Source: Squalus acanthias
Taxonomy: Eukaryota
Length of the DNA: 64,000 bases
Direction: 5' to 3'
NCBI GenBank assembly: GCA_030390025.1
Contig: CM059431.1
Location: 128,590,001-128,654,000, forward strand
How positions within the stretch are numbered: position 1 is the first letter of the stretch; each line of letters opens with the position of its first letter. Of the stretch, positions 1 through 64,000 are shown in pieces. A program made the translations under genes and the position numbers. The notes beneath the pieces were generated by a model. It had not been told where the DNA came from and did no database searches. It was given only the letters and a program-made list of their open reading frames with translations.

Positions 1-226
1 TGCTGTAAAAAGATCCTTAAACAGCTGTTATGCCCCTCGTTAGCGTATGCAAGAAGGCTAACGCCTGTTTTAGGCAGCCGTCCAGGATGCCTGATAAATG
101 GCCCAACACAATTTGGGTCGGATGGTTTCAGGCATCCTTGGGGCACAGGATGTTGTGCCCCAAAATTGGTCCTTTTGCGCCTATTTTACGCCTGTAAAAC
201 GGGCAACGAGGACCAATTTCTACCCC
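1..226. mobile_element. Right end of a Harbinger-type non-autonomous element (left part lies outside the window)
   Basis: Ends in AATTTCTACCCC (reverse complement GGGGTAGAAATT), the TIR type seen on other Harbinger elements here. The last ~60 bp resemble the end of the 62991-63324 element. Confidence 0.6.
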
Positions 227-764
227 AGTGAGTGAGGGTAAACCTAAGGGAGAAGCCTGAAACACAGAAACCAAAACTAATGGTAAAAATCTAAAATGAC
301 AAAAAAAATTTAACTGGCTATTGTAGCACTTTTCTTGAAATGTTTTCAGCAGGGAGGTATGTGACACACAAAAGCAATTGACTGTATAATCCTGCTGACT
401 GCACTATAAAAACTATAAACGTTTAATGTATTTGTCTGATTCAGATGGTGTAAGTGGACAATGCAGTTGTCGAATTGAAACAGTTCATTTACAACAGCCC
501 AGGGCAATCACACAGGCATTTATTTTTATACGTGGTCCAATACAATTCACAAAACCTATTTTTCAAAGTTTTCTTTTCTGTTATGAGTCCTTTCTCTATC
601 ATACCATCTTGCCCTTTGATTCCCTACAATAATATCAGATGGAAAAAAATGCAGTGTCTATCAGCTTACAGAAGTTTCATTCAAATGGCATAAAATGGCA
701 TAACTCACAGTTCAGACCCCATCAGTTTGGCCATCTGGCTACATCCGATAACCTTATTTTCTTT

Positions 765-2288
765 GGGCTAGAAATTCATTATAACCCAGGAATGGGCGGT
801 ATCTTTAGAAAAGTTTGAGAATTAGCGCCAGGCGCTAATGCTTTAGACTGCATGCAAAATTCATTCTCACTGCTCAAAGAAATGATTGGGGCACTAATTC
901 AGGTCTTAAAGGCTAGCTCAGTGGTGTTACACTGAAAGGGTGGACCAATATCGGGTACAGTCGAATCTCAACTCATCATTGCCACAGTCTTTTCCCTGTA
1001 CTTAAAGGGAGGCTCATTGATACTGCAGCACCTCATTCTCAGCATTGCTGGCTGTGCAGCTGCCTCAGCAAGAAGAAGCACAACAAGGAGAAGGAGCCGG
1101 AGGACTGAAGCAGGTGTGCTCATGGCAGATCCACCTCAGACAGGTGGTCAGGGTGATTGAAGGCTTCACCAAATGCTACATACCACCATCTGTACCACAA
1201 GCTTCACACACTGCCCAAAGCACCACACCCCCAGTGCTCACCCACCAACAATCTCTACCTACCAACACTCATACCCACATCTCATGCCTTGCACACAATG
1301 ACAGCTATTCAACTATGGCAGGCACAAGGATCATTAATTATTAGAATGAATGTGATATGGTTATGCATACATTTATTAATGGAGTTTGCAATATATTGTG
1401 GTCTCTCTCATTTCACCTTTGTGCTCAGGAGGACACTGTGATATGGCATGACACAGGAGTGGTATGATGGGCATGTGGTGAGCAAAGGGGATCTGGGGTT
1501 TAAGTCATCCTGGTGTGAGGCTGGAGGTCTGTTTGGAGGAGGTGGCAGAGTTCTGTGACCACCACCTTGGTGATGTGGAGCCATCTAATACACTGCTCCT
1601 CGCTTAATTGAAGGTAGGAGAAGTGCTATCGGAATACCTTTGGAGGGTAAGGCCTCCTCGTAAGAGCCCTGATATCCCACCTCATCCCTCTGCGCACATG
1701 TTCCCGTATTTCTCGCTGCCTACATTCCCTCCACCATAGATCCTGGAGGGCGAGGTGGCATGCCAGTACAGCCCCCATTAATGTTACCAAGTGTAGCAGT
1801 TTGAATCTTTGAGCAATAAATGTAGCTACTTTGCACTTGCCAGAAGACTGCTGATACAAAAGAAGCTTGAAATTATTCATTCAAACTGTTCCACTGGGTG
1901 AAACTGATAAGAAACCACTGAAACTAACCTGCCCTGACAGCTGCGAGTGATTAATGCTGATGCCTTTAAATAACATCGCTGGAGCCGGCTTCCTGCAGCT
2001 GCACGCCAGCTCTCCCTGTCACTGTCCGGTCAAGGAGCTAAGGTAAGTGGCGACAATGAGTTTTACAGATCAGGCACCCAGTGAGCGTTGCATGCGCACT
2101 GATGTCATGCTCTGCCTGCCGTTGAAGTCCCCAGTGGTACTTCGTACCGATGGCACAACGGGGGGAGGGGGGGTCAGATTTGCCATGCGGCGCTGGATTT
2201 GCCTCGTCCCGGAGCTACTGCATCAGCACCCCATTACCGCCATCTGCAGGCACTAATGGGAGGTGCTAAGCTACTGAATTTTTCCCCC
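765..2288 (+). mobile_element. Internally deleted PIF/Harbinger element, same family as 29489-32252
   Basis: TIRs GGGCTAGAAATTCA / GGGGGAAAAATTCA (rc), TSD TTT at 762-764 and 2289-2291. Transposase N-terminal remnant on minus (RALTRRPYPPKVFR). Blocks ~1140-1330 and ~1390-2170 match ~29860-30050 and ~31370-32140. Confidence 0.85.
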
Positions 2289-3233
2289 TTTGAATTCTAA
2301 AAGATAAGATTCCACTCTATTCCACACAGGTCATTAACAATATTTGCCATTTAAGAAAATTTTCCCATCCGTAGACATTTTTAAATGTTCAACAAGGCTA
2401 AAGAAAGCTTTTCATTTCTTACTTGTTATGCCATGTCCTACTTTCAAATACTGATCAAGTGCAGGAAGTTATCCTTGAAAATCCGTTTTTCTTTGAGGAT
2501 ATCTCTAGTTTAACGTGCCAAACACAAGGCTAAAGCACAGTAGCAAAGATGTTTCTCAGGAAATAATGGAGGCAGACTACAAAAAGGAGACACTGCAGAG
2601 GAAATTAACATTTTGAATTGCATCTGCACAAGTAAAAGGCCGTACTGTAGCAGAGCACAGCTAGGAAAGCTATAATAGACTTCAAAATTACCATAAATAT
2701 TATAAATGATGGTTAAAAAAGAATTAAAATCTAAATGCTGTGAAAATTGCAGCTTGTGGTGGCACATTATTTCCAGTCTGTCAGATTTTATTTTGCTCAA
2801 CTATCTAAGTGTCAAAATTGCAGTTCATTTTGTCCTAACAAATTCACACAACATCTACAAAAGCAGTATTTTGGGGCCTTAAAAGGCTGAAAATGATGTT
2901 TCGATCCACTTCAAAGTGAGAACTGAACAATTATATTTGTATATCAAGATTATATAATATGCTTTAGATGCTGAAGGAATATTTGCATGAATAGTAAATT
3001 CCCATTGTAATGCTTTCTGTCAGCACTATTGTTAAATATGAAAAATCATGATGAACCAAATTAAGTGTAAATATGTCTAAGGGAAACAGAAGATAATTGT
3101 GGATAATAGTTATGTGCACCATGTATTTTTATCTATATTCTTCTAGATCATTTACCATGATCTCAGCAACTTCTGAGCATTACTGGTTATTGGCATAGTA
3201 TGGTAGGTCACATAACAACAACATTTCTACCAC

Positions 3234-4392
3234 ATGAAATGTCAATAACCAGTGGGCATAGATTTAAAGTAATTGGTAGAAGGATTAGAGGGGAGTTGAG
3301 GAGAAATAATTGCACCCAGCGGGTGGTGGGGGTCTGGAACTCACTGCCTGAAAGGGTGGTAGAGGCAGAGATCCTCATCACATTTAAAAAGTACTTGGAT
3401 ATACACTTGACGTACCGTAACCTACAAGCTGTAGACTGCAGGAAGATATCAATACATTGGTCAGCTGGGCAGAACAGTGGCAAATGGAATTCAATCCAGA
3501 GAAGTGTGAGGTAATGCATTTGGGGAGGGCTAACAAGGAAAGGGAATACACATTAAATGGTAGGACACTGAGTAGTGTAGTGGAACAAAGGGACCTTGGA
3601 GTGCATGTCCACAGATCCCTGAAGGTAGCAGGCCAGGAAGATAAGGTGGTTAAGAAGGTATACGGAATGCTTGCCTTTATTAGCCGTGGCATCGAATACA
3701 AGAGCAGTGGGGCTATGCTTCAACTGTATAAAACATTAGTTAGGCCTCAGCTGGAGTATTGCATGCAGTTCTGGTCCCCACATTACAGGAAAGATGTGAT
3801 TGCACTGGAGAGGGTATAGAGGAGATTTACAAGGATGTTGCCGGGAGTAGAGAACCTTAGGTATGAGGAAAGACTGGATAGGTTGGGTTTGTTTTCCTTG
3901 GAACAGAGGAGGCTGAGGGGAGACCTTATTGAGGTGTATAAAATTATGAGGGGCCTAGATAAAGTGGATAGAAAGGACTTATTTCCCTTAGTAGAGGGGT
4001 CAAAAACCAGGGGGCACAGATTTAAAGTAATTGGTGGAAGGTTTAGAGGGGAAATTTCTTCACCCAGAGGGTTGTGGGGGTCTGGAACTGATTGCCTGAA
4101 AGGGTGGTAGAGGCAGAAACCCTAACCACATTTAAAAAGTACTTGGATGTGCACTTGGGATGCTGTAACCTGCAGGGCTACGGACCAAGAGCTGGGAATT
4201 GGGATTAGGCTGGATAGCTCTTTGTTCGTCGGCGCGGACACGATGGGCCGAAATGGCCTCCTTCCGTGCTGTAACTTTCTATGATTCTATGATTCTGTGC
4301 AGGCTATGGATCAAGAGCTGGAAAGTGGGATTAGGCTGGATAATTCTTTTGGCCGCCACAGAATGGCCTCCTTCTGTGCTGTAAATTTCTAT
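3234..4392 (+). mobile_element. CR1 LINE 3' fragment, split by a second CR1 insertion
   Basis: ORF2 C-terminus (GHRFKVIGRRIRGE..TQRVVGVWNSLPERVVEAE) at 3234-3430. Its 3' UTR resumes at ~4297 and runs to TTTCTATG at ~4392. Confidence 0.75.
3431..4295 (+). mobile_element. 5'-truncated CR1 LINE nested in another CR1
   Basis: WAEQWQMEFNPEKCEVMHLG and YKTLVRPQLEYCMQFWSP motifs; 3' tail of TTCTATGA repeats. Confidence 0.9.
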
Positions 4393-4393
4393 G

Positions 4394-5015
4394 GGGGGAA
4401 AATTCAGTTGCTTTGCGCCTCCCATTAGTGCCCTAAGAGGCTATAATAACAAGGAAAATAATAAATGGTTTGCAATCATTTTACTAAACTGTGGGGTGAT
4501 TTTTGTCTCACTACCACTCCATTTATGCCTAATAATGTGGCGGAAGTGAAATCAAAATCACATGAAGAACTGAACTGTCAACTAACCATTGGTGGTCCGC
4601 CCATTCCAATTTTCTGGAAGACCACAATTTAAGCAGCCAAAGTTCCTGCTGCAAACAGCCAGTCATCAGAAACAGAGAAGATGCCCAAACATCCAACTGT
4701 GCATGACCTCCAGCCTGGCCATCTCCAATGCTGCGCACTCTATCTCTGCAAATGATGTTGATGGCCACCTCTTCCATTATTCTGTAAAGAGTGAAGTGTC
4801 CCATTGTAATTGGAGGAGAAGCATGGAAAGCAAGGGCGAGAAAGCTTGATAGTGGTGAGGCTAAAGTAGGGTGGTTCAGGATTGTACTGAGAGTAAAAGA
4901 GAAGTTAATGGGAGTCTCACCTTGGTAGCCCTGGTGAGGTTATAAAATTTCTTCCTGCACTGCAGCCAGGTTCTGGACCAATGTTGGTAGCATTGACTTG
5001 CTTAGCCATAGGATT
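4394..5015 (-). mobile_element. Decayed Harbinger remnant with a Myb/SANT exon fragment
   Basis: Starts GGGGGAAAATTCAGTTGCTTTGCGCCTCCCATTAGTGCC, an inverted match to the right end of 765-2288. Minus 4921-4980 reads SRTWLQCRKKFYNLTRATK followed by the donor GTGAG. Confidence 0.65.
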
Positions 5016-5289
5016 ATAAGCCGCGATTTTATTTCAGGAGGCGGCTTGGAGTCGGGTTGCGTGGTGGGCAGGGTCTGGACCCGCTGCCGGCTGGATCAGC
5101 TCCGTTTTTTACATTTTTATTCAATTGCCTTGTTAAGTTCATTGGGGCGCGCTGACCGGTCCAATGACTGGGATCGGGTCTGTTGGCCACCTCTGATGAT
5201 GTCATTATTGCAGATGCTTTTAATGGTCCCATGCAGCCTCAGCCTTTCAGTTCTTGATTCTGCTGGTTTGTGCATGTGTGAGAGCAAGA

Positions 5290-5529
5290 ATGAGTGCTTC
5301 TAGAGGCAAGGCAGCTCCACGCTTCAGTGAGGTGTCCCACCAAGCTCATGTTGAGGCAGTAAGAGGGCGCAGGGAGATTCTCTTCCCTCCGGGTGGCCGG
5401 AGGAAGCCTCCTCAGCAGACCAAGGCAGACTGGCCACGCATTGCTGAGGAGGTCAGCGCAAGGTCCATTTATTCACGCTCCTGGATCCAGTGCAGGAAAC
5501 GCTTGAATGATCTTCTGCGAAAATCAAAA
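5290..5529 (+). pseudogene. Harbinger Myb/SANT-like DNA-binding gene, exon 1
   Basis: ATG at 5290; reads APRFSE..VEAVRGRREILF..WPRIAEEVSARSIYSRSWIQCRKRLNDLLRKSK, then donor GTGAGT. 240 bp, phase 0. Confidence 0.85.
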
Positions 5530-5876
5530 GTGAGTATCACATCACGCTTACCTTCAATCTGCTTCCCTTCTCTTCTCATCACCAGCACACTGCGTTGTAA
5601 GCCTGCTCCTCCACATTCCACCTTACCCTTACTTCCCTTGCACCATTACCTATCCATCTCTCTCTCTGTACTGAATCACTTCACCATCCTGCCTATGCAC
5701 CCCTCACACTCGCTCTGACTGTTATGCAGTGAGAACAACAACTAACAACGCACAGGGAGCTAGCTTCCTCTTGGCACCTCACTCCATCTTGGTCTCCCTC
5801 TAAGCTTCGATGTTAGGAATTTTTCACACTCACTCCATCACTGTGGTTGAAACTCCGCTTGTGTCACTCCTTGCAG

Positions 5877-6036
5877 GAAAAGATAGCCCACAATAAGAGG
5901 GAGAAAGCACAAACAGGAGAACGCACACAAAGCCTTGCATCGCTGACAAGTGCTGAGGAGGCTGCACACAAAATGGTCGGAGGTGGCGAGGGTCTGGAAG
6001 TGGGCGATGGAGAGACGGGCGCACTAGACGAAGCTG
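5877..6036 (+). pseudogene. Harbinger Myb/SANT-like gene, exon 2
   Basis: Acceptor CTCCTTGCAG; reads EKIAHNKREKAQTGE..LTSAEEAA; donor GTGACA. 160 bp, the same length as exon 2 at 37448-37607. Confidence 0.8.
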
Positions 6037-6092
6037 GTGACAGAATAGAGTTTCATCCCTCTCATTTACATTTAATGATTGACTGCAATGGC

Positions 6093-9000
6093 ATATAAGA
6101 ACATAAGGACATAAGAAATAGGAGCAGGAGTAGGCCATTCAGCCCTTCGAGCCTGCTCCGCCATTCAATGAGATCATGGCTGATCTTCTGCCTCAACTCC
6201 ATTCACTGGCCCTATCGCCATATCCCTTGATGCCTTTACTAGTCAGAAATCTATCGAATTCTGTTTTGAATATATCCAATGACTGAGCCTCCACAGCCCT
6301 CTGGGGTAGAGAATTCCAAAGATTCACCACCCTCTGTGTGAAGAAATTTCTTCTCAGCTCAGTCCTGAATGGCCTACCCTTTATCTCGAGGCTGTGGCCC
6401 CTGGTTCTAGACTCCCCAGCCAAGGGAAACATTCTCCCAGCATCCACCCTATCAAGCCCTGTAATAATTTTGTATGCTTCAATGAGATCCCCTCTCATTC
6501 TTCTGAATTCAAGAGAATACAGGCCTAGTTTACTCAATCTCTTCTCATACAACAGTCCCACCATCCCAGGAATCAATCTTGTGAACCTTTGTTGCACTCC
6601 CTCTATGACAAGTATATCCTTCCTTAGGTAAGGAGACCAAAATTGTACACAGTACCCCAGGTGTAGTCTCACCAAGGCCCTATATAATTGGAGTAAGACT
6701 TCTTTACTCCTGTACTCAAATCCTCTTGTAATGAAGGCCAGCATACCATTTGCCTTCCTAATGGCTTGCTGCACCTGCACATTCACTTTCAGTGACTCAT
6801 GTACAAGGACACCCAGGTCCCTTTGAGCATCTACATTCCCCAATCTTTCACCATTTAGGAAATACTCTGCCTTTCTGTTTTTTCTACCAAAGTGGATAAC
6901 TTCACATTTATCCACATTATATTCCATCTGTCATTTTCTCGCCCACTCACTGAGCCTGTCGAGATCCCCTTGAAGCATCTTCACATCCTCTTCACAACAG
7001 ACACTGCCACCTAGCTTTGTATCATCAGCAAATTTAGAAATGTTACATTTAGTCCCTTCATCCAAATCATTGATATAGATTGTGAATAGCTGGGGACCAA
7101 GCACCGATCCTTGCGGTACCCCACTAGTCACAGCCTGCCATCCTGAAAAAGACCCGTTTATCCCTACTCTTTGTTTTCTGTCAGTTAACTAATTCTCAAT
7201 CCATGCTGGTATATTACCCCCAATTCCATGTGCCCTAATTTTGTTCACCAACCTCTTGTGTGGGACCTTATCGAAGGCCTTCTGAAAATCCAGATACACC
7301 ACATCTACCGGTTCCCCTTTGTCTACTCCACTAGTTACATCCTCAAAGAACTCCAATAGGTTTGTCAAACAGGATATCCCTTTCATAAATCCATGTTGAC
7401 TCTGCCCAAACTTACTATTAGTTTCTAAGTGCCCAGTTATTGCATCCTTTATAATAGATTCTAGCATTTTCCCAACTACTGATGTGAGGCTAACAGGTCT
7501 GTAGTTATCCGTTTTCTCTCTCCCTCCTTTCTTAAATAGCGGAGTTACATTTGCTATCCTCGAATCTGCAGGAACCATTCCAGAATCTATAGAATTTTGG
7601 AAGATGACAACCCACTATCCCAATGGCCACCTCTTTCAAAACCCTAGGATGTAGGTCATCCGGTCCTTGGGATTTATTGACTTTTATTCCCATTAATTTT
7701 GCTAGTATTGTATTTTTACTAATAATAATTTCTTTAAGTTCCTCATTCTCGCCACACCCTTGGTTTTCTCATATTGTAAGGGTTTTGGGAACTGTGTCTC
7801 TCAGAGACGGTGCTGGTGCGAGGTTAGGCCTTCGTTGCCTAATACTATTGCTTGCTCTGGTCTCCGGCCAGCCTTATTGCAATAAGCACCTGTGAGTGGT
7901 TCGACCCACTCGCCCTTACGGTTCTAACACTGGACTTAGGTGCAGGGAGCAGTAATGCAGAGAAAACTCAAATAGACTCGCTTGAATAGTACGAAATGGA
8001 AATCTTTATTGCATAGCGTCCAGGATCATGAAGTACATGTCATAGGCGCAAATTAACGAGAGTACAAGTATACATACATTCATAAAGCTTGGTCTATGGA
8101 AATGAAGAACGCACGGCACATCGTAAAAAGGGGAACACATTATACTTTAACCTCAATAACCACCCTCCCTTAACAATACCTACACTACGTCTAGATTTGT
8201 AGGATCGTAAAACATGCTCACCACTCGTGTTACTTCGGAGATTTTAAACTGAGGCACTCGACTCGTTTCGCTGCAGCGCCTGACTGTCACGTGTTTGGAA
8301 GGATTTTGTACTCCACTTGTTTATCTTCGCTGCTACGACAAGCAGGCCAGACTCCCTGTTGTCATGAAGAACTCGACAGGACTCGGACACAGTTCAAAGA
8401 AGAGTCTTCCTGTTCCCGACACCGGTTGTCGGTAGATTTCAATGAAGAGTTCTTTATTATATTTTCGGGCGCGGTCGGGGTTTACTGACCGTGGCGGCAC
8501 GTGGATTCTTCTCCTCTTCTTCTCGTCTCGTCTCGTCTCTTCGGGCCTTCGGGTCCAGACACCGTTTACCGACACTCGGGATGGTGCACCCGGTTACTTG
8601 CCCTTGTCGGGGCGGCTCGTTCCGAGTGAGCTCCACCCAACATTCAAATAACCGACCAGTGCGGCTAAGAGTCAAGAGTCAACAAAGTCCAGAGAGAAAA
8701 TCAAAAGCTCACCAGTCAAGCGAGTCCATGAAGCGGCAAGCGAATAAGAGTTCAGCAGTCAGCAGCGAGATAAGAGAATAAGAGTTCAGCCCGAGTCAAG
8801 AGTCAGCAGAGATAAGAGCCAGCCGGGAGAATAAGAGTCGAATCAAGAGAGCGATGGACATTTGTTCACTATAGTTATAGTGCTGTGTTCCCTTATCTCC
8901 CGCTCAAATCTTAATGTTTGTCCTTTGTGTAATATTGGCGCTCAAAACTCCCAGCATGGGGCGATTCTTCTCTTTAACAGGTTTCGGTAGCACCTGAAAC

Positions 9001-10614
9001 TGGCCAACTATCCGTTAATGTTTTCCCCATTGTTGATCCAGCCAGGATGTGTATGAATCGTCTCCCTGACTGGTTTTGGGGGCCCCCGAATACTTGCTTA
9101 ATCACCCGTCGATGTCTCTCTCATTGTAGAGCCGTGGGGGTATTTGTGTATTGATGTGTCTGGATGGGCCTTCGATTGCCCAGTACAATGGTCCTTACTT
9201 GTGCATGGAAAACGATTCCAGCACTTATATCTTTGCTATTGTCACAAATGCAAACAGGTTGCATCCTGTCTTTATCAGTGTTTATCGAGTATGATCCAAT
9301 CTTATATTGAATGTTTATTCGACGCCATCTTGTCTGCCCACTGTATTTCTGGAAGCTTCTGCCACGATGCGCGGTGGCCATTTTACAGGCTTCTGTGTCC
9401 TTTATTATCAGGACAGCATTTCGTTTAATAAAACTGATCAAACGAATCTGCTTCTCTTGTGTTATTTTGAATCGCGATAATTGCGAAACTTTACATATTT
9501 CTGGGAGGTTTTTTGTGTCTTCCTCCGTGAAGACAGAAACAAAGTATTTATTTAATTTCTCTGCCATTTCCTCATTCCCCCATTATAAATTCTCCCGTCT
9601 CTGACTGTAAAGGACCTACATTTACCTTTGCCAGTCTTTTCCTTTTCACATACCTACAGAAGCTTTTACAATCCGTTTTTATATTTTTCGCTAGTTTGTT
9701 CTCATATTCCATTTTCCCTTTCTTTATCAATTTCTTGGTCCCCCTTTGCTGATTTCTAGAAAGATCCCAATCCTTTTTCTACTCCACTAGTTACATCCTC
9801 AAAGAACTCCAATAGCGCTTTTTCTGGCAACTTTATAAGCTTCCTCCTTTGACTTAATACTAGCTTTAATTTCTTTTGTTAGCCATGGTTGGATCACTTT
9901 TCCTTTTGGGTTTTTATGCCCTCGAGGAATATATGTTTGTTGCAAATTATGCATTATTTCCTTGAATGTTAGCCATTGTATGTCCACCTTCATACCTTTT
10001 AGTGTAGTCTCCCAATCTACCATGCCCAACTTGTCCCTTATGCCCTTATAGTTTCCTCTGTTTAGATTGATGACCTTAGTTTCAGATTGGACTACATCAC
10101 TCTCAAACTTAATGTAAAATTCAATCATATTATGGTCACTTGTCTCTAAAGGCCCTTTACCACAAGATTATTGATTAGCCCTTCCTCATTACACAGTACC
10201 AGGTCCAGAATAGCCTGTTCCCTGGTTGGTTCCTCCACATACTGATCCAGGAAACCATCTCGCATGCATTCCAAGAATTCGTCCTCCACACCATTAGTGG
10301 TAATTTGATTTGCCCAGTCAATATGTAGATTAAAGTCCTTCATGATTACCATATTGCCCTTGTTACATGCACTTCTAATTTCTTGATTGATACTGTGCCC
10401 TGCATTACCATTACTATGTGGTGGCCTACACATAACTCCCACCAATGTTTTCCGCCCTTTGCTGTTTCTTAGCTCCACCCAAACTGATTCCAGTTCTACA
10501 TCACGATCTGCCGAGCCAAGATCTTTTATCTCTACCGTACCGATCTCATCCCTTATTAACAGTGCTACGCCACTTCCTTTTCCTTTTTGTCTGTCCTTCC
10601 TAAATGTTGAGTAC
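6093..10614 (-). mobile_element. 5'-truncated CR1 LINE (partial EN plus RT) inserted in intron 2 of the Harbinger Myb gene
   Basis: EN motifs (DFNLHIDW, REQAILDLVL), RT motifs ([31 protein letters not shown]) and a CATAAGAA-type tail at ~6093-6120. Confidence 0.95.
7775..9495 (-). mobile_element. Solo-LTR-like insertion, 1721 bp, non-coding
   Basis: Begins TGTAAG and ends TTTACA; CR1 ORF2 resumes exactly on both sides. Duplicated flank is TAT, or ATAT/ATATT depending on where the termini are set. Minus strand has a TATA-like TATAACTATA (~8870-8879), a pyrimidine-rich repeat tract and AATAAA (~8453, ~8005). Strand is inferred from these signals. Confidence 0.65.
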
Positions 10615-10719
10615 ATTAAATTTGATGTTCATATAGATTCCCTTTGTATCACCTGCACAAAAGAATGTGTCTGCTACATCAAAATCAGATGTCTAACTCA
10701 TGCCTTTACTCTCCCACAG

Positions 10720-11759
10720 AACCATCGAGCGCCTCCCTCCCCACTGTCCAGGAGGAACAGCCAGACAACTCCTCAGAAGAACCTGCAGCCTCTGAGGGAG
10801 CAGCGTCACCAGGACTCAGCGCACCCAGCACCTGCGCAGAAACGCCGACCTCGGCGGGGCCCTCGCGACTTAGAGTAGTGTTGTCACCTGGTGTATCACA
10901 GCTCATAAGTGAGCATTAGCAGATGGTGGAGACAGGGACAGCAGTGGAGAGTCCTCGTCGGGGGTCGCAGGACGCTCCCAGCTCTGCTCAGCTGCATGTA
11001 GACGCTGTGCCTCTGGGGCCATCCAGAAAGAGAGCAGTTCAGGAACTCCAGGAACAAGTGCAGGAGTCTCGGGAAGGGTTTGCCTCCAGGGTAAGTGTGA
11101 GTGTGCAGAGAATGGAGGATTCTATCTCTAACATCAGCACTGCCTTGGTGGAGGCAATGGCGCATGAACGCACCACCATGGAGAGGATGACAACCTCCAT
11201 GGATAGGATGGCAACCTCCATGGAGGACATAAGTCGCCAGAGTAACAAAAACATGGTGACTGTTCAAAATAGATTGTCATCTCTGGAGGAGCGATGGGCA
11301 GCTATTGAGGAGAGACACCAGAGCTTCATGGACGTTCTTGTGATGAGGACTGTCAGTACAGATACGAGTCCTCATGACCCCGCTGATGTGCAGCAAGGTG
11401 CTCTCCAGCCACTTGGTAGCACTGGAGTGTGGCTGACCCATGAGAGGGATGTTGCTGGCAGCCAACAGGGAAGTGTGGACTCCTCTCCAAGCACTCACAC
11501 GACCATGCCACTGCGGAGCCCTCGCTCAGAGACCCACTTTGCGGAGACAACTGAGATAGCCATTTCAGCCCAAGCACAGCCGCAGGAAGAGCAGACTGTT
11601 GTGGAGCCATCCCAGGCTCCCAAACCCAGAGGACGCCCGCCAAAGGCGTCTAAGCAGGCGCGGCATCCAAGTGAGCAAGGTGCCTCTGCATCTGCTGAAG
11701 CCACAGGGGAACCACCATGTAGAAGGGTGTTTTGTCATGATTTTCCTGCTTCTACATAA
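10720..11759 (+). pseudogene. Harbinger Myb/SANT-like gene, exon 3 (low-complexity and probable coiled-coil C-terminus)
   Basis: Acceptor CTTTACTCTCCCACAG, phase compatible with exon 2. ORFs 10644-10919 and 10923-11759 share one frame, separated by a single TAG at 10917-10919. Confidence 0.75.
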
Positions 11760-12006
11760 GGGTTTGCATTGTGATCCTTTTGTCAATGTAGTAAACAAAA
11801 GTGATAGGCCACACATTCAACTGTTTTCTACATGTTCTGGGAAATGGCAAATGCGCATTGAGGGCTCAGGGCGACTTGCATTTGTAATGATGATGGTGAA
11901 AGTGATAGGAAATCACCGGTTATAGCAGAGATGATGTATGACGTTGGAGGAAGGTCACCTACAATTAGAGAGCCATATGGGAGCCACCTATGGTTGAAGA
12001 GCAAGC

Positions 12007-12540
12007 TTATGCGAATCTGCCTTGGCAGAGTGCATCCCCTGCTTGATGGACAGCAGTGAATTGGAGGGATGATGCATTGATGACAACAGGGCCCGCAAGG
12101 CGTGCCTCCTCCTCTTCATCCTCCTCCTCTTCATCCTCCTCCTCATCCTCCTCCTCCTCCTCTTCATCCTCCTCCTCATCCTCCTCCTCCTCCTCCTCCT
12201 CCTCCTCCTCATCCTCCTCCTCATCCTCCTCCTCCTCCTCCTCCTCATCCTCCTCCTGCTCCTCCTTTTCTTCCTCATCCTCCTCATCATCCTCATCCTC
12301 CTGCTCCTCCTCCTCCTCCTCCTCCTCTTCATCCTCCTCATCCTCCTCCTGCTCCTCCTTTTCTTCCTCATCCTCCTCCTCCTCATCATCATCATCCTCC
12401 TCCTCCTCCTCCTCCTCATCCTCTTCTTCCTCCTCCTCCTCCTCCTCCTCTTCTTCCTCATCCTCCTCCTCCTCCTCCGAGGAAGCTCTGCGCTCCTCCG
12501 ATTATGACGACCAGGATGAGAGGAAATAAATGGAGCCCAT
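12007..12540 (-). pseudogene. Harbinger transposase remnant: N-terminal codons joined in frame to the acidic C-terminus, catalytic core absent
   Basis: Reads MGSIYFLSSWSS*SEERRASS-(mostly E/D x124)-ARLAGP..AVHQAGDALCQGRFA*. Compare the N-terminus MGATYAVSTWTSE (41645) and the C-terminus [18 protein letters not shown] (40421) of the related element. Confidence 0.7.
12106..12477. repeat. Imperfect (CTC)n / (GAG)n trinucleotide microsatellite, 372 bp
   Basis: Visible CTC array with ATC, TTC and CTG interruptions, all in triplet register. Confidence 0.97.
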
Positions 12541-13081
12541 ACCGCTGGTAGATATCTCAGTCAAGGAATGGAGGTTGTCGGCGCTCAGACAAAGTGGCCA
12601 GCGGGTGTTCCAAGGAGCTGACACAGCAGATGGATGTCAGACTCTAACCTCACAAGATTGGTTGAGCACCAAAATGCCTCCCAAATCTCAAACCACTATG
12701 TTGTGGCATGTGAAAGAATGAGACATTGCAGGACCGCTTTAAAGCTGCTTGAGCAGCTGTCAACTATTGAGGTCCGAGGTGAACACGCCTCCATTCACCA
12801 GATGTGTTTTGATGAAGGCGGGCAGCATCTTGAAAAAGCACAAAAATATGATTAGCCCTTTAAAATAGGATTAAGCAGGCAGTTAACGATCTGTTAACTG
12901 CCTTAACAACCTGTCCCTCCATTTGATGTTGGGTCAGTTCGGGAGCGGCTGACCCAACAATTCCGAAAGTTGCGTGGAGGCGGGATGGAGGCGGGTTTGC
13001 AGCCCGCCCCCAATTTCTCCGATTTTCGTGACAGACCTGCCTCCAAACCCGCCACCTCAGAGATTAAAATTTGCGGCCATA

Positions 13082-14180
13082 GGGTGCCGTTTGGGTTCCA
13101 AAATGGCGTCCGCACTTCTGGTGCAGGCTGTGCCCGATGTCATCTTGGGTAGGGCGTAGGGAGCAGGTGCAGGGAGTGGCGCCGGAAGTATGCATAGTAG
13201 GCAGTTCGTGACTTTAATCAGCATGCAACTCTGATTTGATGGCAGCGCTGCCATTTTGGAGCTCAACAGTCCAGCTAATGCACTCTCTTAAACTCGCACA
13301 GCTGAACACGTGTTCAACAGCAGGAAGGTCCCCCCCACCAGCGCTAATAAAGGGTTCATCAACTACTTGGAGTTTAGTTGCTGATTGATTTCTACTGGCT
13401 GTTGCTGAGTTTGTAGAAGTGTTTGGTGGTTTGTATAGTTATTTCAAGTTGCTAAAGTCTGCAGGGAGTGGTGTGGCAGGTGCTGAAAGACTTTGTCCTG
13501 ACTTCAAAGATTCTGCACAGACCACTTGCTCCAATGGGTGCAGTAGCAGACATTGCACTTGGCCTACAGCATGACAGGGAGAATGAGCAGAAGTGACACA
13601 GAGCAGGTCAAGCTACGGGAAAGGGAAGAGGAGGAGGGGGCAAAGGGCTCTCAGCAGGAGGCCATATCCACCCAGGTTGTTCAGGGAGCAATACGCTTTC
13701 CTGAACCTCAGCGAGGAACAGTATGTCAGATGTCTGCATTTCACCAAGGATGTCCTCACTGAAATCTGCCACCTGCTGCAGCCACAATCTCAACCTCAGA
13801 GCAGGACGAGGATCGCTTTGCCAGCGCCTGTGAAGGTCACGGTGGCCATGAACTTTTATGCACCAGGCTCCTTCCAGGCTGGAGATATTGCAACATCTCC
13901 CAATTTTCCGTGCACTGTTGCATAAGGGAGGTAACTGAGGCTCTGTATTCCAAGAGAACTGAACACATTTCCTTCTCTCTGGCCAACGAGCAGCAGGCGG
14001 AGCGAGCACGTGGCTTTGCGAGGATTGCAGGCTTCCCCTTGGTGCAGGGTGCCATTGACTGTATGCATGACACTTTGCGGGCGCCACATGCATCAGAAAT
14101 GCATCAGAAGCAACGGGTGCAGCTTAATCGTGCATCGCGATCCCCGCGCCCGTTTTCAGGGGCTATCGAATTTAGCCCCC
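13082..14180 (+). mobile_element. Harbinger fragment with the 5' half of a HARBI1-type transposase (ATG 13534 to ~14090, frameshifted)
   Basis: RRPYPPRLFR..VKVTVAMNFYAPGSFQ and GFARIAGFPLVQGAIDCMH (first catalytic D motif). Right TIR GAATTTAGCCCCC. Confidence 0.85.
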
Positions 14181-14368
14181 ATAGAATCTTACAACACAGA
14201 AGGAGGCCATTCGGCCCATTGTGCATGTGCCAGCTCTTTGAAAGAGCTCTCCAATTAGTCCCACACCCCAACTTTTTACCTGTAACCCTGTAAATTAGTT
14301 CTCTTCAAGTACATGTCCAATTGCCTTTTGAAAGTTCCTGTGGAATCTGATTCCACCACCCTTACTAG

Positions 14369-14450
14369 TAGCATAGTGGTTATATTACTGGACTAGTAAT
14401 CCAGAAGTCTGGCCTAATGAGCCGGAGGTATAAGTTCAAATCTCCACCAT
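14369..14450 (+). promoter_or_regulatory. tRNA-derived Pol III internal promoter (SINE-like head)
   Basis: A-box-like TAGCATAGTGG; perfect anticodon arm CTGGA-CTAGTAA-TCCAG (14388-14404, AGT anticodon); B-box GTTCAAATC (14434-14442). Confidence 0.7.
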
Positions 14451-16687
14451 GGCAGTTGGGGAATTTAAATTCAGTTAATTAAATAAATCTGGAATAAAAA
14501 GCTAACATCAGTAATGGTGACCATGAAACTACTGGATTACCGTAAAAAAACAATCTGGTTCACTAATGTCCTTCAGGGAAGGAAATCTGTCATCCTTATC
14601 TGGTCTGGCCTATATGTGACGCCAGACCCACAGCAATGTGGTTGACTCTTAACTGCCCTCTGAAATGGCCTAGCAAGCAATTCAGTTGTAACAAACCGCT
14701 ACAGAAAACAATAATAAGAATAAAACCAGACAGACCACCTGGCACCGACATCGGACAAGACAACGGCACACCCAGCTAAGACCTCATCTCTAACATCTGG
14801 GGACTTGTGTCAAAATTGGGAGAGCTGTCACACAGACTAGTCAAGAAACAGCCTGACATAGTCATAATCACAGAATCATACCTTTCAGCCAATGTCACAG
14901 AGTCCTCCATCACCATCCCTGGGTATGTCCTGTCCCACCGGCAGGACAGACCCACCAGAAGTGGCGGCACAATGGTATACAGTTGGGAAGGAGTGGCCCT
15001 GGGAGTCCTCAAAATTGACTCCGGACCCCAGAAGTCTCATGGCTTCAGGTCAAGCATAGGCAAGGAAACCTCCTGCTGATTATCACCTACCGCCCTCCCT
15101 CAGCTGATGAATCAGTACTCCTCCATGTTGAACACCACTTGAAAGAAGCACTGAGAGTAGCAAGGGCACAGAATGTACTCTGGGTGGGGACTTCAATGTC
15201 CATCACTAAGAGTTGCTCGGTAGTACCACTACTGACCGAGCTAGCCGAGTCCTGAAGGACACAGTTGCCAGACTGGGCCTGTGGCAGCTGGTGAATGAAC
15301 CAACATGAGGGAAAAATCTACTTGACTTCATCCTCACCAAGCTACCTGTCGCAGATGCATCTGTCCAAGACAGTATTGGTAGGAGTGACCACCGCACAGT
15401 CCTCGTGGAAACGAAGACCCTTCTTCACACTGAGGACACCCACCATCGTGTTGTGTGGCACTACCACCGTGCTAAATGCGATAGATTCAGAACAGATCTA
15501 GCAGCTCAAAACTGGACATCCATGAGGCGCTGTGGGCCATTAGCAGCAGCAGAATTGTATTTCACCACAATCTGTAACCTCATGGCCCGGCATATCCATC
15601 ACTTTACCATCGAACAAGGGGAACAACCCTGGTTCAATAAGGAGTGCAGAAGAGCAGCACCAGGCGTACCTAAAACTGAGGTGCCAACCTGGGGAGCTGC
15701 AACACAGGACGACATGCATGCCTGCAGCAGAAGCACCATGCTATAAACAGAGCTAAGCGATCCCACAATCAACGGACCAGATCAAAGACCTGCAGTCCTG
15801 CCACATCCAGTCGTGAATGGTGATGGACAATTAAACAACTAATGGGAGGAGGAGGATCCATGAATATCCCCATCCTCAATGATAGCGGAGCCCAGCAGGC
15901 GAGTGCAAAAGACAAGGCTGAAGCATTTACAACTATCTTCAGCCAGAGTGCCGAGTGGATGATCCATATCGGCCTCTTCCTGAGGTCCCCACCATCACAG
16001 ACGCCAGTCTTCAGCCAATTTGATTCACTCCACGTAATATCAAGAAATGGCTGAGCGCACTGGATACAGCAAAGGCTATGGACCCCGACAACATCCCGGC
16101 TGTCGTGCTGAAGACTTGCGCTCCCGAACTAGCTGCGCTTCTAGCCAAGCTGTTCCAGTACAGCTACAACACTGACATCTACCCGACAATGTGGAAAACT
16201 GCCCAGGTATGTCCTGTCAACAAAAAGCAGGACAAATCCAATCCGGCCAATTACCGCCCCATCAGTCTACTCTCAATCATCAACAAAGTGATGGAAGGTG
16301 TCATCGACAGTGCTATCAAGCGACACTTACTCACCAATAACCTGCTCACTGATGCCCAGTTTGGGTTGCGCCAGGACCACTCGCCTCCAGGTCTCATTAC
16401 AGCCTTGGTCCAAGCTGGACTAAAGAGCTGAATTCCAGAGGTCAGGTGAGAGTGACTGCCCTTGACATCAAGGCAGCATTTGACCGAGTGTGGCTTCAAG
16501 GAGACCTGGTAAATTGAAGTCAATGGGAATAAGGGGGAAAACTCTCAACTGGCTGGAGTCTAAACCTAGCACAAAGGAAGACGGTTGCGGTTGCTGGAGA
16601 TCAGTCATCTCAGCCCCAGAACATTGCTGCAGGAGTACCACAGGGCAGTGTCCAAGGCCCAACCATCTTCAGCAGCTTCATCAATGA

Positions 16688-16746
16688 GCCGGCACAGGCT
16701 TGACGAGCCAAATGGCCTCCTGTGCTGTAACCATTCTATGATTCTA
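16688..16746 (+). mobile_element. ~60-bp CR1 3' tail inserted in the RT region
   Basis: GCCAAATGGCCTCCTGTGCTGTAACCATTCTATGATTCT interrupts ..ATCAATGA|CCTT..; similar to the tail at ~4245-4295. Confidence 0.7.
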
Positions 16747-18454
16747 CCTTTCCTCCATCATAAGTTCAGAAGTGGGGATGTTCGCAGAAAATTGCACAGT
16801 GTTCAGTTCCATTCGCAACTCCCCAGATAATGAAGCAGTCCATACCCGCATGCAGCAAGACCTGGACAACATTCAGGCTTGGGCTGATGAGTGGCAAGTA
16901 ACATTCGTGCCACACCAGTGCCAGGCAATGATTATCTCCAACAAGAGAGCGTCTAACCACCGCCCCGTGACATTCAACAGCATTATCACCACCGAATCCC
17001 CCACCAACAACATCCTGGGGATCATCATTGACCAGAAACTTAACTGAACCAGCCACATAAATAATGTGACTACAAGAGCAGGTCAGAGGCTGGGTATTCT
17101 GCAGCGAGTGTCTCACCTCCTGACTCCCCAAAGTATTTCCACCATCTACAAGGCACAAGTAAGGAGTGTGATGGAATACTCTCCACTTGCCTGGATGAGT
17201 GCAGCTGCAACAACACTCAAGAAGCTTGACACCATCTAGGACAAAGCAGCCCGCTTGATCGGCACCCCATCCACCACCTTAAACATTTACTCTTATACAA
17301 ACTCCTATGCAAATTTCCTCCACCACTCCCGCACCATGGCTGCAGTGTGTACCATCTACAAGATGCAATGCAGCAATTCACCAAGGCTTCTTTGACAGCA
17401 CCTCGAAACCCGTGACCTCTACCATCCAGAAGGCCATGGACAGCAAGCGCATGGGAACACCATCACCTGCAAGTTCCCCTCCAAGTTACATACCATCATT
17501 CCTTCATCGTCGCTGGGTGAAAATCCTGGAACTCCCTCCCTAACAGCACTGTGGGGCTACCTTCACCACAAGGACTGCAGCGTTTCAAGCAGGCAGTTCA
17601 CCACCTTTTCAAGGGCAATTGGGGATGGGCAATAAATACCAGACTTGCCAGTGACGCCCACATCCCAGGAATGAAAAAAAAATGCATTCCAGTTCTTAAC
17701 AACCCTCTTTGTGAAGAAATTTCACCTCATTTCCCCTCTAGATGTTTTGCCAATTATTTAAAATCTATGACCTTTGGTTACTGACCCACTTGCCAGAGGA
17801 AACATTCTCTCCCTATTTACTCTATCAAAACCCCTCATAATTTTAAATACCTCTATTAGATCTCTTAACCTTCTCTGCTCTAAGGAGAACAATCCCAGCT
17901 TCTCCAATCTCATCCACATAACTGAAGTACTTCATCCTTAGTATTATCCTGGTAAACCTCCTCTGTACCCTTCCATACCATCTCTCTCCTTGGCTACTGA
18001 CACATTGGTCTGTGCACCCACAACTCATCGGAAGGGAAGAGGACACTCTTCCTGCTGCTCTCTTGCTTTCTGAACATCTGCATTGCTGCATCAGAGAATC
18101 TGGAGGCCCTGGATGAAGTCATACTACCTGCTGCTTCAGAAAATCACTTTCCACTGACCTCCATTGAAAAGTGCACCTTCCCCTTAGTGGGGTTGCAGGC
18201 TGCCTTCAAGCAGCTGCCCTGCCATATTTCCCACCTTCCCAATGGGTAATCTGTCTACAGGGAGTGCGATTGGTGCTGACAGCTCATCAATTATGTTAAT
18301 GAGGCCTGACCACAAGAACACTCAGGCCTTCCGCTGATTGCATCAGGCAGGCAAAGCAGACCCCACCCACTGTCCGCCCGATATACACTCCACACAAAAA
18401 TCAATCCCTATATCGTATAATTAACGTTTATATACATTCTTTTTAAATTCTTAC

Positions 18455-18548
18455 CAACTGTGGGAGTAGCTGGCTAGCTAACACTTTGAAAGATTCAGAC
18501 AGAATCGCTTCAAAGATTGCTGAAAGGCTTTTGCCTGTATGATTGATT
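18455..18548 (-). CDS. Candidate internal host exon (94 bp), product unknown
   Basis: Acceptor CTTGCTCCTTTTCAAATCTTAG and donor TTG|GTAAGA. Only one open frame: INHTGKSLSAIFEAILSESFKVLASQLLPQL. Lies in non-repeat sequence; protein not recognised. Confidence 0.3.
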
Positions 18549-18829
18549 CTAAGATTTGAAAAGGAGCAAGCTGATAAAAACAGTAACCAAAGCCAGCCAA
18601 AATTTACATAACTGTCCATTTAATTCAAAAAGCTGCCAATCAGCCACATATCTGAAGAAATCACACATAATGTTTGTGTTTGAATATGTTGCTCTTCCCT
18701 CAAGCAAACTGCTCAGCAACAACTGACACGTCCTCACAGCATTGTACTGAGTTAGGCCGGCATGCGATTTCTGTGAGTGAAGCAGGTTTTTAACTCCTTA
18801 TATATTCACAACTAAATTATATGAGCCAG

Positions 18830-19960
18830 TACCAAGCTAAAAACTAGACAAAATGCTGGATTGGAAAAAGAGGGTGCTAGAATGGACAAAGGAAAGTTCA
18901 GCAAGATAAAATGGATCTCGCCCAAATTAACTGGGCAAAATAGTTAGCAAACAGGTTGATGGATCAGTGGGAAATCTTGAAGTATAAAATGGATAGAGTA
19001 AGAAATAAATATGTTCCTACAAGGTGAAAAGGGGGTGCATCAAAGAGTAAAGTTATATGGATAAATAAATAGACTGAAACTTAGAAGGAAATCATAAAAG
19101 GGAAGCATATGATAAAATTAGAGCAACCAACAACTTGTATTTATATATTGCTTTTAATGTAGTAAAGTGTCCCACGGTGCTTCACAGGAGCGTTATAAAA
19201 CAAAATTTGACACTAAGCCACATAAGGAGATGTTAGGGCATATGCTTGGTCAAAGAGGTAGGCTTTAAGGAGCATCTTAAAGGAGGAAAGAGAGGTAGCG
19301 AGGCCGAGAGGTTTATGGAGGGCATTCCGGAGCTTAGGGCTTTGGCAGCTGAAGGCACGGCCACCAATGGTGGAGCAATTAACATCAGGGATGAAGACTA
19401 AAGATAATCGTGAAGAGTTTAGAAAGTGTAATCGGGAGGTGAAAAGTGAGATCAGAAAGGCTAAATGAAAGATGAGAAAAGGCTATCAGATAATATAAAA
19501 GGAAATAGTAAGGGCTTTATAACACATGGAAAGTAAAAAAATAGCTGAATAAAGGATAGAACTATTCAAGGATGAAGCAGGGAGTTTAACTGTAGAGGTT
19601 GAAAGTATGGTGGAGATATTAGATAAATATTTTGTATTTTTTTAATAATGATGTGGAACTGAGAATCTAGAGGAGGAAATGGGACAATTGTTAGAGATAG
19701 CTGTAGAAAAGGAATGGATTCTGAAACAAAATAGCAGAACTCAAAGTAGATATGTCACTGGGCACTAATGTCATGCATACTAGGTTACTGAAAGATGTCA
19801 GAGAGGAGACAGCAAAGATCCTGGCCACAATTTTTCAATCCCCTTTAAATGTGAAAAATGTGGTGTTGGATTCGAGAAACTAGCCAATGTGACACCTTTG
19901 ATCAGGAAGAAAGAGAAAGATAAACCGCTAACTATAGGTTAGTTGGACTAATATCATAGG
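18830..19960 (+). mobile_element. Old, heavily decayed CR1 ORF2 segment
   Basis: Degenerate matches to CR1 linker and RT motifs (AAATATTTTG; GCCAATGTGACACCTTTG, ANVTPL). Confidence 0.6.
19126..19395 (-). mobile_element. 3' end of a probable L2-type LINE
   Basis: AACAACTTGTATTTATATATTGCTTTTAATGTAGTAAAGTGTCCCACGGTGCTTCACAG; a related copy is at 33541-33670. The L2 assignment comes from recalled similarity, not a search. Confidence 0.55.
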
Positions 19961-20195
19961 AGATCAATTAATGTTTAATAAAGCCTTGAATTATGTAGCA
20001 TTTCTGTCATGTATTCAATGGACACAAAGCTTATTAGCATTAACATCATTTTTACATAAAATGAGATTGGGTACAATATTAATCAGCTTTCAGCACGATA
20101 ACAGCGCTCAGAGGTTAAAACAGGATATCCAGTTGCACATTTTCAAATTTATAATGGAACGGGAACGAAGAACTGCTATAAAGAAGCGAAATAAA

Positions 20196-21830
20196 AGCTC
20201 TGATTTTAAATCAGCTTGTGTTAGGGGTGAGTGGATTGCGGGGTGGGTAAGAGTCAATTTAAACCCACCCAACCCGATGGGAACAGAGCGGAGGGCCGGT
20301 AAAATCGATCGATTCAAATTACTGCCCCATTCTCGCTGTAATCATGCTGGCCTGCCATTTTAACTAAGGATTTAGGTGGCTGTAACCTCATCAGAAGCAG
20401 GCAGGTGCCTCATGAATGAATACAAATCAGGGTCCTGTGATGTAGTTAGGACCTGACACGATTTTACCTCAGCGGTGAAGAAGCTCCACCCAGCAGCCAA
20501 GCCAATGGGTAACATTTTGCAGGATTGGCTTCAGGCACCGACTCACTCACTGACTGGAAGCACTCTATAGAGGGGCACTCAAATCATGGGGATCTGTGTG
20601 CTATTGTGCTTAGTAGATTTCCACAGGATTTTTCAGCTTGCAGTATGTCTGTTTCTGAGGGCGAGTGGGTTTGCTTTACTTACTCTGATTAAGCTTTCAC
20701 AGCTTACCATGAGAGCCATTTTTGCTGCACTACTTTGGATGGAGGAACAGCTGCAAGAAGAGGAGCGAGAGTAACAACAACAGCAGCAGTAGCAGTCTCA
20801 ACAGCCAAGATGAGCAGCAGGGTCCGTTAGAAGACAGCAGGGGAAAGGGCTGCTCGTATAAGGCCTTACCGAGCCCATAGTGTTTATAGGCTAAGAGTCA
20901 CTTTCCTGGATATGACTGAAGAGCACAGCACCAGGAGGCTGCACTTCACGAGGCATGGGTTCACTGATATCTGCTTTTCCAGTGGCTGTCAAAGTCACCA
21001 CCACTCTTAGCTTTTTTGCAGCAGGCTTCTTCCAAGCTGTTACAGGGACCTTATCCAGATTTCCTAATCTGCACTGCGCAGCTGTATCAAGCAGGTCATC
21101 AATGCCCTATTTGACAGGGCAAACCAGTAAATCACCTTACCCATTGACAACATTGGCAACATTGAAAATGAGAGAGCTCTGAGATAGGCAGCGTCATTGG
21201 CTTCCCTCATGTACAGGAGGTAATAGATTGCACTCAGGTAGCCATCAAGGCACCAGAAGGCGAGCCAGTTGCTTTCATCCATAGGAAGGGCTTTCACCCA
21301 ATTAATATCGAGATGGTGTGAGATCACTGCAGAAGGATTATGCCTGTTTTGCAGACAGCTGTCATGACAACTTCATCCTGCAACAGTCATCCATCATCTC
21401 ACTATTCCATTCTTTCAGGATAAGAGGCTGACTGCTAGAGCACAAGGGATACCCCATGGCTGATGAGACCCCCTCTGTGACTCCACCACACTTGAACAGC
21501 TCAGGTACAATCACAGCCATGGGAGCACTAACAGTCAACCAGCGTTGATCACATTGTCGGGCTATTGAAGGAAAGGTTCAGGTATCTGGATAGGCCTGAG
21601 AGCTCCCGACAATATGCCCCACACAAAGTCTGTCACATCACTGTAGTGTGCTGCATGTTGGACAACATGGCAATGCAGAGAGGAATGTAGTTTGAGGAGG
21701 CAGAGCAACAGGAAGAGTCAACATCAGACGAACAAAAATTGGATGAAGGAGAAGGAGAAGCAGAAGGATGAGCACAACACCTTGCAGCCAGAAATGCCAG
21801 GGATTAGTTGATAGAACAGTTGTTTCCAGT
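20196..21830 (+). mobile_element. Decayed Harbinger with near full-length transposase remnants
   Basis: CAG-rich N-terminus (~20775-20820), [25 protein letters not shown] (~21218-21235), KGYP (~21444), LLKERFRYLD (~21563) and an acidic C-terminus; many stops and frameshifts. Confidence 0.75.
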
Positions 21831-22117
21831 AATCTCCCCTCCCCAGAAAAGTTACACAAAGCCCCTCTACATTAACCATCCTTGTTCCCCCCTCAACTTC
21901 CTGCACTTGATTAGAATTTGAAAGTAGAACACGGCATAACAAATACGAAAGCAAATGCTTTCTTTGGCATAGCATTTAAAATGTTGAACTTTAAAAAATG
22001 TCTACAGGTGGGATCTATTTTCTTAAATGGCAAATCTTGTTAATGACTTGTGTGGAAGAACAGTGAAACCATTCAGGCAACTGTTATATCAACTGTTATA
22101 TCAATGACCTACTAATA

Positions 22118-25100
22118 ACTCAGAGTTTTTGAGCTGGAGTCTGAGGTGCAGACATTGCGGGACATCAGGGATGGGGAGAGTTACCTGGACACTTTGATCC
22201 AGGAGGCAGTCACACCCCTTAGGTAAGGTAGTGGTACAGGTCTGGTTGGTGGTCAGGGACAGGAGGGTGTGACTGCGACTCAGGCAGGTAAGGGGACCCC
22301 AGGTGCAGTGCTGGAGGAGCCTCAGCCTTTGCCCTTGTCCAACAGGTATGAGGTTCTTGCTGCCTGTGTGGATGAGGGAAAAGCCTGTAGGATGGATGAG
22401 CAGGCTGACCATGGCACCATGGTGCAGGAGGCCATTCAAGTGGGGGGAGTGAAAGGGAATGTAGTTGTTGTAGGAGAGAGTATATTCAGGGGGATAGATA
22501 CTGTTCTCTGCAGTCGCAACCGAGAGTACCGAAGGTTGTGTTGCCTGCCAGAGTTAAAGACATCTCCTCACGGCTGGAGAAGAACTTGGAGTGGGAGGGG
22601 GAGGATCCAGTTGTCGTGGTCCATGTAGGAACCAACGACATAGGTAGAACTAGGAATGAGGTTCTGCTGAGGGAGTTTGAGGAGCTAGGATCAAAATTAA
22701 AAAGCAGAACCTCAAAGGTAATAATCTCTGGATTGTTACCTGAGCCACGCGCAAAGTGGCATAGGGACAAACAGATTAGAGATTTAAATGCGTGGCTCAA
22801 AGAGTGGTGTGGAGGATAAGGGTTTCAGTTCATGGGGCACTGGTACCAGTACTGGGGAAAGAGGGAGCTGTTCAATTGGGATGGGCTCCACTTAAACCGG
22901 GCTGGGACCAGTGTCCAGGTGAACCGAATAACTAGGGCAATAGACAGGGCTTCAAACTAATGAAGGGGGGCAGGAGGATTCAGGAAAGAGTAAATTTAAA
23001 ACCAGTGAGAGAAATGTTAAGGCTTTGGAGCAGAGTAGAGTTTTAGATAAAAATAAGCAGAGTGGGTCAGGAAGGGACAGAGAGAGTAACAAAGGTAATA
23101 AGGCATCAGTGACGAAGGTGACATCAGGGAAAAAGAGAAATAAGTCAAAGTTAAAGGCACTATAGCTGAATGCACGAAGCATTCGCAACAAAATAGATGA
23201 ATTAATAGCGCAGCTAGAAATGAACAGGTTTAATTGACTAGAGGCGTGGTTGCAAAGTGGCCAAGGTTGGGAACTAAATATTCCAGGATACATAACTTTT
23301 AGAAGGGACAGGCAAAATGGAAAAGGAGAAGGGGTAGCCCTGATAATAAAGGATGGGATAAAGACAGTAGAGTGAAAGGATCTTAGCTCCAAAAATCAAC
23401 AAGTAGAATCAGTTTGGGTGGAGCTAAGAAACAGCAAGGGGCAGAAAACATTGGTGGGAGTTGTTTATAGTCCCCCAAACAGTAGTTGTAATGTAGGGCA
23501 GAGTATAAATCAGGACATTAGAGGCACATGTAACAAGGTTAATACAATAATCATGGGGAACTTTAATCTACATATAGACTGGGCAAACCAAATTTGCAGT
23601 AATACTGTGGAGGACGAATTCATGGAATTTATGCAAGATAGTTTTCTAGATCAGTATGTTGAGGAACAGGCTATTTTAGATCTAGTATTGTGCAAGGAGA
23701 AAGGGTTAATTAATAACCTTGTAGTAAAGGGGCCTTCTAAAATAGGGAAGAGTGACCATAATATGATAGAATTTTATATTGAGTTTGAAAGTGACTTTGT
23801 TAAATCCGAAACTAGGGTCTTAAATCTAAACAAAGCAAACTATGTAGGTATGAGGGGCGAGTTGCCTAAGGTAGATTGGGAAACTACATTAAAAGGTATG
23901 ACAGTGGACAAGCAATGGCTCGCATTTAAAGAATTAATACATAATTTAAAACAAATATACATTCCTTTAAGGCACAAAAACCCCACACCAATCGTGGCTA
24001 ACAAGAGAAGTTAAAGATAGTATTAGATCAAAGGAAGAGGCTTATAATGCTGCCAAAAAGAGTAGTAAGCCTGAGGATTGGGAGGATTTTAGAATTCAGC
24101 AAAGGAGGACCAAGAAATTGATAAAGAAAGGGAAAATAGAAGAAGAGAATAAACTAGCGAGAGACATAAAAACAGAATGTAAAAGCTTCTATAGCTATGT
24201 AAGAAGGAAAAGATTAGCGAAAGTAAATGTGGGTCCTTTACAGGCTGAGACAGGAGAAATTATAATGGGAAATAAGGAAATGGCAGAGAAATTAAACAAA
24301 TACTTTGTGTCTGTCTTCACAGAAGACGCAAAATACTTCCCGGAAATAGTGGACAACCAAGGGTCTAGCGAGAATGAGGAACTGAAAGATATTAGTATCA
24401 GTAAAAAAGTAGTACTGGAGAAATTAATGGGACTGAAAGCCGATAAATCCCCTGGACCTGATGGCCTACATCCTAGGGTTTTTAAAAGAGTTGGCTGTAG
24501 AGATAGTTGATGCATTGGTTGTCATTTTCCAAAATTCCATAGATTCTAGAACGGCTCCCATGGTTTGGAAGGTAGCAAATGTAACCTCACTATTTAAGAA
24601 GGAAGGAGAGAGAAAACGGGGAACTACAGACCAGTTAGCCTGACATCAGTAGTAGGGAAAATGCTAGAATCTATTATTAAGGACCTGGTAACAGGACACT
24701 TAGAAAATAATAACAGGATTGGACAGAGTCAACACAGATTTATGAAAGGGAAATCGTGTTTGACAAATCTGTTCGAGTTTTTTGAGGTTGCAACTAGCAG
24801 AATAGATAAGGGGGAACCAGTAGATGTGGTGTATTTGGATTTTCAGAAGGCATTCGATAAGGTGCCACACAAGAGGTTTTTAAACAAAATTAGGGCTCAT
24901 GGGGTTGGGGGTAATATACTAGCATGGATTGAGGATTGGTTAACGGACAGAAAACAGAGAGTAGGAATAAATGGGTCATTTTCAGGTTGGCAGGCTGTAA
25001 CTACCACAAGGATCAGTGCTTGGGCCTCAGCTATTCACAATCTACATCAATGATTTGGATGAGGGGACCAAATGTAATATATCCAAATTTGTTGATGATA

Positions 25101-26021
25101 CAAAGCTGGGTGGGAATTTAAGTAGTGAGGAGGATGCAAGAAGGCTTCAGGGGGATATAAACAGGCTAAGTGAGTGGGCAAGAACATGGCAAATGGAATA
25201 TAACATTGAGAAATGTGAAGTTATCCACATTGGTAGGAAAAATAGAAAAGCAGAGTATTTTTTAAATGGTGAGAGATTGGGAAATGTTGATGTTCAGAGG
25301 GACCTGGGTGTCCTTGTACAAGAATCACTGAAAGTTAACATGTAGGTACAGCAAGCAATTAGGAAAGCAAATGGTATGTTGGCCTTTATTACAAGAGGAT
25401 TTGTGTATAAGAGTAAAGACGTCTTAGTGCAATTATATAGGGCCCTGGTGAGACCACACTTGGATTATTGTGTACAGTTTAGGTCTCCTTACCTAAGGAA
25501 GGATATACTTGCTATAGAGGGAGTGCAACAAAGGTTCACCAGACTGGTTCCTGGGATGGGGAGATTGTCCTATGAGGAGAGATTGAGTAGACTAGACCTA
25601 TATTCTCTAGAGTTTAGAAGAATGAGAGGTGATTTCATTGAAACATACAAAGTTCTTACAGGACTTGACAGGGTAGATGCAGGGCGATATTTCCCCTGGC
25701 TGGGAGTCTAGAACCAGGGGTCACAGTCTCAGAATAAGAGGTCGACCATTTAGGACTGAGATGTGGAGAAATTTCTTCACTCAGAGGGTGGTGAATCTTT
25801 GGAATTCTCTACCCCAGAGGGCTGTGGAGGCTCAGTCGTTGAGTTTATTTAAGACAGAGATCAATAGATTTTTGAATATTAAGGGAATTAAGGGATATGG
25901 GAATAGTTCAGGAAAATGGAGATGAGGTAGAAGATCAGCCATGATCTTATTGAATGGCGGAGCAGGCTCGAAGGGCCAAATGGCCTACTCCTGCTGCTAT
26001 TTTTTATGTATGTTCTTATGT
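22118..26021 (+). mobile_element. Near full-length CR1 LINE: ORF1 (SGNH esterase-like) and ORF2 (APE-RT), decayed
   Basis: ORF1: LSNRY, VVGESIFRGID, ARVKD, VVVHVGTND. ORF2 EN and RT motifs from ~23160 to 25925. TTCTTATG tail. Confidence 0.95.
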
Positions 26022-26039
26022 AAAGCATTCTTCAAGTAA

Positions 26040-28118
26040 ATGAGGAGTAAACAAAGGATGCAAACAGGGGTTAACACACTAAAAAATAACAATGGTGCCT
26101 GAAGATAGAAAAAATGCTTAACTAATTAACCGTTAGTTTTCAACAGTGTTCACAAAAGAAATAGTGGTGGGTGGGAGAGGAGATAAATTCCAGAGTTGGA
26201 GTACAGTTTAAAGGTGAATGTAGACTGAAAAATGTTAAACTCACAAGGGAGGGTGTGTTGGGGAAGTTGTTGAAACTCAAATAGCTAAGGCTTGTGGCTC
26301 CGACAACTTTCATTTCACGATTCTGAACGAATTGGCTCAAGCATTTGCAAATCTTCTTGCGGATATTCTTCAGAGCTCACTGTATTCAAGCCAAATCCCG
26401 CAGGATTGGAAAATAGCAAATGTGACACCCATCTTCAAAAAAGGAGCAGGTGATGAACTAAGAAATAATAGTTCTAAGGGGGAAAAATTCAGTATCAACC
26501 ATTTTGGGGCGTTAACATCGCCTGGGGGCTAACTTTAGCACCGGCGACCGCGAAATTGTGTTTTGGCGCCCCAAGAGGAAAGTGGAGCGCTGAATCAAGC
26601 ACTCCACTTCCTTCTTAGGGCGCTAACGTCGGAGAGCGGGGCGGAGACTTCAGCAGCGCTGCACACTGGGCCGTGCAGCACTGCCGCGTTCAAAGGCTCC
26701 TTCCCTCCCTTAAAGGGAAGGGCCATCGCTGCAGGCTCTGCAATTTTAAAAGTACCTACCTGGACCACCAAGGCAACTGCGATCCTGCACAATCAGCCCG
26801 GCACTCAAGCAGAGTACCGGGCGGATCGATCGCGGGCAGGAACCTACAAAAAACCTGGAACAAGAAAGGTAAGTTTTTTTTTACTTACCTCGGCCACCTC
26901 GCCTTTAATCATCGACCCCAAATTCCGGCCGCCTGATGCACGCCTCCTGCAGCTGTCGGTGATTTCGACCGGCGCTGCTGCAGGGGACAGAAATCAATTT
27001 CGGGTCTGGGGCGCTGCTGGGGAAATGCGCCAGGCGATGACGTCACGATCTCCGGGCAAAGGAGATTGGGGCGCAACGCCGTAGCGCCGCCGTAAAACTC
27101 TGCCGAATATGGCGGGAATCGATGTCAGCGCCGCGCCCGGTCGCAAAGCCATTTGCGCCCCGTTAGCACCCCGGGAGGCACAAAGACACCCAATTTTGCC
27201 TCTTATAAGCCTTACTTCCATTGTTGGGGAAGAGTTTTATAAGTTTTATGAGGAATCATCTTGAGGGCCATGAGCTAATCCAACACTGTCAGCATGGTTT
27301 AAGGGGTGGGAGGTCATGCTTGACTAATTTATTGGATTTCTTTCAGAACTTAGTAGATAGTAGATGTTATCTACCTGGATTTCATGAAGGCATTTGGCAC
27401 CGTCCCACATAATAGCTGCTACATAAGATCTAAACTAATGGGACAGAGCAGAATGTATTAAAATGGAATGGGAAATGGTTGGTTGGCAGACAACAATGAG
27501 TAGTAATGCGTGGGCTGGTATCTGGTTGGCAGCTAGTTATCAGTGGAGTGCCGCAAGGTTCAGTGTTGGGGCTGCTGTTGCTTATACATTCCATAAATGA
27601 TTTAGAGGAGAGAATTGTGTACAAATTCATAGAAGATACCAAATGGGAGAAGTGACAAATGATGAATATGCACACATCTTCAAGTGGATCTCGACAAGCT
27701 CGATCAATGGGGCAAGAAATGGCAGATGCAGATTAATCCAGGGAATTGTAAGATTATGAGGGGAAAGGTTAATGTGGATTATGTGCTAAATAGGAATGTA
27801 CTTAATTTATCAGAGCAGGAGAGAGATCTTGGGGTTTTAGTGAAAGTTCACCAAAACCATCAGCACAATGTTTCCAGGCTGTTCAAAAAGGCAAAAAGAA
27901 TGTTGGGGTGCACAGCAAATGGTATAACATATATATCCAGAGAAGTCATTTTAAAACTGTATCTGGCCACAGTGAGACCACATCTGGAGTACTGCATGCA
28001 TTTCCAAAAAAGATATTCAATTATTGGAGGGGGTACAGAAAAGGGTTACAGGGCTGATCTCAGAACTTAAGGGAATGATGTATGAGGAAAGATTGACTAC
28101 TCTGGGTCTTTTACATAG
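26040..28118 (+). mobile_element. Old decayed CR1 RT segment split by a MITE
   Basis: DWKIANVTPIFKKG, RSCLTNLLDFF, WGKKWQMQIN, VRPHLEYCM. Confidence 0.8.
26478..27203. mobile_element. GC-rich Harbinger-type MITE (~725 bp)
   Basis: GGGGGAAAAATTC.. / ..CAATTTTGCCTCT; flanks TAA and TAT; CpG-rich; interrupts the CR1. Confidence 0.75.
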
Positions 28119-28127
28119 AGTTTTATA

Positions 28128-29410
28128 GGCCCAAATTCTTACATTGAAGAGAGTGAGGGTTCACGAACGGGTCGGCAGTTAAAAGTGCTGAAATTGACAG
28201 TGCGCAGCAACCCGCCTTCATCCCGCCGACTTCTGCCTTTAAATCGAGCGCGTTTCCCAGTGCGCCACAGACCCGCTCGGGAGAGGCGGTTGTCCTCATT
28301 GAAGTGTTTAACAGCTCACTGAGAGACCTTTAAGAGGCTTTTTAACCCACGGACTTCCTGTACCTCGCCTGTGAGGGCAAGACGAGAGCTCAGTGGCCAT
28401 TGTACGAGTTCATTCATTGACAGCTGGAAAATGCACATAAATACACACACCTTACGTCTGCTTCCTTGTCTAAGGGAAAGGCTCTTGCTGACTCCACTTT
28501 GTGCAGAGATTTTGCCCTCAGGAGTTTGCTGGTGATTTCTGCAGCCTTGGAATGCACTCTCACTACATTGGAGTATTGTGCCTCTGATCTCCACTTTACC
28601 TGGCATCTATCAGATCCGCATGGGTGTCGCTTATGCTGTTTCACCTTGGACCTCAGATTCGGACCAAGATGACCCCCAGCACCAAAACACCAGCAGCAGC
28701 AGCTGTAGCAGCAGCAGCCCTCTCCTCTCCACAGGAGATCGGGGATCAGCACAGGAGTGCACTGTGCCGGAGGCGATACCCCCAACACAGGTTATACGGG
28801 CAGAGGATGAGGTTCCTGGACATGACTGAACAGCAGTGCTTCAGGAGGCTCAGGCTTTCGTGCCAGGTCATGGCAGACATTTGTAGCCTGCTGGAAGAAG
28901 ACTTGCTGCCAAGTTTGCCTGGTGGACTTTGGCACTGATGAAGCCAATGTTACTGCGTGGGTGCTTGGCTTTGCGGCTCTGGCTGGCTTCCCACAGGTGC
29001 AGGGCATCATCGACTGCATACACGTGGCCATCAAGGCTCCCCCACATCACCCAGGAATGTTTGTGAACTGCAAGGGCTTCCATTCCCTCAATGTGCAGCT
29101 TGTCTGCAACCACAAGAAGATCATCATGCATGTGTGTGTCAGATTCCCAGGGGGCTATCATGACTCTTTCAGCCTGTGTCTGTCTGCATGGAGACAAGGG
29201 CTATCCACTGAAGACGTGGTTAATGACACCCTTGAGGAGGCCAAGCAATGAGGCCGAGGAGCGCTATAATGAAAGCCTCATGATGACCAGATGTGTAATG
29301 GAGCAAGCAATCGGCATGCAGAAGATGCACTTCAGATGTCTTGCATGGGTCTGCTGACAGTGCACCTCAGAGGCTGGAGCTTCCTCTGAGGAGTGGTCTT
29401 CCTCCTCTGG
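28128..29410 (+). mobile_element. Harbinger with an internally deleted transposase (ATG 28620), related to 36586-43180 in opposite orientation
   Basis: [69 protein letters not shown]. First ~500 bp match the reverse complement of ~42655-43180. Confidence 0.9.
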
Positions 29411-29488
29411 GCGGGGTGCGGGGTGGGGGGGGCGGTGGGGTGGGAGGCAGGGAGGCACTTGATAGACCGGTGGGAGAGTAAAGACATG

Positions 29489-32252
29489 GGGGAAGAAATT
29501 CCCCTCCATTGCACCTCCCATGGGGGGCGCTAATGGGGCACAAAGGCCTTTTCGCCCGGGCGCAGAGCTGACCCCACCTCCCGCCAAATTCCGCGGGAGG
29601 TTAGCAGCGGCACTACCGGGTTGCGCCCTGATCTAATGTGCCCGAAGTTCATGACATCATCTCTGGGCGCATCGCCCCGGTAGTGTCCCGGTTTTCGCTG
29701 TGGAGAGATGGAGGGCGGTGCTCTACCCGGGAAGTGGCAGGAGGCCCTCACCGCAAGTCTTCCATGCCATGTGGAGGGAGGTAGCGCAACATGTCTCGGG
29801 CAGCACTGTGGTCCCCAGGAACCACACACAGTGCAGGAAGAAATTTAACGACCTCGCTCGGGTGGTCAGGGTGAGTCAATGCTTCAACAAATGCTACATA
29901 CCACCGTCTGAACCACAGTCTACATCCACTGCCCAAAGCATCACACCCCCAGCACTCACCCACCAACAATCTCTACCTAACAACACTCACACCCACATCT
30001 CACACCTTGTACACGATGACAGCTATTCAACTATGGCAGGCACATCACCCAAACACATTGCTCTACACTCACTCACACACTTGTCTTTCTCTTGCAGGCC
30101 AAGGTGACTCACAACAGGAGGAAGCACGAGCGCACAGGCGGGGGACAAGCCGACACCCAACCACTGTCTGCGCTGGAGAATAGAGTGCTGGAGATTATTG
30201 GGCGCCAGGTGGTGGGTGCCGTGGACACCGGCGACGTTGATCCTCTTGGGGACAACAACGGTATGTTCATCCCTACTCCTTCTTCTCACATCCCACTTCC
30301 TCTTCACCCCACAAGCGTTTCGCACTTTCCAGCTAATCATGCTGTATGCATGCCTTTCTCCCTTCCTGCCCCCCTCCCCTCCCCTTAGCCCGACCTTTGT
30401 GCCTTTATGCTTTCAGATAATCAGCAAGCACCTGAGCAGCCTGTCCCTGAGGGCACCGTAGAGAGCGAGCCGTGAGAAGAAGAGAACCTCGATGGGGAGG
30501 CCTTTAGAAGAAGGGTGATGGGCATGCACACAGAGATGATAGGTGCAATGGCAAGGGTGACCGAGAGCCTCTCAGCAATGATAAGGAGTGTGGAGGAGTC
30601 TGCCTCCAACATTGCACAAGGCTCTGTGCACACCATGGAGCCTAACATTTGCAGTCTGCAAAGGATGGTAGACTCCCAGAGAGACCGTGGCGACCCAGAC
30701 CTGATGCCGTGTGTAATGGGCTTCCATTGCAGCACAGGTGGAAGTGACGCAACGTCTTAGTGCTGTAATGCAGTCTATGCTTGGTGGCATCCAGTCTCAG
30801 ACTGCTCTCATGCATTCTCAGCTTGATGCCACACAAGCTCTGACTGCTGGCATTGTGGCTGTGTCTACCACCATCGACCAGGGTTTCACGGTGTCGCAGC
30901 AGGCCAGCAATCTGTGCTCCAACTGATTGCTAGGGATACTGAGGTGCAGCCCCGGGGGAGTGGCAGTGGGTCAGTGGAGCAGGAACCTGCTGTCCTCTTC
31001 CTGGATGATGGCATTCCTGCTCCCACCACTGGCACTCTGCCATTGCCCTTGTCTCTGCCTGTCATCCAGCCAGCCCAGACTGCTGCCGCCCATGCTGAGG
31101 TGGTGCAGTCTGCTGCCGGGCCTTCCAAGTCCAGAGCTGATCGAGAGCGTCCTGCAAGGCCATCTGAAGTCTCCCGCACGGACACTCAGCAGACTTCCAC
31201 CAGCCCTGCTGCAGCCACAGGGCCAACACTTCGTAGGAGCACTAGAGTAGGCAAAGGCACAGTAACGAGAGGCACTAAGGGATTGCACAAGGGTGAATTA
31301 TTAATATGTTTGTTGTAAATATGTGTTCACTGATTTTTGATAAAGTTATTAATTCTGTTTGGATTCTTTTGTGGTGTCTCTCATTTCAGCTTTGTGCTGT
31401 GATATGGCCTGCAACAGGGATGGAATGATGGGTATGTGGTGAGCAAAGGGGATGTGGGCTTTAAGTCATCCTGGTGTGAGGCTGGAGGTCTGTTTGAAAG
31501 AGATGGCAGAGTTCTGTGACCACCTCCTCGGTGAGGTGGAGCCATCTAATACACTGCTCCTCACTTCATTGAAGGTAGGAGAAGTGCTGTTGGAATACCC
31601 TTGGAGGGTAAGGCATCCTGGTGAGAGCCCTGATTTTCCTCCTCATCTCTCTGTGCACATGTTGCCGTATTTCTCGCTGCCTATGCTCCCTCTGCCGTAG
31701 ATCCTGGAGGGCGAGGTGGCATGCCAGTACAGCCACCATTAATGTTACCAAGTGTAGCAGTTTGAATCTTTGAACAATAAATGTAACTACCTTTTAGTTG
31801 CCAGAAGACTCCGGTTACAAAAGAACCTTCAAATTACTCAATGAAACTGTAGCAGTGGGTGAAACTGACAAGAAACCACTGAAAATACACTAACCTGACA
31901 GCTGCGAGTGATTACTGATGACCCTTTAAAAAACTTCCCTGGAGCCAGCTTCCTGGTGCTGCACGCCAGCACTCCCTGGCCAGCTCTCCCTGTTGGTGTT
32001 TACTCCGGCACTGAAGTAGGTGGCAAGAATCAATTTAGCAAATCGGGCGGTCAGTGAGCATTGCACACTCACTGATGTCACGATCTACCTGGTGTTGATG
32101 TTCCCGGTGATACTTCTTACAGTCGGTGCAACGGGGGGTGGGGGGGGGGCGGGGGGCGGATTTAATCTCTCCATTGCAATACTGCTATAACGCCCCATTA
32201 GCTTCATCTACTGCCGCTAACAAGAGGCACTAAGGGGACAAATATTTCCCCC
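29489..32252 (+). mobile_element. Harbinger with a three-exon Myb/SANT gene (+) and only the N-terminus of the transposase (-)
   Basis: TIRs GGGGAAGAAATTC / GGGGGAAATATTT (rc). Minus-strand RALTRMPYPPRVF at ~31570-31750. Flanks do not give a clean TSD. Confidence 0.85.
29700..31318 (+). pseudogene. Myb/SANT-like gene: exons ~29700-29870, 30098-30260 and 30417-31318 (5' end missing; exon 3 has a stop and a frameshift)
   Basis: WREVAQHVSGSTVVPRNHTQCRKKFNDLARVVR|gtgagt; ttgcag|AKVTHNRRKHERTGGG..LSALE..|gtatgt; tttcag acceptor at 30416. Confidence 0.8.
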
Positions 32253-32610
32253 AGAAAGTGAACGTCATGGGACAAAAGAACTTGAAAAATGTACCTCTTA
32301 ACAGACATAATGTGACACCATACCATTAAAATGAAAAAGTTTTGGTATTTTTCTGTCACTTTCTAGTCAGAATAATAATCCAGTTCAAAAGATGTTCTTA
32401 ATAGAAACAGTCAAGCACTCGTTGAAAGAAAATGAACACAAATGCTGATGCGATATGAAGCATCCGCTAATAGAACAAAATGCCCAACACTCTCTCAAAT
32501 GTCAATCTTGACTCTTCTGATGACTCTCTTTGTGTAGCACCATCTATACACAGGAGAGCAGTCTGAAGGTTTTCTTAGTGATATTGCTGTAAAATACAGG
32601 TGTCCAGAGT

Positions 32611-33210
32611 ATGAAGGGACGCTTTGATGATCAGGCACTGGAAGCGCTTATCCAGAAAGTAAGGAAGAAGAGCAGTATTGTGTGGAACCAGAAGTTCCTG
32701 GTGCAACAGGCTTGAGAACAAATAGCAGATGGTGAATTGAGTCACCAGAATTCATTGCACCTGGAAAGATATGAGGAAGAAAGATGTCTGAGCTCAAGAA
32801 AGCAGCTTAGGTAAAGCGAAGATGTGATTTGGAATGCCAAGCACCTCTCAGAAGTAGACATGCAAAAACATACCTGTAAATCATTTTGTATTGAACAATC
32901 ATAACCATTAATAGGCTAACCTATTCAGTACTGCCATGACAGAAACTGGACTCTGAAAGCTTACCTTGCATGACCATACTTCCATGTGAGAAATAGAATG
33001 ATTAAATATATGAATCAAACTGTGGGCCCAAAAAGTCTTAAAGGGCATTCACAGAAAAACTTAGCGACATGATACATACTTAATTAGTATCATACAGGAT
33101 GACCGATTGGATGCGCAACTGTATATTACTTTGCTAATTGCAAAATCTCAAAAATGCTTCTGTGTGCAGATGAAACATAATAGAATGGAGCAGACCAGAA
33201 ATGGAGGAAG
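32611..33210 (+). pseudogene. Ancient Harbinger Myb/SANT relic (exon 1 to 32810, start of exon 2 at ~33170)
   Basis: MKGRFDDQALEALIQKVRKK..QA*EQIAD..TWKDMRKK..|gtaaag, then gtgcag|MKHNRMEQTRNGG. Confidence 0.6.
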
Positions 33211-33215
33211 TGTCA

Positions 33216-35243
33216 GGTTCACGAATGTCCTTTAGGGAAGGAAAGCTGCCGTCCTTACTTGGTCTGGTCTATATGTGACTCCAGAGCCACAGCAATGTAG
33301 TTGTCTCTTAATTGCCCTCTAAAATGGCCTAGCAAGCCATTCAGTTGTGCCAAACTGCTATGGAAAACTATAATAATAAAAAAATTAGAGCGACCATCCG
33401 ACATTGATGCCAGGCATCAGAATCGGACATGACAAAGGCACACCCATGTCAGTCAACCTCACAATGTCCTCTTCACTAACATCTGGGGGGGGTGCCAAAA
33501 TTGGGAGAGCTGTTCCACAGACTAGTTGAGAAACAGCCTCACAACAACAATAACAACAACATATATTTATGTAGCGCCTTTAATGTAATAAAACGTCCCA
33601 AGGCGATTCACAGCCATGTTAGCAAAACAAAATTGACACCAATCCACAAAAGGAGATATTAGGTTTTAAGGAATCACAGAATCATACCTTTCAGCCAATG
33701 TCCGAGACTCCTCCATCACCATCCCTGGGTATGTCCTTTCCCACCAGCAGGACAGACCCACCAGAGGTATACAGTCAGGAGGGAGTGACCCTGGGAGTCC
33801 TCAAAATTGACTCTGGACCCCATGAAGTCTCATGCCATCAGGTCAAGCATGGGCAAGGAAACCTCCTGCTGATTATCACCTACCGCCCTCCCTCAGCTGA
33901 TGAATCTGCTCGTCCATGTTGAACACCACTTGGAAGAAGCACTGAGGGTAGCAAGGGCACAGAATGCATTCTGGGTGGGGGACTTCAATGTCCATCACCA
34001 AGAGTGGCTCGGTAGCACCACTACTGACCGAGCTGGCCGAGTCCTGAAGGACATAGCTGCCAGACTGGGCCTGCAGCAGGTGGTGAGAGAACCAATACGA
34101 GAGAAAAACCTACTTGACCTCGTCCTCACCAATCTACCTGTCACAGATGCATCTGTCCATGACAGTATTGGTAGGAGTGACCACCGCACATTCCTTGTGG
34201 AGACGAAGTCCCACCTTCAAACTGAGGACACCCTCCATCGTGTTGTGTGGCACTATCGGCATGCTAAATGGGATAGATTCAGAACAGATCTAGCAGCTCA
34301 AAATTGGGCATTCATGAGGCGCTGTGAATCATCAGCAGCAGCAGAATTGTATTCTACCACAATCTGTAACCTCATGGCCCAGCATATCCCTCACTCAATT
34401 TTTACCATTAAACCAGGGGAACCAACCCTTGTTCAAAGAAGAGTGTAGAAAAGCATGCCAGCAACAGCACCAAGCGTACCTAAAAATGAGGTGCCAACCT
34501 GGTGAAGCTTCAGCACAGGAGTACATACATGCTGAACAGCGGAAGCAGCATGCTATAGACAGAGCTAAGAGATCCCACAATCAATGGATCAGATCAAAGT
34601 TCTGCAGTCCTGGCACATCTAGTCAGTAATGCTGATGGACAATTAAACAACTAACCGGACCCCATCCTCGATGATGGTGGAGCCCAGCACGTGAGTGCTA
34701 AAGACAAGGCTGAAGCATTTGCAACAATCTGCAGCCAGACGTGTCAAGTGGCTGATCCTTCTCAGCCTCCTCCTGAGGTCCCCACCATCACAGAAGCCAG
34801 TCTTCAGCCAATTCGATTCACTCCACATGATATCAAGTAACGGCTGAACACACTGGATACAGCAAAGGCTATGGGCCCCGACAACATCCCGGCTGTCCTG
34901 CTGAAGACCTGTTCTCCAGAACTAGCTGCACCTCTAGCCAAGCTGCTCCTGTATAGCTGCAACACTGGAAACGACCCAACAAAGTGGAAAATCGCCCAGG
35001 TATGTCCTGTCCACAAAAAGCGGGACAAATCCAATCCGGCCAATTACCGCCCCATCAGCCTAATCTCAATCATCAGAAAAGTGATGGAAGGTGGTTGTCG
35101 ACAGTGCTATCAAGCGGCACTTACCAATAAACTGCTCACCGATGCTCAGTTTGGGTTCCGCTAGGACAACTAGGCTCCAGACCACATTACAGCCTTGGTC
35201 CAATCTTGAACAAAGGAGCTGAATTCCTCAGGTGATGTGAGGT
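33216..35243 (+). mobile_element. Second copy of the 14369-17682 LINE family, truncated at both ends
   Basis: Colinear with ~14557-16450, including the SINE-like 5' body and its junction to the EN domain (VLFTNIWG; WVGDFNVHH; SIGRSDH; NYRPISL). Confidence 0.9.
33541..33670 (-). mobile_element. Short probable L2-type 3' end inserted in the EN region
   Basis: (AAC)n followed by ATTTATGTAGCGCCTTTAATGTAATAAAACGTCCCAAGGCG; homologous to the copy at 19126. Confidence 0.6.
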
Positions 35244-36529
35244 AGCACTGATCCCAAAGCTGGAATTATTCCCAGAGCTGGCATTATTCCCCATAGCTGC
35301 AATTATTCCCAGAGCTGGCATTATTCCCAGAGCTGGCATTATTCCCAGAGCTGGCATTATTCCCCAGATCTGGCATTCCCAGAGCTGGCACTGATCCCAG
35401 AGCTGGCATTATTCCCCAGATCTGGCATTCCCAGAGCTGGCACTGATCCCAGAGCTGGCATTATTCCCAGAGCTGGCATTATTCCCAGAGCTGGCACTGA
35501 TCCCAGAGCTGGCACTAATCCCAGAGCTGGCATTATTCCCAGAGCTGTCACTGATCCCAGAGTTGACATTATTCCCAGAGCTGGCACTGATCCCAGAGCT
35601 GGCATTATTCCCAGAGCTGGCACTAATCCCAGAGCTGGCATTATTCCCAGAGCTGGCACTGATCCCAGAGTTGACATTATTCCCAGAGCTGGCACTGATC
35701 CCAGAGCTGGCATTATTCCCAGAGCTGGCACTGATCCCAGAGCTGGCATTATTCCCAGAGCTAGCAATATTCCCCAGAGCTGGCATTATTCCCAGTGTTG
35801 GCATTGATTCCAGAGCTGGCATTATTCCCAGAGCTGGCACTGATCCCAGAGTTGACATTATTCCCACAGCTGGCACTGATCCCAGAGCTGGCATTATTCC
35901 CAGAGCTGGCACTGATCGCAGAGCTGGCATTATTCCCAGAGCTGGCACTGATCCCAGAGCTGGCATTGATCCCTAGCTGACATTATTCCCAGAGATGGCA
36001 CTTTTTCCAGAGCTGGCATTATTCCCCAGAGCTGGAACTGATCCCGGAGCTGGCACTGATCCCAGAGCTGGCATTATTCCCAGAGCTGGCATTATTCCCA
36101 GAGCTGGCATTATTCCCAGAGATGGCACTGAATCCAGAGCTGGCATTATTCCCGGAGCTGGCATTATTCCCAGAGCTGGCATTATTTCCAGAGCTGGCAT
36201 TATTCCCCAGAGCTGGCATTATTCCCAGAGCTGGCATTATTCCCCAGAGCTGGCATTATTCCCCAGAGCTGGCATTATTCCCCAGAGCTGGCATTATTCC
36301 CAGAGCTGGCATTATTCCCCAGAGCTGGCATTATTCCCAGAGCTGGCATTATTCCCCAGAGCTGGCATTATTTCCAGAGCTGGTATTATTCCCAGAGCTG
36401 GCACTGATCCCAGAGCTGGCATTATTTCCAGAGCTGGCACTGATCCCAGAGCTGGCACTGATCCCAGAGCTGGCACTGATCCCAGAGCTGGCATTGATCC
36501 CAGAGCTGGCACTGATCCCAGAGCTGGCA
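35244..36529. repeat. 18-bp minisatellite, about 70 units
   Basis: Main units CCCAGAGCTGGCATTATT and CCCAGAGCTGGCACTGAT, with 19-bp (extra C) and point variants. Confidence 0.97.
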
Positions 36530-37902
36530 ATGTTCACTTGAATAACCACAATAATCAAACAAAAATATATATTTTTTTAAATGTGGTCCGGAATCTTTAC
36601 CTTGGAGTTGAGTCGGGTGCGTGCGTTGGGACCCCGAAGATTTGAACAGTGCATTCTGCACGATGCGTTTAACTCAATGGCACCAATTTAAAGAGTCATC
36701 CGCATTTCCTGGCCCAAATAAATGGAGTGGGTCTGATGATGTCACCGATGACTCGTTTTCAGCGCGTATATTTAAAGCAGCCTTGTACACATCTCATTTA
36801 AAGGTTGCTGTAGGAGAGTTGAAGGTGTTTTCAAAAACTCTAAATTGCTGCATAACATTGACAATTCTGTGAGTCAGGGAGCCACAAAGATGCAAGTTTC
36901 CCAGATGCCTCCCTAGAAGTGCTGGTCCATGGAGTAAGAGCACGCAGGGAGGTCCTCTTCCCTCCGATGGTAGAAAAATACCAGCAAAAGAGACAAAGAA
37001 GGCATGGCTAGTCATCGCAGAGGAGGTGAGCAGCAGGGATGTGGTGAGGCGGACGTGGATCCAGTGCCGCAAGAGATTCAGTGATCTCATGAGGTCAGGA
37101 AAGGTGAGTGCAATGTCACACTCACCTACATTCTTAGGTGTGTGTCACGCCAACCCCATCACTCTGCCTTCCCAAGCCTATTCCTGCACATGACTCCTCA
37201 CACCAACCCACTTTGCAGGTCCACCCATTTCTCTCTCTCAATGAATCTACTCACATCCCCATCTGACTAACCACCACTGACACTCACCCTCATCCTAATG
37301 TAATCATAGCAAGTAACACCACAGAAGGAGGCCATTTGGCAATTTCACGCCACTCCCTCCTAGTCACCCTCTACAGATGTAGCCCATTCATTCCTTACAC
37401 TCATTCCATCACTCTCACTCAAAGTTCTCCTCTCTCCCTCCTTGCAGGAGAAGAGAGCCCAGAACAACAGTGAGAGGGTGAGAACCGGGGGTGGCCCTCC
37501 AGCCTTCACAAATTTGACTCCAGCAGAGGAGGAGGCCCTGGAGATCTCTGGAGTTGCAGAGCTGCTGGCGGTGGAAGATGGAGAGAGGGGGACCTCCTAG
37601 CATCCTGGTGACAGAATTAAATCTCATACAGCTACATGACATACAACAATCACTCATATGGTGACTGATGTCAGCAGCCAGTAAAATGTCATCATGTGCA
37701 CAATGGTAACGTTAGCCATTCTTATCGCAACACTTCTAAAGCATCTCTTTACTCTCCCACAGACCCATCAAGTGCCCCCCTCCCCCACCCACTGTCCAGC
37801 TGATGACTCCTCAGAGGAAGTTTCAGCCTCTGAGGGTGCAGCGTCAGCAGACCCATGCGCAGCCAGCACTAGCGCAGATACACACACCTCGGTGGGTTCT
37901 GT

Positions 37903-39339
37903 GCGAGGTTCTCTTCCCTTCCAATGGGCAGAAGATACCTCCCCAGGAGACCAACACAACCTAGTTGCACATTACACAGGAGGGCACAAGCAGGGATGTC
38001 GTCAGGAGGACCAGGCTGCACTGGCGCAAACCTTTCAATGATCTCAGTCGATCACGATACATTACTGCCAAGCCACACTCAACCTCATCCTGCTGTGTCA
38101 CCCATCACATCCCCATCACTCTGCCTTCCCTACCCTAGTCCTGCACATCTTTACTCACACCAACTTAACTTGCACCTCCACCCAGCCCTCTCTATCGACA
38201 TTATCACTTCCCCATCTCTCTAGCCACCCCTCACACTCACCCTCATCCTAGTGCAAGCATACCAACTAAGAACACACAAGGCTAGGCACTTGGGTGGTTT
38301 AGCCGATGTTCATGTGAAATTTCTGGTAATGTGCTGTCAAACATTGAAATCTTTATTTTGAACACTTTACGTTCCTAGACAGATTTGTGTGCACCTTTGG
38401 AAGTGGCTTAGTGAGTTGCAGTGAATGGTGAGACATAACATCGCCCCCCCCCCCCCCCCACAATGGTGATGAGTGTGAAAGGAATGGCTTGGACATTGTA
38501 GGGATGTTTTATGGTGTTGGTGTGGGGTGGTGCCAACCTGGTGCATGATGTGGTAGCCAGGGTGTTCAGTGTTAAATGAAGCAAATCTGGCCGTGGTGAG
38601 GCAATCCCTGGTGTCCCGGGCAGCAATGTTCACGGGTGATGATGCCATGTTATCCTGTGCAGCATTAGTTGGTTGCGGAGAAGGTTGGTGTGGATGTTGG
38701 TGCTGCTGGTGTGCCCGCTGATGCTGGTGTTGGGGCTGATCGTGTTGGGATTCTGAGGACCAAAGTGAGATTTTGACAAGGGCACCGATGCTGATGGAAT
38801 GGATGGCAGGTGAAGTTGAGATGACAGAAGTGATCTGTCAATGTTGTGATAGGTTGTTCCAAGGAGGTGACAATGGGTAGAGAGATTACTCCAAACACTT
38901 CAAAAGTGCATAAAGCTCAAGAGTGGGTTCCAAATCATTAATGCTCCAGCTTCTGAGATTGGAAAGTGACCAGCTGTAAAATGGTAGCTTTTAGACCACT
39001 TTTGCAGCTGTCACCTATTGAAAGAAATGGAGAGTTGTTCGAACCCGACACACTTACCTGGCGTGATCCCCGAGTGACGGGAACCTCGTGGAAAACTTGG
39101 GAAAATGCTTTGTACCTGGGAAAATGATGATTAAATTGCTTTAAACACCCTCTTAACGAGCACAATTGCTTGACCTACCGCTTAGTGCCGGGTCTGCAAG
39201 GCGCAGGCAGAGCCGGCACTAGGGAAACTCACAAGGAGGCGGGTTTAGAGCGGGATACCGTCCCGCTGTCAATCCTTTTGATTTTGACAGCGGACCCGCC
39301 TCTGAACCCGCCCTCTGAGCGCCGGCAAAATTCAGCCCC
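37903..39339 (+). mobile_element. Nested Harbinger fragment (left end lost) inside Myb exon 3
   Basis: EVLFPSNGQKIPPQET..VVRRTRLHWRKPFNDLSRS at ~37903-38050; right TIR AAAATTCAGCCCC. Host exon 3 resumes at 39340 and aligns with ~10889 onward. Confidence 0.7.
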
Positions 39340-40420
39340 TGGTGTCTCACACTTCACAAGTGAGCAAGAGCAGAGGGCGTTGACAGGGACAGCAGTAGAG
39401 ACTCCTCGCCGGAGGGCGAAGGACGCTCCAAGCTCTGCTGAGCTGCGTGCAGATGTTGAACCTTGGGGACCATCGAAAAAGAGGGTGATCTTGGAGAGGC
39501 AGCAACAATTGCATGAGGCTCTGGCAGCTTTTCCATCCACGATGTGTGCAAATGTACAGAGAACGGAGGAGTCCATCTCCAACATGAGCACCACCATCTC
39601 GCAAGCGAGGGCGACAATGTGCTGTTCCAAGGATGGCCACCTCCATGCAGCAGCAAAGGCGCCAGTCCAATGAGAACATGCATGCTGTGAACAACAGATT
39701 GCAGATGCTCGTTGACCTCATCTCTAGGAAGGATATTAACCGAGACTTGGGTGTTCATCGCCCCACTGATGTGCAGCAGGATGCTCTCCACCTCCTTGTT
39801 AGCAGGGAAGTGCGGGTGGCCCATGAGAGGAATGATGGTGAGAGGGGACATGAAAGTGGGGGCTCTTCTCAAAGTGCTCCCACTTTCCCCCATTGCCTCC
39901 CCCTCAGTCAGAGCCCCAGATGTTCCTCAGATCTCAATGGCCGAGTCTGCCCCTGCACAGTCGCAGGAGGAGCAGACTTTGGCGGGGCCCTCACAGGCTC
40001 CAAAACCCAGAGGACATCCGCCAAGAGTGTCTAAGCAGTCGCAGTAGGGAAGTGAGCAGCCTGCCTCTACCTCTGCTGAAGCCACAGGCGTTGCACCTTA
40101 TAGAAGCACTCAGAAAAGACAAAAGACACAATCTTAGATGCACAAAGGTATGGAAATAGATATATGAACAAATGTTAGTGATAAGTTTCAGTTATGTTTA
40201 TGACGCACATAAATTTATTTCTTTGCACAACTTTCCCGTCCTGTCCATTTTTGCCTGGTCCTTGGGAAGTGTCTTTGTCACTTGAAGTAAGTGGTGAGAC
40301 ATGACTTAACCTCGAGGAATGGAGGTTTGGGTGACGGGATTGGTTTGGTCATTGTAGGACAGCTTTGTGGTGTGGTTGGGGGTGGTAAATTGGAACAGCA
40401 TTTGGGTGCACTGGTGCAAG

Positions 40421-41645
40421 TTAAGTAAATCTGGCCATTATGAGGCTATCCTGGGCCACCCGGGCAGCAATTTGCGCCGCAGCTGGTGCCATCTCCACCT
40501 CCTCTCATGTTCCACCTGTTCCTCCTCCTCCTCCTCCTCGGAAGAGGCTGTGTGCTCTGTGCCTTGCTTCTCCTGCAGCTCCAATCCACTCTGCTGCGCC
40601 ACGTTGCGCAGTGTGCAGCAAACGATGATGATTCTGGAGACTTTGGCTGGTGCGCACTGTAGGGCTCCTCCAAATCTATCAAGATATCTGAAGCACATCT
40701 TCAGCATGCTGATTGCTTGCTCTATGACACATCTGGTGGACATGTGGCTGACATTATCGCGCTCCTTGGCCTCATTACTTGGCCTCCTCAATGGTATCAT
40801 CAGCCACATCTTCGGTGGATAGCCCTTGTCTCCAAGCAGCCAGCTGGTAAGTCTGTTTGGAGGTGTGAAGAGCTGAGAGAGGGTGGACTGGCGCAGCACA
40901 GAAGAGTCATGACAGCTGCCAGGGGATCTGGCGCACACATGCACGATAATCTTTTTATGGTTGCAGATGAGCTGCACATTGAGGGAGTGGAAGCCCTTGC
41001 ACTCCTGGGTGATCTGGGGGTGTCTTGATGACCGCATGTGTGCAGTTCATGATGCTCTGCACCTGTGGAAAGCCAGCCAGAGCCGCAAAGCCGAGCACCC
41101 GCTCAGTAACACTGGCTTCATCAGTGGCAAAGTTCACATAATTGGCTGGCTTGTGAAACATGGCATCGGTCACCTAGGTGCTGCATCTGTGGCCGACTAT
41201 GAGATTGCACAAATGTCTGCTGCAGATCCCTGGACAGAGCCTGAGGTGAAGAAGTTGAGGGCAGTGGTGACTTTGACAGCCACTGGTAAGGCATGTCCAC
41301 CAGGTCCTCTGGGCAGGAGGTCTTGTTCCAGCAAGCTACAAATGTCTGCACGACCTGGCATGATACCCTGAGCCTCCTTTGGCACTGCTGTCCAGTCGTG
41401 TCCAGGAAGCTCATCCTCTGCCTGAATACCCTGTGTTGGGGGTATCGCCTCCGGTGTGGTGCAGCCCTGTGCTGACCTCCTCTCTCCTGTGGAGCATCAG
41501 GTCGTTGAGGAGAAGGCTGCTGGTGTGGTTGCTGCTGCTGCTGGTGTTGTTGCTGCTGCTGCTGGTGTTGCTGGTGTTGTTGGTGCTGGGGCTCATCTTG
41601 GTCCAATTCTGAGGTCCAAGTTGAGACAGCATAAGTGGCACCCAT
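40421..41645 (-). pseudogene. Harbinger (HARBI1-like DDE) transposase, nearly full length, frameshifted
   Basis: Poly-Q N-terminus, [65 protein letters not shown], acidic tail, DSLIMARFT*. Confidence 0.9.
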
Positions 41646-41660
41646 GCTGATCTAATAGAT

Positions 41661-42642
41661 CTCATGATGTGGACGAACACGGGACACAACCAACAGAGTA
41701 CCCTACATCGTCCAGTACTTCCCCGGAGCGGAAAAACTACGCCATGTTCTTCGCAGCCTTCAACATGTCATCGATGACGACGAACACCTTGCTAAGGCCA
41801 TCCCCACGCCTCCACTACTCGCCTTCAAGCAGCCGCCTAACCTCAAAAGTACCATCGTTCGCAGCAGATTACCCATCTTTCAGGAGAACAGCAACCAAGA
41901 CACCACACAACCCTGCCATGGCAACCTCTGCAAGACATGCCAAATCATGGACACAGATACCATCATTACACGTGAGGACACTACCCACCAGGTACACGGT
42001 ACATACTCATGTGACTCGGCCAACGTTGTCTACCTGATACGTTGCAGTAAAGGATGCTCCAGAGCATGGTACATCGGCGAGACCATGCAGACACTGAGAC
42101 AACGTATGAACGGACACCGCGCAACAATCGCCAGGCAGGAGGGTTGCCTCCCAGTCGGGGAACACTTCAGCAGCCAGGGGCATTCAGCCTCGGATCTGCG
42201 GGTAAGCGTTCTCCAAGGCGGCCTTCGAGATACACGACAGCGCAAAATCATAGAGCAGAAACTGATAGCCAAGTTCCGCACTCATGAGGATGGCCTCAAT
42301 CGCGATATCGGGTTCATGTCACGATACAGAACGTGACTTGACATCATGGCCGGTCTTCCCAGGTGTTTTTTTTAAAAAGACTAACACAAGAACACAAATT
42401 GACAGGATATGCAGCCAGCAGGTGGTTTGACACGTTGGACCCCCTGGGACACATCTCATTGTCTTGGCTGTGCTCTTTGTTGTAGGGAAAAATGTGAATA
42501 GATTTTGTCTGGGTTTAAATTGTGAATTCTGGGAGATTCTCTCACTGCTAACTTACCTGACGAAGGAGCGAACTGCTTCGAAAGCTTGTAAAATTAAATA
42601 AATCTGTTGGACTATAACCTGGTGTTGTGCGACTTCTCATTT
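41661..42642 (+). mobile_element. 5'-truncated Penelope-like retroelement (GIY-YIG endonuclease plus 3' pLTR)
   Basis: NVVYLIRCSKGCSRAWYIGETMQTLRQRMNGHR..EQKLI..GLNRD, with upstream CxxxxCxxC. 13-bp TSD TGATCTAATAGAT at 41648-41660 and 42643-42655. Confidence 0.92.
42553..42591 (+). ncRNA. Minimal type I hammerhead ribozyme motif
   Basis: TTAC-CTGACGA-A-GGAGC-gaact-GCTTC-GAAA-GC-TT-GTAA; lies in the Penelope pLTR. Confidence 0.7.
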
Positions 42643-44084
42643 TGATCTAATAGATGGCAGGTAAAGTGGAGATCAGAGGGCTAATCCTTCAATGTTCTGA
42701 TAGTGACTAGCAATGTGGTTAGAGTGGCTTCCGAGGTTGCAGAAATGGCCTGCAAATTCCTGACAGCTAAATCTCTGCACAAAATGGAGTCAGCAAAAGC
42801 CTTTCCATTAGGCAAGGAAGCAGGTGTAAGGTGTGAGTATTTATGTGTTTTTTCCAGCTTTCACTTAATGGACTCGCACAATGGCCACTGAGCTTCCGCC
42901 TCCCCTTCACAGGTGAGGTTCCCGAGGTGTGTGAATCCCATGCTCAAGAAGCTAAAGCCAAAACCTGATGTTAAAAAGGCAGTTAAGGGTCTCTCAACAA
43001 GCAGTCAATGAGGTTGCCTGCCTCCCCTGAGCGGGACCATGGCACGCTGGGAAACGCGCCTGAGTTAAATGCGGAAGCCAGTGGGATGACAGCGGGTTCC
43101 CGACGTGCTGGCAATTTCTACTAATTTAACTGCTGGCCCACCCCCAAACCCGCACGCTCGGCACTGGGAAAATCCCGGCCATGGTGCTTCACTGGAATAT
43201 TTTTGATGCGGTCCAACTTTTCGTTATAAAGTGATATGACATGAGCTCACACTCATATTCCTCATAAAATTGTAAGTTACTAACCTTGGCTGAGAGGGCT
43301 ATAATGTCTCTCTTAGCATGTTGATTTCAAAGTAACATATTAACAGAGGTTAGAGGTTTTTGGAATTTGCATCCTCTACTCCTCTTTGCTTCGCCTTTCA
43401 TTGTAACCCATTCTTGAACCAGGCGAGATATTTCAAATCACTTTCGTGCAATCTCCAAAGACCTGTGAGCTGGACACCTGTTTTGACAGGCGACAATGGA
43501 CACCTAAAAAGAACCTAAATGTAAATGAAAACAAAAATCAAAGTAAAAGGTTCTGCTCTTCCAGGCCCGTCTAGCCGACTGCTCAGCACAGCTGTTCCCA
43601 TCAAAAATTCCATGCTTGGCACTCATTAATTATCCCATGCAAGCTCTCTCCTGCACATGGGGAGCTGGCACACTAACAAGCACTGCGAGCTGGGGTTTCC
43701 TGTGGCGCTGCAGAGGCATAAATGGCAGCAGCAGTGAAGTTTTAAGTGCTTTTTCTTCTTCCCCACCATACCTCCTCACCCCAACCCCACCACCGACAGT
43801 GATAATACAATCTTTAGAAGTATAAAGGCCACAATGCCTGAGAAAGGAAACATGTGGGATTTTTTATATAGAAATGCAAGTTCAATAGGTGCTAGATTTA
43901 AAGCTGTTATTTTGTTCCTGGATTGCAATATTAACAAGTGATTGATGCAACACAGAAAAATGGATAGTCACCGTGACTCTCTGGGATATATCTTCATGAT
44001 GCGGAGATGCCGGTGTTGGACTGGGGTGGACAAAATTGAAAGGTCGCACAACACCAGGTTATAGTCCAACAGTTTTATTTTAAA

Positions 44085-44122
44085 TCACAAGCTTTCGGAG
44101 TTACAACTCCTTCGTCAGGTGA
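44085..44122 (-). ncRNA. Minimal type I hammerhead ribozyme motif
   Basis: Reverse complement: TCAC-CTGACGA-A-GGAGT-tgta-ACTCC-GAAA-GC-TT-GTGA. Confidence 0.72.
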
Positions 44123-45512
44123 AGTGAGGAGATACAGAATCGTCAAAGCATATATAGATAGAGAACAATGCATGTGTAACTTACAATTGCAGACAACTGA
44201 ATTCAATCATCCTGACTGTTTATCTGCCGAGGTGTGATAAAGTTAATCAGGTCAGCCAGGAAGGTACCACATCAAAGACATAGCAAGATACAACTGAGAC
44301 AATGAGGTGGAATCGCATGGGGTCTAACGTGTCAAAAGCTGCCGTCTGTATGTAAAACGATTAACTTTAAAATTTTTACTTTTTTACTGGGAATCACATC
44401 TGTGAACAAGCCAACGATGACTTGAGTCCGGATCACGTCATGTATCGTGACATAAACCCAAGATCCCGATTGAGACCGTCTTCATGAGTGCGGAACTTGG
44501 CTATCAGTTTCTGCTCGATGATTTTGCGTTGTCGTGTTTTCCTAAGGCCGCCTTGGAGTTTGCCGTGGTAGGGTTGTGTGGTGTCGTGGTTGAGCGGAGA
44601 AACTACGCCATGTTCTTCGCAGCCTTCAACATGTCATCGATGACGACAAACACCTCGCTAAGGCCATCCCCACGCCTCCACTACTTGCCTTCAAACAGCC
44701 GCCTAACCTCAGAAGTACCATCGTTCGCAGCAAATTACCCAGCTTTCAGGATAACAGCGACCACGACACCACACAACCCTGCCACGGCAAACTCTGCAAG
44801 ACATGCCAGATCATCAACACAGATACCATCATCACACGTGAGGACACTACCCACCAGGTACATGGTACATACTCATGTGACTCGGCCAACGTTGTCTACC
44901 TCATACGTTGCAGGAAAGAATGCACCGCGGCATGGTACATCGGCGAGACCATGCAGACACTGAGACAACGTATGAACGAGCACCGCGCAACAATCGCCAG
45001 GCAGGATTGTTACCTCCCAGTCGGGGAACACTTCAGCAGTCAAGGACATTCAGCCTCGGATCTGCGGGTAAGCGTTCTCCAAGGCGGCCTTAGGAAAACA
45101 CGACAACGCAAAATCATCGAGCAGAAACTGATAGCCAAGTTCCGCACTCATGAAGACGGTCTCAATCGGGATCTTGGGTTTATGTCACGATACATGACGT
45201 GATCCAGACTCGAGTTGTCGTTGGCTTGTTCACAGATGTGATTCCCAGTAAAAAAGTAAAAATTTTAAAGTTAATCATTTTACATACAGACGGCAGCTTT
45301 TGACACGTTAGACCCCATGCGATTCCACCTCATTGTCTCAGTTGTATCTTGCTATGTCTTTGATGTGGTACCTTCCTGGCTGACCTGATTAACTTTATCA
45401 CACCTTGGCAGATAAACAGTCAGGATGATTGAATTCAGTTATCTGCAATTGTAAGGTACACATGCTTTGTTCTCTATCTATATATGCTTTGGCGATTCTG
45501 TATCTATTTACT

Positions 45513-45554
45513 TCACCTGAGGAAGGGGCAATCGATAGCTCCGAAAGCTTGTGA
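45513..45554 (+). ncRNA. Minimal type I hammerhead ribozyme motif
   Basis: TCAC-CTGAGGA-A-GGGGC-aatcgata-GCTCC-GAAA-GC-TT-GTGA. Confidence 0.7.
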
Positions 45555-45951
45555 TTTCAAATAAAACTGTTGGACTATAACCTGGTGTTGTGCGACCTCT
45601 CAATATATCTTCATCACAGGGGAGAGATTAATAGCAAAAATGATTGCTCCTATCAACAACTACTGCCTGAGGAACAAGTGACTGGGGGGAATAATCTGCA
45701 CTGTTGCATAAAAATTTGCAAACAAGGAAAGTGAGAGCAACTTTATCTACATGAAGAAGTGATAATTCCCAAGGCTGTGAACATGTGAACGAAGGCCCCT
45801 TGCATTGTAATAATGCTGGGTGGTCAGCATCTTTTATTTAGTTGCTTGCATTATTTATAAAAAAAAAATCCTGTTAAGATCTGAAAAGCAACCTCAGGAG
45901 GTTGTGTAAGATGCATACACATTAAATCCCGTAAAATATATGAGAAATATT

Positions 45952-47270
45952 GGTCTGGATTTTCCTCCAGGCAGGATTGTGGCAGAAATGGTGAGAAATG
46001 AAATAGTGAGGTCCACCTCTGCCTCCCCTGTCCAACCTCGATTTCTTTCCCCCTCGCCCTCCCTCCTCGGACCGTGGCTGGCTGCCCTTTTCCCATTTGC
46101 TCCATGTAAATGCCAGCGTGGGTGGCAAGCCCTCTGTTCTTGTTCCATTTCCCTCCCAACCAGCCCAGTTGCCTGCTGTCTCTCAAGGCAACATGCTTAT
46201 TTAATGTTTTGCATGATGACCTACATAAAATATATTGAATAAAGAAACACTTTGAAATTAAAATCAATGAATAATCTGCATTCAACACCTGTCTCATATG
46301 AACTGATAGAAGTCCTATTATTCCTCACCAGTGAAGTGTTCTTGAATGTACATATCCATATTTGCAGATGATGTACTTGAAGTACTGATGAATGAAGTGA
46401 GGCAAGGTATGGTTGTCCTCATTGTCACTCAAGGGAACCCTCCCCAGAAAAGAGTCATCCTAAACACCTGGCAGGACATAGCTGACATGGTGATTGCTCT
46501 CTGCAACACCCAAAGGACCTGGATGAAAATCTGGAAGATGGAAGACCTGAGGAAAGGTGACAAGGTAATGCTACCCAGCAAATTTGTGCAGCAAGTATCT
46601 ACCCCAAATGTGCATATCAGAAAGTATGTCCTCAGAACAATCCCTGTGACTGATTGGATAGGCCCGAAGCACATGTGATACTAGGGCTCAGGTCTCATTA
46701 TCATGGAGTCAATGAGGCAGCTCAGCAGAGAAGAAGACTCAAAGATTGAGCCGCTGGGACCCCAGCACCAGCTCTCATGTAACTCTTTAGAAGGGGAGCA
46801 ATCGGGAAGGAGGGTAGCGATGAATAGAATCAGGAGGGGTGGGTTGTGGTTGGCGTCAATCGGGGAGGGCTGGGTTCGGGAGGGTAATGGCTGGGATTGG
46901 GGTAGGTGTGTTTAGAGTTTGTGATCGGTGAGTGTAGAGATCTCATTCTGGGTTGGGTGGGGTGGGGGGAGGGGTGTTGCTTAGGCGATCAGGGTGGGGA
47001 AGGAATGGTGACCGCAACTGGTTTTAATGTGGGGTCGGGAGGAGCCTTCCTGCTCCTCCCGGCTTCACATTCAGATAAGTATAATTTAAAAACTTACCTT
47101 GTTGGTTGCAGTCTGCAGCGGTCCCTTTACGGCCTGTTAAGCCTCTTGTAGACCTAGTTTTCCTGAACACAGCTGGCTCGTTTCAGGTGTGGACACTGGA
47201 CATCTATTATTTTGCCGACACCAAATTGACGAGCAGCACACTATAGGCTACACAGTCAAATTTCTAGGCC
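45952..47270 (+). mobile_element. Old Harbinger-derived segment containing a Myb/SANT exon relic (46361-46564)
   Basis: TIR-like GGTCTGGATTTTCC at 45952 and AAATTTCTAGGCC at 47270 (pairing of these ends uncertain). FADDVLEVLMNEVRQ..TWQDIADMV..RTWMKIWKMEDLRKGDK|gtaatg. Confidence 0.55.
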
Positions 47271-47273
47271 AAT

Positions 47274-47923
47274 GGGTTGGATTCTCCTCGGCAAACATGC
47301 CTAAATTTGGGTAGGATAGCAGCGGAAAATGAGGGAAAATTTGGATGTTGAGGCCTACAGCTGTTTCACTGCCTGACTTGTAATTCCGAACCCCTAACCC
47401 CACCGAAACCACTGCTGCCCACTCCTTTCATCCGCTACATGAAAATGGCAATGGAGGTGTGTAATCCAGGTCCTGATGGACTTCCATCTATCCTGCCTGC
47501 GTTTAGTGTGATTCCTGGGGCTGCCATGGGGAAGGTGGCAAAAACTTGGGCAGCAACGCTAATGCTCCTGAGGTGCCCCTGTGGGGGGAGAGGGTCTTGT
47601 AGCGGCTTCCTCTCCCTCCATTCCACACCCAACACCTATCTGCTGAAGGCTCTGGTCTCAGCCAAAGCTTTCAGTGGGACATCTGGTCGAATCTTTGGAG
47701 CACCCCTGCCCCTTTAACAGCACTCCCGGCTATTGAAGCAGCGCCGATGGTCCTGCTGTAGCACTATCAAGAATTTGGATCCTTGCAGTGGTGGGCTCCC
47801 TCTTAGCTGCAAGAATCCTGACGGGAGCCTGCCCTGCATATGAGATGATCCCTGACCCAGGAAACTAAGGAGCAGGCAGTACTGTCTCATCGGATCACCA
47901 CTGCTGGGAGGAGAATCCCAGTC
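47274..47923. mobile_element. Harbinger-type MITE (~650 bp)
   Basis: GGGTTGGATTCTCCTC / GACTGGGATTCTCCTC (rc); flanks AAT and AAC. Confidence 0.6.
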
Positions 47924-48871
47924 AACATTCTAACTGCAGCCGAAGCAATGATTTGTATAGGTTTACTCGTACATCTTTGATTTTGTACTCACTGGCCCTA
48001 TTTTTAAATCTTAGGATCCCATATGCTTTGTTTACAACTTTATAAATTTGCCCTTTCACTTTGTGCAGCAGTTACTGAATTACTATTTACATGCTTTTAC
48101 CACAACATTTTGTTTTGTTGGATTCAGCACTTTTTTCTATATGAAACAATCAGTAGGATGTTTAACAAGATGTAAATTTACAAACTAAGTCAACATATCT
48201 AGGTTGGAAGGGCAGTGAGGGGAAAAACAACCCTAAAAATGAGAAATTCAGGATCAGTAAAAGGGAAGCAAAGTCATTACACTAAAGTAGAGAGTTCAGG
48301 CTGAGAAGCTGAGAACCAGCACAGAAGATTTAATATTTGTGACTGAAAGGATGAGCTAGCCTATAATTCAGAGCCACTTAGAGATGACAGTGCACAAAGT
48401 GACACTGTGGGGATTCTGCCAGTAAATAAGTCATTGCAGCTCTCCATTTTAAAAGCCAGACTGCCCTTGCAGCCTTCCTGTTGCAAGAAACATCTGTTTC
48501 TCTTTCTTTTTATCTCCCATCCGTTCACACACAGACAAGGATCAAAGCTTTCTAACACAATGGGCGTGAGGTGTTTTTTGATTACCTACACCAGCCAACG
48601 AATTGCTTATTGTTTAGTGTCTGGGACAAACAATTCCATTTTGCATGTTAACCACCTTTAATCTGGGTGCTTTTTAAAAACTGCTGAGAATACAATTTGA
48701 ATAAGAACAACATTAAAAGTAACTTTTTTTATAAATAAAATTAGCCATAAAATCCTGAAACGTGACAGGTTGTAATAGTCAAACTAAGCATCCAATGATT
48801 CAAGATGATAATGATGGTGATGACGAAGACAAGCTTCTTGAAAGGCCATTAGAGTGGTGAATGATTAGTAC

Positions 48872-49243
48872 GTATAAAATTCTGACAGGGCTAGACAGAT
48901 TAAATGCAGGGAGGATGTTTCCACTGGCTGGGGGGTCTAGAACGAGGGGTCAGGATACGGGGTAGGACATTTAGGACTGAGATGAGGAGAAATTTCTTCA
49001 CTCAGAGGGTGGTGAACCTGTGGAATTCTCTACCACAGAAGGCTGTGGATGCCAAGTCACTGAATATATTTAAGAAGGAGATAGATAGATTTCTAGACAC
49101 AAAAGGCATCAAGGGGTATGGGGAGAGAGCGGGAATATGGTATTGAGATAGAGGATCAGCCATGATCATATTGAATGGCGGAGCAGGCTCGAAGGGCCGA
49201 ATGGCCTACTCCTGCTCCTATTTTTCTATTTTTCTATGTTTCT
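48872..49243 (+). mobile_element. 5'-truncated CR1 3' end
   Basis: FRTEMRRNFFTQRVVNLWNSLPQKAV; TTTCTATG tail. Confidence 0.9.
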
Positions 49244-50274
49244 AAGTATTAACATCGTTTCTCCGCAGAACAAATATTGGTTTGAAAAAGGAAAAGAAGG
49301 GATTTCAGATTATTTATATAGTTTACTTTATTACTTTCAGACAAATTAGGTTGATTAGTAATATTGGGCATGGCATGGGAGCCCACCAAATTGTAGTGTT
49401 AGAGGATATGCTTGAGGATGTTTTTATTTATGATTAGATGTTCTATCTATTCCTCCTAACCAATAAGGTTCTTGAAACATTAAGGTCAAGTGCTTATAGA
49501 TTTATTAACTATACAGTACTGTACATGTAATAATACTATAGTAGTTACAACCACACCTGATGATTGTGGGATTCTGAGCTCATTATTCAGGTTGATCGAA
49601 CCTTCGAAGTCCAAATTCCCATTGCAATTCGCTGGTTTATACACCTTTAACTGCTTACAGGCCTCTCATCAAAATGTCCTTATATGGCAGGCTCAGCTTG
49701 TTAACATGTAACTTTAACATCTCTAAACTACAGAGTACAAGAATAATGGATCATTTTACAATACTTCTATTGATTGGCATGGTTTAAGATGGCTCCATTT
49801 CTCAAACATCTTGCTTTCCACTTTCTCAGGCTCCTTATCACCCTTTCCCAAATGATTCTAAGTCAGCTAGTTCCGGACAGTAAATGTGGAGGTCTTACCA
49901 GCCTTGGGTGGTCCTCTTTAGCTGTTCAGTAGAAAGACAAATGCATGAAATTCTCTGCTGTACAACTTTTGCTGTTCTTTAAACTACATATTAGCCCTTT
50001 TCTACCCATATCTCCTAACAGTGGACAAGAAATTGCACATGTGCAATTAAAGGGCTGCAGTTAAAACTTAAAGGACTGTGGTCACTTAAGACCTCTATGA
50101 GGCAAAACATTTTTGGAATCTTTATAATAACAGAAAAAATATTTTCCTAAACTTCCAAAGTGCTGTACGGAGCAAATAAAGTCGGTGTCAAAATCCAGTG
50201 ACAGCCAAAATAAATGTGGAAATAGGTATAAAGTCTGTGAGCAAGTGGTGGAGCAGCACAGCACCCAAATCCCC

Positions 50275-50484
50275 TGTTTGATAGGCAGTGAAGTGGAGCT
50301 CCTGCTGTATGAGGTGGGTGTGATGAGGGTTGTCCTGTATGGTACTGCAGGACTCCCTCCTCAGAGGACAGCAGTGCATCATGCCTGGCAGAAGATGGGA
50401 GCCAGAGTCAATGCTGTGTGCACCACCATTACAGCTTAGGAACAGATGTGGAAGAAGTTGGCACAACTTAAGAAAGTTGTCAAG
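50275..50484 (+). pseudogene. Ancient Harbinger Myb/SANT exon 1 relic
   Basis: EVELLLYEV..RVVLYG..AWQKMGARVNAV..EQMWKKLAQLKKVVK|gtgaga. Confidence 0.6.
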
Positions 50485-50798
50485 GTGAGACTATTGAAAC
50501 GTATAGTTTATCAGGTAGATGGCCCAAGAATACATGCTACAAAATGTTGCCTGTCAGCCACTGGCTATTTACCGCTGGTGCATGTCAAGCCCTCTCACAG
50601 CCTTACATAACAGCTGACCGAGAAGTCCCATAGTCTAACAGGGCACACATTCAAGCTGAAATTACAATTGAAAACCTTGGGCACATTCATATCTTCAAAG
50701 GGCTTCATACATCAAAACACTGTAACACAACCTAGCTACACGATGCACAGTCACTCGCTGACATACCAGATGAGTTGCAATTTGGGTATTTGTCACTG

Positions 50799-53700
50799 CA
50801 TAAGAACATAAGAACTAAGAGCAGGAGTAGGCCATACGGCCCCTCGAGCCTGCTCCGCCATTCAATAAGATCATGGCTGATCATCGACCTCAACTCCACT
50901 TTCCTGCCCGATCGCCATGTCCCTTGATTCCCCTCTATCTATCTCAGCCTTGAATATACTCAAAGACTCAGCATTCACAGCCCTCTGGGGCAGACAATTC
51001 CAAAGATTCACAACCCTCTGAGTGAAGAAATTCCTCCTCATCTCAGTCTTAAAGTCAACCATTATCCTGAGACTATGCCCCTAGTTCTAGACTCTCCAGC
51101 CAGAGGAAACAACCTCTCAGCATCTACCCTGTCAATCCCCTTCAGAATCTTGTATGTTTCAATGAGATCATCTTTCATTCTTCTAAACTCCAGAGAGTAT
51201 AGGCCCATTCTACACAATCTCTCATCATAGGACAGCCCTCTCATCCCAGGAATCAATCTAGTGAACCTTCATTGCACCGCCACCAAGGCAAGTATATCCT
51301 TCCTTAGATAAGGAGACCAAAACTGTGCACAGTACTCCAGGTGTGGTCTCACCAAGGCCCTGTACAATTCTAGCAAGACTTCCTTACTCTTATACTCCAG
51401 CCCCCTTGCAATAAAGGCCAACATGCCATTTGCCTTCCTTAATGCTTGCTGTACCTGCATGCTAGCTTTCTGTATTTCTTGCACGAGGACACCCAAATCT
51501 CTCTGAAAACCAACATTTGAAAGTTTCTCACTATTTTAAAAATATTCTGTTTTTCTATTCTTCCTACCAAAGTGAATAACCTCCATTTCCCTACATTATA
51601 CTTCATCTGCCAACTTACTGCCCACTCACTTAGTCTATCTATATCCCTTTGCAGACTCTTTGGCCGCGATTTTGTAAATGGATGCAGGTTGGGAGCGGGT
51701 CAAGTGGTTTCCTACTTCCAGTCCCGCCCCCAACTACATCCAGCCCACGGACGTGATTTTACGCTGATTGATTTGTTAAGCCCACCCTGCGGGCTTACCG
51801 GCCAATTAAGAGGAAACCAATTAGATGACGTAATTTGATGATGCGTCATCTGACAGTTTTCTTAAAGGGACCACGCACAATGTTTCTTTGACAGCTCATT
51901 TCTCAGTGTTTGACAGCGTTGAGGTGCTGCAAACACTGACAATCACTGTACAAAGGTGAGCTCTTGCAACCAGGCTCTCCAGTAACTCCCTCCTTTACTG
52001 GGACCTCTTAGGCTGGAACAGATGGCAGCTGCAGGTGAGGTTACAGAAGTGATCTGTCACTAGTGAGAGAGGTTCTCCCAATAAGGTGGGACTAGACATC
52101 GATTTCAAAACTTTTTAACTACAGAAAAGTGTCAAAGCATTAAAAATGATTTCCCCAACATTTCCTTACCTCTGAAACTCACCAGTGCACCATAGGATCC
52201 TTCACCCCACTTCTGCAGCTGTCATCAATGCAGAAACATTACAGCAGACTCACAACACGCCACACTTACTTGGCATGGTGTCCGGGTGTCAGGAACCCCT
52301 AGGCAGAAGCAGCAAAATAGAAAAAGAGCCTGTTAACTACTATCAAGTACCTGTTAACAGGCAGGTAAGTGGCTTTAATCCTCTTCCCGCCGCCAGTTGT
52401 CGGGTCCATGTACAAATCGGGGACCCGACACATGGGAAAATTATTTGGAGGCGGGTTGGCCCACCGCCAATCAAAATGATTTTGACCCTTGACCTGCCTC
52501 CAAACTCACCCTCTCAGTGCTGATAAATTGCGGCCTTTGTGTTCTCCTCATAGCTTACTGTCCCAACTAGCTTTGTATCATCAGCAAACTTGGATACATT
52601 ACACTAGGTCCCTTCATCTAGGTCATTAATATAGATTGTAAATAGCTGAGGCCCCAACACTGATCCTTGCAGCACCCGACTATTTACAGCCTGCCAACCT
52701 GAAAAAGATCTATTTATCCCTACTCTCTGTTTTTTGTCCGTTAACCAATCCTCTATCCATGCTATTATATTACCCCCAACCCCATGAGCCCTAATCTTGT
52801 GTAATAACCTTTTATGTGGCACCTTATCAAATGCTTTTTGGAAATCCAAATATACTACATCCACTGGTTCCCCTTATCTACCCTGCTAGTTACACCCTCA
52901 AAAAACTCTAATAAATTTGTCAAACATGATTTTCCTTTCATAAAACCATGTTGACTCTGCCTAATCATGTTATGATTTTCTAAGTGACTTGATACCACTT
53001 CCTTAACAATGGATTCCAGTATTTTCCCGATGACTGATGTCAGGCTAACTGGCCTGTAGTTCCCTGTTTTTTCTCTCCTTGCTTTCTTGAATAGCGGTGC
53101 TACATTTGTGACCTTTCAATTCACTGGGACCGTTCTAGAATCTAGGGAATTTTGGAAGATCAAAACCAATGCATCCACTATCTCTTCAGCCACCTCTTTT
53201 AGAACCCTAGGATGAAGGCCATCAGTCCAGGGGATTTGTCGGCTTTTAGTCCCATTAGTTTCTCGAGTACTTTTTCTCTACTTATATTAATTACGTTAAG
53301 TTCCTCACGCGCATTAGACCCTTGGTTCCCCACCATTTTTGGTATGCTTTTTGTGTCTTCTACTGTGAAGACAGATACAAAATATTTGTTTAACATTTCA
53401 GCCATTTCCTTATTCCCCATTATAATTTCTCCTGTTTCAGCCTCTAAGGGACCAACGTTTACTTTTGCTACTCTTTTCCTTTTTACATACTCTTACAATC
53501 TGCTTTTATATTTCTTGCTAGTTTTCTCTCATATTCTATTTTTTCCCTTTTCATCAATTTTTTGGTCAACCTTTGCTGGTTTCTGAAACTCTCCCAATCC
53601 TCAGGCTTACTATTATTCTTTGCAACATTATACGCTTCTTCTTTCAATCTAATGCTATCCTTAACTTCTTTAGTTAGCCACGGTTGGATCACTTTTCCTG

Positions 53701-54161
53701 TGGAGTTTTTGTTTCACAATGGAATGTATTTTTGTTGAGGATTATGAAATATTTATTTAAATGCTAGCCACTGCTTATCTACCGCCATACCTTTTAATCT
53801 ATTTTTCCAATCTATCTTAGCCGACTCGCCCCTCATACCTATGTAATTGGCTTTATTTAAGTTTAAGACTCTAGTTTCGGACTTAGGCAAGTCACTCTCA
53901 AAGTTAATGTGAAATTCTATCATATTATGATCACTCTGCCCCAGAGCATCCTTTACTATGAGATTGCTAATTAACCCTGTCTCATTACACAATACAAGAT
54001 CTAAAATAGCCTGTTCCCTGGTTGGTTCCATGACATATTGTTCTAGGAAACTGTCCCGAATGCGTTCCATGAACTCGTCCTCCAGACTACCTTTGCCAAT
54101 TTGATTTGTCCAGTCTATATGAAGATTAAAGTCCCCCAAGATTATTGCATTACCTTTGTTG
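50799..54161 (-). mobile_element. 5'-truncated CR1 LINE (partial EN plus RT) split by a MITE
   Basis: GDFNLHIDW, SDHNMIEF, YLDFQKAFDKVPH, VRPHLEYCAQFWSP; CATAAGAA tail. Confidence 0.95.
51662..52535. mobile_element. Harbinger non-autonomous element (874 bp)
   Basis: TIRs GGCCGCGATTTT / GGCCGCAATTTA (rc); TSD TTT; the CR1 resumes exactly. Confidence 0.9.
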
Positions 54162-54872
54162 CATAAACTCCTTCAGCTTATAAACCTGAAGACTATTTCA
54201 ATGCTTGCATGACAATATGGCACAGAATACAAGGAAAAGTATCTGAACTGGAAGCGGGCTCAGAAAATACAAGCTTTACCTTCCTTTTTGAGAAGGCCAC
54301 AAACTGTATTCTATGGGATGACTGCAGCTATGCTGGTGCTTGGGGTAATGTATTGTTCTGTGACCCTCATGGTGCTGTTCAGTTGCTTTTCCATCAAAAG
54401 GTCGAATGTTACAATGTTGGTTCTAAGGAGACTTTAACCAGATACTGGATGGAATTTGACAGGGACGTAAAACTGGGGTTCTGGGATTGTTCGCCCAATT
54501 TTCCTTTCTATTGAAGTGGGATGACGACAGGCCCCTGCTGCGGTTGAAAGTTCCACCCCCCATGTGATGTTTATGTGGTTGCATGTGTATGTCTGCAGTG
54601 TGTTGATTGAAAAGGAAAACCATAACTAAGAGCTGCTGTCCTTCTGCAACCCCAAAATAATACAGTAAGTATCACCCCTATACAAACACATTCACACTCA
54701 AAAACATGATAGTAAGTATCCCCACACAAAAACACACAAATATGCCCAAAAATATCATAGTGAACATCTCAAACTATACCAGAAAATATATAAGTATATA
54801 TCTCTGAATATACCAGAAAATATACTATAGATAAATATCCCTAACTATACTAGGAAGTATATTATAGACCAT

Positions 54873-55840
54873 TCAGGGAGGCCAACTAGCAGGCAAAAAA
54901 ATGCAACCTTTAAGTATGTGGCAGCAAGACACGAACTGGCACACAATCGGGCAAAGAAATCTCACCTGGTATTTGGATGATGGCAGGCCTGAGATCAGTA
55001 AACAAATGTAGCTTGGCAGTTGAGAGTGGGGAAGGGATGGTGATTGGCTGAGAGCGAAGACAGGCAGTGTATGCAAACATAAGGGGCTAGAACTTGTGGT
55101 CAGAGGCATACCTCCGGGGTACGCCTCCGACCCGTGAAACCTTTACAAACCTACCTCCAGGCGCCCCGGCTGCGTAGAGTTCCAGTCTCGGGCCTCCAGG
55201 CATATGGCAGCATAAAGGCCCACGGATCCCAGGGACGCAGGCGGTTCGGAAGGGTCCATGGGGTCATGTGAGCCCAGTCCTTCAATCACAAAGGAGAATT
55301 CCATCGCAATCATTTACAAAGGGAATCCCCTAATGACATGCAATGGAATCCCCAAATAATTATACAATGAACAGAATTCTAATAAATATAAATGTACTGA
55401 ATTGCAATTTTATTCATAAGCCCCTTCATTGCACCAACCTTAATAAAAATGTAATTTTTTGATAAATAATTTTAAACATCTTAATCCAGGCCAATATTTG
55501 CAAAAACTCATTTAAAGTTGTATGTGCATATTTTTTTTATTTTTAACTGTTTAATTTAAGGCTTATATATATGCTTACGCTGATGAAAGCGGGCCCTACG
55601 CCTGCTTTTACCAGCCATAAGTGTTTCATGGGCAGGTGTTGGACAAATATCTCAACTCTGCTCCAGCAATACTGATTTTCCATGTGGTTCGGATGATCTG
55701 TCAAGGCATACCTTGAAAGATCGCAAGTTGCGGAATTCGCACATGCATAAGCAGAAACCTGGAAGGTGCGGGTCCTTTCAAATGGATTACGATGGCGTAC
55801 TCTGAGAGTAGGCCATCAGGGAGACCATCATTTCAGGGCC
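54873..55840. mobile_element. Probable decayed Harbinger-type MITE remnant
   Basis: Ends CATTTCAGGGCC. GC-rich flanks around an AT-rich core, as in 58579-59342. Left end not found. Confidence 0.35.
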
Positions 55841-56860
55841 ATCATTTTTAATTTTTAGATAAAATTTTAAGTTATAGTCAACTGAGGGATTTACTTATGG
55901 GAGAGACCAATGATGTTGAACGTGAGAAATTATCTAGTGTTCCATGTTTCAGCACAAAATGTCCCGCGCCTTAATAAGCACTAAAAAATATTGTGAGTTG
56001 GAAGGCTCCACAACCTAGATTTTCTAATATGGGTGCAGATTGCACCCAGATGATTAGAAACAAGGGCTGGGAACCTCTGCTGTTGCAAAATCTCAGCACA
56101 TCTTTGTCTTCATGAGAGTTCTGTCTGTCACAATGGTGCATCTGGCTGACCTTCCAGGAAGTGCCCAGGGAACAGCTGTGACAGGCCCACAGTGACTACC
56201 ACAGTATGCATAGCCAGTGGCCTTGGGACTGCGTGCAGAATAAAAAATATTTATATATAACATAAGCCTGTCATTTGTGTCTAATCCTGATGCACCTGTT
56301 CATAATTGATGTTGCCAGATGGGGCAGAAAATACAAAATGTGGCTCCTGAAGAACTTTTCACTACGCTAGAGCCAACCTAACTCCAGTAGAAAATCTTAT
56401 CTACATTTTGCACTGACACAAACGGAATGCTATTTGTGCCCAGGTTTCTAATTTCAACTCATTAACACAGTTGAGGGTCAAAATTTGGATCTGTGAACGA
56501 AGCACATTAGTTGCGAGAGGGAAAAATAGTCCTCCGAGGTGATGAGGAGGAGGATGAAGAGGTCAGTGAAGGAAGAGGCCCTCTTTCACCACATTGTGTG
56601 GTGGCTGGCTGGGAGGAAGAGGAGGAGCTTCTGTGAAACCCAATTCCAGTTGTTCAAGAAAATTGGAGGGAAATAATCTGCAATTGTTTCCAATAAGGAT
56701 TAATCACGGCTTTCATATTGGATCATGAGAGAGTGAGAGATCTCTCCCCGCCAACCCCCCCCCCACCCCGCGCAACATCCCCCCCCGCCCCCCGCCGCTC
56801 CAATCACCCTGCTATGAGCAGTATTCCTCAATACAATAAATCATTGGCCCTATCAAGACT

Positions 56861-57069
56861 AAGTCACTCCCTCACTATATCACCATAACTATCAAGGGAG
56901 TGGTGATATTCATCTTATTCAGTAGCGCAAAATGGGTGATAGTGAATCGGCCGCCTGTTATATGCCCTGCCGACATTCAATTTCATTAACTTCATGCAAT
57001 ACAGCCCATTTTACGGTACCATCCAAGACAAATTTCACTCCCCTTGTGGTGATAGTGAGGGAGCGACTT
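56861..57069. repeat. Short element with long imperfect terminal inverted repeats
   Basis: AAGTCACTCCCTCACTATATCACCA..CAAGGGAGTG versus the reverse complement of the right end, AAGTCGCTCCCTCACTATCACCACAAGGGGAGTG. Confidence 0.6.
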
Positions 57070-57466
57070 TTATTTTTTTCCATTTAAGTGTTTAGAAAAC
57101 AGTGGAAAGTTAGCTATGCCTGTAACAGGAACATATAGTATTGCTGCCAATTAACTATTGTAATTCAAAAGTCCACACTATTCCAGGGCACATTTCACTG
57201 TAAGTGGTTCCACTGTTAGCTCCTTTTTTAAATTTAAGTTTAATGTGGTTGCATAGTATTGCCTTAGTTTTGTGAATTTAACTTAATAAAATTCATTCTT
57301 CTTTATTTGATTTCACCAATTGAATTTCTGAACATTGATACTTTCTATGTAGTGGAAATACATGCGCCCACAACCCAGGAATGAATATAAAAAAGAATTA
57401 TGGGATTAACAATATAGAAAATGCACATAAACAATTCTAAATAATAACCACTCACATTAATTTTCA

Positions 57467-60400
57467 TATAGAAACATAGAAACATAGAAGATAGGAGCAG
57501 GAGTAGGCCATTCGGCCCCTTGAGCCTGCTCCGCCATTCAATGAGATCATGGCTGATCATCCAAATTCAGTAACCTGTCCCTGCTTTCTCCCCATATCCC
57601 TTGATCCCCTTAGCCTTAAGAAATATATCTTAACTCCTTCCTGAATATATTTAATGAATTGGAATCAACTGTCTTCTGTGGTAGAGAATTCCACAGGTTC
57701 ACCACTCTCTGGGTGAAGAAATTCCTCCTCATCTCAGTCCTAAATGGCTTACCCCTATCCTTAGACTGTGACCCCTGGTTCTGGACTCCCCCGCCATCGG
57801 GAACATCCTTCCTGCATCTAGTCTGTCTAGTCCTGTTAGAATTTTATAAGTTTCAATGAGATCCCCTCTCATTCTTCTAAACTCTAGCGAATACAAGCCC
57901 AATCGACCCAAATCTCTCTTCATACGTCATTCCTGCCATCCCAGGTATCAGTCTGGTGAATCTTCGCTGCACTCCCTCCATGGCAAGAACATCCTTCCTC
58001 AGGTAAGGCGACCAAAACTGCACACAATACTCAAGGTGTGGTCTCACCAAAGCCCTGTACAACTGCAGCAAAACCTCCTTGCTCCTGTACTCGAATCCTC
58101 TTGCTACGAAGGCCAACATACCATTTGCCTTCTTAACCACCTGCTGCACCTGCATGCTTACCTTCAGCGACGTACACAAGGACACCCAGCTCTCATTGCA
58201 CTTCCCCTTTTCCCAATCTATCGCCGTTCAGATAATAATCTGCCTTCCTGTTTTTGCCACCAAAGTGGATAACCTCGCATTTATCCACATTATACTGCAT
58301 TTGCCATGCATCTGCCCAATCATCCAACCTGTCCAAATCATACTGGAGTTTCTCTGCATCCTCCTCACAGCACACACACCCACCCAGCTTTGTGTCATCT
58401 GCAAACTTGGAGATATTACATCTAGTTCCCGCGTCTAGATCATTAATATATATTGTGAATAACTGGGGTCCTAGCACTGATACCTGCGGTACCCCACTAG
58501 TCACTGCCTGCCACTTGGAAAAAGACCCGTTTATTCCAACTCTTTGCTTCCTGTCTGCCAACCAGTTTTCTATCCACTGGGGCAGAAATTAGGCTCGCCA
58601 TGGGTGAGTACGCACTATGCACTCACCCGTGGACGGAACGAAAGTGCCAGTTTCCTGCATGCACTGCGCATGCGTGGGAAACCGGCACTTCCGTTCCCCT
58701 GAAGGAAGGGTTTCAGAGGTAGAACGCGCATGCCGGAGGGCCAGCGCGTTCGCCTCGCACTTCGGGTTTTTTTACAGGTTCCTCCGTGAGGGTAAGCACG
58801 GAGAAGATACACACTGAAAAAGGAGGCGCAAGGCCTTCTTTTAACAAGGTAAGTGTTGATTTTATTAAAATTTTAACATTTTTTTCACAGATTTATCTTT
58901 TTTAATTACTTTAAAGAAAGGTAAGTTTAGTTTTAGCCCCGTTAAAAAGTGAAATTATTTTTTTCAAAAATGTAAATGTTAATTAAAATAGTTAATTTAT
59001 GATATTTATAGTTATTTTAAAAATGTGATGTTTTTTTTAAATTTATTTGTAGTTTTAGGGAGGTTTTGGGGCCGATTTGTATTCATAGATTTGACAGGTC
59101 TTCCTGTCAAATCTATGAATGAAAGATGGTCTGCTGCCATTGGCTCTCCATGGCCCACGTGATCCCAGGGGATGCATCGCACTAACTACGCCCCTGGGAT
59201 ACGCAAGCACTGCGCGCCGGCAGTTGGAGGAGGCCCAGGAGCCGAATTCCTCGTGGGCCCAGGGATCAATGGCAGCCGCGGTAGGTAGGTGCGCGCGCGA
59301 TCCTTGCACCCGCGGGAAGCCAGGGAGCTGAATTTCTGGCCCAGTACCTTACCCCCAATTCCATGTGCTTTAACTTTGCACGTTAATCTCTTATGTGGGA
59401 CCTTATCGAAAGCCTTCTGAACATCCAAATACACCACATCCACTGGTTCTCCCTTATCTATTCTACCAGTTACATCCTCAAAAAATTCCAGTAGATTAGT
59501 CAAGCATGATTTACCTTTTGTAAATCCATGTTGACTTTGTCCAATCCTGTCACTGTTTTCCAAGTGCTCTGCTATTACATCTTTTATAATGGACTCTAGC
59601 ATTTTCCCCACTACCGATGTCAGGCTTACCGGTCTATACTTCCCTGTTTTTTCTCTACCACCTTTTTTAAATAGTGGGGTTACATTAGCTACCCTCCAAT
59701 CGATTGGAACTGTTCCAGAATCTATAGAATTTTTGAAGATGACCAGCAATACATCTACTATTTCTAGGGCCACTTCCTTAAGTACCCTAGGATGTAGATT
59801 ATCAGGCCCTGGGGATTTATCGGCCTTCAATCCCGTCAATTTCCCTAACACCATTTCCCTACAAATACTGATTTCATTCAGTTCCTCCCTCTCATTAGAC
59901 CCTATGTTCCCCGACATCTCTGGGAGATTATTTGTGTGCTCCTTTGTGAAGATAGAACCAAAGTATGTTTTTAATTGGTCGGCCATTTCTTTGTTCCCCA
60001 TTATAAATTCCCCTGATTCTGACTGCAAGGGACCTACGCTTGACTTCACCAATCTTTTTTTCTTCACATATCTATAGAAGCTTTTACAGTCAGTTTTTAT
60101 GTTCCCTGCAAGCTTACTCTCATATTCTATTTTCCCCCTCTTAATTAATCCCTTTGTCCTCCTTTGCTGAATCCTAAACTGCTCCCAATCCTCAGGTTTG
60201 CTGCTTTTTCTGGCCAATTTATATGCCCTCTCCTTGGATCTTATGCTATCCCTAATTTCCATTGTTAGCCACAGTTGAGTCACCTTTTTTGTTTTATTTT
60301 CATGCCAAACAGGGATGAACAAATTCTGTAGTTCATCCATGCGATCTTTAAATGTTTGCCATTGCCTATCCACCGTCAACCCTTTAAGTAACGTTCCCCA

Positions 60401-62208
60401 ATCCATCCTAGCCAAGTCGCGCCTCATACCATTGTAGTTTCCTTTATTTAAATTCAGGACCCTAGTCTCTGAGTCAACTACTTCACTTTACATCTTAATG
60501 AAGAATTCTATCATATTATGATCACTCCTCCCCAAGGGGCCTCACACAACAAGATTGCTAATTAATCCTTTCTCATTACATAATACCCAGTCTAAGGTGG
60601 CCTGATCTCTAGTTGGTTCCTCGACATATTGGTCCAGGAAACCATCCCGTATACACTCTAGGAATTCCTCCTCCACAGTATTGTTACTAATTTGGTTAGC
60701 CCAATCTATCTGTAGATTAAAGTCACCCATGATAACTGCTGTGCCCTTATTGCATGCGTCTCTAATTTCCCATTTAATGCCATCCCCAACCTCAGCATTA
60801 CTGTTTGGGGGTCTGTATACAACTCCCACTAACATTTTCTGCCCCTTGGTATTTCTCAGCTCTGCCCATACAGATTCCACATCATCAGAGCTAATATCCT
60901 TTCTTTCTATTGTGTTAATCTCCTCTTGAACCAGCAATGCTACCCCACCTCCTTTTCCTTTTTTCCTGTCCTTCCTGAATATTGAATACCCCTGGATGTT
61001 GAATTCCCAGCCTTGGTCACACTGGAGCCATGTCTCCGTAATCCCAATTATATCATATTTGTTTACATCTATTTGTGCAGCTAATTCATCCACCTTATTA
61101 CGAATGCTCCTCGCATTAAGGCACAAAGCCTTTCAGCTTGTTTTTTTCACACTCTTAGACCATTTAGAATTATTGTTTACTGTGGCCATGTTTGATTTAC
61201 ACCCTTGATTTCTCTGACTTCCACTCCACTTTTGCTTTTCTCCTTCCTGTCTTTTTCTTCTATCCTTGCTTCCCTTTCCTCTGTCTCCCTGCACAGGTTC
61301 CCAACCCCCTGCCATTTTAGTTTAAACCCTTCCCAACAGCACTAGCAAACACTCCCCCTAGGACATCGGTCCCGGCCCTGCCCAGGTGCAAACCATCCAG
61401 TTTGTACTGGTCCCACCTCCCCCAGAACCGGTTCCAATGTCCCAGGAATTTGAATCCCTCCCCCTTGCACCATTCTTCTAGCCACATATTCATCTGAAAT
61501 ATCCTTCTATTTCTACTCTGACTTGGACGTGGCACTGGTTGCAGTCCTGAGATTACTACCTTTGAGGTCCTATTTTTTTATTTACATCCTAACTCCCTAT
61601 ATTCAGCTTTTAGGACCTCATCCCATTTTTTACCTGTATCGTTGGTACCTATATGCACCACGACAACTGGCTGTTCACCCTCCCCCTCCAGAATGCCCTG
61701 CAGCCGCTCCGAGACATCCTTGACCCTTGCACCAGGGAGGCAACATACCATCCTGGAGTCTCGTTTGCGGCCGCAGAAACGCCTATCTATTCCCCTTACA
61801 ATAGAATCCCCTATCACTACAGCTCTCCCACTCTTTTTCCTCCAGTCCTGTGCAGCAGAACCACCCATGGTGCCAGGAAGTTGGTTGATGCTGCCTTCCC
61901 CCGATAAGCCATCCCCCTCAACAATATCCAAAGTGGTATATCTGTTTGAGAGGGGGATGGCCACAGGGGACCCCTGCACTACCTGCCTGTGCCTACTATT
62001 CTGCCTGGTGGTCACCCATTCCCTTCCTGCCTGTGCAGCCTTTACCTGCGGTGTGACCAACTCATTAAACGTGATATCCACGACGTCCTCAGCATCGCAA
62101 ATGCTCCAGTATGCATCCATTCGCAGCTGCAGCACCGCAATGCGGTCTGCCAGTAGCTGCAGCTGGATACACTTCCCGCACACATGGTCGTCAGGGACAC
62201 AGGAAGTG
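57467..62208 (-). mobile_element. Near full-length CR1 LINE (ORF1 with zinc-finger-like and SGNH motifs; ORF2 APE-RT) split by a MITE
   Basis: ORF1: HVCGKC, LSNRY, VIGDSIVRGID, CLPGARVKD, HIGTND, DGLHL. ORF2: LNARSIRNK, ITETWL, a 413-aa open stretch, [16 protein letters not shown] tail. Confidence 0.96.
58579..59342. mobile_element. Harbinger-type MITE (764 bp)
   Basis: TIRs GGGGCAGAAATT / GGGCCAGAAATT (rc); flanks ACT and AGT; CpG-rich ends and AT-rich centre; interrupts the CR1 RT. Confidence 0.85.
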
Positions 62209-62990
62209 ATAACATTCTCCAAGGCCTATTTTACCATATCTGGAGAATATCTGATTTGTAGAACCTATTGGAGGAACTTTTGCTGATTTGAACATGGGTT
62301 CAATTAAAGTCGGAGCCCATGTGACTAACTAGGATTGTGCCATTAATCCTATCAAACATGATTGAGCAAACTCTTTGTGAGAAGAAACACGTTTGAGATA
62401 AATTGAAGCTTGAATTGAACTCAATTTAAAAATCAAATTTAACTATACTACCCAAACACTAAAAAAAGTGCTAGTATCTTACTCCTAACCTTAATATGAC
62501 ATTACACAGCTTCAAGCTCTACCCTATCACTGTCAATCTTTTTCTTTTCATACGATCCAAGTGAATTTGAAATAGATGATGAAGTTTTCAAGGTCAGATC
62601 CAGTATCCTTTGATGCTGGTCACCTTGCTGATATTAGTGAAAACTTGAAATCACTGGTGACATTCTTATGATTGGTGTTGTCATTCTTAGACTTTACACC
62701 CGGTGCCCTTGGAATAACAGTTGGTAGATGTTGGTTGGTGACTCAACAGAACCTGGTACCATGTGGACTTTACATGGTAAAAGTACAGAGAGTCGAATGG
62801 CAGACTTATGAATATGCTTGATGATCTTGAAAACACTGACAGCAAGCACATGAAACGTTTATGATTTTTGGCAACATGCAAAACATTTTCAATGTATTTT
62901 CATTTGTTGACTTGTCACATTGGTACCAATTACATAATTAAGGTAACTGCACAATAGTGATCAAAATTAATTAAGCCTAATAATTTACTT

Positions 62991-63324
62991 AGGCCAGTTT
63001 TCAGGTGCTAAGTTGGCGCAGGGAATGATCCCTAAGCATGAAGATTTAGGCCCGATGATCACAAGAAATTGGTCCTTATCGAACTAATAGCATAGGCTGC
63101 TGCAGCACCAAAGAATGTTGAGTGGGGAAGGCCTGATGCCTGCCCTACACATTGCAGACCAATTTAACAGAGGGGGTCTGAAACAGTCATTGGGCCTGAA
63201 ACAGTCATTAGGCCCCTTGTTTACATATGTCCTTGGGGCATATGACATTGGTCCCCAATATTGGGCCTTGTTGTGCCCATTTTACACCTATAAAATGGGC
63301 ACAATGAGTTCTAATTTCTGCCCC
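62991..63324. mobile_element. Decayed Harbinger-type MITE related to the element at 1-226
   Basis: Right end CCCATTTTACACCTATAAAATGGGC..AATTTCTGCCCC; left end approximate. Confidence 0.5.
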
Positions 63325-63774
63325 ATAAAGCTTCCATACTTGATTTATGAGAAAAGGTACAATAAAGAATCATAAACAGTAATAATCAGTGCAGAATTGC
63401 TTCAATGGTAATTCAGACAAAAGGATTGAGTTTTCAGGTTTGTTCTATTGGTGTGGATCCTTGCCTGCTGCTTGTGCAAGAAGTAAAATTGTGGGTGTGC
63501 CCATGATTTTCATCTAAAATGATTCCCAATATGTATATTAAGTAGAATACAGGAAGAGGAGTTGGTCATCCATCTCATTGAGCTGCTCTGCCTTTAGTCA
63601 TGGCTGCTCTTTATCTATTTAATCCCAATCACCTGAACTGTCTCCTTATCCCTTATTATCCAAGGAACATATTATTTTTATCCAAAAACACACTTTAAGT
63701 TTATATCTACTGAACATTATATAACTTCACAACACAAACAATAACCAATATGGCTAAATGTCCCAGATAACAAA

Positions 63775-64000
63775 GGGGTGAAATTCGATAGCACAAAAAA
63801 ACGGGCACGGGCACCCAGCGGTGGGGCTGAAAGAATACAAGATGCCAGTATCCTCATACGTAATCCTCCTTATCACAGCACACTTCCCCCTCATCCCACA
63901 ATCACCTCTGATTTACAAGCTGTGCATGGTGTAAGCATGCACCTCTTGCTTTACCCACCCCCCTCATCATAACCCTACCCTTGTGCCTTCCTCATTTCAA
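63775..64000 (-). mobile_element. Terminus of a Harbinger related to 13082-14180 (continues beyond the window)
   Basis: GGGGTGAAATTCGATAGC..AAAACGGGCACGGG matches the reverse complement of ~14140-14180. Confidence 0.6.

Follow-up and report, generated by a model that had tools for sequence, protein, structure and literature searches.

A LINE family with a tRNA-derived head and a single ORF in Squalus acanthias, and the SINE that shares its two ends

Introduction

LINEs are usually regarded as Pol II elements, and tRNA-derived heads as the mark of non-coding SINEs. Template-switch chimeras are known for LINEs, and U6/L1 and tRNA/L1 are chimeras of this kind formed with small RNAs. Similar to the elements described in this study, they carry the sequence of a Pol III small RNA at the 5′ end of a LINE cDNA. 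However, U6/L1 and tRNA/L1 are single dead-end insertions, whereas the elements described in this study form a propagating family with subfamilies.

Pairs of LINEs and SINEs with common parts have also been described. SacSINE1, a Deu-SINE with a tail like that of L2-2_CM, is documented in sharks, skate, chimaera and coelacanth with copies of up to 463 bp (PMC5499810), and the SacSINE1 pair is tabulated in a review together with the pair of HE1, a V-SINE, and the LINE HER1 (PMC3747384). In these accounts, SacSINE1 and HE1 resemble the ~440-nt derivative of the present family in having a tRNA head, a conserved-looking body and a tail from an EN-RT LINE. As far as the descriptions, rather than the sequences, allow comparison, the LINE shares only the tail in both pairs, whereas it shares head and body as well in the present family. 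For Bov-B/Bov-A/Bov-tA and Vingi-2_ACar/SINE2-1_ACar, SINE bodies were attributed to LINE 5′ parts via bipartite non-autonomous LINEs (Kojima, 2018, PMC5786205). The Repbase survey in that paper reports SINE bodies containing LINE 5′ parts only in the RTE and Vingi clades. Similar to that model, the SINE body of the present family is a LINE 5′ part, the SINE tail is a LINE 3′ part, and the SINE can be viewed as a LINE from which the coding middle has been removed. Different from the model as outlined there, in which the deleted derivative acquires the small-RNA head while the autonomous LINE is head-less and driven by Pol II, the coding LINE of the present family is itself headed.

ZfL2-2, which belongs to the L2 clade, is competent for retrotransposition with ORF2 as its only ORF, and its protein recognizes its own tail and mobilizes RNAs that share this tail (PMC4176376). 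An initial reading of the present DNA had presumed that LINEs of this group normally possess ORF1, and this premise is therefore not supported. According to the same source, ZfL2-2 and other stringent-type ORF1-less L2 LINEs are like the present family in possessing a single EN-RT ORF, a length of a few kb and a specific 3′ stem-loop tail, which is a likeness of architecture. However, the 5′ UTR of ZfL2-2 contains repeats, and the cited text reports no tRNA head for it. In L1 assays, moreover, Pol III-made templates are described as needing no ORF1p (PMC2666806). Our literature search found no paper describing a tRNA-headed LINE, and four 16–19-nt strings from family copies were not found in literature text.

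Here we analyzed a window of 64,000 nucleotides from S. acanthias (GCA_030390025.1, contig CM059431.1, positions 128,590,001 to 128,654,000, forward strand), in which a tRNA-headed LINE had been noticed from the letters alone (the sequence-only reading). That observation is confirmed in this study.

Results

The Two Copies in the Window

At 14368–17682, the window possesses a decayed member of a LINE family whose elements are ~3.25 kb long, in a host genome of 3.7 Gb (Table 1). There is very little doubt about the family architecture, in which a tRNA-derived head is followed by a SINE-type body, a single ORF with no ORF1 before it and a tail with a GC hairpin. The start of the element, previously placed at 14369, was corrected to 14368, and the first 8 nt of the family (CGGGAACG) are missing from the window copy. 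The copy ends with an A9 run at 17674–17682.

At the insertion site, 8 bp of a host repeat were deleted and no target-site duplication was present. The host repeat is uninterrupted across the site in three other copies, which read CCACCACCCTT-TCAGGCAG-TGCATTCCAG. In addition, contigs from sequencing runs link 14363 to 17683 with 8–10 other letters in between, which represents the empty host-repeat site. Inspection by eye of 14 full-length family copies also revealed no clear target-site duplications. Some LINE groups commonly lack such duplications. The 58-bp fragment in the RT region of the window copy recurs elsewhere beside the host repeat.

TABLE 1. Positions of the family copies and their parts in the window.
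Feature	Positions	Strand	Basis or remark
Filler bases ACTA at the 5′ junction	14364..14367	+	4 bases; comparison with host-repeat copies
tRNA-Thr(AGT)-derived head, without the first 8 nt of the family	14368..14455	+	5′-terminus alignment, ARAGORN, Rfam, box patterns
SINE-type body, the remainder of the LINE 5′ UTR	14456..14700	+	Common to SINE-type and LINE-type copies
Decayed single ORF: basic N-terminal extension, APE endonuclease, reverse transcriptase	14701..17622	+	Profile matches on sister copies
Foreign fragment, 58 bp, in the RT region, window copy only	16688..16745	.	Sister copies join 16687 to 16746
3′ tail common to LINE and SINE	17560..17682	+	Last ORF codons, AATAAA, decayed hairpin, GAATGA, A9
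Second family copy, 5′-truncated at the 14554 equivalent, cut at the 16450 equivalent	33213..35241	+	Alignment to the first copy

The second copy in the window is, as had been suggested, an independent one. Body and endonuclease are joined in it as in the first copy, and its 5′ truncation has removed the head. Its segments 33213–33543 and 33672–35241 align to 14554–14858 and 14866–16450 with identities of 77 and 85%, respectively, and they are separated by an unrelated 128-bp insert at 33544–33671.

The 5′ End of the Family

A genome search with a junction query returned 4898 first-look candidates, and 39 other scored copies were 85–88% identical to the query over approximately its full length. 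Three samples of other copies were anchored at the junction (29 copies), the endonuclease (29 copies) and the RT C-terminus (20 copies). All sampled copies that reached the 5′ region terminated in the same head resembling tRNA-Thr(AGT), and in 38 of them the end lay no more than 20 nt from the first base of this head. Among the junction-anchored copies, 17 started at 14367–14370, three at 14384–14387 and nine further in. The endonuclease-anchored copies included 11 starting exactly at 14368, three at 14377–14387 and three at 14433 with a shortened head, while the remaining 12 were each truncated at a different position and had unrelated flanks. Finally, four copies of the RT-anchored sample reached 14368–14387, and the other 16 were truncated at unique points ranging from 14862 to 16474. 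Similar to other LINEs, the family thus has a shared 3′ end and variable 5′ truncation.

The conservation edge was sharp and lay one base before GGGAACG. Head and tail were both spanned in 14 of 20 re-fetched copies, whose flanks were all different. None of the three samples (29, 29, and 20 copies) contained an alternative 5′ UTR, another shared 5′ sequence or an ORF1. In these samples the head was found at many loci. The 339-nt 5′ region leads straight into the single EN-RT frame, in agreement with the reported absence of ORF1. Moreover, because the junction recurs in the samples with unrelated flanks, head and body are the LINE's own parts and not a chance neighbor, which the sequence-only reading had argued for the body from two copies. 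A head-less autonomous LINE, as in the model of Kojima (2018), was not found, since all copies reaching the 5′ region were headed.

The tRNA-Like Head

The head proposed from the letters is present in the window copy. It possesses an A box (TAGCATAGTGG) at 14369–14379, a perfect 5-bp anticodon arm at 14388–14404 with AGT at 14395–14397 and a B box (GTTCAAATCT) at 14434–14443, as well as a decayed second copy of the anticodon arm at ~14408–14426. The consensus patterns of the A and B boxes are TRGCNNAGTGG and GTTCRANNCC, respectively. The majority head fits both patterns, with a spacing of 65 nt. The A-box pattern was found in 31 and the B-box pattern in 23 of 40 LINE-type copies.

The tRNA-caller check that had been recommended gave ARAGORN calls in 5 of 33 family loci, of which four were tRNA-Thr(agt) and one was tRNA-Ile(aat). 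The decayed head of the window copy was called neither by ARAGORN nor by Rfam at E ≤ 1. The Rfam tRNA scores were 27.4 and 26.3 bits in 2 of 20 loci, for a gathering score of 29. A match to snoR16 of Rfam adjoining one SINE (E = 0.29) was judged to be due to chance. No 3′ partner of the acceptor stem was found in the majority head, where the best pairing at the expected place was 4 of 7, and a cloverleaf fold of the majority head was not obtained.

The Coding Frame

Open pieces of sister copies matched Exo_endo_phos (E = 3.5e-10), Exo_endo_phos_2 (E = 1.2e-12) and RVT_1 (E = 1.6e-33 and 7e-19). As in other LINEs, an APE endonuclease is followed by a reverse transcriptase in one frame. The best relatives in an RT homologue search were ≤46% identical, and none carried a clade name. 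In the window copy, the endonuclease motif NIWG starts at 14792, and the family stop codon TAG corresponds to 17620–17622, where it reads TGG. In 113 scored matches, open frames reached at most 625 of ~950 amino acid residues, and all copies seen were decayed, so that these sequences do not point to current activity.

An in-frame TAA at 14689–14691 was kept in 47 of 53 copies. Downstream of it the family ORF contains no AUG start, as the triplet at 14701–14703 is ACG or ACA instead of ATG, and the 5′ UTR has eight upstream ATGs. The ATGs at 14636 and 33295 had been reported to be in frame with NIWG. Numerically this holds, with distances of 156 and 183, but in-frame stops lie in between. As a family feature the upstream ATG is out of frame, in the −1 frame, with a distance modulo 3 of 2 in 31 of 53 copies and a mode of 182. 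The ATG at 14636 was therefore rejected as the start codon, its frame being specific to this copy and the family ORF opening after the TAA without an AUG. The frames would allow a −1 shift leading from the upstream ATG into the EN frame, but no canonical slippery heptamer was seen by eye in the overlap.

The Partner SINE and the Shared Tail

A ~440-nt SINE was found that equals the LINE minus its ORF, with at least two junction types. Its joints fuse ~14690–14705 to ~17560–17612, both in family copies and in contigs from sequencing runs, and thus head-body-tail elements with the predicted joint of ~14690 to ~17610 do exist. Similar to SINE2 elements, the family starts with a tRNA-derived head that contains A and B boxes. 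The short, non-coding nature of SINE2 elements is seen only in the ~440-nt derivative and not in the 3.25-kb EN-RT-coding element.

The tail of the family contains the hairpin GCTGGC-CTT-GCCAGC, which is decayed at 17638–17652 in the window copy. As RNA, GCUGGC-CUU-GCCAGC has 6 bp and a local folding energy of −10.4 kcal/mol, and its pairs were kept in 61–69 of 70–71 LINE and SINE tails. When the partners were slid by 1–2 columns, only 17–34% of the cells paired. RNAalifold run on 71 tails chose a weak hairpin that showed no covariation, and this choice was replaced by the counted GC hairpin. Judged from these counts, the tail would be of the stringent type, with a conserved stem-loop common to the LINE and its partner SINE as in L2/CR1 elements. 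The tail also contains AATAAA ~40 nt upstream of its A-rich end. The AATAAA and the terminal A run resemble Pol II products, which counts against Pol III.

T Runs

The recommended scan for Pol III terminators (T ≥ 4) revealed no shared run, defined as one present in at least 8 of 15 full-length copies, on the sense strand, as opposed to 16 A, 11 C and 10 G runs. T4 runs occurred at ~0.2/kb in the family vs. ~2.4/kb in open frames of another LINE family at the same loci. This absence is statistically weak, since composition alone gives P(0) = 0.07 in a first-order model, which expects 2.5 runs per copy, and P(0) = 0.32 in a second-order model, which expects 1.3. A terminal T ≥ 4 run was found in only 12 of 74 tails, and thus most masters lacked a built-in terminator.

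Co-inheritance of Head and ORF

The 5′ regions of LINE-type (n = 40) and SINE-type (n = 23) copies showed ~6 majority differences in ~335 positions, with p-values ranging from 4e-5 to 1e-9 at the strongest positions. At head position 4, 32 of 40 LINE-type copies had A, whereas 15 of 23 SINE-type copies had T (p = 4e-5), and the base preceding GGG was C in 23 of 40 and 3 of 23 copies, respectively (p = 6e-4). Two body positions also separated the types (p = 2e-6 and 1e-9). Given that these differences are lineage-specific, the head travels with the ORF. A tree of the 63 5′ regions was star-like, with 0 of 60 branches well supported. The LINE and SINE labels nevertheless clustered on it, with 9 changes vs. 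18.9 in shuffles and 0 of 500 shuffles as low.

Most simply, the SINE would have arisen by internal deletion of the LINE, from the ORF start to the last ~18 codons. In the opposite direction, the LINE would have captured the front of the SINE. The distance from the joint majority was 7.7% for SINE-type and 5.6% for LINE-type copies in a biased sample, the SINE-type being slightly older if anything.

Discussion

Our tentative first choice, although we hold it with less than even confidence, is that the RNA of this tRNA-headed single-ORF LINE family may start at the first base of the head through an internal A/B-box Pol III promoter. The template RNA would start at base 1 or immediately upstream of it whatever the flank, because the whole head has been inherited over successive rounds of copying in no fewer than two LINE subfamilies, and a tRNA-type internal promoter would give such a start regardless of the flank. 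The EN-RT protein would then recognize the shared 3′ hairpin, and target-primed reverse transcription would copy the LINE RNA in cis and the SINE RNA in trans. Taken further, the coding LINE might be a giant Pol III-made SINE that lacks ORF1, avoids T-run terminators and is translated without cap or AUG, and the conserved body of an old vertebrate SINE lineage would then be nothing but the 5′ UTR of this LINE. This extended reading of the sequences is possible but rather doubtful. Typical Pol III RNAs have a length of a few hundred bases, lack a cap and are poorly translated. The element size of 3.25 kb and the need for protein count against Pol III.

Alternatively, the LINE RNA could be an ordinary Pol II transcript, with head and body serving as a 5′ UTR or internal Pol II promoter and Pol III transcribing the SINE only. 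This is a real though somewhat unlikely possibility. It accommodates the AATAAA before the A-rich end, the length and required translation of the RNA, and a T4 deficit that falls within the range expected from composition; moreover, ORF1-less L2-clade LINEs are described as functioning with their own 5′ UTR (PMC4176376). However, a Pol II start within 1 nt of the tRNA +1 position in at least two subfamilies requires a special explanation, eight upstream ATGs and an AUG-less ORF are poorly suited to cap-dependent scanning, and the majority sequence keeps both boxes intact. The fixed 5′ end at tRNA position +1 could also be produced by trimming, if transcripts started anywhere upstream, for instance in host genes, and the head were an RNase P-type processing signal. 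The family is very abundant, and that many of its copies lie within host transcripts is an assumption. Nevertheless, such a signal is improbable, because the majority head lacks a 3′ partner for its acceptor stem and does not form a cloverleaf, and because ARAGORN calls a tRNA in so few loci; given the absent acceptor stem, this explanation was dropped.

The remaining explanations deny that the head belongs to the LINE master. If the master RNA were head-less and each headed copy a fresh chimera, the reverse transcriptase would jump onto SINE RNA within the shared body, and ~240 nt of near-identical sequence would favor such template switching, for which LINE chimeras are precedents. LINE-type heads, however, have their own diagnostic bases at head position 4 and before GGG, which would not be expected if heads were borrowed each time and makes recurrent switching highly improbable. 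A single template switch may plausibly have been the birth event of the head-LINE fusion. Chance adjacency of a SINE and a truncated LINE, or segmental duplication of the two window copies, has only the prior in its favor that nested and adjacent repeats are common. With the same junction in 39 other scored copies and 4898 first-look candidates, and with unrelated flanks at every inspected copy, its probability is negligible and it was ruled out.

A large, propagating family of headed LINEs blurs the line between LINEs and SINEs. For annotation, it means that a copy of this kind may be recorded as two elements, a "SINE" and a "truncated LINE." The family also provides a concrete system for asking whether Pol III can make the RNA of a coding retrotransposon, why some LINEs manage without ORF1 and where conserved SINE bodies originate.

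A LINE Family With a SINE-Type 5' UTR

Our results showed that the LINE family represented by a decayed copy at 14368–17682 (hereafter, the window copy) is real and abundant, and that its own 5' UTR consists of a SINE-type tRNA head and body. In the 3.7-Gb host genome, the junction query 14560–14900 returned 4898 first-look candidates, and all 39 other scored copies were 85–88% identical to this query over approximately its full length. Among the 29 copies of the junction-anchored sample (14560–14900), 17 started at 14367–14370, 3 at 14377–14387 and 9 further in. The endonuclease-only query (14800–15100) was picked against bias toward the body. Its 29 copies comprised 11 that started exactly at 14368, 3 at 14377–14387, 3 that began at 14433, their head being shortened or variant, and 12 that were truncated, each at a unique point and with unrelated flanks; no alternative 5' sequence was common to copies of this sample. 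In the sample drawn with the RT C-terminus (n = 20), the starts were at 14367–14370 in 3 copies and at 14377–14387 in 1, and 16 copies were truncated at 14862–16474. The tRNA-headed, ORF1-less LINE proposed in the sequence-only reading held in that none of the three samples contained full-length copies with another 5' end or an ORF1. Moreover, head-to-tail copies of ~3.25 kb were found in 14 of 20 longer re-fetched loci, each with different flanks. The 5' terminus of the family was (C)GGGAACG/GTAGCATAGTGG, with conservation ending one base upstream of GGG; the window copy lacks 8 bases of this terminus.

Copies in the Window and Their Insertion Sites

Features of the window copy, read from the sequence
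Feature	Position	Strand	Basis
A box of tRNA-like head	14369–14379	+	sequence reading
Anticodon arm of head, perfect, with AGT	14388–14404	+	sequence reading
B box of head	14434–14443	+	sequence reading
SINE-like body, ~245 nt	downstream of head, before endonuclease-RT frame	+	sequence reading
Endonuclease-RT frame, decayed	NIWG begins 14792	+	sequence reading
Tail of window copy	A9 at end; element end 17682	+	sequence reading

The second copy (33213–35241) begins at the equivalent of 14554 and, as had been noticed before, shares the body-to-endonuclease junction of the window copy. An unrelated 128-bp insert (33544–33671) interrupts it shortly after the endonuclease region begins, and an 18-bp minisatellite (TCCCAGAGCTGGCATTAT; 35252–36529, 70.8 copies, 84% matches) begins 10 bases past its broken end.

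The window copy is flanked at 14180–14363 and 17683–17971 by the host repeat, another interspersed repeat into which it inserted and which was present without interruption in several fetched loci (e.g., L025, L074, and L107). Three other copies of the host repeat read CCACCACCCTT-TCAGGCAG-TGCATTCCAG across the insertion site, and the order in the window was CCACCACCCTT, ACTA, the LINE element and TGCATTCCAG. Thus, the insertion was accompanied by an 8-bp target deletion and 4 filler bases, without target-site duplication. The empty site, 14363 joined to 17683, was also present in contigs from public runs. A 58-bp foreign fragment in the RT region (16688–16745), found in the window copy only within the family, recurred in other loci adjoining the host repeat.

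The tRNA-Derived Head

The head is of tRNA origin. Of 33 loci run through ARAGORN, 4 gave a 92-nt tRNA-Thr(agt), 1 a tRNA-Ile(aat) and 28 no call; no tRNA was called anywhere in the window. The Rfam tRNA model gave 27.4 and 26.3 bits in 2 of 20 loci (gathering score, 29), where an insertion adds 22 nt to the variable region, and no Rfam match at E ≤ 1 was found in 13800–18200. By eye, this insertion resembles a second copy of the anticodon arm in tandem with the first (CTGGACTAGTAATCCAG followed by CTGGACTAATGATCCAG; both together at 14388–14426 in the window), which would explain why the ARAGORN calls are 92 nt long. The majority head fits the consensus A-box and B-box patterns, 65 nt apart. 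The A-box pattern was intact in 31/40 LINE-type copies (head and body running into the endonuclease-RT ORF) and 19/23 SINE-type copies (head, body and tail, ~440 nt, without ORF), and the B-box pattern in 23/40 and 14/23, respectively. Neither an acceptor-stem partner nor a cloverleaf fold was found for the head.

Relation of the LINE to the SINE

The SINE corresponds to the LINE without its ORF. Among 29 other loci matched by the head alone, 13 ran on into the endonuclease, 2 stopped after the body, with no tail detected, and 2 were fragments. The remaining 12 fused the body (~14690–14705) to the tail (~17560–17612), which bears out the prediction of short elements joining ~14690 to ~17610. 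Alignment of six SINE copies revealed two junction types: in one, the very start of the ORF is joined to ~55 nt upstream of its stop, and the other is somewhat shorter on either side. The same joints were found in contigs of three organisms.

The majority sequences of the 5' regions of 40 LINE-type and 23 SINE-type copies differed at ~6 of ~335 columns, and four of these differences were lineage-specific: head position 4 (A in 32/40 LINE-type vs. T in 15/23 SINE-type, p = 4e-5), the base before GGG (C in 23/40 vs. 3/23, p = 6e-4), body column 241 (T in 30/35 vs. C in 17/21, p = 2e-6) and TGTAAC vs. TGTACC (A in 36/40 vs. 3/23, p = 1e-9). Thus, the LINE head was passed on with the LINE, and these LINE-type bases make it very unlikely that it was taken anew from SINE RNA whenever a copy inserted. 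The 63 5' regions gave a star-like tree, with 0/60 branches supported. LINE and SINE labels clustered on it, without polarity, requiring 9 changes vs. 18.9 in shuffles, of which 0/500 were as low. Divergence from the joint majority was 7.7% for SINE-type and 5.6% for LINE-type copies, values biased by the use of best hits only and by a LINE-dominated majority.

The ORF and Its Start Codon

Sister copies carried Exo_endo_phos, Exo_endo_phos_2, and RVT_1 in stretches that are still open. Across 113 scored matches, no open frame was longer than 625 aa, and the family copies seen are dead. Family-wide, the ORF stops at the TAG of GGCAATTAGGG, within the tail common to LINE and SINE. The 5' region has no room for an ORF1, and its 339-nt majority sequence contains 8 ATG triplets.

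The ATG at 14636 and 33295, previously noted as in frame with NIWG, is so numerically (156 and 183 nt), but in-frame stops intervene. Nor does it serve as the family start: the ATG-to-NIWG distance was mostly 182, 179, or 170 nt and left a remainder of 2 on division by 3 in 31/53 copies, so that family-wide this ATG lies in the −1 frame. The endonuclease-RT frame has no AUG before the end of the endonuclease domain. At the equivalent of 14689–14703, an in-frame TAA lies directly upstream in 47/53 copies, and the triplet four codons past it is ACG in 23, ACA in 21 and ATG in 4 copies. The few ATGs there are consistent with CpG decay of ACG. The TAA-to-NIWG distance was divisible by 3 in 37/53 copies (length variants of 129, 126, 123, 117, and 114), so the basic N-terminal extension looks coding. 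Together, the TAA, the ACG/ACA codons and the multiples of 3 seem to indicate a non-AUG start behind the 8 upstream ATGs; as a guess, endonuclease-RT translation might begin at a near-cognate ACG.

Transcription by Pol III or Pol II

The family ends in ...CCCACATCCCATGAACGAAT(T)0–10(A)4–13. At the 3' ends of the family (17670–17682 in the window), GAAT is followed by 0–10 T and 4–13 A; a T run of 4–10 separated the element from its A run in 12 of 74 tails, namely 7/34 LINE or truncated tails and 5/40 SINE tails. A 6-bp hairpin, GCUGGC-CUU-GCCAGC, was retained in 61–69 of 70–71 tails.

The LINE RNA may be initiated by Pol III, a tentative reading that falls somewhat short of an even chance; initiation by Pol II at the same site is only slightly less probable. 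In at least two subfamilies (the ACG and the ACAG type), the entire head was passed on and its 5' end varied by no more than 1 nt, which points to an internal promoter starting at base 1, and the majority sequence keeps both boxes intact; both speak for Pol III. Also in its favour, no T≥4 run was common to at least 8 of 15 full-length copies, vs. 16 A, 11 C, and 10 G runs. T4 runs occurred at ~0.2/kb, vs. ~2.4/kb in the open frame of another LINE family at the same loci, which is richer in T (24 vs. 20%). That family is represented in the window at 59186–60487 (− strand; 433-aa open frame, RVT_1 E = 1.9e-14), and its relatives in the fetched loci contain many sense-strand T4 runs.

However, the T4 deficit is weak: composition predicts 2.5 sense-strand runs per copy under a first-order model (P(0) = 0.07) and 1.3 under a second-order model (P(0) = 0.32). 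Also against Pol III, the majority of tails lack a terminator and AATAAA is present in the tail. A translated Pol III RNA of 3.25 kb would also be, to our knowledge, without precedent. For Pol III, in turn, the L1 assays reported in PMC2666806 indicate that templates made by Pol III do not require ORF1p.

Comparison With Known SINE/LINE Pairs

According to Kojima (2018; PMC5786205), RTE and Vingi are the only clades for which LINE 5' parts are reported in SINE bodies, and the head is modelled as an addition to a deleted, non-coding derivative. SacSINE1, known from sharks, skate, chimaera and coelacanth, is described by Luchetti et al. (2017; PMC5499810) as a tRNA head, a Deu body and a tail like L2-2_CM, with homology to a LINE in the tail only. 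HE1/HER1 and SacSINE1 pairs are included in a review table (PMC3747384), and ZfL2-2 is reported as a competent L2-clade LINE with ORF2 only (PMC4176376). No description of a LINE with a tRNA head was found in the literature searched; an entry in Repbase or Dfam may exist. The tRNA-headed LINE extends the known SINE/LINE partnership and is new relative to the literature searched.
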